This document shows positions 1 through 64,000 of a DNA stretch of 64,000 nt, in pieces. The position numbers were made by a program, and so were the translations under genes. Source of the DNA: Podarcis cretensis (Eukaryota); the NCBI GenBank assembly GCA_951804945.1, contig OX638161.1, forward strand, positions 29,698,001 to 29,762,000, given 5' to 3'. How positions within the stretch are numbered: the first letter of the stretch is position 1; the number at the start of each line of letters is the position of its first letter. The notes under the pieces are model-generated. The model searched no databases. It was not told the DNA's origin and saw only the letters and a program-made list of their open reading frames with translations.

Positions 1-207
1 TATGTAGGTGCTTCTAAAGTAATATATAGTTGTTTTGAATTCACATCACTGTCCTCTTTTCCAACCCACAAGCCCATCCTGTGGCTTGAATGGAGATTGC
101 AGCCTGACCACTGAATCCTGTCTTGTCTTCGCAGGGGAATCCCTTCCCATTTCAGCCTGGCCTCTGCTATGTTGCGTTCTCCGCATCTTCTCCAATAGCT
201 TTTGCAA

Positions 208-3200
208 ATGAAAATGGAGGAAATGACTTTGTCGGGCCTGGATAACAGCAAGTTGGAGGTAAGTTGCCTCCCTTGAGGCTGAAAGGCTTCTTACAAGGAT
301 TTGGAGGGAGCAATGCCATCAAAGGCAGGCAGAAATTGATGGGCTCATGAAAAGCCTGAGGTGGAGGACCTGTTCTCCTAGGTACAGAAGTTCATGCCAG
401 TCTGGTGTAGTGGTTAAGAGCGGTAGACTCGTAATCTGGTGAACCGGGTTCGCTTCCCCGCTCCTCCACATTCAGCTGCTGGGTGACCTTGGGCTAGTCA
501 CACTTCTCTGAAGTCTCTCAGCCCCACTCACCTCACAGAGTGTTTGTTGTGGGGGAGAAAGGGAAAGGAGATTGTTAGCCGCTTTGAGACTCCTTAGGGT
601 AGTGATAAAGTGGGATATCAAATCTAAATCCAAACTCTTCATGCAAGCCAGGACTTTAGCCCCAGAGCCTTTCCATCATGAGAGTTGCTGGAAGAATATT
701 AGAAATTGGGATTCCTCCCCCTTTTTAATAAAGAGACTTCATCCTTTGTATTGATTGTGTGTTTGAAGCACAACCTATTCTGACATCTATTAGGAATATT
801 GATTCATTTTACACGGTTACAATTTCACAGCCTTGCTGCCATTTCTTTTGACTTTGGTGCCCCGGGAATTTAGAATGAGGCTACACTCACTCTCGTTTCT
901 GTGGTTTACCTCTGAGTAGACTTAACTAGGATTGTACGGCAGTGTAGGCAATTCTGGGTGACCTTTTACGACTAGTTAGAATGACTTGTGTGTCCTGGGG
1001 TGTGGAAGTGCAAGCCACTCGCATTTCCTGACACCTTCCCCTCCACATTATCATTTCTGAGACAGCCCTTGGTCTGTCTTAACCTCTCCCCCCCCCCCCC
1101 AACAGCCATGAAGAACAATTGAAGCCTTCCAGGCAGTGTTTGGATAGTAGATGCTGCTTGTATTCTTGAGAACAGAGTTGGGGAGTGAGGGGGGACATGG
1201 CTAGTGGAAATACTCTTATCAGGATGCAGCAATGTACATTAATTTGGCTGGATAGCTTGGTCGGTAGAGCCTGAGACTCTTAATCCCAGGGTCGTGGGTT
1301 TGAGCCCCACACTGGGCGAAAGATTCCTGCATTTCAGGGGGTTGGGCTAGATGACCCTTGTGGACCCTTCCAACTCTACAATTCCAGAGTGTGTTCTGGG
1401 TGCTGAACTCTGGACTGGAATCAGATTCTGATCCTTAAACCATGGGCAATGGGTGTTGCTCCCAGTTCAACCTTGCTCTTGTTCTCTACTGCTCTCACTG
1501 GTCTTGTCCTTTGTCTTGGTCTTCTTGCTTCCTAGGCTGTGGCTCATGATATCTATACAGACTTGATTGAGGATGCCTGCCTGGGCTTGTGCTTTGAGGT
1601 CCACCGGGCTGTCAAATGTGGCTATTTCTTTTTGGATGACACAGATCCTGAGAGTATGAAGGACTTTGGTAAGTATGCAGCCAATCATTCCCCCACCCCC
1701 ACCCCATTGCCCCTTACCAGAAATCCAGCATAGATTTTTAAAGGGTACTTCTTTGTTTTAATGCCTTGAATCTAATCCATGGGTAAGCAAACTAAGGCCC
1801 GGGGACCGGATCCGGCCCAATCGCCTTCTAAATCCGGCCCACAGACGGTCCAGGAATCAGCATGTTTTTACATGAGTAGAATGTGTCCTTTTATTTAAAA
1901 TGCATCTCTGGGTTATTTGTGGGGCACAGGAATTTGTTCATTCCCCCCCCCCAAAATAGTATGGCCCCCCACAAGGTCTGAGGGACAGTGGACCGGCCCC
2001 CTGCTGAAAAAGTTTGCTCACCCCTGACTTTAATCCAGTTCCTTGATTAAATTTGTGCTCAGACATATATTTAATACCAGCACAGCTGCCAAAGGTTCAT
2101 TTTCCTTTTTTAAAAAGTTACTTTTTTCTCTCTCTCCCGCCCCCCCGCCTTCTAAAGTGAGTGATTTAAGAAGCTACTCATAATGGTGGGCTGCAGAATT
2201 TTATGGCTGGGGAAAGGGAGGGTGGTTAAATCCAGACCACAGCGTGGCACATACAAAGAGCAGGGGAACTGCAGAATGGTGCCTGCAGAATGAAATGTTC
2301 CAGAGGCAATATGTTCCGTGCTGCAAGGAACTCACATGAAGGGAGCTTGGTGGCAGGATGAGCTTAAAGTCGCCTGGGAAATCTTTTGCTCGAGACTGCA
2401 GGATTTAAGAAGAGGGGATCAAAGTGGTTTGGTGAATTAGTGGGGTTCCCCAGCTGGTGCCTCCCCCCCACTCCTTTGGATTCAGCCAGTCCCTCCCCAC
2501 CCTCCCACTTGAGAAATCACCTCCCATTTCTTCCCTACTCCCAGAAATTGTAGATCAGCCGGGACTGGATATCTTTGGCCAGGTCTACAACCAGTGGAAG
2601 AACAAGGAATGTGTTTGCCCAAACTGCAGCCGAAGCATTGCCGCCTCCCGCTTCGCCCCACACTTGGAGAAGTGCCTTGGCATGGGCCGGAACAGCAGCC
2701 GCATTGCCAATAGGAGGTGAGGTCTAAGAATCGAAGCCTTGCCGGAAAGCCAAACCTCTCAAAATGGTGTTTCGGGTGAGAAGGCCAAGGGTAGGATTTC
2801 TGGAAGAAGGAACAAATGCCAAAAACAGGTGAACTTTTGGCTTCCGGTTCATACCAGGTTGTGCATCTCCTGTGCTTAAAACAATTTTTTGATGTCTTTG
2901 CCATGCTGAACCTAAATTCTGCACCGCTAAGAAGCTTACGTGGCATGGCTGGAAAATACAGCCCAGATTGATGCTAGCAATTGCCTGGTCTGGCCTGGTC
3001 TGGTCTGGTCTGGTCTGCTCTGGTGTGGAATTGTGGCTAAGAGAGGGTTCAAATTGTGCCTCTGCCCCTGACCTTTCCAAGTCCAAATGGCCTTGGTAAA
3101 GCTGCTGTTCTCTGTCCTGACCCTTCTTTTCTTCTTCTCCCCATCCCCAGTCTTCCATATGGGGATCATTACATCATTACACGGAATTCAGAGGGATATT

Positions 3201-6200
3201 GAAAGGGAGTACTGAGGGGTTTTGTGTGAATTGCTGTAAACGCTCAAAAAGTGTTATAATTGCAACGGCATATTTAAGAACCTGCTGCTGGTGACAAATC
3301 AGAAGAAAGTGTGGCTTTGGCTTTGACTCTCCTTGCTCCATTGCACTGTATCCTAATAGCAGGGTTTTCAAATTTTCCTTCAACAGGGACCCCTTTTTAA
3401 AATTTCTTTTTTTTTGGCAAGAACCCCCTTGCCTTGTTGGCATGGGTGTGGGAGCAGCTTCTATGGCCACGTGCTCAGTTCATGTAGATATTTGCCAGTC
3501 TTGCTTGGGGGCTTCACCTCCTTGTGGGAACTGGGAATGTGTCATGGAGCACAGCCTTGGGCCTGCACTTTGCAGAGGAAGACAGTGGTGGGAACACAGG
3601 CATTCCTGTTAGTTACGAGTCGGCCTTCAGACATGGCCATGTAACTTTCACAGGAAGTTAATCACCATTAAGTGTCATCTTTGCCATTCGAAACTGCTGC
3701 TCAGACTTTTCCTTCTCCCACCACAAAGCTGTCTAGCTCACTTTCTTTTTTTCTCTTCCTGTTCCTTTTGCTACAGGATAGCAAGCAGTAACAACATGAA
3801 CAAATCCGAGAGTGACCAAGAAGACAACGACGATATAAATGATAATGACTGGTCATATGGATCCGAGAAGAAAGGTAAGACAAGGAAGGGGTTTGGCAGC
3901 GTATTATTTATTCTGTTTATAAATAGCATATTCTGTACTGTTTTCTGGCTTACAACAATAAAACCTCAAAGGAAAGGGTGTTCAAATAATACGGATAAAC
4001 CAAACCATAACTTGACGAAAACGGGAATGATTTACAGATGGAACAAAAGAAATTCCTTTAGGTGGGCAGCTAAGGCAATAGAGGAGGGACCGGTCTAACA
4101 GATGCAGATGTTGCTGAACCACAACTCCTGCCATCCCTGACAATGGACCATGTTAGGGCTGATGGGAGTTGAAGTCTAGCAACATCTGGATGGCCACAGG
4201 TTCCCCATAGGCCTCTGTGGCCTGCGGGAGCATGTAGCCCAGTTCAAAAGTTGTCCATTTGCATCACGTGTTTGGCTTTATAAAGAAAGCAGAGGATGGG
4301 GGAAATACCCTGAAAACACTAGACAGAACAGGGTTTGTTCTCCCCCCCCCCCCCAAGATTGGTAGGCCAAGGCTTTATCATGTTGGTGAATATCATCATT
4401 TTACTTAGAATATCATTGTGCAGCATTCTGTCTACAGTGTTTCCCAAACTTGAGGTCTCCAGCTGTTTTTGGACTACAACTCGGATCATCTCCAGCTAGC
4501 AGGACCGGTGGTCAGGAATGACAGGAATTGTATTCCAGAAACAGATGGAGACCCAAGTTTGGGAAACACTGGAAGGTTTTGCGGAAAGCATTTGTCAGAA
4601 CTGGCCCTTGAGCTAACAGAGACTGTGCTTTGTTCTTGGGGTGTTTTGTTAAAGTAGTCTCGTCTCTTTTCCTTCCTAGCAAAAAAGAGAAAATCAGATA
4701 AGGTAAGACCATCCTTATGCATACTGGCGCAGTTAAATGAGATGTACCTTTTCTAACTTCTTTTGCAAAGAGCGGTCAGTACAGGAGAAAACTTGAAAGA
4801 CACACATCCCTTGTGCATGTGAGCAGACCTGCTGATTTCCCTCAACTTTCTCGATCTTAACCTATATGCTGAATGTTGCTTGCCGAATCTTGGGAGGGTC
4901 GGGGGAGGCTGTTGATAGAGAGGGCTGCATCCTTTGGAATGGCCTGGTGGTAGATTTTACTCACACTTGTTCTGATTGGCAGCTTCTCAGGAGGATCCCC
5001 TCCAGCAGCTTGTTGAGTGATTCTGGTCCCCAACTCTGTTGCACAAAGATCCTGTAAATATACTTCTGTGTACCTGGAGGCTTCTTTTTAATTTTTTACT
5101 GCTAGACAGCGCACCTGCTCTGTTGGTTATGGCAAGGAGTGCTGGGCTTTTGGGGCTCGATAACTGTGGCCATTTGACCACTGCATTCCTTTGATGTCAC
5201 TTTTCTTTTCCTTTTTTAAAAAAATAAATTTTATTAGGGTTTATAGAGAAAAATACATAATTTAATATCAAACATATTTCCCCCTCTTTTTTTTTGTCCA
5301 AACTAAGACTTTAAATATAGTAAAAACATAAAGAGAAGGGGGGAGAGTGAAAGGAATAAAGAAATAGAAATAGAAAAGAGGTTAAGAAAGAGAGAGAGAT
5401 AGAGAGAAATAAAATTCAGAAGGTAAGGGACTTCTGATTCTTCATCTCTCAGCTATATATAAACAATATTCACTTCACCCACTCTAATATAATACCCAGC
5501 AAAGCCACTTTCCATAAACAAATATTATCTTCAATCCTCAAATCCAAATGTCATTATTTCATGTTCTTTTCACTCCAAAAGCCTATGGGAGTTTTCCAAT
5601 CTTTTAACAAATGTTAGCAACAACTTTTCCCTGATTAAACATGTCAGTTTCGCCATCTCCACTAAGTCCGTTAGTTTTAACAGCCATTCTTCCATTGCTG
5701 GTAACAATGGGTCCTTTCATCTTTCTGCATATAAAAGTCTCGGAGCCGTAATCGTATATTGAAGCAAAGTTCCATAGTCCCCTCTGATGACATTTTTCAA
5801 GGTTAGCAGTAAGGTGTGTTTTTTTTAATGACCTTTGCTGCTCTTCCCCTTTTGTTTCAGAATCCCAACTCGCCCCGACGATCCAAGTCCCTGAAACATA
5901 AAAATGGTGAGTGCATTATGTGTGTTGGTTCTCTTTCCGTCCTTACACACTATAGCAGCATTTCCTGGGCTCCTTAAGCATACTTCTCTGTGTTAATTAA
6001 AATCTGGCATCCAAGTAGATTGGGGTTGACAGGGAAAGGCGTAGTATGGAAGGCCTTTAAATTGGTCTGACAGGTAGGGAGAGAAGGTTTTTTAAAAACC
6101 ACACACACACACACAAAATTTGGAAGTTTCAAATGGGGCCTAATACACCACATATGTGGCTATCTGGGATGATGATTGTGTGTGTAGCAGTTCTTTAGAC

Positions 6201-9200
6201 CAGATGCAGATGGAGCCAGTGGAAAGAGGGTGTTGCAAAAATACTTGGGAACAGGCGTTAAGCAGGACAGCTCTGAGACCACAATGCAAAATGGGGAACC
6301 TGTTTGGAGATGCATGATAGCTCAGTTGGTAGAACATGAGACTCCTAATCTTAGGGTCGTGAGTTTGAGTCTCACATTGGGCGAAATATTGCTGTGTTGC
6401 AGGGAGTTGGACTGGGTGACCCTTGCGGTCCCTTTCAACTCTATGATCCTATGACACTCAGCCTATCCCTCAACTCATCACTTCCCCTTGCGTTCCTTCC
6501 TAATAAGCCCTCAGTGCTGCCAGGAGATTAAAATGTTGAGGGAGGAACTTTATGGCCTTCCAGATGTCACTGTACTCCGACACCCACCAGCCACAGCTTG
6601 CATGGCCAATGGTCAGTTACGTTGAGAATTGTAGACCAGCAGCACCTGGCGGTTGATAGTTTCTGCACCCTTGGAGCAAAGTGAGCTTTTCAACTGCGCT
6701 GGATGCATATTACGTTGTGCTTGTGTGTGTGTGTGTGTTACTATACAAAGATAAAATATACTAGGCATGTCCAACCAGTCAACAACTTTGCTGAAGGCTC
6801 CCCCAAAAAAGCTCAACAAGTTTGGTCAATCCAATGGGGTTTTTTTTTATAGTGGGAGTAGATCGCAGTCTCTTGGGAGTTGGACATGCCTGAAATATAC
6901 AAATGAAATTCATGGTTTTGCATCCCAAGTTCTTGTTTTGTGCATTTCCTAAGGTGGAGGCCAGACATCACTATTAATATGCATCCTCTTTTCTTCTTTT
7001 TCTTTTTCCCCTTCCCTAGGGGAACTGAGTGGTAACTCGGACCCATTTAAGGTGAGTTTAGCTTGTCTCTGTAGCTCTCAACTTCTCATGTCCCGAGAGG
7101 ACTTCAGGAGACCATAGAGCTGTTCTGCGTAGCTGTCCACTGGGGTCTGAGTGGACTTTCAAGGGCCACAGTATGGGAGCCACTGTGAATAGAGAATGCC
7201 CTTGGAGAATTGGTCCCAAAAAGCAATCGCTCTTATTTGTGTAACCTCTAAAGTGCCTTGGTCTGTGTGTATTCTGTTCCAATAGTATAACAACTCTGCT
7301 GGAATCAACTATGAAACACTGGGCCCTGAGGAGCTCCGTACTTTGCTCACGACGGTGAGTACCAGAGTTTCCTTCTGCCTCTTGCTCTCGTGCACCATCA
7401 GCTGCAAGGGCTGCCTCTTAACTATGACTTCTTTGCTATTGGTCGTTGACTGCAATAAAATGACTTGCTTACTATGGCTTCCTACCAGAACCTCTTCTGT
7501 GAAATCACAGCATCCAAGTCAGTGATAGCCGGAGGGCCCATGACATCTCTTAGCCAAGTCCCACGGTGTGTTCGGCGGATAGATTAGCTATTTGCAATGA
7601 AATACTAGCTTTAATATTTATTTAGGCCCAGCTGACTTGTTTGTTGGGGTGCATGGAACAGGGAACAGCAGAGGAGGTGGCACAGGCAAGGCTCTGTAGG
7701 CTTAGGTTTTGAAGCACAAGGTCAGCCTGGATAGCTCAGTTGGTTTAGAGCACGGGGCTGATAAGCAGGTTGCACACGGAGGTGTGAAAGAAAACTGTGT
7801 GCGCAGGAATATATATTGATGCACTCTGTGAGCTGCTGCCTAGGCCTTGGTGTGGGTCCTCTCAGGTTTCCTTGTTTTTACCCCATGGAGTGGTATCGAT
7901 CTTGCCAGGGATCATGGCTTTACTCTCTTACCTTTCCCCTACTCTGAGTGGGAACGTTCCTCCACATCTGTCTTCTCCACCTCCCAAGTAGGGTCGTTCA
8001 TAGCTTCCTTGAGACCAGGCTCTACCCCTCCCATACCTCACAGGGCCACCTCATGCGAGTTCTCTTGCTTCCAGGTAGGCCATATTGGCTCACCCGCCTC
8101 CACATTCCCGATAACTTTCCATCCTCCTCCTTCAGCCCCTCTTGGAGCCACTGTAACTTTTGTCTTTATCCCGGCAGCCCTCATAGCATTTCTGAGAACT
8201 CTACCTGCATTTAGAGTGTTGCTCCTCAATTTCAGGTGGCAAAAATTATTCTTACAACCCCCCTCCCCCCGTATACTTTTCAGAATGTGTAAAAGTAAGA
8301 ATTGCCTTCCTTCAGAGCTCCCTCCCCACCCCAATACATTTGTGTGAGACATGTTTTGAGTGCCACCCCTGATTAGGAAACGCCAGAGTAACAACCTAAG
8401 CAGAGATGAAACAGGTGGGCACATTTGGTTTGCAGGGAACAGCTAATAAATTCCTTATTCCCCAGTTATATTATACCATACAGTTAGAGCATTAGTGGTA
8501 TCATGCTTGGCTGAAAGGAGCCAACCCACTTCTGTCATACTCGGTGGACTTTGATTTGTTCGCTGCTGCACGCTTTTAATTTGTTGACACTGTATATTTC
8601 CTTCTCCGTAGCAATGTGGGGTGATATCTGAGCACACCAAGAAGATGTGTACACGGTGAGAGCAGCCCTTCCTTCTACTTTCTTGAGCCCCATAACCTCT
8701 TTCCGTTCCTCTGCCGGTGCAACCGTTCCCAGGTCACAAGGAGAGTGGGAGGTATTCACAAGACTGCCTGCTTGGGGTGGCTGAGTGGAAATCCAGGCTA
8801 ACTGCGATGGATCTGAAAGAACACCCACACTTGATCCGTACGCTGCTGTTGACTCAGAATTTACGCTCGGGGTCAAAACATCCTGAAAGCCGGGTTGTGG
8901 GGGGAGTGTATTTCCCGTTGGATTAGCTTGCAAACTGCCTGCACAGGCTGAAGGTGGAAGTCAAAACCTTCCCGACTCTTCAATCTACCCTTGCAACTTG
9001 CTGTTGCTGGTTTGCCTGTCACAATGCACCTTTTTTTTGCTGGTCATTTATCAGTAGCTTAAAAGGGAACTAGCTCTTAATGAGTTTGCGGAAGTTTCTT
9101 TGCCTGCTTGCTTGGAAGAGACTGGGAGTGGCCGCTGAGACCATATAACATTGGTCCTCAAAGACCTACTTTGGCTCCCAGTACATTTCTGAGCACAATT

Positions 9201-9576
9201 CGAAGTGTTGGTGCTGACCTTTAAAGCCCTAAACAGCCCTGGGCCAGTATACCCAAAGGAGCATCTCCACCCCCATCGTTCAGCCCGGACACAGATCCAG
9301 CACCGAGGGCCTTCTGGTGGTTCCCTCACTGCGAGAAGTGAGGTTACAGGGAACCAGGCCGAGGGACTTCTTGGTAGTGGCGCCCGTCCTATGGAATGCC
9401 CTCCCATCAGATGTCAAGGAAATAAACAATTATCTGACTTTTAGAAGACGTCTGAAGGCAGCCCTGTTTAGGGAAGTTTTTAATGTTTGATATTTTATCA
9501 TGTTTTTAATATTCTGTTGGGAGCTGCCCATAGTGGCTGGGGAAACCCAGCCAGATGGGTGGGGCATAAATAATCA

Positions 9577-9612
<36 letters not shown>

Positions 9613-12600
9613 AGTCACCACACGTGGACCAGCAAACAGTTGCTTACAAACCTGCCTTAGTCATTGTCATAGGACAGAGTCAGACTACTGGGAGCTGTGC
9701 AGGAACTGCTGAAAAACTCGCTGTATGATTCCTGTAACCAGCAAATTAAGCCCAGTGTTACCACCACCACCACCCAGTTTCCCCAGAATTATGACTGGCT
9801 GTGGAAGGATGTTGGCATTGGGCTTGACTGCCTGTCGGGGCGATGGATAACTTCCTCCCCAGATGGCAATGGGCGCCATGTGTTCAGTTGCCAAGTGCCC
9901 ACCGTAGCGCTTACTGGTCTGCCGTTTATGCTCCCGGTTGATGGTTAATTGGGCTCATTGGTATCCATTTAAGCCCAGTGCTTGTGTTCTGCTTCTGATA
10001 TCTTAGCCCTGGTGAAGAGACTGGGAGTTGTCCACCAGCTTGTGTTTCCAACCTCCCTTCTACCATGAAAGTTTTACCTTCGCTTCTCTTGTCAGCCTGA
10101 ACACTAATGGGTTGGCAACTGTTGGTGTAAGACATAATTGTACACTATGGCTAAAACCTTATCAGAGAAGAGAGGGAAATCTGAATTTCATACAGGAGTG
10201 TACAGACCCATGCATTTGACAGGCAGTGTCAATGGTCCACATGTGTAGCTTTCTGCGCTCAGTGTAGAGTATCCAGGATTGTGTACACCCCATGCTTTTT
10301 ATAATTAAAAAGTCCATTCAAATTCTGTGATAAAAATTGGGCAGCTTGTATAAATTATGAAATTAAGATCTGTGGCTATTTTAAATTTTTTTATTTTTGC
10401 TGGTGGGAAACTTATTATCCTCCAGACGTTGAACTCCAGCTCCCATCAGCCCCAATCAACATGACCAATGGTCAGGGTTTATAGAAGAAAAAACATCTGG
10501 GAGGCCACAGATTCTCCACTTCCGTCACACAGCCATGGAGAGGTTGCAGAAGCCCCATGTCTTTATGAGTAGAAATCCTGGTCAGCATCCTCACTCTGGC
10601 TTCTGAGGCTACAACTGAGATTGCCCCACACTTGCAAGCCTCTTGTTTTGCAGCCATGAGAGCTACCAACTTGCTTTTAATGGAAGACATCTTAGGTCCA
10701 GAAAGTCACTGAAATCAGTGCCCACTTCCCGAATTTGAAATGTTCAAAATACACAGTTCTGGGTTTATTACTGGACCAAGGGGCCTATCTTTTTTTTAAA
10801 GGATGCTCCTGGTTGTATGTTTCAGCACCCAAATGAGCCCTTCATATGACTGGCTTAGTTACTCCTTTTCCGGAATAGCGCAAACATTCTTTACTGCAGT
10901 CCAAAGACCCACAGAAACAGTTTTGGAAGCAAAATACCGCAGGAACACAGGGAAAAGATTCCAAGGCAGTCACTATGCTTTATCCATTTCTGGAATGAAT
11001 AGCAATCCGTTTAGGAACAGGAAAACCTGTGTTTCTCAGCTTGTGCCTCATCCCTGACTTTTCCCCTTTTCCCGCAGGTCTTTGCGCTGCCCCCAGCACA
11101 CGGATGAACAGCGGAGGTCAGTCAGAGTCTACCTCCTGGGACCCTCTGCGTAAGTGTGATGGGATGGAGGCAGGGCAGGTGTGGTGTAGGGAAACCCCCC
11201 CCCCCCAAAAAAAGTGTCATGTGATTAACACTTAAGTTCAACTGGAAGGACTTTGGAGAAGGACTGTGCTTGCTTTTTTTTTTTTTTTAAAGCTGAATTC
11301 TTAAACGGGCATAAATTGAGCATCTTTCTGTAGCTGATTAGCATAATTATGCATAGGTGGTCAAGAAGAGGCGGCAGGACTGGGAGAAACCTTACCTGGC
11401 CATCCTGCCCACACTCTCTTTCGGTCATATTTTTGCACCTGTGAAGCTTGCAGGCGTTTTTGGTCTCCTTTCTTAGTAAACCCACACTCAGTGCAGTGTT
11501 TTATGTTCCATTGAAACCGCAGAGTTCATTTTGTCTTGCCTGGGATTTGCTGCCTGGATGGAAGCTATCCTGATCCTCCTTCATTGGCTACTGTGCTTCA
11601 ATACGCAGCATGCATTGAGAGCACCCAGATTCTGCATACATTACTCACCTGAACATGCATGCACTCTCTCTCTCTCTCCCTCTCTCTCGCTCTCTCTCTC
11701 CCTCTCTGGCGTAACTTCCCTTCTGTTTGCACATGAGTGGAAAGCCAAGAAGTTGCCTGAAGCCTTACCATCAGCAAGTCATCCTCAGCCTCTATCCACT
11801 CAAGCTTCTGCAATTCCACCCCATGCTGCCCACACATCTTACAACTTGCTTTCTCAGTCATCTAGACAATTTTGTTTTAATGCACTGCACAACATTAGAT
11901 CACATCCCCGTTACTCTGTATCAGTTAATAACTAGGGACCCTCCAGTCCTTGATAATTATTGCAAATTTAAAAATCTCCATTTTACCTGTAAAAGTTGGA
12001 CATGGTGGGGACCAGCCCTGTGTCAGTTCTAATCTTGGTATGACAACTTTGTTAAGAGTCTTGAAGTGTAAATCAGAAGATTTTGCCATTTTGGTCTAGT
12101 TCAAGGATTGGGAACCTTTAGGGTCCTCTAGATATCACTAGATTCCCACCTCCTATCAGTCTCAGTCACCATGGACTGTGGTCAGGGACAGTGAAAATGG
12201 TGGTCCAACAACATCTGGAGGTCCACAGCTTCCCCATGCCTGGTCTAGTCTGTTTCCAGGAGTCCTGTTTACAATCAGGTGACCCTGGGGACAAAAAAAT
12301 TCACTCCCATAGTACCTTGTATTCAGAAAATATACTGCTCTTACAGGGACGTGGGTGGCACTGTGGGTTAAACCACAGAGCCTAGGACTTGCCGATCAGA
12401 ATCCCCACGACGGGGTGAGCTCCCGTTGCTCGGTCCCTGCTCCTGCCAACCTAGCAGTTTGAAAACACGTCAAAGTGCAAGTAGATAAATAGGTACCGCT
12501 CCGGCGGGAAGGTAAACGCCGTTCCGTGCGCTGCTCTGGTTCACCAGAAGCGGCTTAGTCATGCTGGCTACATGACCCGGAAGCTGTACGCTGGCTCCCT

Positions 12601-15047
12601 CGGCCAATAAGGCGAGATGAGCGTCGCAACACCAGAGTCAGCCACGACTGGACCTAATGGTCAGGGGTCCCTTTACCTTTACCTTTACTGCTCTTACACA
12701 CGGAGGTTCCATTTGGCTATAAGGGTTAAAAGCCATCTATAAGATCAATTATCTATGAATTCATTCTAATCCTTAAAAAAAAAAAAAGCAAAGCCATCTA
12801 AGCTAGCTATCTCCTTAAAGTCACACCCATAATGATGCATTACTTCTGTCTGCAGCCAATAATTAGGGGGCCTGGAATGCTAACGTTGGGAGTTATCTCA
12901 TCTGCAAAGTGAACGTTTTGCAAAGGTTTTGCAGAATCCTTTCTCTGGAAAAAGCAGTTGGATGTGAAGGCAAGGAGGAGGAGTGGAGTGTTTTGCTTTG
13001 TGACACTGCCTTGTTTCCTTTTTACTCTCAACGTGGCTTTAAAACCTCAGCCGAAAAGCTGCAGAAGCAGCAGCAGCTGCTGGAGGGGGTCATCTTGCTC
13101 CTTCACCCCTTCTCATACATCTGCCCCTTTTCCTAGCTCACTTCCCGAGGCGGAAGGAAGTGTGGAAAACGACAGTTTTGACGTGGCGGAAAGTCAAGCC
13201 CTCATGAATAGACTGCAGTGGGACGGATCTTCAGATATCTCGCCTTCGGACTCGGCTTCATCGAAAGCAAGTAAGAATCGGACGGGGTGCCTAGTTAGAG
13301 CACGGCATAAGTTGGTGATGGACTGGGCTGCCATTAGTGCTGGGACAGCATGTTCTTTGTGCCTTTTCTAAAACAATCTTCCCCAAGAATCTTTTACGGT
13401 GGTATATCAGGTTACGAACTTAATTCGTTCCGGAGGTCCGTTCTTAACCTGAAACCGTTCTTAACCTGAGGCACGCTTTTGCAAATGGGGCCTCCCGCGG
13501 CTGCCACATGATTTCTGTTCTCATCCTGGGGCAAAGTTCTTAACCCAAGGTACTACTTCCGGGTTAGCGGAGTTTGTAACCCAAGGTACCACTGTAATGG
13601 TGTGAACTTCTTACTTTGCATAATATATTGTGCTTGACATTGGGAATGGGCAAGGATACTGAAACAATATCCGCAGCATTCCGCTTTATCCTGTCATCCA
13701 TTCCCATCCACACCCAGATTTATTTATTTATTATTTTTGGCCAGGCATTGCATATGCTATGTACTTTCTAGTCTGTAAGACTAGGGTGAGAAATCATATG
13801 GACCTCCATATGTTTCCTGGACTACAACTCCATTGATTCCTGGCCATTCTGAACTATAGGAAGTTGGAGACTAACAATATTTTTTGTTTTTTTGGGGGGG
13901 TTGTTCTCCAGCACTGCTTTATGCCCACAAACGCTGGCTGGAAATCTTGAGGGATTGGAGGGAGTGTTCCAGGAACCTGGAGGTTCCCATGGCATGGAGA
14001 TGAACAATGGTGGGCAGGATGCCTTGAAAGATAGCTTTGTCCTTTGATAATGTATTGCAGTGCACAGACTTCTTTGGTGACTGGGCCCAGAAGACATTGC
14101 TTAGCACCCCCTGAGAGTGGAGAATTCCTTTCAGAATCCTCAGCCATGCCAAGAAATTCCTTGGCAGATAAAATCAATGTGGGAAGGATCCCCTGAGTAT
14201 AGAAGACTAGAAACCCACTGTTCCAGGTGTTGGGCACAGCATGGCAGCAGTGAGAGGAAGACAAAAGAAGCAGTCATAAAATAGCTGGATCTTGGTGTAG
14301 AACGGAGGAAGCATTTAGGCGACTAAGAACTCTGAAAGACAGATACATGCCAACTTGTCACATGGTGATAACACTGAGCAGCGATGCGCATGTCGCTTTT
14401 TGGACCCAATAGTTCTAAATTTATGCAGTTGATATGTTTGGCTGAGAGTCATTTAAGTGTTGAATGGTATTGGGACAATTCTCGCACGCATGCTTCCTCA
14501 TCTTTGTTTTGCATGCGTGAACAGGCTGTCATGGGTATGAATGAAGTGGCTGATGCATTCAGTCCAAAAGTGATTGATCAGAAAGATACAGTGGTACCTC
14601 GGGTAAAGAACTTAATTCGTTCTGGAGGTCCGTTCTTAACCTGAAACTGTTCTTAACCTGAAGCACCACTTTAGCTAATGGGACCTCCCACTGCTGCGGC
14701 GCTGCTGCTGTGTGGTTTCTGTTCCCATCCTGAAGCAAAGTTCTTAACCCAAGGTACTATTTCTGGGTTAGCAGAGTCTGTAACCTGAAGCGTATGTAAC
14801 TCGAGGTACCACTGTACAAAGTGTTGTCAACAGAGAAAAGAGTCTATGAAACATACCAGAGGCTTAACGGGCACTTGCCTTCTTCTCCACCTCAGGTACA
14901 AACAACTCAGAGTCCCGGAAAACCAAAAAGAAGAAACCGCACATGAGCCTGGTAGGAGGTGCTCCAGGAATGAGCTCCAGCAAGAAGAAACTGAAGCCGA
15001 AGCAGCTTGCACCTCCCACCCCCAGCCTTTATGACGACATCAATTGA
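208..15047 (+). CDS. ATXN7L3: Ataxin-7-like protein 3 (Sgf11 orthologue, SAGA deubiquitination module); 12 coding exons, 341 aa
   Basis: join(208..258,1536..1668,2545..2716,3777..3874,4680..4702,5861..5906,7020..7051,7286..7354,8612..8655,11078..11149,13137..13270,14896..15047) = 1026 nt, all GT-AG, frame maintained. Starts [17 protein letters not shown]. Has the Sgf11 zinc finger [23 protein letters not shown] and the SCA7 domain [22 protein letters not shown]. Ends PSLYDDIN*. The acceptor at 131-134 implies a non-coding exon upstream of the window. Confidence 0.97.
396..640 (+). mobile_element. tRNA-derived SINE, Squam3-like
   Basis: A-box TGGTGTAGTGG, B-box GGTTCGCTTCC and tail ...AAATCCAAACTCTTC. 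A second copy lies at 39281-39522. Confidence 0.8.
1246..1385 (+). mobile_element. tRNA-Lys(CTT)-derived SINE with CR1-type 3' tail
   Basis: Degenerate tRNA-Lys head (GGTAGAGC..GAGACTCTTAAT..CAGGGTCGTGGGTTTGAGCCCCAC) fused to the CR1 end TAGATGACC...CCCTTCCAACTCTACAATTC. Confidence 0.8.
1778..2026. mobile_element. Non-autonomous hAT-type DNA transposon (MITE)
   Basis: Termini CATGGGTAAGCAAACT...AGTTTGCTCACCCCTG with internal CCGGCCC subterminal repeats. Confidence 0.7.
2985..3016. repeat. (TGGTC)n pentanucleotide microsatellite
   Basis: About six units read directly. Confidence 0.85.
4435..4571. mobile_element. Hairpin MITE (ACTACAACTCCC family)
   Basis: Perfect TIR CAGTGTTTCCCAAACTTG/CAAGTTTGGGAAACACTG. 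Related decayed copies at ~4100-4210, 6540-6670, 10400-10530, 12105-12245, 13785-13880, 19080-19175, 36155-36292, 38960-39082, 42045-42165 and 46932-47065. Confidence 0.75.
5215..5780 (-). mobile_element. L1-like LINE 3' end (ORF2 C-terminus, 3' UTR, A-tail)
   Basis: Minus strand reads [36 protein letters not shown], typical of the squamate L1 ORF2 end, followed by AATAAAA and an A-rich tail. Confidence 0.65.
6312..6454 (+). mobile_element. tRNA-Lys-derived SINE with CR1-type tail
   Basis: Homologous to 1246-1385 but more decayed. Confidence 0.75.
6762..6892. mobile_element. hAT MITE with perfect 8-bp TSD
   Basis: TIR AGGCATGTCCAAC/GTTGGACATGCCT and TSD AAATATAC at 6754-6761 and 6893-6900. 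Confidence 0.85.
9110..9612 (+). mobile_element. L2-type LINE 3' fragment with (ATT)n tail
   Basis: Reads [37 protein letters not shown], an L2 ORF2 C-terminus. A close second copy lies at 45500-45886. Confidence 0.75.
12346..12685 (+). mobile_element. Sauria SINE (Squam1)
   Basis: GGGACGTGGGTGGCACTGTGGGTTAAACC head, (ACCTTT)n tail and a 13-bp TSD TACTGCTCTTACA at 12333-12345 and 12686-12698. Confidence 0.9.
13397..13594. mobile_element. Tc1/mariner (Tigger-like) MITE
   Basis: TA-flanked, ends GGTACCACTG, homologous to 14589-14814. Confidence 0.75.
14589..14814. mobile_element. Tc1/mariner (Tigger-like) MITE
   Basis: TIR CAGTGGTACCTCG/CGAGGTACCACTG with TA target duplication. Confidence 0.85.
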
Positions 15048-18000
15048 ATAATGCTGGGATGAGGATAAAGAAAGCAGGGAGGAGGGGAGATGCCCCGGAA
15101 CCCTGTCCGACCCAGTTCGCAGGAAAGGAGCAGGACTGTCTCCTCTCAGGCACACCTTTTTATGAACTGTGAAGAGAGTTGGCTGCATGTCTCCCTTTTC
15201 CTCCCAAGCCTCCAGCACACATTGCACAGCCCTTTGTGTCCACTGGATGTGAGAACGAAAGGACCGGACTGCTTTTGGTGCAGTGGGCACCCACCTCTTC
15301 CGGGGAAAAGCGGGGGGTGGTGTTTTGAGGCGGGGCCTTGAAGATGAGTGACTCGGTCAGCCAGGGAGTCGCTATTCTCTTTCCTCCCCCACCCCACCCC
15401 CGTCCCCGTTTCAACACGTCTATTTATTGTGATGTTAGTGGATGTTCAATCATGACTATATATACGGTGGCATTGTATCGCTTCGCAACCCTGGAGACTG
15501 ACTGGGCGGGGTGGTGTGTATCGGCCCGCAGCCTTTTCGGCCTGGTTTGCAAGAGAATTAAAGGGTCTCTGGGGGGAAATGGAGAATGTCTGTTGCGCTT
15601 CAGTGCCTGCTCTCCCTTCTCGAGAGCCTCTGCTCCGAAACGGAGCCTCCTTTCCGTCGTGCGAAGGGGGCACCAGATCGTGAACCTGCCTCTGAGCTGC
15701 TGCAGCGGCGCTCCGTTGTTCAAAAGGCTGTCTCCGTGGCTGCTGTATCCCTCTTGCCCTCCCAAGCAGGAATAATGCTCTTGCTGCAGAGAGCAGTCCT
15801 CAGACATCTGCACAACCTGAGCAAACTGGGATGGAGGCCGAAGAGAGGTTTGGTCTTGTGTTGCTGCTGTCACTACTGCCAAACGGTGTCTGCTTCCCTG
15901 CCAAATGGCATTTCCAAGACTATGTATAAAGCAACATGATGAATGGCTTTGATGATGTGGGCAGTCTCTCCCGGCGATGCATGTCAGGAAGCTGGTGCAG
16001 CTGTTTGCTTCCGAACTCTTCCTATACTGGGCACAAATCTAGGTTTTGCCCAACCCTGGTGAGCCAATACCATAAGATTTGCAATGCTTTATACATACTC
16101 CGTATGCAGGTATGAATCTCCGTACAGCCCTAAAAATTGGCTGTAAATTAGAATAGTTGGTTGTTGCTTTTTTTAATTAAAAAAAATGGCTCTGCTGTTT
16201 AACATCCCCCAGAAGATGTTAATGAAGGTCAAGCACAGGAGGGGCAGCGCTGCCTTCCCTACTGTGGCCTGTGTGGGTCGATGAATCTAAACAAAACCTT
16301 GCTGGAGTATTAGAGCCAATCTTAAGTGTGCCTGGGTGGGGCAATAGAAGAGATGGGAGGGAGGATGTATACTCTTAAGTGAGTACTTCCACCGCTCTCT
16401 CCCCATCTATATAAACCTCCCTTCCACCTCAATCCTGGCCTGAATTCTATTCCTTCTGTAAGCAGGTGCAGTTTTTAAAACGCCAGAAATCATGGTGGTC
16501 CTAGATGGAAACTTGAAATTGCAAAGTTGATTCTGGAAGGTGGAGTGTTGCTGGTTTCATTGTGTCTCTGTGCTTCTCTTTTCTGGAATTTTGACAAGAC
16601 TTAGAAAAGGGCATGTGCTGTCCAATAAGCTTTGTGCAAGCCCAGCCCCGCCACCCCCAGCTTCTGAACATACTTAAAGGGAATTTCTCGTGTATTCTTC
16701 TTCCCTTTCCTCTATTCCAGAGAATGCAAACATGTGTGTGTGTTTGGGGGAGGGGGGAGAGACTAAGATTTTCCTCCCATAAATCTGTTCTGTTGCAGCT
16801 ACGCACATGCCTACTTCAGCACAGCGATGTCTGCTGCTGATGCTGGTTTTTCAGGACTGAGCCTTTCAAACCTTTTCCTCCATTCTCATAGCAGCTGAAA
16901 AAGCCAGATGGGTTGCAGATGAAAGTCCGCCTTTGCCACGGCTAAATTCATGGGCTCAGTTCTGTAAGGGGAGGCTTCTCTGAGCAATCACTTCCCACAG
17001 TCCCGAAACAGAAAACTCTTTGCATGTTCAGCTGTTTGTACAGAGGGTCTCCGAAGAGCCTTATGTCTTCCTGCTTCCTCCTTAGTTTCTCACACTTTTC
17101 CTGCCTGTGAGGCCCCAAATTGTGGCAGCCGTGTTTCCCTACATTGCAGCATGAATGCTGAATCTGCAGTCACTGAACAGGTGTGACTGATGATGTTCAG
17201 CATGTCTGGAAGTAGAGGTAGCCTACTCAGCAAGTTAACACGATTTTTAGTTTTTTCTCTCTTTCCCCACCGCCCTGCTCCTCTTCGCTTTGCTTCCCTA
17301 GGCAAAAGGTACAAGGTATGCAGGGAATGTTCAGAGGACGAGGCAAGCTTTTGCCCCACCTGGAGCAAGAACTCCATGTTATTTAAAGGTAAATAGCATG
17401 GAGCTCTACCAGCTGAATTGTACAATTCTTTTGTCTTGAAGGGATGGATCCTGCACCACAACCAACCTTTTTTTTTTTTAAGGTCCCCTGTTTTCTTCTA
17501 TGGCAGTCTGCACTCCCCCATCATTAGAAACCAGTGCTTCATGTTGTGCTTTAGCAAATGTTTTTGAAAACATGACTTGACAGCCTGTGCTATGCAGGCA
17601 ATGATCAGCCTTGCACCCGCTTCTGACTTAACTAGTTGAACCGAATCATATCTTTCCAGAGAGAAATAGTAAGGAAGAAGAAGAGGGAGACTTTTATTCA
17701 AACCAGGATCAGTTACCTTCTCTATGCCTGGCAACCAGTTGCTACCCCATTAAAATTATGTACCTGTAAAACTGAAGCGGCGCAAAAGTGGCCAGATTGA
17801 GGGAAAAGGAAGACCCCTGCTCAGCCTCCATGGTTGCAGCTGAACCCTTTGGGATCATGTTGCAGATAACCTAGGAAGTGTAGCATCTGGGGAATTTTGA
17901 ACATTAATTGAGGGAGGGGTAGGGTGGGGGAAGACCTAGGTCTTTTTATATATGGCTCTGTATCTGCACTTGCACCCTTTAATTTTTTTAAGGTAGGCCT

Positions 18001-18320
18001 GTTTCACTTGAAGAAGAAAAAACAAACCCGTGTATTCTATCATGAGTGGACTGTTGAGAGGTTTTTAATTTGTTGATGATGTACAAACTGCACCTATGTG
18101 ATATCTTTGAACATGTGCAGAAATCATTGGAGTAAGTACTGTACTGTGGTCTCTGAATTATTTTTTAAAACTTGTTTTGTGTATGTAATCTCAGCTTGTA
18201 CAGGTAGGTAGCTAGATTTTTTTAAAAAAACAAAACAACCCTGTCAAATCTGTATTTTTTTTCTGCCCATCCATGGATTGCGGAATGCCTGTGTAAATAA
18301 ACTGCAACTCTGCTTGGTAT
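15048..18320 (+). other. Long (~3.3 kb) ATXN7L3 3' UTR
   Basis: TE-poor sequence from the stop codon to AATAAA at 18296-18301, with a U-rich distal part. The 3' end is inferred. Confidence 0.65.
18296..18301 (+). terminator. Polyadenylation signal for ATXN7L3
   Basis: AATAAA at the end of the TE-free U-rich UTR, overlapping TGTAAATA. Confidence 0.6.
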
Positions 18321-18340
18321 TTGAGCCTCAGGCTGTTCTT

Positions 18341-18664
18341 CATTGTTTAGTCAATTAGTCTTGTCCGACTCTTCGCAACCCCATGGACCAGAGCACACCA
18401 GGCATACCAGTCTTCCACTGCCTCCGGGAGTTTCGTCAAATTCATGTTGGTTGCTTCGAGAACACTGTCCAGCCATCTCGTCCTCTGTCGTGCCCTTCTG
18501 CTTGTGTCCTCAGTCTTACCCAACATCAGAGTTTTTTTCCAGAGAGTCTTCTCTTCTCATGAGGTGGCCAAAGTATTTGAGCCTCAGCTTCAGGATCTGT
18601 CCTTCCACTGAGCACTCAGTTGATTTCCTTCAGAATGGATAGGTTTGATCTTTTTGCAGTCCAT
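18341..18664 (-). mobile_element. BovB (RTE) LINE 3' fragment
   Basis: BovB 3' end (GTCCGACTCTTCGCAACCCCATGGAC...TCATGAGGTGGCCAAAGTA) and a 10-bp TSD GGCTGTTCTT at 18331-18340 and 18665-18674. Confidence 0.85.
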
Positions 18665-19187
18665 GGCTGTTCTTAGTTCTGTTAAATTGTTGCTTTCAAT
18701 GCCTACTCAATCCTCATCTTGAGAGTAGTGTTGAATCAGATCTTCTGTTGAAACCAGAGGGCTTTTTGCATTTACAAAAATGCAATTTTGGACAGCACCT
18801 GAAAGACTTGAGTGTGAGTGTGTGAGTCTAAAATAATCTAATTGTCAAAAGCCAGGCATACGCACATTGTGAAATCTCAAGAAGCTACAGAGCAAAAGCT
18901 TTGCAGGGTTGGGGAAGAGATGAGTGCTACAAAGCTCCTGCTCCCTCTCAAAAGCTAGAGTAAATCGCAGGAGCAAGAGTGCTGTCCAACTCCCAGAATG
19001 TTTAGCTTTTCTTGAAACAAAATTTGGAGTCTACATAGAGCACACAATCTTGCTGTAAGGCTAGTTCCGGTTGAGTGTTGCAAGATTACTCCCGTCATCT
19101 CTGAGTGCTGGCCATGCTAGCTGGGACTGATAGAAAGCAAGCAGGTAGAGAACCACAAGTTAGGCACCCCTGTTTTAGACTGTAGAT

Positions 19188-19404
19188 CAGGGATGTACAC
19201 TGAACAGGTCAATCACAATCTATCGATCAATTGTGGGGTGTCCCTGGTCGATCCCGATCCCCCAAAAACAAAACAACTTTGCTGAAGCCTCTCCCCCCCC
19301 CCCCAAAAAAATGCTCAACAACTTTAGTTAATCCAATGGGTAGATCACTGCCATTTTTTTATAGTGGGAGTAGATAGCAGTCTCTTGGGAGTTGGACATG
19401 CCTG
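19188..19404. mobile_element. hAT MITE, longer relative of 6762-6892
   Basis: Shares internal sequence (GCTCAACAA...ATAGTGGGAGTAGAT...GTTGGACATGCCTG). TSD CTGTAGAT/GTGTAGAT. Confidence 0.8.
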
Positions 19405-21198
19405 GTGTAGATCATGTAGCAAAGCTGTTCCGAATTTGGTGGTGTGAAAAGCCTGTATATGAAGAGTATATAGAGTATATAAAATTTGGGTATGGAAACT
19501 TCCCAGCTCCAGCAAAAGACCTTTTAAACAAGTAAATAACTGGACATATATATGTAGCACACCAAAGACTGGGAGGGGAAGAGTCCAATCTCCCCCAATT
19601 TACAAAAAGCTTCCCTGCCTAGTCATTTAGAGACGATGCTTAATTGTCACAGGTAGTTACTCAGATGCCTGTTTTTATTTTCCTTCCTTATTTTCCTTCC
19701 TCTTAAAGCAGATTTGAACAAACTCCACAGAAGAAAACACGACGACATAAAATCTGCATGGATTTTTATAATACATTTCACACAGTGGATGTCAAGCGCA
19801 GGTTTAACTTAAAAGAATGATTTCTGACAACTTTTAATAAATGCCTTGATTTTAAAAGCTAGATCAGTGGTACAAATACTAGAGATTGATTTTGAGGAGG
19901 AGTGGGAAATTACTTGGCACTGATAATTACCATCGGAAATATCTGAAGTTGGTTATTCAGTTCCAACTTAGGTTAGCAACCATGAGGCCTGAAATTTAAT
20001 TAACTCCCCCAACTCTCTCCACTTAAGAAACAAGTTGTGGGATTTAAAATACTTTAGCAAGCTCAAAGAGAAGTCGCCTACAACCTAGCAGAGAGGGGTG
20101 TAGTGATTACATTTACCAGTCCTGGTCTTTTATGTCTTCGATGTCAAATCATCACCGCTGGCACAGAAGACAAGGGAAATTCAGCTTGCCTGTCTTCTAT
20201 TTGAAGCCCTCTCAGCCAGTGACCATGAATTCCAAGGAGATAAATGTGGTTTCAATACTTGTAAGTCAACCTGGTTAACCCCCAAGTGCTGCCAATATTC
20301 TTCCTGTAGACAGTTAAGAGGCAAACCATGCAAGCGTCTTGGTTACTAATGGCATTCTGGATCATAATCCTTGCAGTGTGTGCACATGCAAATGGCCCTC
20401 TTTGGAGAGGGCTCTTCCTTTCTACAGCACAGGGGTAGTGTGAGCATCTCAATGGAGTCCGTACAGTAAGAAGTGAGCAGGTGTCTTCAGAACATAGTTC
20501 AAGGTGCATGTATCTTGGAAAGGTGGGAGGGGAGAAGGCAGGTGTCTCACTATTTCACAGTGCATCACTGTGTAACTACCATGTAATTAGTGGCAGTGAA
20601 ATGGAGAGAAGCATGAACCCAAAGATCATTCCATTCATGCTTTCCAAAGCAGCAGCAGCAGCAAACTAAACAGGCAAATGCTTAGGTGGAGAGCCCGTTT
20701 CCTCTATTGCGGGGCTCAGAAGTCTTAAGAGCACAAGGGACAGGAACTGTACTTCAGTACAAATGGGTTCTCTACGATAATCATCACCAAGTTCCAAGTC
20801 CTAGTAGCTGTGGAGAAGAACGTGGCAGCCAAATCTCTCTTCGAGGCCTAGAAGCCGAACGACAGCAAGGCAATGCTTCTGACAGCTGAAAGGATTCTAT
20901 CCTGAGAGTAGGGGGAGATCAGAGCAAACACCTGTGGCCCTGCTCTCTTCTATACTTGTCTCGTTCCCCTCTTCTAGCATCACTCTTCAAAGATACCCAA
21001 ATGCTGTAGCGATAGAAAATGTAGAAATTAAGTACAATTTTTCAACTCAAAGGTTTTGTGGAGCTCTAACCTCCATCAGCGGAGAATTCTGGATAAGAGC
21101 TTTATATGTCCCTCACAGGGTATGAATGAGTGGAAGTACGAAACAGAGAGCACTCAAGATTTGGCAGCTAAGGCCACTCCCTCCTTCCCCATGGCTGC

Positions 21199-23554
<2,356 letters not shown>

Positions 23555-25389
23555 CTCTTACCTTTAGAGAACAGGGGAGCAACAAGGATAGCAGTTCTGG
23601 CCTTGACAGCAGAGGGAAATTCAGATGGCATCTGATTAGGATTTCAGTCCCATTTCTCACTGCAGTTTTTAATTAAGGAGAAAGAGAGACAGTGGTTTTT
23701 ACCCCTGGTTTTACCTGCTGTTTTCAGTTTTCCTGTTTCTCTGAATGTTAAATAAAATAGGCATCAAAGTCAGAGGGGCACAATTCATAGTTCTCAGCCT
23801 AGGCCCATGAGATTTAGCCCCTACCTCAGTCATGACCTCAAGGAGCCTTGGGCAAGTTGCTATCTCAGCCTCAGTTCTCCAGTGGTAAAATGGGAATGAA
23901 AGGGTGTTGCAAGGACAAACAAGACAATGTACAAAATACTTTACAATCTGTACAAAGATGGATTGATGACATATACTTAGTGAGAAAGAGGATCTAGAAA
24001 ACAGAGCAGTTAACATTGCATGCTGATGCACACTATCTTTCCAACAAATCATCAGATTTCTAGAGACCTATGTTTCTTTGTATTCCAACAAATCTTTTTT
24101 TTAATTTACCAGCTTGGTACATGTTCTCAGGAGTAAGATATCAAGCAGCCAAAATGTATATGACTTGAGGACATACTTATAGGGACTAGGTTTATTTGTT
24201 TCTTACTTACCAAGCGGGATTTAGATCTAAAATTTGCAATAGAAGCCAAAACTTGTAGGCTGGAGCCTTGGTTATCCCACTAGATTGCAACCTAAGACCT
24301 TCACATCCTCTTGCCTGCTAGCCTCCCTGTTCAATATTAAAAAATAAAACTGCCTCCAGGTTAAGAGAAGTTTCCATTTGCAGAACCAGTTTGTGACGCA
24401 AAACTATGTCTTCATGGAAGCGCCTGGGGAAGATTAGTTCACAGAAGTACATTACATTGCTCTGTGCTGGTTGTACTGGTTTTCAATAGATTTTCAGCCC
24501 AATTCAAGGCAGTACTTTTGATCTATAACGTCTTATAATGTCAATACGGTGAAGAAAGCAGGTTACTTGGGGAAAGAGACAGCTATGACTGAGTATGCTT
24601 TCCTCAGTCTCAGCTTTGTTACTGACCCTATAATAGCAACCCAATGTACAGAAACTAAGCAAGTGAAGCAATTCCCACTACTTATCTCCATGCCAGAAAA
24701 ATATATTTAATTTCCTCTTGTCCAGTTGACGTTAAAAGGGGCGGGAGGTGGGGAGTGGCAGAGATATACTCCCCTCTATCTCATTAGGATTTTTAAGATT
24801 GACCCAGATCACCCCCTTATCCAATGATGGAAAAAATACATGTGACAGGCAAGAATTAGCCTCCTGCCATTGACTTTGATGGCCTGCTGGGGAAGTAGCC
24901 ACAGTAAACAAAAAACTGGGGCACATTAAGTTTCCATTGATAAGGGAGGGAGCAAGGAACCAACAACTTGGCATGACATAAGCACTTCATGACATAAGCA
25001 CTCCATATAGTCCTCCTATTTGCACGATATATATAGCACAGGTGATTTCCATGTCCTCCTGGCCCCCAAGGAAGTGTATGCTAGCTGAAAGCTTTTCTGT
25101 TTTGCCCAATCAACCTGCCTTTTGCTGGGTTCCTACTTCTCCCTTCTACGAAGCCTTCAAGGAGCTTGTCCTCAACTCCTGTCTTTTAGCCTTGCTCTGA
25201 TGTTCCCCATCACCTCTGATCCGGTCCCAAGTTTCAGCAAGATCCGTCTCTCGGGTTTTAACTTTAAATGGGCATTGCCCCTGCCCGATGCCCCCCCCCC
25301 GGAAGGTTTCCTTCTCCATTCCGTTCTCCCTCATAGGCTTCTCCATGAGCTTTGCTTCCCAAAGTTAAAAACAAAACAAACAGCCCACT

Positions 25390-25980
25390 AGGCGGGGGGG
25401 GGGCGGTTTGCTTGGGGGAAGGGACGTGGAGCCTCGCCAGTGCAAAGGGAAGCAGCTTCCGGGCCGCGCGAGGTGACAGAAAGGAGGCAGGGCGAGGAGG
25501 AAGCGGGCCCAAAAAGCAGCGTGCAAACGAAAAGAAAAGGTGCCGGGGCAGAGGAAACGCTGCCCGAAAGAGGGGCGGAAAGTTCCGACATTTCCGCGGG
25601 CAGGAAAGCGAAGGCAAGGGCGGAGAGGCGCCGAAGGGAAGGAGGTCCGGCCGAAAGGGTAGCAGCAGAGCGGGGAGCGCGCAGCGCTCGCAACCGGGAG
25701 GCGCCGAAGGACTTCCCGGGGGGCGGGGGAGAAGCGGAAGGGCCCGCTTCAAAGGGGTCTCGGCACTGGAGCGTCAAGCTGGGGGCCCGCCGAGAACCTG
25801 TCACTCACCTGCCCGAGAGCCCTTTCTTTCCCAGAGGAAACGGTTACGTCACTAACGCCCGCTGCCCACGTCACTTCGAGGCGCGAGAGGTTGCCAGGAT
25901 GGAAGGCCGCGGTTGCCATAGCAGCGGCTGTGTAAGGGAATGGGTGACGTGTATATTACGCGTCCAAGGCGTATTGCGTA
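25390..25980 (-). promoter_or_regulatory. TMUB2 CpG island/promoter with non-coding first exon (donor after 25809)
   Basis: CpG-rich stretch with GC boxes. Minus-strand donor CAG|GTGAGT at 25803-25811. CRE/UPRE-like TGACGT cores at 25844-25851, 25866-25873 and 25945-25951. RFX X-box-like GTTGCCATAGCAGC at 25912-25925. Confidence 0.75.
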
Positions 25981-26012
25981 CATTTATCATTTTGTATACA
26001 GTACTATTTATC

Positions 26013-26080
26013 TCTGGTGTGCCCGGCGTGCTCTGGTCCATGGGGTCACGAAGAGTCGGACACGACTAAACGACTAACAA
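26013..26080 (+). mobile_element. BovB 3' tail fragment
   Basis: GTCCATGGGGTCACGAAGAGTCGGACACGACTAAACGACTAACAAC. Confidence 0.8.
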
Positions 26081-28384
26081 CATCTAGCACACCCTGGTCC
26101 CATTCCACATAAAAACTCAAATCGTGAAAGAAAACGTTTCTGTATTAACTCTGAAGTTACGTTTCCTACATTTCTGAAATTACGCCATGAGGTTATACTT
26201 TTCTGACAATAGGAAGAAATAAGGTATATTAATTTAACTTACAGTAATTAATTCTAAATGTGTATATATACATATATATAAGCATATTCAAATTCTCCTT
26301 TTGATGGTAGGCCACCCTGTTCACGGGAGTTGGTTGCTGCAACTCCGGGCATTTTTAGATGATGGCTGTTGTCTGGGGGGGCTTGCATTTCAGTCTGGTT
26401 TTTGGCCTCAGTTTGGTACTGAAACATCTTTTGTTGCCCTGATAGAGACAGAGATAGAGAGACAAGGGGAGTTCAGCTCTGTTAACTCTCCTAAAACTTT
26501 TGACAGCCTTTGATATTATCAATCCTACTATCCTAGTGGTTCCCAATTGGGGATCCGTGGACCTCAAGGGGTGCACATAACACCACACACACACACACCG
26601 GTTTGTGGCACCATTTGCATAACAAAAACCACCATAGATATATCAAAATTTTCAAAAGTAGGGGGTTCATGGCTTGGCTTTTGAAAAACGGGGTCTGCAG
26701 TACTTAGCTAATTTGGAACCACCGTCCTGGAATGAATATTAGGGCATAGTGGCAGGGGGCATGCACACTAGACCATGTTGCAACAGTTCCCTTTCTAGGT
26801 TGATGGCCACTTCTATTGTTGATGGCAACAATCCTCCAGGAGTTATGCTATGGCGTTCCACATGGCTCCATTTTGCGCCTCTCACTGCTTAACATCTGCA
26901 TTAAGCCACTGAGCGAAGTCATATTGGTATCCAGAGCAAGGTATCCTCCATCTGCTACAGAAGCAATATATCTCCTTTTCATTGTATTCAATAAAATACT
27001 TTGCCCAAGGAAGGGCACATGCGTCTCACCGCTGCGTGCCTTCTGGTGAGCTTTTCCAGCACGGTATTATGTGGCACTGTCTTTTGAAATGTAGCCTTAT
27101 GAGGCTTTGCCCTCAGGTGGGAAAAATATTGCGCCCAGGAAAGGGAAGTGGGAGTCAACAGACACTCAAGGAATAGTTTCAGAGAAAAAGCTTTATTTCT
27201 ACCATCCATGAACTGGTAGAAGGAGCAAGTGTGATAACACAAAAAAAACATGCACGAGTTCACAGTCATGTGCACAGAGTATATATCCCCTTCCAGTTCC
27301 CTCCCCCTTTCTCCTCCTTCCAGAGTCCTGTCCATGAGTTCCTCTAGGAACAGAAAGCTGTCTTGGGACTATTGGACTCTTGGCACCCTTCCCAGGAAAG
27401 GGGAATGAAAGCGGTTCAGCATGTCCAAAGATGTTGCAACCGAATGAGATAAGATTCGTTTCTCAGGCCTGCTTTGAACAGAGCCTATTCATTAGCTTTT
27501 TGAAGCCTTCTTGTACTGATAAAAAGTAACGGTTTGCCCTTGCCACAGCATCTTGTGAGAAAAGCAGAGAAGAGCAGAGAAAAGCTGTTTTGGATTTTTA
27601 GAAGACAAAAGGAATTTTGGATAGTTTTGAGGCCTGGGGTGATTTCACAGACAGGATTTGGGTATCCTGTCCCTTCAGAAATGGGCTCTTCTCTTATTTT
27701 TATATTGTTTTTGATTGTATTGTCATTCAGTATTTTTTATTGTTTAAAAGTCTGCTGTGAAAGCTGCCTTTAATATATTTTAATACAAAATAGTTGATTA
27801 AAAAAGGCAGGTTATATAAATAGATAGGCGGGTTAATAACAATAATGATGTCTACGACATGGTGTTGTGGGCAGGAGCTGGAACATTGCAGCAAGAGATT
27901 TTGTTACACTGCTAGATACAAAGGGGCATCTTTGACTAACATTTTGATAAGAGAAAACAGATAAAAGCAGACACAAGCTAAATAAAGGAAATAATCAGTT
28001 TAATACTAATCAGTATTAGTGCAGTCAAAGATTATATGGTGAAGGGGCCTAACAGTACATTGTGGGGCAATTTCAGCCATTTTCAGACCTAAACGTAAAT
28101 ATAAATGTGTTAAAATATAATTAAAATAATTTAGTTTTAAAGTGTCAGGTGCCCGTGGTCATTCAGGCCCCAGGTTCTAGGGTAATCCTTGACTACTTCA
28201 AGATGAGAGAGCAGATGGCTGCTGAATATACCATTCCAAGACAATTTTACATTTCACCACAACCTTATTAATCATGCTTAATGAGCAGCCTCTTAAATTT
28301 GGAGAAATGGCCACTTGGAAAAATAAGTATGTCATTCTAAATTTTTGACTTCTATCTTCTTGAGGCCAGTGTGTACATTCCTCA

Positions 28385-29373
28385 TCACTGGAGATAGCCC
28401 TCCAGTGGGAGATGCAGGTAGTCTTGCAGAGAAGATGGCAGTTTCAACTGAGCAATGCCCTGATGGCATTGCGGCCCCAGCTGCTTCCGCACAGCACAAC
28501 GGGCCAGATGTTGCAGAGGGCGGGGCTGATTCACCAGGTGGATGGCTGAATCGTAGAACACCTGGTGCTCCTGTCAAAATGCAAAGAAAAGTAAAATGAG
28601 GCATTGAACGCACACACACACCACACCACCAGGCTGGTCCATGGAGGCGAATTGGGTACTGCCCCACCAACTGCAGTCTGCCCTCAGGCACTTCCCACCA
28701 GCCTGCCTTCTTGCTTACAACCAGCCTAGCGAAGTGACCCTAGAAGTCAACTCCCTCCTCCTTAGTTTTGGTGTTGTCACTATAGAAGTCAGCAGCGAGG
28801 AAGATAGGTGCAAACCTAGAATTAGTTGGCTCTGCCTGTTATTCGCCCTGGGTCCGCTCTGTGTTTGCCTCTCTGCCTTCTGAGTCTTAAGACACATCAG
28901 CCTCCACTGACCACCACAAACATAATCCTCTCATTCTTCTCCCTGAGCCTTGGCTGAGGCCAATAGGAACTACAATATCTGGAGGGCCACAGGTTCCCTG
29001 TCCCTGTAGTAGCAGAAGCAACCAGGGAGGCATGCCATACAAAATCATATTATCCTATAGGGCATACGAGGTGAGTTCCTGTTGCTCTGTCCCAGCTCCT
29101 GCCTACCTAGCAGTTCAAAAGCACACCAGTGCAAGTAGATAAATAGATTTTGCAGAACAAAACAGCAAGCCTTGTGATTGCATAAGTGTGTGTATATGTG
29201 TTTGTTTTTGTGTTGCATTACATTGGACTGGAGGAATTTACCTGCCACACTTCAAGAGGCACAGAATCCACCCAAGAATCACAGGGTGGGATCCGGTCAT
29301 AGGAATTTAGAACAACTTCCATAGCCTGAGGTGACAAGGCACAAAATTTTAGCATCTGAAGGCAAAATTACCA

Positions 29374-29413
<40 letters not shown>

Positions 29414-32400
29414 ACATGTGTGAGCATACTGGAAAGAAAAGAAGAGGTAGATTCCGTTATTTATTTAGAAATATATATATAAACTGCTTAATGGAAAAAC
29501 TTGCTTTAAGCAAGGTACATAAAATAATATAATTATCAATCCCGCACAGATAAAATCAGAGCAATCTCCTATGCTACATCCCTTGGAAGTCTTCAGCCAG
29601 AACTCCTGTATTATCACAGTGCCTAGAAATAAATTTAATTCAGTATTAAGAAAGAAAAAGAAAAGAAAACAGAAAGATTCCAGTTAGGACTTCTGAGTAT
29701 TTCCAGGGAATTTTCCTTGACAAAGGAAGGCAAAAGACAGACACATTCTAGCTCTTATAAACTTGAAAGGATGAAATCCAAAAGACCAAGAGGGTGCATA
29801 TATCAGAGACCAAGATTTCAAGGGCTCAGGAAAATAATTAAGCACAGTATATGTAATCCTGGGTATCTTGTAGTACACATTTTAAAAAGAAATGTTTAGA
29901 ATACATATGACTGTGGGAAACTGTTTAGGAACATGCTGGCAAAACCTGGTGGAAATCTCAGGAAAAAAGACAAGTGGGGGTTGCAGAGCATGACTTCCAA
30001 TAACCAGGAAGTGGGACATCAGACTCCTGCACAACCCCTGGTTCCACTCCTACTCCCAGGGACCCCTTCTTCCATCTTTAGGCCCCACTAAGCCTTGATT
30101 CTCTCATATCATTCCTTTCCTTCTGTTTACAGACATAACTTACGGAACTGTAGTCCAGAACATCTGGAGGGCACCAGGTTGGCCAAGGCTGCCACAGACA
30201 AATGTTCTCCTCCCCACTGCCTTAGGACCAACCCAAACCATGTTGCTGCCTAACCAAGGACTAAATGACTCCTACCCACTTTGTTTTCCACATACTGAAT
30301 GGTAGGTTAAATTTACTACTGCGCTGACAATAGGAGAGAGTGTCCTCCATCATACAAGAGGACAACAAGGTAGCTTGAGGGGTGCAGGGCAGACCACACC
30401 CTACAAACAACTCTGCCCTCCAGCACCTCTTTGCTACCCCAAAGCTGCCTAATGGTGTGGCCAGCCCTGCTTTCTCCTCCTATTGGGTTGAGTGTACAAA
30501 AAGGTTCCCCAATACCAAGGTCAGCCAGCAGCTTATAGAGGTGGTGCCCCTTACCTTGGGATTGATAGAAGCAGCACCATGGTCAAGCAAGGTGGCTATA
30601 AGCCTCTCAGGTTGCCCCTCCAGGTAATCTTCCACTGCTTGCAGGGCACAATCCACAGGTGTGTAGCCGGCGCAGTTTCTAACATTGACCTGTGCCCCGT
30701 GCTGCAGCAGAAGCTCCACAATGCGGATGTGGCAGTTGCTGCAGGCGTTGTGCAGGGGCGTATGGTTCTTCCGGCCAGCTATCCGGACGTCGGCCCCACC
30801 TTCCAGCAGCCGCTTCACCACCCGGTAGTAGCGGCCAGCCTCCTCAGGCCTGTCTGCACTGGCGCAGGCTGCGTTGAGGGCTGTCTCTCCCTCTCGGTTC
30901 CTGTGGGCAACCTTTGCTCCATAGCAGAGGTAGAGCTTCGCGTGGTCGTCCAGGCCGTGTTTTGCAGCCACGTGCAATGGGGAAGCACGGTGGTCTCTTG
31001 TATTCTGGTTCACCAGAGCTCCGTACTCCAGGAGCAGCTGGGCACATCTGGAAAGCACAAGGAGTAGCTGTGGGGAATTTGGCAACCATCACACGATCCA
31101 ACCCATGGGTGGGTGCAGGAATTTTGCACAATATTTATCTGGGGAAGCAGCAGTGAACACAGTCTTCTGCTACTCTGTTGTTTTTTTGTTTTAAAAGAAT
31201 CAGGACCCATATAGGACATGACCCTGCAGCTGGAAGTGAAGGGGCTAGAGAGACCCTTTTGGCCTAAGTGTGTCCATAACAATGCCTTCTCCCCCCCCCC
31301 CCCGCCCAGTTAGATATGCTTGCAAACAATATGGCCTACTTAGCATGACCCATTTAGCTGTCCACAAGGTGCTTTTAGAAGCAAAAGTCAAGTTGTCCAC
31401 TTGCAACAGACCTTGTGGTTGGAAATTTCCTGGTAGTGTCAATAATGATTGGGAGAGTGACAAGACTCTGGGAATCGAACTCCAAGACCAACAGGAAGAC
31501 TGAATGCAAGGTATTCTGTTGAAGCACATGATCACGCGTCCTTCACGTGTAACCATGTACCGGGACTGTATAAATATGTGTTGTGCACTCTTCAGAGTTG
31601 TGGAGAGTTGGGTATTAACCTAATCTGTGCCTTCTGCCACGGCTTTCCACCCTGGTGTGTTCATTGGCTACATTCACCCTGGCTCAACTGGACACTTTTC
31701 ATTCACAGAAGAATCCAGCTTTCTCAGGAAGCGCAGCTGGAGAAGGGTGCCAGTGATTGGGGTTCCACTGCCCTGCAAAGATGCTCTCCACCCCCATGAC
31801 TAGCAGGACCAGAAAACAGTAGGGAACAGAGTAAACAAAAGCAATTATGCGAAACAAGATTAAACTCGGTGGTTCTTGCTTCAGAATCTGAATTGCCCAC
31901 GGATTGTAATATTTAACAACATGCTTTGCATAACGTATTGAGGTAGTACAATCTACATTTAATTTAGCATGGGAGAAAGGCACTTTTGCAATTGAATTAA
32001 GGAGCCCCCTGCCAAGTCCACCAGGAAGGCTAATTGTTAGTTTAATAGAGGCTAATCGTTAGTCCTATTTGGCTAATTACTTTGCCCAGACATACGGCAA
32101 AGACTCCTGAGTGGTGCAGAGATGCAGAGGGGCCAGTCCATCCTCCGAAAGAAGGTTGGGGTTTGCGCTGTAGCTCAGGAGCAGGCGGGTGCACTCTGCG
32201 CGGTGGTTGGCACAGCTTTCGTGAATGGCGGCTTTCCCACCAACGACAGCATCAACCTCGGCCCCTTGTAGAAGCAGGTGCTTCACACAGTCCTGGTAGC
32301 CTCTGGCCGCTGTTATGCACAATGGAGAAGTGTGCTTCTTCTGGGGGGTCAGCACCCACAGCCCTGCAGAAGAAGATTATTGGGCAGGAGGATCAAAAAC

Positions 32401-33734
32401 TGAGAAGCGGCAGGTTAATACTGCCATTTAAATGGATTTGCAATAGGTTCAGGGCAAACAAACAGAAAATCCTTCCCACAGCGCATAATTAGGCTGCCAC
32501 AAAATCTGACGATAGAACTATCAGCCATGATAGCCAATGAGCAAAACAAATACCTTAATAAATATTTAGAAGCACAGAATTCCGCAATTCTCTGGTGATG
32601 GGAGCAAACAGCACAGTACGACTTTCTCCATCGTTCTCCGCTGGGGAGCTTTCCCAAAGCAATAGCCTCATGGTAGACCAGCTCTTGAATTTAAGCACTA
32701 GCCTGGGTAACCGTTAGTGATCAGAAATTCCATGCAAGCGAGTGAGCATGAAATAATACTGCTGTTTGCCCTGAAACTACTTAAATCTGGGCAATGTGTT
32801 GCAGGTTGTGGATTAACGTGGGCCTCTGAGGAAGTCTGAGGAAGTTCAAGGCTATTGCTCTTAAAAGTGTTGCAACTTGTTGACGGCAGAGAGAAAATAG
32901 CAAACATTTTCTGCCAAAGTTGCTACTGGTTCCATGTCAAAATACCTATGTTGCAATAAAAGCAATGTGACAGAAGGCTCTGCTTACAAAGAATACCACT
33001 TTTCATAAGGGGATTCCAAACTAACCACTTTTACTGAAGTAGCCACATTTTTGTGATTACAATTAAATTTCTGGCTATTCACTTTTCCTTTTTTTTTTAA
33101 TTACTGGGCATTTAAAGGGCAGTGAAACTGTTTTCAGGACAGTGAGTGCATGCAGATTATTCTTTTCATATGCCTCTATCATGTTCTTTTTCTAAATTCT
33201 CTCCCCACACCCTTCTAAGCTAAAAAGAAATCCTAAAAACAGACCCTGCAATGCTGAATTTTTCCCCAGTGGGACCAAAATTCCTGTGCTCCAACTTGTC
33301 GTCCTGCCATAACCCAAGCCTCGAAAAGTCTCCCACCCCCACAGAACTGAGTCAAAATCTAAAAGGCCAGTGACCAATCCAAGTGATCTTCTTTCCACTA
33401 TGGACAACCCCTTCTTACCCATTTCGGCAGACCACACCAGCTCCTCACTGAGGGTCTCCACAATCAAGTTGGCAGTAGATTCATCCTTAAAAATGCTCCG
33501 GACTCTTGGCAGGTCTCCTGTGTACAGGGCATTGTGAACAGCAGGATCCCGGCAATACTGTGGGCGTCGGGCAAGTTTGGGGAGTGTAGAGATGCTCCCC
33601 AAACTAGGCTGGTACCTCCGACTCACAGACTGGCGAGACGCAGCCCTCCGCCGGTCTTCCCATTCTAGCATTTCTCGCTGCAGACGCAGGGAGCGAAGAG
33701 TGGAAGAAGTGAACGTGAAAGTTTCCTTCGACAT
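28385..33734 (-). CDS. ASB16: Ankyrin repeat and SOCS box protein 16; 5 exons, 458 aa
   Basis: complement(join(28385..28570,29242..29355,30555..31047,32096..32363,33419..33734)) = 1377 nt, GT-AG, in frame. N-terminus MSKETFTFTSSTLRSLRLQREMLEWEDRRRAA. Ankyrin repeats (SPLHVAAKHG, TPLHNACSNC). C-terminal SOCS box PRPLQHLARCAVRKQLG...LKLPSSLQDYL. Confidence 0.96.
29376..29410. repeat. (AG)n microsatellite
   Basis: Direct reading. It reads as (CT)n in the pre-mRNA just upstream of the ASB16 exon 4 acceptor. Confidence 0.9.
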
Positions 33735-33814
33735 TCTTGCACGCGAGAGAAGGCAGCCAAAGTTTCTCCACGCAGGCCTAATTCATCCACCCCCAACCTG
33801 AAAGCTGCTTAGGA

Positions 33815-33930
33815 AAGGAGCACCTGCTCCCAGCTGCAATTTTAAAAGGTATGGTTACGACGCGGTGTCAAAAGTGGGCACATCTGTTTATTGGACGAAC
33901 ACTCAAGCTTTGCTGTGTCTATAAATAGAA
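33815..33930 (-). promoter_or_regulatory. Putative muscle-type proximal promoter of ASB16 (MEF2 site plus E-boxes)
   Basis: CTATAAATAG (MEF2 consensus CTAW4TAG) at 33919-33928. E-boxes CACCTG at 33821, CAGCTG at 33831 and CATCTG at 33881. All lie within 200 bp of the ATG, and there is no CpG island. Confidence 0.55.
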
Positions 33931-34220
33931 AGGAATAGTCATCATGACAGCAAAAATACTCTCAGTCTCTCTGCAGTGTCAATTTTCCTTTCTGGATCTC
34001 CGTGCAATTAACTTGTTGGTGGATCTGTAGAAGAAAGCTGAGAAGAGTACAGTGATAAAGGAACAAAATGAGGATAGCAATCACCAAGTTTTAAGTATTT
34101 AAGCCTTCCTCCCTAGCCCCCCAATTTATCTTGTAAGCAAAGTCTGCTGTCTGAAAAATAAATATTAATATGGGAGGGGGGAATTCAGAGCACATACTGG
34201 AAAGGGGGATTCTACCATCT

Positions 34221-34567
34221 GTGGTTGAAACCACTGAGCCTGGGGCTTGCCGATCAGAAGGTTGGCGGTTCGAATCCCCGCAATGGGGTGAGCTCCCGTT
34301 CCTTGGTCCCTGCTCCTGCCAACCTAGCAGTTCGAAAGCACGTCAAAAGTGCAAGTAGATAAATAGGTATCACTCCGGCGGGAAGGTAAATGGCATTTCC
34401 GTGCGCTGCTCTGGTTTCGCCAGAAGCAGCTTAGTCATGCTGGCCACATGACCCAGAAAAACTGTCTGCGGACAAATGCCGGCTCCCTCGGCCAGTAAAG
34501 CGAGATGATGGCCGCAACCCTAGAGTCATTCGCGACTGGACTTAACTGTCAGGGGTCCTTTACCTTT
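34221..34567 (+). mobile_element. Sauria SINE
   Basis: Homologous to 12346-12685, with an ACCTTT tail. Confidence 0.85.
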
Positions 34568-37147
34568 TTACAGCTGTTTAAAGTGGTATGATACTGCTTT
34601 AAATGTGTAATGTAGATGCTGCCAAAGACATGACAAGTCAGCTATCCAAGGATTTGTTTTACAAATTGCCACCTGCCTTCTGCTTATATCATGGGAAAGT
34701 AATGTTGCCACTTCACTGAATTTCATTGCCCATCCATTACGGCTCTCATTCCTTGTTTCCGTTAGCTGTGCAATCCAGCTTTTATTGTTTAAAACTCCCA
34801 CCTCTAACCATTGGTTATGCTAGCTGATGCTGGTTAGAATCTGGAGGGCCACAAGCTCCCTATCCTGATTTTAAGTGTCTGTCTGCTTGCCAATTCAGAG
34901 GCAGTCTTTGATAATTTGGTGCCCCCAAACAGATCTTCTGAATTATGGATCTTCTCAATTTTGCGCCCCCTTCGGCTCAGCACCGTGTGTGGGAATTGCC
35001 CTCACCGCCCTAAATCCAGCACTGGCTTATTTGGAATCTCTACCACCAACCTATGAAGATTCTGATGTGTATAATGGGGACAGCTGAGCATATGGCATTT
35101 GAATGCTAAAACTCGCCCCATAACACTGGTCTAATGATTTGCAAACCTTATCCCAGTTTGAGTTGGCTGGGTACCAACATGAGCACAAAGAGGACAATGT
35201 CCTGTCCCCAGGAGACTTGCCAAGAGTCAGAGATGGTTGCCGCCTGCTTTCTTTCTGGCATTTGGCTAAAGATGTTCCTGTTTACCAAAGCCTTCGATGT
35301 AGCAGTTAGAAACCACTTTGCTGTACTGTATTCTTTTTACGTTTATTATTTATGGCACCATTTTAATCTTTTTTACACCACTTTTGATATTCACAATCAT
35401 TAGCAGTATCTTAAGTCTTTTAAATAAAAATAAATAGGGTGGCATTCAGTCAGCTTTTCTTGAAGCTTGTGCGCAAACAGTAGTGTACATTTTTTCTTCT
35501 TCCATTGTATCATTTCCCGATCTGTACGTGTTATTTTATGCACAGAGGTTTCTCCCTTTTTATTTGTGATTAACTGAAATATCTGTTTGAAAAAAAGGCT
35601 CCAGGAGCTGTATTTTTCCCCTCTAACCAATCCGACAGTGAGTTGTTCTCTGCATGCCACCGTATTATAGTTCTATAAGCATAGTTAAACACTTAATCTT
35701 GCAGGGGATGACAGCAGCAATGACACACATTTCTTCTTATTATACACTTATGAGACCATCTCCGAAAAGTGCATGTGGACAACCAGTTCCAGCACACCAG
35801 TTTTTGTCATTTGAATAAATTTATGAAATTTGATCACATACATTGACACAACTGGTCAAACTACCACAGCATTGACTGCAGCACTTTATGGGAAGAAAAA
35901 GGCATTCTATTTTTGCTGTTTCTGGTTCTTTATTGCCAGCATTCTGTTTTGCTCTAAATTTCCCAAGGAGACAAACAAGAAAAGCTGGGTTTATCCAGCT
36001 TCAATATCTCAGACCCACATTATCCATGTAGTATATGGAGGTGATTGTATGTATCCAGGAAGCTCTATATGAACAGGGGATGCTCCTCACTTCAATATGT
36101 AGAGAAGTGCAATCAGGCAATGGGTATACGGCGCCAACTCTGAAAATTGAGAGGTAGCGGGGATGGGAGGCTTGTGGTCCTCCAGTCCAAGAGCTTCCAT
36201 CCATTAGCCAATCAATGACCATTTGCCAAGAGGGCTGGGGCTGATGGGAAGTGGAGCCCAACAACTGGAGGATCACAGACTCCCCATCCCTGATTGTGTG
36301 AAGTAACCAGCACATGCATATAAGTGCCTCAGTACTAGGAATGGCTGCTACGACATCCAGAGTTCAAATTGGCATGAGCTACCTGGCAGAGGTTACTTGC
36401 CTTTCTGGAGCCAGATCTCTAAGTTCATATGTATAAAACATATTATGCACACATTCCCTTTAAAACCCACAATCAAAATGTCAACTGCAAAGGAATAAAA
36501 GTTAAGAATTAAATAAAAAGATACAACACGCTCAAGACCTTCCTTTCACAAACATCTTTTTCGCAAGGTTCTATCGGCAAAAGTCAACTTCACACATTTT
36601 GCTAACTGCTTCCATCCGCATAAGATTATTTACAAGGTTATTTACAAGATTATTCGCATGTTGCCCTTGACGTGGTTTGTGACAGAGTACCAAAGCAGGC
36701 ATCAGGAGAGATAGTGTTTCAAATCGGAAGGGATCGACAGCTGCTTAACGTGCTAAACGACCGTTCTGGCTGGTTTAAACAACCAGGCAAAGCGCCGCGC
36801 AGGCAGAAGTAGGTCTGGAATAAGGTGTGATGCTGGGCGTGTACTGCCAGATATCTTGTTGCTTGGAAGGCTGTGCCTTTGAACAAGTGGCAGGCTGCAG
36901 TAAAATTAGAAGCAGTAGGAGCTTAATGTCCAATGCTGTTCCTGCTGGGGCTCCAGTTTCTGTCCAATTACAGAAGGAGTGTCTTTCCTCCAATTGCAAC
37001 CAATGTTGATAAAGATGTTGAAGGCAAAAATCTCAAAGATATGTGCAAGGGAGTCAGCCTCACTGGGCAAAAAAGTCTGTGCAGGGCTCAGGACAATAGC
37101 CATGGTTCTATGACAGCAGGTCCTCTTATTTGAGCATCAGTGAGCTA

Positions 37148-40100
37148 TCATAGATTGCTTTGGGCATCAAAGTTGGAGAAAAAGTCATCAGGTAGTTCTC
37201 CGAGAAGCTGGTCCAGGTCATCTGCATAAGAAGCATGGAAAGTTATTCAGGCTGCAAAACAGGAACTAAATCACCCCAATCATGCATGGTTCCTATTTGC
37301 ACATGAGATTCTCCAAAGATCAGGGGCTGCCCCATTCTCTTCAGCCCATGGGAAAGCTGTGCCCTTGGGAATAAAGGGAGAGGAAAGAAAATACTGCAGA
37401 CTCATTTAGACTCAGTGAGCAAGGCTCTGGTCAGGGCTTAGTCCAATCTATGCTTCAGACACAGAGTGCAAATACAACATTTCACAACCAGTGAGGAATT
37501 CATATTCTGATAATCTCTGCACCATCCCCACTTTTTTTGGGTAGGGTGGGGATCAATTATTGTCATTATATATATAAAGCAAACAGTGCCAGGGTGGGTA
37601 GAATTATCACTGGTTCAGATGACATGGCCCCATCTATGCAGTGTCTCTGCCAACCTGCATTCTAAGCAAATATAGCCCAGTAGCACCGTTGTTTTAGCCG
37701 AGGCCCAACATGCTTATGTTCCTACTCAGCTGTGAATATCCTAGGAAGCGCCTCTTTCCATGGCCAAACATTTTCTACTTTACATCTGTGATTCATATAT
37801 TTGACCTGCTTCTATGTTTCAGGTTTCCCAAAGTATTTGGAATTTTCTGGGAAGGAACCGGGGTGAGTGGGCAGGAATGCAGGTAGACAGCAGTAGTCAT
37901 GAGGAAGGGCAAAGGAGCAGCACAGAGGCATGCAGCTTCACCCCTTGGCAGCACAAACAGCCCTGGTCGATCTCTCTCTGCTTTTGAAGCTGTTGCCAGA
38001 TGCTGTTTATCAAAGCTCTCCCCAGACAAGGAGGGCTAGCATGCCCGTTTTTCAAAAGATAATTTCAGTCCCCGGCATGCCAAATACCTTATTCTATCCT
38101 TGAACAACATATCCACTTTTGCAGCACACTCTGAAATCAGCGGGTGGGATGCAGTGGCCCATGTATGGCCACTGAATGGTCACACACAGGGCTCTGCATG
38201 CCATCTGCTGATCTGAGAGTCATTAAGTGCTTGGGGAGTGGCAGGGAGGTTGGCAACGTGTAGTCCTGTAAGCTGCATTTGGCTCAGTAGGACTTTTCTG
38301 TAGTCCATTTTGCTGGTTATTTTTCCTGATCATTGGCCACGCTGGCTGGAACTGAAGAGAACCCAACAACAAATGGAGAGCCACAGGTTCCCCATCCCTG
38401 ATGCAGTCCACACTTCCTATTTCCCTTGTTCTGGAGGTGGCATTGGGAAAAGAGACAAAAAGGCATTATTAGTCCATTGCTACTTAAGAGTTCTATTTAC
38501 CCAAATCAGTTGTTTCAGCCTTTGGGGATGGAAAGTGCAAAACTGATTTGCCTGCTTCAGAGACCCCTGGAATTGATGTCAATGATGACCCTTTATCCAA
38601 TGCCGATACGTGCTGGCAGCGGTCCTCATCCATCTCATGACCTCCTTTGTTCCTGTTGTCTGTTGTAGTCATGGCAATGGGGGCCTTGGTGGGAGGATCC
38701 TGCTGGGATTCTGGCGCAGCCTACACTTGCAAGGTTCCAAGAGGCCGCAGAGAATGTTTGAGTTTAGCATCCTTCATACTTTTATCACCAAGCCACGGTC
38801 CCATATCATAACTGGCTCCCGATATCAATTACAGGAAAGGATAAATGGAGCTGCCTTGTTATCAGGACACCAACAAATCTAGTACAGCCCTGTAAGAGTT
38901 GGGAGTCCAACATCATCTCAAGGACCACCCTAACCCTGGTCTGCACTGCTCAGTTAAAACAGGTGTAGGGAACCTTTGGACTTTGGGATGTTGCTGAACT
39001 GCAATTCTCAACAGCCAATGGACAGGAATGATGGGAGTTGCAGATCACAACGTCTGGAGGGCCAAAGGTTGCCCACACCTGAGTTAAAGCTCTCCGAGGT
39101 CTGAAGCAAGTGAGATCTAGCATGGCGTTTGGTACTTGAGATGCTAGTATAGGAAGAGGCTCAGCCAGAGATATTCTCAGTAAAAGATCATGTGCTCTAC
39201 TAGTGAAGTAGTATGACTTCTCCATGTGATCGCACACGGCCTAATCTTCAGAAGGGAGATGTGATTTGGGAAGAGAATGAGAAGAAGAGTTTGGATTTGA
39301 TATCCCACCTTTCACTCCCCTTCAGGAGTCTCAAAGCGGCTAACATTCTCCTTTCCCTTCCTCCCCCACAACAAACACTCTGTGAGGTGAGTGGGGCTGA
39401 GAGATTTCAAAGAAGTGTGACTAGCCCAAGGTCACCCAGCAGCTGCATGTGGAGGAGCGGAGATGCGAACCCGGTTCCCCAGATTACAAGACTACCGCTC
39501 TTAACCACTACACCACACTGGCGTAGAAGTATGCACTGCAGGGGTGCGACTAGCTAACCCTTGGGGTCTCTTCCAGCTCTATGATTCTATGAACAGTGAT
39601 TACAACTGGAACAGATCAATCATCTACTGATGGGTGTAGTGGAATCCCTTGTCTATCTCACTCAAGCCAATTACCTTGAGTGGTGTAACTCAGTGGCAGT
39701 GCATATACTTTAAATGTAAAAAAAGGGCTTCAGGTCCAATCCCCGGGATCTTCAGGCAGGGCAAGATTTGTTTCTGCAACCCTGGGGAGCCAGTTCCTGT
39801 CACTGTAGAGTAGTTAAGTCTGATCTACATTACTAGTGGTCTGACCTGATAGAAGACTGGTTTCTCAGTGTCCTCCAATTTCCTCTCATGGAGCAGGCCC
39901 TTAGCTGCATAGGAATTAACCAAGGCAGCAATGGCTGCTTCCTCATTCTCCATATCCATCCTGACTTTGCACAGACCTGAGCACGGCGTGTTTGAGAAGA
40001 GGGAGCTCTTTTGTTGCTTTTTTTTTTTTCCTTTCACCTTGAACGTTTTGTTAACATTCAAGCATTTCCTCATGCATTTTACCTTAGCGGCTGCTATTCC

Positions 40101-43100
40101 CATTTTACAGAATTTGCTGACAAAGTTTTAAAAGAGAGAGAGAGAGAAAGAGAAATCGGCACTAGAGCAGTGGAAATACTGCATCAAAATACACTTCAAA
40201 ACTCACCTATGTAAACTAAAGAAAATAGGAATTTAGGCAATTTTTCCAAGTTAATTAGGATGCAGAATTTGCTAAGTGTGGGAAGAGGAAAGGACCTATG
40301 CAGGGCCAGTCCCACCCCACCCTGCCCCCACATTTTAACAGTTAATACATCGCATATGGCTGCCAATCTTAATGAAATACAGCATCCCAGTAATTAAGAA
40401 CAAGTGCCTCCATACACTTTTTTTTTAAAAGTATCCAGAGTACACATAGCCTCTCCTATATCCTAGCAATTGTGCCAAGGAGAGCCTGCTCCTTACCTGT
40501 GTTGGCTCCATCTGCATTCCTCCCTCAATCTCTTGGCATAACTGAGGGGTCTTCTCATTGCTGAATCCCGGAGGATATATCTTCACCAAATTACTGGGTG
40601 TCACATTGAGGTAGTGGTTGCGATAGGATGGGGAGAACACACCCACCTGTGAAACCCAAGGTAGGTATCAATACTGCCTATGGTACAAGGCACAATTGAC
40701 TATACTTTAAAAAATAAAAAAATAAAAATAAATACAACAATAGAGGGGCAGATGTTTCATCGCTGGGAAGGGGTAGTTCACAACCAAAGAATGAAATATA
40801 CAACCCAACTTCTAAAAACAATGAGGGAGATAATACTATTTAATTGGTGTCCTGGACCAGCTCATCTGAATGCAAGAGGTTTGAATAAAAGTGACACATA
40901 CAATCTCCAGAAGTAAGATGGACTAAGTGAGTCTCTAGAGCAAAGAATTCTAAGACACCTTTCTACATATTCTCATGGACCTCATTTAGAGCACCCAGAT
41001 AATAGTAAAGAAAGCTCTCTGGGAGTAGAAGGAGGAAGATTCCACCATCCAATGGACAATCTTTGGTAGATGGTTCCTGACTTGTCAGTTCTGCTTTCAA
41101 CTGACATTGGTTGCATCTATTTGACACAAAGCTAGAAGGGGTAACTTGTTTTTGTTAACTTGTGTTAATCTGGGGGTGATAACTGCACCAGCAGGGGCAC
41201 AAACAAGCAGAACTATCAGTCAAAAATGTCTGGATCCCCTGTAGTAGAAGGTCTTAAATACCAGTTATTCGTTATAATTTTTTTGCATGGAAATTAAACC
41301 TCACCCAGCCCTTGATTTCTTGTTTTCTAGTACCTGCTTTAGCAGAAGCACTGAACCAGCCTTAAATTCACTTTGTTTCTCCTCCAGCAACAGGCGATGT
41401 ATTGTGCCCTGCATTTCTCCTGCATGACAGAAGGCCAAACCAATCAGGTACAGGAGCACTAAATATACAGTGAAGTCAAAGAGGAAACACATGAGCGTCA
41501 CACACCAATAGCTCTCACTGCCCTTTATACAGGAACACAGAGATGGGAGGGAGAGCCCAGCGAAGGAAGGGTCCCAAGCACTCAACACCAGCCACATAAT
41601 TTGCCAGTGACCTGGAGCAAAGAACAATTGGTCCCAGGCAAATGCACATATCAGCCCCACCTAGGCTTAGGACTTCTAAGGACAACCTCAGTGTTGCCTG
41701 TTTATTCCTTGTGATGGTCAAATGAAAACATATCCTAGGAAGTCAAGAATGTGGTTGTGTAGGGAGTGGCAACTAAAACAAACTATACTGCAGAGGCTTG
41801 CAGTGAATGTTTATGCATGAGAGTTAAGAAGCAAACCATCCCAAATGGCCTACTTTTTTTTTTAATGCCCTGTTAGTATTACCTGGTAGCATAGAGCACC
41901 AAGGTTTCAAACTATGCCCACAAAAAATTGGTGCCAAAATATCAGTCTGCAACCTCAATGTGCATTTGTGGGACTAGCTCAACTGAGAACTTGCCTCAAT
42001 ATTTGCTGGACTGCTTGTTCCCTGGCAGATGTTGGATTTAAATCGGGTGAGGAACCTTTGTCCCTCCAGATGTTGCTGAACTACATCTCCCATCAGCCCC
42101 AGCCGGCATGGGCAATGGTTAGGGATGATGGGAGTGGGAGTTCAGCAACATCTGGAGAGCCAGAGGGTACCACTGGGAGTCAAAGCTGGAAAATGAACAA
42201 AAAGACTACTGCCAATATAAATTGTAACTGGAAATGCCAAGGATTAAATTGTGTTTGTATTTTTTTGTTTTGTTTGTGTTTTTGTTCGGTGCAAGTTGCT
42301 TTTTACCCAGTCTTCTTTTTTTGTTATTGTCCATGCAAATATGTTTTACATACGTATTTCCAATAGCAAAGGGAAAAAAGCTTAATTAATATTTGAGCAG
42401 TCCATTGAAAACTAACTCCCTCCAGCCATTGCCTTTCTTCTTGTTTCACTTCTGGCTTGAGAAGCCAGCCTGTCTAGGCAATTCTCCCTCCCAATACCTA
42501 TTCACAAATTTTGTTTAGGCACCTAAAACATTTTACTTAAGAATTTGAAACATTTGTCCAATTCTTTGCTGGCTCCAAAGAAGTTTTTTTTTTTTTTTTT
42601 TTTGAAAACCCCATGTCACAACTATCCAGTCCCTTTCCCTCAATCTAATGAAAAGACAGCACTCTCCCTCTCCATCCTTCACCATCAACACAAGGGGTCA
42701 GCAAAACACACAGATTTGCTCAGGGCTATATACAAGCTCCATTGTTAGGCTAGTGGAAGCCCGTGAAACAATTCCCAGTAGCACAATGTGCCTAAAGGAC
42801 TGTACCATATTTAGTCAGAGTCAATTCAAACACCCAGAAATGAATCAGACGGTGGTCATTAACAAACAAGGTTTGCCCAGACACCACAGGCAAAGCAGAA
42901 ACGCCCCACCAATAATGCATGCAGAAGAAGTAAGTCATGACACTGAACTCTTTTCATCCTTACCAGTAGGGTCTTTGAACACGGCGCCCGCGTCAACGTT
43001 GGTCTGCATTACCGACTTAATCATCACGGCCATGTTAGGAACCTTGTTCTTTGGGAGCTGCTTCAGGGCTGCCTGCATGAAAGAGAATAAGCAAGGGAAA

Positions 43101-46100
43101 CGCACTATTTGTGGGAAGTCAGGGTGGCAAATCTGAATCAGGAATGTATTAACTTTTGAGATTAGAGAAAAGGTGCCTGATTGCCAGAGCAGCGAAGGAT
43201 ATGGAAGAGGCCTTCTAATATAGCTTTCTTCCTGCCCTTTGTTGTACAGTGACACACAGTGAAAGGACAGCTGGCCAAAGAGGCCTCGTAGCTTGCTTCC
43301 TGATGGCTCGAGGTTGGTGGAGAGGACGACAGTTGAACATCAAGCAACCGCCCACACCTCACTTATCGCTTGATGCGTGGCAGGAAAAGAGGCAGGAGGG
43401 AGAGGCATGTGGGAGTTGCCTAGCCACCCATGTTTACCTTCTTACCAGACTAGGCCTCATGTAGTGGCGAAGCTACCTGCTCCGGCACTGACGTACATCT
43501 GGGGGCATGGTGCGTGTCGGGGGGGGGTGCGGCAAGCAGTGCACGTCCCGGGGCGTGTGCAGCGAGCATCCTGGGGGTAGCCACGATGGCACACCCCCCC
43601 CCCCCTGATGGCACCCGGGGCAGATTGCCCCACCCCACCCCACCTTTGTTCACCAGTGCATGCAAACCTGGTGCAAGCGGTCCTACCAGAGGTGTGGACA
43701 GTTATTCCCTGCTGTGTGGAGCAGATGTTGGCCTTCCCTGAGCTGGATTTAGAGTGAATACTAGTCACCAACACTTTCAAAGTGTTATGGAGGAACTTCT
43801 GTATGTTCTTTAGAAAATATGTTTATATGTATACTGTACCCTTGCAGATGGATCACAGTATATATCCCATCCAGATTACTGATAAGGTTATCCATGGCTC
43901 CAGTAATACTGCAATACCTCCTTGCTTCTAGGCCCAACCATTTTATCATCTTTGGCATTGGCACGTCACGAAGAGATTCTTCAAGTGAAGTGGAATTTCC
44001 CCACCTGCAAAACCAAACTCAGCCTTTACCTTACGAAGCACCATAACGACGCTGTATGTCCTAAGGAAGCAGGACGGATCTCTCTCGTCCAATCCCAGCT
44101 CCGTTTTCATGGCAGCCCAAGGGCCTCTTCCAAATTCGTCTTCTATTGGCTGCTGGGAAGGAGGCATCTCCTAGAGTCACACACACAATTCCAGTTTAAA
44201 ACTGACTTTTCACCTTACCTTTGGGTAAAGCACTTAGTCATTTGGAGACGACATTATCCATGGGAGCTGTTTTGCTCTACTGGGTGCATGCCATATTGCT
44301 TATGCTCCTTCCTTTGCTCACTCGAGAATCTCCTCCTCGCCACCTTACCCTCTCTCACACACATTAAAACATATTAAAGAATAGTTAGAAGAAACATCTC
44401 TATTGAAGCAGAACAAGAAAGTGCCTCCACGACTGGACCTATGAAAAATTTGCTGTAGTTCAAGACATGCAAGGGCTGGTTTCGGTTACTCAGTACATGC
44501 CCAGAGGCATCTTTTAACACTACCTGAACGCTTCCCTGACAGGGCTTGTTAAATGTTTTTCCAGGACTGCTCTGGCTCATGAGGTGAGTTTCTGCAGTTC
44601 ATCATCCTTAAAATTGACCTTATCTGTACAATAAGAATAACCAAGTGACGCTTGGAAGTACTAGACTAAAGATTTCAAGATGAGTTAGTTTTTCTTTTTT
44701 GAAATACAAAGAAGGGATGGAAACTTGCAGTTTTCTCCTGTAAAGGTCATTCTGCACAGCTGCTTCAGAGCTGGGGTTAAAAAAATTAATAGCCAGTACA
44801 GGGCACCAATTTTTACTAGGACTACAGTGTATGGAGGGGTGAGGTTTAACCGTTCCCTTCCTGTGCTTGAGCCTGATAAAAGTTACCCACCCCCCCCCCC
44901 AGCTTGGCTAGCAACACCCTGTGGCACCAATGGGAGCAACCATCACCATTAATACAGTAGTTACACAGTAAGGAACTCTTTATTGGCATCAGGACTGCAA
45001 AAGGCAGGGGCTAAATCTCCCATTCCCATAAAGTTTGGTTCCAATGAAATTCATATCCCATTAAATGAAAAGACACCAAACAGGGTTTGTAATTGTGCAC
45101 TTAGCATCACAGCTGGGTTCTCAGAGGCAACGCAGAATTTCCAATCCCCCTCTGCAGCGTGACTTCTTCTATTAAGAAAGGGAAGAGTAGAACCAAGAAT
45201 TACCTCCGTCCGCAGCTTCGCTAGAGCCCCATGAGTTGGTGTTTGTGGAGTTGTAATGAGAATCTCTTCTAAGTTTTTCCCATCAGGCTTTTTTAGGGAA
45301 CAAGGAAAGGAAGAAAATCTAATGAACACAAATTCTTGCCAGAGTTATGGACTCACCTTAAAGTATCCAAAGGTAGGTAGATCCTTCCCTCCCACCCAGC
45401 TGCATTTAAAAAATGAAAGCTGAGATTCTCAGAGTGCTGAATGTGGTAGTCTGGGCCCAATTCTATGCTCCCAAGGCAGTTACACAACCCTACCTAAACA
45501 CCTTAAAGCCCTAAACGGCCTCGGCCCAGTATACCTGAATGAGCGTCTCCACCCCCATCGTTCTGCCTGGACACAGGTCCAGCACCGAGGGCCTTCTGGC
45601 GGCTCCCTCACTGCGAGAAGTGAGGTTACAGGGAACCAGGCAGAGGGCTTTCTTGGTAGTGGTGCCCGCCCTGTAGAACGCCCTCCCATCAGATGTCAAG
45701 GAAATAAACAACTACCTGACTTTTAGGAGATATCTGAAGGCAGCCCTGTTTAGAGAAGTTTTTAATGTTTGATATTTTATCATGTTTTTAATATTCTGTT
45801 GGGAGCCGCCCAGAGTGGCTGGGGAAACCCAGCCAGATGGTCTGGGTATTATTTATTTATACATACATACATACATACATACATACTACTTATCAAAAAT
45901 ATTGGCATAGACTAAAATTATTAGCTTGACTTCCTGTCCTCCCTGAGTCAAAGCCATGTCCCAAATCAGGAGAAAATGTACAAGTTTTCTTTCTATATTC
46001 AGTTTCCCTTCAGCCCCAGTCAGAGGTCACTTTTTAGTGATTTGGTTGCGGAATATTTCAGCAAAAAATAATTAACCGAGGTTTCAATAATAACAATTAA

Positions 46101-49051
46101 TATTTTATCATTTTTCTATATTATTAATTTCATTAGCATTGTTTTTCTAAGCCACCACAGAGCATTTTATCAGCAAAGCAGAGCAAAAAAGTTATTTCAC
46201 ATGCAGGCACCCCAAGAAGCATTCAGTGTATTCATATAAGGAGGCAATTAGTAATCTCCATCACTAGGACAACCATATAGCAGCCATTTTGGAGCAGAGA
46301 AAACTTAGGGAGGATGGCAGCTTTTATGCTCCTTTTGTGACATACAAGTGTGGGTGGAGTGGAGGAAATAAAGTAATAATATTTCACAACACACATATAC
46401 CGTATTTTTCTGTGTATAACACATCCACGTGTATAACACGCCCCCTATTTTGAGGGACTCAAATTTATGAAAATGGGGAAGATGACCCCCGTGTATAAGA
46501 AGACCCCTGTTTAAAAACATTATGGTAAAGGTAAAGGGAACCCTAGCCGTTAGGTCCAGTCGCGAATGACTCTGGGGTTGCGGCGTTCAACTCGCTTTAC
46601 TGGCCGAGGGAGCCGGCGTACAGCTTCCAGGTCATGTGGCCAGCATGACAAAGCCGCTTCTGGTGAACCAAAGCAGTGCACGGAAACGCTATTTACTGCT
46701 GGAGCGGTACCTATTTATCTACTTGTACTTTGACATGCTTTCGAACGGCTAGCTTGGCAGGAACAGGGACCGAGCAACAGGAGCTCACCCCGTTGCGGGG
46801 ATTCGAACAGCCAACCTTCTGATCGGCAAGCCCTAGGCTCTGTGGTTTAAACACTATTTTAGAGTAAAAAACCTAGTCTTATACATGGAAAAGTACGGGT
46901 TCCAAAGCATCCTCACTCCTTTGTACATACAGCAGGGGTGGCTAACCTGTGACTCTCCAGATGCTGCTGAACTGCACCTCCCCTCAGCCCCAGGCAACAT
47001 GGCCAATGGTTAGAGCCAAAGGTAGCTATAGTTACTATCTAGACAGCCATACACTCCCCATCCCCAACATAAAGATTGCCCTATTATCATGCTGGTCCTC
47101 TTACTTGATGTGGCAGAATGCCAGCAGGTCCTGGGAAGCGCCGCATCTTAGCCCGCAAAGGAACTTGGGTAACTGGCTCTGGCATCTTGTTGGCTGCTGT
47201 GACCAAACGGACAAGGTGATTGGTGACCACAGGTGACTGGAGGTTTCCGGGAACTTTAGGGTTGGCAGGTGAAGTCTCCATAGAGGTTGCTGGGGGACCA
47301 TATGCAGAAAGCAGCTGAGCACCAGAATTGGCTGTTCTGGACACAGAGCAGCTCTGATTGGGCATCCATGGTTTGTGTGGCCTTGTTGGGGTACTTGCTG
47401 ACTGAAAAGAAGAGCAGGGTCTAACCAGAGGCAAGCATGGGCTGTTGGATGCGGCAGTGGGTTTTTGCAGAGATGCCTGGAAAGGCCTGAGCACCTGGCA
47501 GCTGGAGTTTGAAAGGGCACATGTGCTGCTACTTAACCCTAGGCGAGACTGAGACAAGGAAGCTTCCACGGCAGGAGGCCTAAAAGGCAACTTTGGAGAA
47601 GTCTCTGCCGGCTGGAGATGGCTGATGACCTCTACCACGGGTTGTTTCCAAGTCTTTTCCAACTTTGAGGTCTCTGACCCAAAAGAGTCAGTCAATGCCA
47701 ACGAATCAACCACTCGTGGTTTCTTCGCTGTTGCTACACTATTATCTCGCATTTGCTCCCAGGACATACAGTTGGACCTGAAGGACCCCGGATATGACTG
47801 TGTATCAGACTCTTCCAGATCCATGCACGCAGCCAATACAAGCTCGTTGTCAATTTCCTCATTGCAGGGGGCACCCCCAGTGGGGAGCTTAGCTGGAGGC
47901 TGCTTCACAAACCTGAACCTTGTGTCTGAAGTGCCGCTCGATTTACATTCAGTTGCAGTGGGTGCCAGGTCCTTCTGAACTGTGAAGCTGGTCGCCAGAG
48001 GAGTCTTCTGGTTGCTTTTGACATTACCTTCTCCAAACCTTAGTCTGGAGCAGTTTTGCACCTGCAAGACTGGGGACATGGTCACCCTTGGCCCCTCAGA
48101 GACCGGAATGGTGGTGCTGGGGGCTCTCAACCCAGTTGAGAGGGGTCTAAGACATCTTGAGCTATCTGTAGGTGGATCCAGGGCTTGCTTCTCCACATCA
48201 TTCACAGCTGACAGAAAATCCTACCAAGAACAGAGAAACAGAATGCTTGTCATGAGGTGCCATCCCTCAGCTTTGTACTACATGAACATTGTGAGCCTGA
48301 GAGCCCATGAGGGCTTAAGGGTATCTTTTGTTTGCCATTTGGCCAACAGAGTTCTTCCATCCAAAGTCACATGTCCATCTGAAGTCGTCCAAAGTACACT
48401 TCGGCCAATAAGTAGAAACCTTTGCCCTCTCCACCACACCCAGATTCACAAATATTCTCTTACCTCATCTTCAAAGTCTGCCTCCACAGCAAATAGCTTC
48501 TGTAGACCACAGGCCTGTTGGGTGAGGGGGAGAAATAATAACTTAAAAAAATTATTCTATACTACCTGAATTATTCTAGCTACATGCAGTTTTTGTTCCA
48601 TCACAAGTCTGAGTGGGGTTTGGGGGTTTGTTGTTGTTTTGGTACACCACTTTAAGTGTCTCTTTTGGCTGAAAAAAGGAGAATCCAAGCATTCTAAACA
48701 AATAAATACATAACAGGCTTGCCCTTTTTTTAACCTGACCATCTTCCACCCACAAGGAAGAGTTTTGAGATATTCAAAAGACTGCCTGATAACTTTAACG
48801 TTATTACTATATCTTGCATTGTGTTAAAAACAATGTTTCCCGGGGTTTGAGGGGAGTGTAATAGCCTCGTCAGTCTGCTGCAGCAAACACAAGAGAGTCC
48901 TGTGGCACTTTACAGGCCAACCCCCTTATTATGGGCTACAACGTCATGGGCTACAGTCCTGCTGCATGGGCTGTGGCTATGTGTTTATAAGGCATTTGTC
49001 CTCCCTCTGGACTGCCCTCCTCCCCAGTCCCTCCTGCCCCTCTATTACCAT
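37148..49051 (-). CDS. HROB: Homologous recombination OB-fold protein (C17orf53/MCM8IP); 10 coding exons, ~677 aa
   Basis: complement(join(37148..37221,38501..38720,40497..40646,41334..41419,42964..43072,44030..44170,45204..45287,47105..48220,48464..48514,49049..49051)) = 2034 nt. Starts M|ACGLQKLFAVEADFEDE|DFLSAV. Conserved RRFPGPAGILPHQ and FGRGPW motifs. OB fold KVPNMAVMIKS...FKDPTGEMQGTIHRLLL...VGVFSPS..NHYLNVTPSNLVKIY. C-terminal DDLDQLLGELPDDFF. Exon 1 (contributes only the ATG, ccacgATG|GTAAT) and the exon 9 boundaries are the least certain parts. Confidence 0.92.
39281..39522 (-). mobile_element. tRNA-derived SINE, Squam3-like
   Basis: Reverse-complement homologue of 396-640. Confidence 0.8.
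45500..45886 (+). mobile_element. L2-type LINE 3' fragment with (TACA)n tail
   Basis: Highly similar to 9220-9570. Confidence 0.75.
46400..46898. mobile_element. Tc1/mariner MITE (CCGTATTTT TIR family) interrupted by a Sauria SINE
   Basis: TA-CCGTATTTTTC...GGAAAAGTACGG termini. An uninterrupted relative lies at 52695-52863. Confidence 0.7.
46524..46850 (-). mobile_element. Sauria SINE nested in a Tc1/mariner MITE
   Basis: GGTAAAGGTAAAGG tail and reverse-complement SINE body inside the element at 46400-46898. Confidence 0.85.
48862..48960. mobile_element. Penelope-like element fragment
   Basis: GTCTGCTGCAGCAAA...GAGTCCTGTGGCACTTTA...GGGCTACAGTCC resembles reptile Penelope terminal repeats as I recall them. 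Confidence 0.45.
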
Positions 49052-49089
49052 CGTGGAGGCAGAAGAACCAAAACTCCAGGGTTAATACG

Positions 49090-49650
49090 GTGTGAAGAAA
49101 CAAGGACGACGCAGGGATGCAGCGAGAGAGGGAAGTCCAGCATCCAGGCCCGCACCTCCGCTCACCGAGCTCTGCATTCGAACTGGCCGCCTCAAAGATG
49201 ACGAGCCGCCCAGCCCCCGCCCTTCTTCATTGCACCTGCGCAATAGCGCGTTCTCTCCCTGCCCACAAAAGGGCAAACGCTTCGTTTCCTTGACTACACA
49301 AGCGCCTAGAGCTTTCGCCCACTCAACCCCCGCCCGGTCGCCATAATACGGCGCTCTTCTACTACGTAAGCAGGGGCTGAGTTGGCGAAAGCTCTAGGCG
49401 GTTGCGTAGCCAAGGAAACGAAGAGTTTGCCCTTTTGTGGGCAGGGAGACAACGTCAGCGTAGTAGAGCGCCTGTTCTCGTTTTAGGCAAGGAGGGGATC
49501 GTCAACGTTTTTTGGCAGCTTGTTAAAATAACCTCGTTTGTCTTTAGCGCGCAGGCGCCAAGCTTCCGCGGCTCGTGTCCGTTCTCTGTCTGAGGGGGAA
49601 AGCGTGTTTCTCCCCACACGGACGTAAATAAGACCGTTGGGAAGAGGTCG
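49090..49650 (-). promoter_or_regulatory. HROB CpG island/promoter
   Basis: CpG-dense region directly upstream of the ATG exon. E2F-like TTTCGCC at 49313 and inverted at 49384, NRF1-like GCGCAGGCGC near 49549, YY1-like CGCCAT at 49339. Confidence 0.75.
49249..49454. repeat. 82-bp inverted repeat with 42-bp spacer
   Basis: 49249-49330 is the reverse complement of 49373-49454 at 75/82 positions with no gaps. Confidence 0.95.
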
Positions 49651-49829
49651 AGCTCGTTTCTAAAAGTTACCTTTAGTGTTAAGCAGTTTGGACTCTATGT
49701 CGTCAGATTAAGCTTTAACGTGGGCCAAGGTGTATTTTAAATATCAAAATGCAGCTCTGGAGCAAGTGAAGCACTGTGCCTCGGAGCATATCAAAAGTTT
49801 ATTTTTCTTTCACTGAGTAGCACGTACTT

Positions 49830-50250
49830 CTTTGGCGATCACTCGTAGCCAGTAAGATTGTCTTCCATGAACACGGTCTTAACAGTGAGTCCGTAAGTGA
49901 CTGTGGAGGCCAATTCTGGATCCACACACCTTTCCACAGTGGGAATATAGGTTTCCGGGCGGGAGTTGATCCCTGTGAGGGTTTGCCAAGTGTGCCTTCC
50001 TCTTAGCGCGTTTCTCCTTTTCATCCTGAGTTCGAGCGTCTTCAAAGCCCATGACACCTTTGGTAAAGGCTGTTCTCCAATTGAAGCGCTTGCAGGCCAG
50101 CGTTTCCCAGTTGTCGGTGTTTATACTACATTTTTTTTAGATTTGCCTCAAAGAGAGTATTTGAACCTCTCTTGTTGACCACCAAAATTACGCTTGCCAT
50201 TTTAAAGTTCGGAATAGAATAGTTGCTTTGGAAGATGGTAATCAGGCATC
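49830..50250 (-). mobile_element. RTE-clade LINE 3' fragment
   Basis: Minus strand reads MPDYHLPKQLFYSELKMASV..GGQQERF, an RTE ORF C-terminus. A related fragment lies at ~53880-54050. Confidence 0.7.
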
Positions 50251-50274
50251 CCCTCTTTTCTTCCCAACCCTATA

Positions 50275-50466
50275 CAGTGGTACCTCAGTTTACAAACTTA
50301 ATCCGTTCCAGAAGTCCGTTCTTCCGCCACTGGTGCCCTTCCACCGTTCAGATTCCGTTCTTAGACTGAGGTAAAGTTCTCAAACCAATACACTATTTCC
50401 GGTTTTGCGGAGTTTGTGAACCAAATCGTTCTTAAACCGGACTGTTCTTAAACTGAGGTACCACTG
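50275..50466. mobile_element. Tc1/mariner (Tigger-like) MITE
   Basis: TIR CAGTGGTACCTCAGTTTA/TAAACTGAGGTACCACTG. Confidence 0.8.
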
Positions 50467-52694
50467 TGTTGTATATAACACCAATGTCTCACAACAAATG
50501 TAACTGAAGAACCTGAAGAAAGAGACAATGCATGTGCTTTTGAAAACAAGGGGAAATTATTATTTTTTTAAAGAAGAAAAGGAGTGTGTGGCAGCCCCCA
50601 GTATTTAAAGAGCCCCCACTGCTATTACATCATTAGAACCAGAACATAAACCCATGAACCTATAAAAAGAGCAGGGGAAAAAATCAATGTTTGGTCCAGA
50701 TCCTAGGTACTGCACCCTCACTAAAGGAGACTGTATGAATGATTCACTAAATGATTGTAGGATGACGTGTGTACCTGAGCTTATGGTCTCAGATTCTCTT
50801 TATCTTATATGCTGCTTTATTACAAAAATGACAACTAGACTACTGATCCTAAACTGAATACTGTAGTTAGTTGCCCAACCAGCTCCTCCAGAACCCACTG
50901 CTCTCAACTCACTCTCAACTGCCTCACATTCAAACTCCCTTTCAAATCCTCATCCAGTCATCACTCACCACCAGAATTCCACACTCTCCCTTTCCCTTTC
51001 CCTCTCCTTCCCTCCTTAACATTCCCATAATAATTCTGATATAATTACCTTAATAACCCTATTACATTCAATATTTTATACAAGCGGGGCTCCCTATAAC
51101 CATACTGTTAGAAGCATTTGAGCTTCCCATTCCTGGTTCCTAGGAAATGGGGGTGAGCAAACTGCAGGTTCTCCATCCATGTTCTAAAAACCAGAGGTCT
51201 TCCCCCAAATGATCCTGGGAATTGCAGTTTGTTAGGGGTTCTGAGGTTTGTAGGTCTGTGAGAGGGAAGTCACAATGGCACAAATCATTTCAGTGGAAGT
51301 CATATGCTTTAAAGGCGCATTGGGTGCTCTTGAAAACATAGCATCATCGAATTGTAGAGCTGGAAAGGACCCGAGGGTCATCTAGTCGAACCCCCTGCAA
51401 TGCAGGAATCTCAACTAGATGATCCATGGCCGATGGCCATCCAAGCGCTGCTTAAAAACCTCCAAGGAAGGAGAGTCACTGCTTCAGGCCCTAAGGGCCT
51501 CTGGAGCAGGAGAAAGCAAGCTTGCTCTGTCCTCCATGTGACAGCCCTTTAGACTTTAGTTATTGAAAGGGCTTCATGGTGTGGATCTCATCCTAGTGTT
51601 ATGAGAGTGTAAGCAACACATTTCCCTCTCTCCTTTCTCCACTCCATGCAGAACTGCAATGGTAACCAGAAGGCTAGAGTTTGGAGCCCAGCCAGGGCTG
51701 GCTGTGGGCAGGATCCTTGCATTGCCAGGGGTTGGGATAGATGACCCTTGGGATCCCTTCCAACCCTGCCATGCTATGATTCTATCAAGCAACTAAAGGA
51801 ACAAAAAGATGCTTCTGAAACATTTGGAAATCATAGGAACACTCTCCCCACCAGTGGCTTCTATCTTCCTTGGGAAATAGGCAGGCCAGAACAAGGAGGG
51901 AAAGGCTCAGAGTTCAGGTAGGTGCAAATGCCAATTGAGTGCCCTATACTATAGGAATGCTTCCTTCCCGTGTCCCCACCCTCATGTGCCAGACTGCTGC
52001 TAGCATGGCTGGGAGCCAGGCGCCTGCTGATTGCTCCGTTTTCTTTGTAGGGAGGGAGCCTTTCCCCAACATATACTTTGTTCTGGCCAAATCCCTGGAG
52101 AGACGTGACGACCCTCAGGTATTGGGGCAGAGGGAAGGAAGCATTGCTCCCTCCAACAGGGGAGGCTGAGCCATAGCCATAACAGCTAGTTGCCTTTGAT
52201 AGGCAATTGTCTCACCCTCTTTGAAAGCCATCCCATCCAAGCTGCTCTTGTGGTGCATCTGATTCTCCTATGCTTCCTTGCTCCTGCAAGGAGATGACTA
52301 TTGTGAGATCCTTTGGTTAACATCTATCTGGGCTGGAAAATATTAAAGAATCAGATGACTGGTGAGCTTCCCTTGAAGCACAACTGATCAAAGGCAGGCA
52401 GATCTGTTAGCATCTTGATAAAGATGCTCAAAAGACAAAGGATCCCATAATACCCCGTTAGTGTCTCAGAAAAAGCTCCCAAGCTGATGGAGAAGAGAGC
52501 AGTTAAGTGGTCAGTGGGGCTCCAGGTTGCTGTTTCTGGATCCCACCACAGCCCTCACACCTCCTCCCCATGATCCCTCATGGGGCCTTCTCAGACATAT
52601 GCTGTGTCTGAACCAGCAGATCCCACCAAACCAAATAATCAAGGACCCAGTCAGAAAAGGAGTGTGCGCAGTCATACCAGAAATAAGCAAAATA

Positions 52695-52863
52695 CCGTAT
52701 TTTCCCATGTATGAGACTGGGGTTTTTAACCAAAAAATTAGGTTTAAAATTGGGGCTCGTCTTATACACGGGTAGTGCTGAGGGGTGTTTTCTTAGTTTG
52801 GAGTCCCCAAAAATACATGGGGCGTTTTATACATGGGGTCGTCTTATACATGGAAAAATACGG
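52695..52863. mobile_element. Tc1/mariner MITE (CCGTATTTT TIR family)
   Basis: TA-CCGTATTTTCCCATGTAT...ATACATGGAAAAATACGG-TA. Confidence 0.8.
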
Positions 52864-54098
52864 TAACTAAATAGGTACTAAAAGTCACCCCAGAACTGGG
52901 CCTACTGAACATCTTCCAAGATAACAATGCCCACTGACACTAGAAAGAGCTCATAACCCACCGACAGCATACGATTCAATATGGCTAACTTAACCCAACA
53001 ACCCCCCCTCACCCACAAACAACCCCCCTCACCCACAAAAATCCCACTGCAGCCAGCCAAAGACGATCAACCACATTCTGGCCACCCCAACCTCTCTCAC
53101 CACCAAAGAAACATAAGAAGCGAATAGAAAGAGAACTTTCCCAGGTGACGCTGACAGAAAAAACCCAAGCATACACTAAATAAAAGAACTTAAGCTTTGC
53201 CACCCCAGTCCCTCTCTCCTGCTCTCCTGCATCCACACAACATGACCAGTCCAACAAAGTTGATGTTGAAGAATCATTGCTTTGACACTGGCATAGCTGT
53301 CAACTTACAGATTTGAAAATAAGGGACCAGCAGCCAAAATAAGGGACCTGCAGCCTCACCTGCTCTAGGCACTTGAGTCTTCCTGTCCTCCTGCAGTCTG
53401 GTCAAACTCATGCTGGTAGCTTCGAGAACACTGTCCAACCAACTTTGTAACCAGAGATTCAACTGAATAGAATCTGAATCACATACACCACAAGGCCTAT
53501 GCAGCCTCAACTTAAGATGGCTCCCCAGCCTGGCTTTGCACTGCAAAGTTTGCAGCAGCATGTGCAACAAAATGGCATCCAGCATTCAAAAAACCCCTCA
53601 GCTTGCATTAACTAGCCACACACAAAGCATGCAAGCTCCACCCCCCCCATCGTTCTTAGACTTCTTATTGGGTGAGCAACACAGCCAAGCAACACAGTTG
53701 GAGCCTCCCTCCTCCCTGGCTGGCAGGGAGGGAGGGAGGGAGAGGAGCTGCTTCCTTTGAAATTTAAGGGACATCATTTAAGGGACATTTAAGGGACATC
53801 CATCAATAAGGGACAGCAGCGGGACATGGCTCTCGAATAAGGGGCTGTCCCTTCAAATAAGGGACACTTGACAGCTATGGACACTGGTGATCTTTGCTTC
53901 TTCCAGTACACTTGGCATTAGTTTGCCTGTCTTCCCAAGTGATGTGTAAATTTTTTCGGAGACATCGTTGATGGAATCTTTCATGGAGTTGGAGATGTCG
54001 TTTATAAGTGGTTCCTGTTTCACAAGCATACAGTAAGGTTGGTAGTAGAGAAAAGTGAAGAAAAGGGCCTCCACTTGAACTAAAGGACAGGCATATTG

Positions 54099-54529
54099 TG
54101 ATGTGGGGGTGGGCTTTGAACATCCAGGTTAGCTTTGAAGCTATTTTTGTAATGGAGCAGAATTTGAATAGTAGAGTGCTTGGTATCTGGTGGGCGGGGC
54201 TTGTGTGTTTTGCTGCGGAATCAGCCCCTCCCTTCAGTGTGTGTTCTGTTAAGAGTGTCAGTTAAGAGGGACCAACTGCCTCCTCTTGTTTCTTGTCTCA
54301 GACTTGCCCCATGTTACTGTATTTAGTTTCCCTCATTGTGTTATTTTGTTACAGTTTTCTTTATTATCAAAGCTTAGTTCACATTTACGTGAGCCACTAA
54401 TTTTGCTCAAAGAAAAAGAAACTCTGCTGAAGAACGGTGGAATATCCTAAACTTGGGTGAGTGAGGGGATATTCCCAGTTTGCCAGGAGGATTGATTTTG
54501 TTAATCATCCCCCCCCCAACTCCACAACA
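54099..54529. mobile_element. Possible solo LTR
   Basis: ~430 bp bounded by imperfect inverted termini TGATGTGGGGGTGGG...CCCAACTCCACAACA (TG...CA). No clean TSD. Confidence 0.35.
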
Positions 54530-54689
54530 ATGTTAGCCCCTGCCCTTTTAGGATGGAAGTGAGAGCTGACAATCATAGAAATCATTTGTAAAATCTATTA
54601 GTGTAGTGTGGCTGTGGTTGGGCAGCAGCATGCCCTGATCACTTTCTAAATAAAAGGTTGCAACAGAAAGTTAATTCCTTCTTAAACTC

Positions 54690-54900
54690 ACATAGCGCTT
54701 ACAGTTCATTATCATTTTGGAAAATGTGACAGGTGAGGTGCTGCAGGGTTCTGTCCTGGGCCCATTCAACGACTTGGATGAAGGAATTGAGAGGACGCTC
54801 ATCAAATTTGCAGATGGCACCAAACTGGGAGGGGAATCTAATGCTGCAGAAGGCAGAATCAGGATTCAATATGATGATATTAACAGATTGGAGAGCTTGG
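54690..54900 (+). mobile_element. CR1 reverse-transcriptase fragment
   Basis: VLQGSVLGP.NDLDEGIERTLIKFADGTKLGG matches the CR1 RT motifs QGSVLGP and FADD, in degenerate form. Confidence 0.85.
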
Positions 54901-55441
54901 TCATTTTTTAGAGTCCTGACCTCTGAGCACACATTTTTGGTCATTTTCCAGCTGCTAACTCCCGGTCATGTTTTTTGTTATTTTTCAGCGCTCTGACCCA
55001 TGGGTCAAATTTATGACCCACATACCACATTTTTGCTCAAATACTGTAATATTTTAGCAGCAAATCTGCTGCTAAAAACACTGATGCTGCCTGTTTGGGA
55101 TACCAGCACTCTGAAGCAGGAGACTTGTGATAGTGTTTTTGGGGACATTTCCCCAAATCCCATCTGGCTCAAACCTTACTCCAATGTGCTCAAGAGCATT
55201 GGCAGAGGTCATCATACCAGGCAACCAAAGCACCTATATTACTTACGTCTTTGGCTCAGGGATCTATCCCCTCCTACTTTCCTCTCTCCCTATGTTTCCC
55301 TCTCCACTGCCACATTGGAACCATCAATTCAACATTTCATAACTTAAACGCTTTCAAAAACTTATTTGCTAGACATTCTGATCCAATTTCTTTCAATACT
55401 CCTTTCCTGAAAGGAAATTTTGAAAATTGAATAGATCCTGG

Positions 55442-55738
55442 AAGGGCCGTCTTAAGTATATCCGATGACATGGCGCAAAGATCCCCCGCCCCCCTGTTTC
55501 CCAGAGTTGCTGACCTTTTTACGGCCCTGCCAGCAGCTTTGCGGGGCTGGAGGAGATGGGCAGCTGCTGGAGGGCGGCTCCTGTGGCGGGGAAGAGGTGG
55601 AGGCTCTGGGCATGGTGCTGCTTCAGCGAGCTGATGCCGGGAGGCACCGCATCCAGCCTCCGCCTCTTCCCTGGCGCCCTCCAGAACTTGGCGTCCTGGC
55701 ACCCTGCGCCACTTGCCTCTATGGGCAAGACGCCCCTG
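55442..55738. mobile_element. GC-rich hAT MITE with 8-bp TSD
   Basis: Termini AGGGCCGTCTT...AAGACGCCCCTG and TSD GATCCTGG at 55434-55441 and 55739-55746. Confidence 0.75.
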
Positions 55739-56890
55739 GATCCTGGATCTCTATGAAAATGGGCAGCTTGATCTTCAATCTAAACCCATGAGTTCCTTCT
55801 CCAGACATTGAGATAAATTACTCAGCAATATTTTTTTAATCTCACAATTTGTGTAGATTCTGGAAGTTCAGGGTTTGTTGGAGCTGACAATGCAGTGTTT
55901 TTCATCTTTTAATCAGTTGCTCAACTAAAGATACACAGACACTTCAAGGCCAATTGAAAGAGGCCATTAGAAGAGGTGTTATGGAAGATAATAAGTTTGT
56001 ATACAACTGCACTGTAAGATCAAAATGATAATTTCTGAAGAATGCATGACATATATGCCCAGCTTCAATGCACACTACAATCCTGATCTGAACTGGGGAA
56101 TATCACTCCTTTTATATGCAATGGGAGGATTTTTTTTTTTTAAAAAGACATTTTCATTATTGTTAAAACCAGATAAATTCTGTTTTGCTTAAATAAATTC
56201 CATTTTACCTTTGAATCACCTGGTTGACCCATGATCAACCCATCCATGCTCCTCCTTTGCCTATAAGCTCTTAGAAGCCTTCCCATAAATATATGGGTCC
56301 TGTTCTGTTCTTCAGTAAGAGGTTTTAATAAGATGTTCCTCTGGTGTCTATTTAAATGCTGGAGTGGAGTAGTGACACTTCAACAATGTATTATTGTGGG
56401 AGAGGCGCTATGCAGCCCAGGAAGGCGCTAGAGTGTAGAGCTGTGGATTAAAGAATAACTCTGAATATTTAGCTTGCCATAGTGGTATTCTATGCATACT
56501 CCACCATGTGGTAGGTACCACTAAATAGCCACTTAATATTCTGGCATATTTATGCCATGGAAATGAAGGAATGAAAAATGTCCATGCCTGCTATTGTGAC
56601 AAATGACCTTGGGGTGGGCTAAATCAAATGAAAAACCAAAACTGGAACTGGAACTCCATACACTGGTGAACACTGCAGTTTCACTCAACTAACATTTTTA
56701 ATCCATCATATTTAATTCTGAATAATATATCACACAACTGTCCTAATTTGTTTGTTGAGAGAAAGTAAATAAAATGACTAAGGTCATCCATGTTTATTTG
56801 TAAGACATGTTCATTTGTCCACCACATCAACAGTATTAACATCTCACTGGAGGAAAGCATGATGGCAGAAATTGCAGGTCTTGGAATATG

Positions 56891-59800
56891 TTAGAATTTC
56901 CTCTTTATTAACTGCTCCTTACTGTTCAGATAGGGCCTCAGCACAATAATGTAGCATTTGGGAGCAAAGATGGAACCCAGCAAGCCAGAACTAGAGGCCA
57001 AGATGGAGAAGATCTCCACAGCCACCATGTATTTTCCTTTGGTGCTCAAGTAAACTGGAACAAAGGATATCCAGACACTACAAAATACTAACATGCTGAA
57101 AGTTATAAATTTGGTCTCATTAAAGCTGTCTGGCAGTTTCCTAGCTAAAAATGCCACAACAAAGCTGACCATAGCCAGGAAGCCCATGTAACCAAGAACA
57201 CAGTAAAACATGGTGACGGACCCTTCATTACATTCCAGTATCATTTCTCCCACCGTGGAGTGCATGTCAAGATGGGGGAATGAGGGAGAGGTTATCAGCC
57301 ATACAGTGCAAATACCTGCTTGGATAAGAGAACAAGAAAACACAGTGGTGCCTGCCAGTCTTTTCCCCACCCATTTCCTCATTATGGATCCTGGTTTAGT
57401 GGCCATGAAGGCCAGAACCACGGTGATGGTTTTGGCCAGCACACAAGAAACGGTCACTGTGAAAATGACAGCAAAAGCAACTTGTCGGAGAAGGCAGATC
57501 ACTCTTTCTGGTGGGCTAAGGAAGAGCAAAGGGCAGAGAAAGCAGAGCAGGAGGGAAGTGAGGAGAGCGTAGGTGAGATCCCGATTGTTGGCTCTGACGA
57601 TTGGCGTGTCCTGGTTTTTAATAAAGATGGCTAGAACCAACACTGTGAGCATAGAGAGAGAAAGAGCCAAAGAAGCCAAGCTCATCCCTAGATGCTCTTT
57701 TATAGACAGGAAGATTATTGCCTTTGGAATGCACTGTGATTGGCCTTTGTCTGGATATCGATCTTCACTACATCTGTTGCAATTGTCCATGTCTGGAAAA
57801 AGAAGAGATGCAGGTTCTGGGTGTGCCGGACAGAAACTGTCTATTACATCCTAACATTAAACTGGAGTACCAAAAGGATTCCTAGACAGAACAAATACAC
57901 CTTTGGACCAGAAATCAGCATAATTTGCTGGGTTGTCTGCCTATGTTATGCTAACTTCCCAGGGGCCACCATCTGTTGTATAGATTGCTGCGGAGACAAT
58001 GATGTTTGACGATTTTAGAACATTTATAGTGGAGTGGCTCCTTCAGACATATATTCAATCTCCCATGCATTAATCATAAAGTGGTAGATACATTTAGGGC
58101 AGAGTTCTACCAACTGCTTGATTGCAAGCTTCTCTTCTATTACCTCACTCTCTTCTAAATCAGACTATCCAGATGTTTAGGTCCCCATCAGAGATCCTCC
58201 TCCTTATGTCTCCTCTGAAACAGGTTTGGAAGGTGGCATCAAGGGAAAGGGGCTTTTCAATGGTGTCCCTCGTTTATGGAACGCTCTCCCCAGAGAGATT
58301 CACTTGGGGCCAACTTTGACATAACTTCGGTGCTAAGCAAAAACATTTTTGTTTCCCATGGCATTTGAATGTTGATGTCATTGTTCTTGGGATTGAGTTG
58401 AAGGTGTAGATTATTTTGTGGTGATGACGTCATGGTTGTGGGAGAAGACACTTGTAGGTTGGGTATGCTTTATGTGCTCACCAGCTTGCATTATTGTTTG
58501 TTAACTATGGAATTTGTCTGCATTTATATTTCCTATGTGCTATTTTAAATTGTTCATTCACCTAAGAAATCTTCTTAAAAGGTGATTCATACATTGAATA
58601 ATTAATAATAATATTAGTAAGTCCTATCCAAATTCACTGGATGCATTCCTGTGTAAGTTATCTTACGGACCCATCCTCAGTTATCTCCTGCTGCATAACA
58701 CACCAGAAAATGAGGGCGAAATTTCGATTTCTGAAAAAGTTTAGATAAACTGTAGAAATGCTGCCAAAAGAGACCAACACCATTCAAAGTAAGTGGTAAC
58801 CTCTGATTGATCATCAATAGGAGTCCCATGCAGATCACATCACTAGGGTGGGGAAAGATGGCTTCTAACTTAGAATCAGAAGGAATATCATAAAAAGATA
58901 CTAGTTGGGTTTCTGAGTGTTGCTCCAATAAGATATGAAAATTTATACAATTATTACCATTGAAAGCCTCAAGCTTCTGAGCTTCAGCTATTATAGAAAG
59001 AACAATGGCATCAATGATTGGCTCATTTTTTGCTGAAACCGTATGTTACAATGTGCACTGTCTTTGAAGTATTTCTTGTCTCTTACCCTTTTGGGATGAA
59101 ATCTTGCCTTGAGGGCATGGAGAACAATCATAGCAGCAGAATTTCTCCCCCTCCTTCTTTTTCTTGCTGGAGCCAGGAGGGCAATTTGGGTTACATGTAG
59201 AAAGGGGTGGAACCTGTCAATTTGAATAAACACACGAATAGTTTATCACCGAGAATAAAATAACAGATGTAAACTCAAGGTGTGTTGTGTGGGGTTTTTT
59301 TGAGAAACTTGTTTCAGGTTTTTTGGGTGATTGAGGTTTGATTGACTGATTGATTTCAAGCAGTTAAATGGTTGGAATACATTGGCTACATTCCTATCAA
59401 ATACTGTATGGATATAAAGTAGCTTGTACATGATGAGGTTTTAGACAGGATTAAGAGTTGCTGATGGTCTCCATTGCCAATGGGACAAAACACAGATTTT
59501 TAGTAATGCAGCAGCAAAATTGTGTACTTTTTCATAAAAATACTAATTTTACATCATTTGTAGCTTAATGTATACTAATCATTTTATGATATAGAGGCAT
59601 GTGATGTTGCATGTGTATGCATGCACAGCCAGTTGAACGCACAGTGGCTTATAACAGTGTTATGATTTTTTAATATAAGCATTAAATTTACAGATTTATA
59701 GACATAGTGATAATTTTCATATATGGAAACATGGTGTTCTAGGCTTCCATAATTACGGGTTCAGGATTTGAGTTATGCAAGAAGTGCCCCAAGACTGCTA

Positions 59801-62800
59801 TCCATTTGCTCTGTTTTATTAGTTGGTGCAATAATATTCAATTTCCCTATAGAGCCTGGAAATCGCAGTTGTGCCCCACCTGCTTAAAGCTTCTGTGCCA
59901 CACCATTTTTTCATCATCAATTGAAAATTCCTTGCCTGTGGGAGCCTCCAAATCTATTTTTCCAAACTTGGCTCTCAGGAAGCAGTTATTTGGAAAAATG
60001 ACAAAATTGGTAATATCGAATCCATTCTTCAATTCCAAACTCTCACCAAAAGACACTGTTTCTCCCACACTGTTGTTAAATGAGACACTCCTAAGAAAGG
60101 GGTGGAGCTGAGTAGAAAGAGGAACAGAAGGACAGGAACAATTGATTAAAACTCGAACATCTCTCAGATCTTTTCCACACACAATTATTTCCAGGGGAGG
60201 GAACTTGTTAGATTGAAGCTTTTGTTGGCAGTTGAAAGATGAATGAGAAAATAAACAAGTGCTAGTCTCCAAACCCAAGCATCTCTGGGTAGGGCTGCAA
60301 GTGACTTTTTCCTGGAATGCATGAAAGTCACAGTAAGTGTGAACAATACTGAATTTGATGTTCTTAAAGATCTTATTTAGTATAGGGTAAGGTAAAGGTA
60401 AAGGTACCCCTGCCCGTACGGGCCAGTCTTGACAGACTCTGGGGTTGTGCGCCCATCTCACTTAAGAGGCCAGGGGCCAGCGCTGTCCGGAGACACTTCC
60501 GGGTCACGTGGCCAGCGTGACATCGCTGCTCTGGCGAGCCAGAGCCGCACACGGAAACGCCGTTTACCTTCCCGCTGGTAAGCGGTCCCTATTTATCTAC
60601 TTGCACCCGGAGGTGCTTTCGAACTGCTAGGTTGGCAGGCGCTGGGACCGAGCAGCGGGAGCGCACCCCGCCGCAGGGATTCGAACCGCCGACCTTTCGA
60701 TCGGCAAGTCCTAGGCGCTGAGGCTTTAACCCACAGCGCCACCTGCGTCCTTTAGTATAGGGTAGCTTCCTATAAAAGGGACGCAGGTGGCGCTGTGGGT
60801 TAAAGCCTCAGCGCCTAGGGCTTGCCGATTGAAAGGTCGGCGGTTCGAATCCCTGCGGCGGGGTGCGCTCCCGCTGCTCGGTCCCAGCGCCTGCCAACCT
60901 AGCAGTTCGAAAGCACCTCCGGGTGCAAGTAGATAAATAGGGACCGCTTACCAGCGGGAAGGTAAACGGCGTTTCCATGTGCGGCTCTGGCTCTGGCTCT
61001 GGCTCTGGCCAGAGCAGCGATGTCACGCTGGCCACGTGACCCGGAAGTGTCTCCGGACAGCGCTGGCCCTCGGCCTCTTAAGTGAGATGAGCGCACAACC
61101 CCAGAGTCTGTCAAGACTGGCCCGTACGGGCAGGGGTACCTTTACCTTTACCTTTTAGCTTCCTATAAAGGCACTGCTCTATATGCCCCTGGGTTGTCAT
61201 TCCTCTGCTTATATCAATAGAGTTGAGTCTCAAGAAAGATATTACCTGCCAAGGCTGCAGATTTGGAAGCACCCACCTCCCTTTGTCTTCCATAGTTCTG
61301 CGTTTGTACCTGGTTCGGAAAATGGCATGTAAAGCATGTGCTACAACATAGACTGCATTGTAGATGCTGTAGCTGTGGCCAATCATGCTCGTCTCAAAGC
61401 CAGATGAAGGGAGATCTTCAAGCTTCTCCTTTCCAGTGCAGATTTTATTAACCTGCTTCTTTGTCTTAGAACTTGGAAATGAACATCTGAATGCTCGTTC
61501 CCAGAACAACTTGAGAAAAATGTCTTCATTGGTCCCCAGAGTATTTATGAGCTGAAGAAATGTTCTGAATCCTTGAACCTCTTTTGAATGAACCCTGAAG
61601 GAGATGGAACCGTGGAAGGCTTCCATACTTAAGGTCATTTGGTAGAAGAATTCTGTAAACTCCAGCTGAGCAGTCATGATCCACACCTTTCCTACTGGTG
61701 TATTTGCGCCATTTGTTATTTCACCTATGATGAGCATTGTTCGTAAACAAAGCATGGACTTGGTTTCTCCAAAGACAACAACAGCACTGGCTTTGCTCTC
61801 CGCAATAACTTTGTAGATTTGGAGCCACTTGAGACTCAGAGAAAATAAAATTCTCCAGTATGTGTTTTTTGGAGTTCTCTCTGAGAAAGCAAAGCAGATG
61901 CCTCTCTGGGAAAGCAGAAGTTGCATGGACTGCAAAAATCTCTCCCCGCTCTCTCCCTCTATAGCGATAAACCCAACCCACGTCCATCCAAAGTGCAGAA
62001 GCAACTGAGCAATGCCAGTGTATTGATGGGCTTCGTTTGGAACCATCCGGTAGAAGGGAGTAGACTGGACTTGATCACTGTCTTCTGGAGCAAAGGAGCC
62101 ATAACTGAGCTAAAAATAAATAAGGAAGCATATTATGTCAATGTAATAGAGGGAATTGCTACATGCATCTGTAGTGAAAGGGCAATTGCGATTGGGATTC
62201 ACCTCTCCTGCTAGGCCAAAGTGTCCAGGATGGAGCAAGTTGATTTGATAGCATCACTGCAAAATTAGTGCATCTTGAATGCAAAGATATTCCTGAGAGT
62301 GGAGTGTGGTCCTAGTATAGTGGATTTGTGGCTTGTGAAATATTTCACGTAACCAAGAATGTTTACTGGAGATTTGTTAAGAGTGCAAGAATTATAGCTC
62401 TGTAACAGATCTCCTAACAATTCTCAGCATGCCTAACAAGCTACAGTTCTCAGGATTCTGAGTGTTAAGGTGGAATAATAGTGCTTTAACTGTATAGTGT
62501 GGACGTGATCTTTGTCTCTCAGAACCGGAAAACTTTTCTGGGTAGAAAAGGAAAATGCAAATGACTCATGAAGCTACCTGTATCTTACCTGTGGAGTCTT
62601 GTAAACACCCAGGATGGCTGCCATATGGAGAGAGGTTTCAAAGTCAAGTCCCCCAATGACACCCAACAGACTTTCCTGAGTGTCACACTTGTAGTTGGGA
62701 ACAAATTTCTGCTGTGTGAATAGAAGCTCCAGAGTTGCCCGATAGGTCATCCTTTCATTGTAATAACTATCGTAGATGTGAAATCCCAAGGTGATATTTG

Positions 62801-64000
62801 GCAAGATCTCAGGATTCTCATTGATCTCCTTGACAGCAAATACCAATGCCAGAATATGCTGGTAGTTCTTTGGCACAACCCTGCAATGAGAGTTACTTGA
62901 TACTGAGTTACCAGGTATGCTAGGCATTGTGTGACATAGAGATGGGTGAATCTGTCTGTTTGGGTTTCTCTCCATTTCTCTTTCCCCCCCAATCTTAAAT
63001 TCTGTTTTCAATCGCATATAGGATATATGTTCCAGATTCAAACCAATACTCAGTTTTTGGCAGGCAAAGATATAAATATGGGTGGATCTCTCAGTTTTGA
63101 TTTCTCTCTGTTTCTCATTTTTCCAATCTTAAGTTTACATTCTGATATCAGTTTGTGATTTTCAAAAAAAAAAGGCCACCAGCATTTTAGTGCAAATTTC
63201 TCCTAATATTCATATTTTTGTACGCAGTTCTGCCCAGTGTAAACATTTTTGCAAAGTGATGTCTTTAGATATAATGCATTTTTAAATGTTAATTCACTAA
63301 AATATGCATTGTTATGTACACTTTACCCTTGTATGCATTACTTGACTGGAGAACTGCACTGCAAAATTTGGAAAAGTTTGAAGATCAAGGGATAGCTGGG
63401 TTCAGGTTTACATATTGTTTCATTACTGTTAAAAAGATAGGTTCATCTTTAAAAGAGAGCAGAATGGAATTTCCCCACCACCACCCTTACTTCTCTCACT
63501 CATGCACAGATATCCATCTCTCTCTGCTTCAAACTGCATTAAAGAGTATTGGTCTTCATTTCTGTGTAAACAGGGTTAAAAGGTAAAGGGACCCCTGACA
63601 ATTAAGCCCAGTCACGAACAACTCTGGGGTTGCGGCGCTCATCTCACTTTAAAGGCTGAGGGAGCCGTTGTTTGTCTGCTTCCACAGACAGTTTTTCAGG
63701 GTCATGTGGCCAGCATGACTAAGCTGCTTCTGGCGAAACCAAAGCAGCTCACGGTAAACAGGGTTAGGATTTGGATATTAATGAGCATCAAATAAAGTCC
63801 TTACAATACATTAAGTAATTGCTGGAAGGTGTGGTATTTCTTGAAGTCTTCCCAGTTAAGAGAAGGAAAGAGATGAGAAGTAAGTCCACCAATGATCAGG
63901 TCACCTGGCTGATAATACTTGTGTGGAATATGGAATGGGTCACTGATGGTGCACGTACTGATCATTTTTCCATTACATATCATCCATGGAAGCAACAAGA
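56891..64000 (-). CDS. Vomeronasal type-2 receptor (V2R, class C GPCR, Vmn2r26-like); 5' end truncated by the window
   Basis: complement(join(56891..57792,59087..59213,59880..60107,61246..62109,62589..62880,63805..>64000)), the six-exon V2R layout, with no stops or frameshifts seen. VFT motifs [11 protein letters not shown] and [30 protein letters not shown]. Cys-rich [15 protein letters not shown]. 7TM motifs [13 protein letters not shown] and [16 protein letters not shown]. Confidence 0.95.
60390..60750 (-). mobile_element. Sauria SINE, full length, young
   Basis: CpG-rich intact copy. TSD TTTAGTATAGGGTA at 60376-60389 and 60751-60764. Confidence 0.92.
60778..61155 (+). mobile_element. Sauria SINE, full length, young
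   Basis: CpG-rich intact copy. TSD TAGCTTCCTATAAA at 60763-60776 and 61156-61169. Confidence 0.92.
63575..63755 (-). mobile_element. Sauria SINE, 5'-truncated
   Basis: Only the tail AAGGTAAAGGGACCCCTGAC and the 3' half are present. Confidence 0.8.

What the first reader, a model, noticed from the sequence alone, without database searches (positions are those of the whole stretch)
49249..49454. Long near-perfect palindrome forms the core of the HROB promoter
Seen: two ungapped 82-bp arms (49249-49330 and 49373-49454) match at 75/82 positions around a 42-bp spacer inside the CpG island, ~200 bp upstream of the HROB ATG. I see no TSD and do not recognise it as a TE. Each arm carries an E2F-like TTTCGCC and an ACTACA-like half-motif, so promoter motifs are mirrored. 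Three of the 7 mismatches are A-C on the plus strand, which become G-U wobbles only in the minus (HROB-sense) RNA. Inference: this could be a duplicated symmetric/bidirectional promoter, a cruciform-forming site, or a long 5'-leader/pri-miRNA-like hairpin regulating a recombination-repair gene.
Basis: partly seen in the sequence, partly recalled or inferred. Interest (0 to 1): 0.72.

Follow-up and report, generated by a model that had tools for sequence, protein, structure and literature searches.

The report
Copying-slip palindrome beside lizard HROB promoter
A real, single-copy 206-base DNA palindrome sits just upstream of a lizard's DNA-repair gene HROB; its junctions suggest it likely arose in one old DNA-copying slip, related lizards show its halves drifting apart without matched changes, and the gene's predicted control site lies outside it, so it is likely a mutational scar, not a regulatory hairpin.

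Summary
The inverted repeat is real: 75/82 matches, single-copy, spanned by single contigs in 3 of 4 independent runs, so neither a MITE nor an assembly fold-back. Relatives show 85-bp arms with four old mismatches; later changes broke 7 pairs, added 2 indels, restored 1 pair and compensated none. Arms vary as often as flanks (8/170 vs 19/555 sites, p=0.49). A CDE/CHR (DREAM) site at 49191-49177, GC boxes and the start codon lie between palindrome and gene, so the core promoter likely sits outside it. No RNA data were obtained; start site and expression effect are untested. Local inverted repeats are common here (99 in 1.85 Mb); this is the longest of 12 without another copy in that sample. 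The scan noted similar template-switch promoter palindromes in other genomes, not this locus. Verdict: large, well-preserved example of a known mutation type.

The parts
49249..49333 (+). Left (gene-proximal) arm; inferred original promoter segment and template of the copy
   Evidence: best 9-mer match across its two junctions only 5/9
49334..49369 (.).
49370..49454 (-). Right (distal) arm; inferred inserted reverse-complement copy
   Evidence: bracketed by the 9-bp direct repeat
49364..49372 (+). First copy of 9-bp direct repeat (window ACGTAAGCA; 49372 is G in X7, X9, X14); its last 3 nt are the inner-junction microhomology to 49331-49333
49452..49460 (+). Second copy of 9-bp direct repeat (window ACGTCAGCG; 49456 is A in X7, X14); its first 3 nt are the outer-junction microhomology to 49249-49251
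   Evidence: 7/9 window, 9/9 X7, 8/9 X9, 8/9 X14
49350..49366 (+). 5' side of a small hairpin split by the inserted arm (9 perfect pairs 49358-49366 with 49459-49467, then a bulge and pairs 49350-49354 with 49468-49472)
   Evidence: a perfect 9-bp stem centred in a given 9-nt span occurs in 245 of 195858 background spans
49459..49472 (+). 3' side of the same small hairpin
49313..49320 (+). E2F-like TTTCGCCC, 7/8 to the recalled consensus TTTSSCGC; mirrored at 49383-49390 as a consequence of the duplication
   Evidence: consensus recalled
49177..49191 (-). CDE/CHR tandem (GGCGG, 4 nt, TTCGAA) in HROB sense orientation; predicted DREAM site and likely core promoter; no difference listed in any of the 4 runs laid
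   Evidence: (5 such tandems in 1.05 Mb); TTCGAA is a tested CHR and CHRs lie on or near the start site (PMC4176359); mouse Hrob has a tested bipartite DREAM site (PMC10581385)
49206..49222 (-). Two GC boxes (GGGCGG at 49211-49206 and 49222-49217)
49049..49051 (-). HROB start codon, last three bases of exon 1, followed by GT donor; exon 2 at 48514-48464, exon 3 from 48220 down
   Evidence: exon joins read from sequence, not from RNA

Best explanation
The palindrome is a real single-copy inverted duplication whose right arm was likely made in one old replication template switch, and it is likely drifting with little or no selection for pairing, upstream of the predicted core promoter of HROB. 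Inferred steps: the growing plus strand stopped at 49372, just past the loop of a small hairpin; its last three bases paired with 49331-49333 across a 36-nt loop; the polymerase copied about 82 nt of promoter DNA backwards to 49249; it then rejoined the template about 9 nt behind the stopping point, duplicating 49364-49372 (switch order 3-2-4-1). The small hairpin either pre-existed and helped the stall, or is a second short fold-back from the same 3' end. The event is roughly 3 times as old as the split between the window and X14 (range about 1.6-6.5). The long spacer and mismatches likely make it harmless enough to persist. Its only likely effect on HROB is a passive second copy of upstream motifs; cell-cycle control likely runs through the CDE/CHR site at 49191-49177.
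For: Shown: single copy; present in 4 of 4 runs, in one contig in 3 of 4; direct repeat 9/9 in X7 (chance of a 9/9 best match between random local 15-mers 0.00017), at the junctions of the right arm only; split hairpin, background 0.13%; arms 81/85, 80/85 and 79/85 paired in relatives against 77/85 here, each lineage with its own breaks, no double compensatory change, arm versus flank variable sites 8/170 vs 19/555, p=0.49 (with indels p=0.28). From papers: events with point 4 before point 1 leave an insertion with a direct repeat, copied length median 12 and maximum 128 in apes (PMC7954356); the same process builds promoter repeats with arms of 10-48 bp in yeast (PMC13100816); spacers of 9-12 bp already abolish detectable fork pausing in yeast (PMC8053094). 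11 other repeats without a second copy in 1.79 Mb show the process is not special to this locus.
Against: No outgroup without the insertion was seen, so the pre-event sequence and direction are reconstructed. In the window alone the direct repeat is 7/9, which chance gives in about 5% of trials. Only five haplotypes and 10 arm events: power to detect moderate constraint is low. The outer 44 pairs (49254-49297) show no pair-breaking change after the common ancestor, and X9 has one restored pair (49279/49424, inferred from contig breakpoints); both fit weak constraint or arm-to-arm conversion, though the split is post hoc. No RNA or chromatin data. In yeast such promoter repeats can change expression (GRE2; abstract).
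Confidence: 0.72

Rival explanations
1. Same template-switch origin, but the copy has been co-opted: the mirrored arm doubles E2F-like and other upstream sites and tunes HROB expression, so sequence (not pairing) is under some selection.
For: Fixed in all five haplotypes inside a CpG island about 60-280 bp from a predicted DREAM site; HROB is a DREAM target in mouse; a yeast promoter repeat expansion raised GRE2 expression; template-switch events are enriched in TF sites in apes.
Against: Arms are no less variable than flanks; the right-arm E2F-like site has changed in the window's lineage (49383); the motif is only 7/8 of the recalled consensus.
Confidence: 0.14
2. The stem works as RNA: either a minority upstream-started HROB transcript or, more plausibly, a plus-strand upstream antisense RNA folds the arms into long double-stranded RNA that is diced or edited.
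For: -158.5 and -178.5 kcal/mol folds; template switches have created new primate miRNA hairpins (10.1101/2023.04.19.537475); outer 44 pairs unbroken in relatives.
Against: No compensatory change; 6 of 11 mismatched pairs are wobble on neither strand, plus 2 indels; stem of 85 bp is far from the about 35 bp preferred for pri-miRNA; no Rfam family (best E 0.26); a leader with this hairpin and four upstream ATGs would block scanning (recalled, Kozak); CHR sites mark the start site.
Confidence: 0.07
3. The arms are kept similar by repeated arm-to-arm copying, so the repeat is older than it looks and acts as a self-correcting hairpin or cruciform site.
For: X9 collapses 49254-49292 with its partner into one 39-nt contig at double depth, implying a restored pair at 49424.
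Against: One restoring event against 7 pair-breaking substitutions and 2 indels; one restoration among 10 events has about 15% chance by point mutation alone (hand estimate); long GC-rich spacer disfavours structure.
Confidence: 0.05
4. Relic of a transposon: the 9-bp direct repeat is a target-site duplication or the arms are terminal inverted repeats of a MITE.
For: 87 of 99 local inverted repeats in the sample have other copies; 9-bp duplications are typical of Mutator-type elements (recalled).
Against: No other copy by DNA search or by a 22-mer with 2 mismatches or in 1.05 Mb by sensitive BLAST; the bracketed segment is a copy of DNA 36 nt away and has no terminal repeats of its own; no duplication around the whole palindrome or the left arm.
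Confidence: 0.02

Closest known systems
Short-range template-switch mutations, four-point model, '4 before 1' events (Walker et al. 2021, PMC7954356)
   Same: Nearby segment inserted in reverse complement, short direct repeat at the junctions, hairpin potential in the reconstructed ancestral site.
   Different: Copied length about 80 nt against a median of 12 (maximum 128); GC-rich CpG island, whereas ape events are enriched near poly(dA:dT); old and fixed across several lizard species; ancestral state not directly seen.
Template-switch inverted repeats in yeast promoters (Rozenfeld et al. 2026, PMC13100816)
   Same: Inverted repeat within about 200 bp of a start site that mirrors factor-binding motifs.
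   Different: Yeast arms 10-48 bp, perfect and polymorphic, mostly replacements; here 85 bp, an insertion, decaying, in a vertebrate; no expression test here.
De novo miRNA hairpins from template switching (Monttinen et al. 2023, 10.1101/2023.04.19.537475)
   Same: One-step creation of a fully paired hairpin.
   Different: Those lie mostly in transcribed introns and have miRNA-sized stems; this lies upstream of the predicted start and is over twice as long; no small-RNA evidence.
CDE/CHR (DREAM) cell-cycle promoters (PMC4176359; mouse Hrob in PMC10581385)
   Same: GC-rich element, 4-nt spacer, TTCGAA, sense orientation, GC boxes upstream, in the HROB orthologue.
   Different: Predicted only; positional orthology with the mouse site not checked (supplement unreadable).

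Membership tests
Template-switch inverted duplication (3-2-4-1) | Inserted segment is the reverse complement of nearby DNA | tested here: met
   77-81 of 85 pairs, 36 nt apart
Template-switch inverted duplication (3-2-4-1) | Direct repeat at the two junctions of the insert | tested here: met
   9/9 in X7, 8/9 in X9 and X14, 7/9 in window and X3
Template-switch inverted duplication (3-2-4-1) | Ancestral sequence lacking the insert, seen in an outgroup | not testable with these tools
   All 4 runs laid carry both arms; no distant lizard genome is held
MITE / non-autonomous DNA transposon | Dispersed copies | tested here: not met
   Only the two arms; the DNA search skips very common words
MITE / non-autonomous DNA transposon | Target-site duplication around the whole element | tested here: not met
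   Flanks of 49249-49454 are not a direct repeat; the repeat brackets one arm only
Assembly fold-back artefact | Absent from independent data; arms identical | tested here: not met
   One contig spans it in X3, X7, X14; arms differ with lineage-specific changes
Conserved RNA hairpin / pri-miRNA | Compensatory changes or conservation above flanks | tested here: not met
   0 compensatory, p=0.49 arms vs flanks; few events, low power
Conserved RNA hairpin / pri-miRNA | Known family | tested here: not met
   No Rfam match near a gathering score
Conserved RNA hairpin / pri-miRNA | Transcript spanning both arms and discrete small RNAs | not tested
   No RNA data obtained
Bidirectional gene-pair promoter | Divergent gene within about 1 kb | tested here: not met
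   No plus-strand frame of 110 aa or more starts between 49202 and 54996; next gene is a minus-strand family-3 GPCR ending at 56891; a short-exon or non-coding partner is not excluded
Cruciform-extruding palindrome | Short spacer (under about 9 bp), near-perfect arms | tested here: not met
   36-42 nt spacer, 91% arms; threshold from yeast work; extrusion itself not testable
CDE/CHR DREAM promoter | CDE, 4-nt spacer, CHR in tandem | tested here: met
   49191-49177 minus
CDE/CHR DREAM promoter | Position at the start site and DREAM binding | not testable with these tools
   Needs CAGE and ChIP

The most novel reading that the evidence does not exclude
One replication slip gave these lizards a new regulatory module at a recombination-repair gene: the mirrored arm doubles upstream sites or turns the promoter's upstream antisense RNA into an 85-bp double-stranded stem that is diced or edited, with the outer 44 pairs held by selection or arm-to-arm copying. 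It would be a dated, base-resolved birth of a vertebrate promoter element by template switching.
Probability: 0.15. Interest if true: 0.65.

Novelty: new member of a known kind. Interest (0 to 1): 0.3.

Why it matters
It is an unusually long and cleanly readable vertebrate case of a template switch inside a CpG-island promoter: all four switch points can be placed, the copied arm identified and a relative age given. It offers a natural test of whether such events rewire vertebrate promoters as reported in yeast (delete one arm and measure). It also shows how a z-score of -19 and strand-biased G-U wobbles can mislead: a few relatives turn them into recent point mutations. If neutral, it is one of probably hundreds of such scars in this genome and of modest interest.

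Tried and rejected
Rfam: two chance-level matches. Earlier notes on look-alike stretches: none; same-genome notes concern transposons and do not bear on this. CpG-island enrichment of single-copy repeats: 2 of 11 (HROB left out) against 4.6% background, about p=0.09 by hand, not significant. Wobble bias: 4 minus-strand against 1 plus-strand wobble among 5 transitions, p=0.19 one-sided by hand; 2 of the 3 derived ones are at CpG; rejected. Higher constraint on the outer 44 pairs: 1 event in 88 nt against 21 in 555 flank nt, post hoc, not significant. ZNF143-type reading of ACTACA: the recalled TCCCA half is absent. Absolute dating: seen as a listing only, nothing taken. Mouse Hrob site position: supplement too large to read. 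A paper for the scanning-block threshold was not obtained; that point is recalled. Paper searches for this locus or a squamate promoter palindrome (listings only) showed none. Of the 14 runs holding half the words or more, 4 were laid.

Full report
1. Observation. The arms 49249-49330 and 49373-49454 match at 75 of 82 positions without gaps and extend to 85 bp around a 36-nt spacer. Folding is far beyond shuffles on both RNA strands and as DNA (z -14.6, -19.5, -15.3; 0 of 200 shuffles each). The repeat lies in a CpG island. The gene below it on the minus strand is HROB: two exon frames match PF15072; exon 1 ends in ATG at 49051-49049 followed by GT, and exon 2 (48514-48464) continues in frame (read; likeness of this N-terminus to human HROB is recalled). 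Downstream lie an ankyrin-repeat gene and a ubiquitin-domain gene (the names ASB16 and TMUB2 are recalled). Upstream, the next gene is a family-3 GPCR (vomeronasal type-2-like, label recalled) on the same strand, ending at 56891, so no head-to-head coding partner was seen.

2. Not a transposon, not an artefact. A search of G000 with the 226-nt stretch finds only itself and its mirror; a 22-mer with up to 2 mismatches finds only the two arms; sensitive BLAST against 1.05 Mb finds nothing under E 3. Of 14 runs that hold half the words or more I laid four, from four studies and four organism labels: the whole stretch lies in one contig in X3, X7 and X14, and in four overlapping pieces in X9.

3. 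How unusual. In 1.852 Mb of G000 (window included) there are 99 ungapped local inverted repeats with arms of 25 or more, 85% identity or more and spacers up to 100; 87 have another copy in the sample, 12 do not. Nine have arms of 80 or more; only this one lacks another copy. One more of similar size (L123, 62/66) has no copy in the sample. Leaving out the selected window, 1 such case in 1.79 Mb extrapolates to hundreds per genome, with very wide limits; 'no copy' is relative to the sample. So it is the upper tail of a common class.

4. Relatives show decay. Counting by position (one search's table): window and X3 77/85 pairs; X7 81/85 plus one insertion; X9 80/85 plus one insertion; X14 79/85. 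Four mismatches are old (49253/49450, 49279/49424, 49293/49410, 49302/49401). At 49298, 49372 and 49383 all three other organisms carry the pairing base, and at 49326 two of three, so the window's lineage has lost pairs. X14 and X9 have their own breaks (49329, 49452; 49310). In all: 7 pair-breaking substitutions, 2 indels, 1 restored pair, no compensatory double change. The restored pair (49424 in X9) is not in the table; I infer it from a 39-nt contig at double depth and one unlisted difference in each of two pieces, and it is included in the counts. Variable sites: arms 8/170, flanks 19/555 (Fisher p=0.49; with indels 0.28). Against my reading: the outer 44 pairs have no later break, and power is low. 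Four old mismatches over 170 sites against 17/761 between window and X14 give an age of about 3 times that split (1.6-6.5, Poisson, equal rates, no conversion; by hand).

5. Origin. 49364-49372 and 49452-49460 form a direct repeat around the right arm: 7/9 in window and X3, 8/9 in X9 and X14, 9/9 in X7; chance of a best match of 9/9 between random local 15-mers is 0.00017, of 7/9 or better 0.049. The left arm has no such repeat (5/9). The repeat's ends overlap the arm ends by 3 nt, giving microhomology at both junctions. The DNA on either side of the insert pairs with itself: 9 perfect pairs (49358-49366 with 49459-49467) plus 5 more beyond a bulge, which would be a hairpin with a 4-nt loop before the insertion; such a stem is centred in 245 of 195858 background 9-nt spans (4 of 1838 in CpG-rich DNA). 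Walker et al. describe events where point 4 precedes point 1: they appear as one insertion and leave a direct repeat; copied lengths have median 12 and maximum 128 (PMC7954356; passages and part 2 of section 8 read). The pattern here is order 3-2-4-1, compatible with a fold-back of the growing plus strand. This is inferred; no outgroup without the insert was seen, and the small hairpin could be a cause or a second product.

6. Where the promoter is. Between palindrome and ATG lie two GC boxes and GGCGG-4 nt-TTCGAA in sense orientation at 49191-49177, one of 5 such tandems in 1.05 Mb, with no difference listed in the four runs. TTCGAA is a tested CHR, among the three commonest, and CHRs lie on or very near the start site (PMC4176359, passages). 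Mouse Hrob has a bipartite DREAM site whose mutation removed p53-dependent repression (PMC10581385, passages; its supplement with positions could not be read, so orthology of the site is unchecked). The start is therefore predicted near 49190-49130, which leaves the palindrome upstream. A leader holding both arms would carry a -178 kcal/mol stem and four upstream ATGs, which should block scanning (recalled). No RNA data were obtained, so this is untested. An upstream antisense RNA, common at CpG-island promoters (recalled), is the likelier way the stem could be transcribed.

7. Other readings. Cruciform: in yeast, fork pausing and nuclease attack fall away once the spacer passes 8 bp (PMC8053094, passages); here it is 36-42 nt, which also explains why the repeat is tolerated. 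miRNA: template switches have made primate miRNA stems, with about 35 bp preferred (10.1101/2023.04.19.537475, part 1 of 4 read); this stem is 85 bp, with no Rfam match. Co-option: yeast promoter repeats of 10-48 bp arise this way and one changed expression (PMC13100816, abstract and first part of Results); possible here, unsupported by conservation.

8. Novelty and score. The mechanism is known. Listings of three searches showed no paper on this locus. The scan's notes list template-switch promoter palindromes in algae, bacteria and viruses (unchecked). This is a new, long, well-resolved vertebrate member: interest 0.3. The boldest reading left open, a co-opted regulatory or double-stranded-RNA module, gets probability 0.15.

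Noticed in passing
window 60389-61154: A 766-bp palindrome made of two near-identical (94-98%) copies of an abundant SINE-like repeat (79 other hits in 1.05 Mb) facing each other 22 nt apart in an intron of the GPCR gene; closely spaced inverted repeats this similar are usually unstable, so it may be a young fold-back or an assembly matter.
   Followed up: partly
window 56891-63128: A vomeronasal type-2-like receptor gene (7tm_3 and ANF_receptor domains) lies directly upstream of HROB, where mammals have HDAC5 (recalled): local gene order differs.
   Followed up: partly
window 49049-49051: The HROB start codon is the last three bases of exon 1; ATGs at 49177 (31-codon frame) and 49143 lie upstream in weak context.
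   Followed up: partly
L123:2290-2435 (G000:C15): Another long inverted repeat (62/66, 14-nt spacer, extends further with a gap) with no second copy in the 1.85-Mb sample.
   Followed up: no
L146:2578-2730 (G000:C2): CpG-island inverted repeat (27/31) with an 8/9 direct repeat at the junctions of its right arm, possibly the same template-switch footprint, though low in complexity.
   Followed up: partly
window 42055-42166, 4435-4571 and many loci: A very abundant family of 110-160-bp self-complementary repeats accounts for most local hairpins in this genome (37 of 40 strongest in 1.05 Mb have other copies).
   Followed up: no
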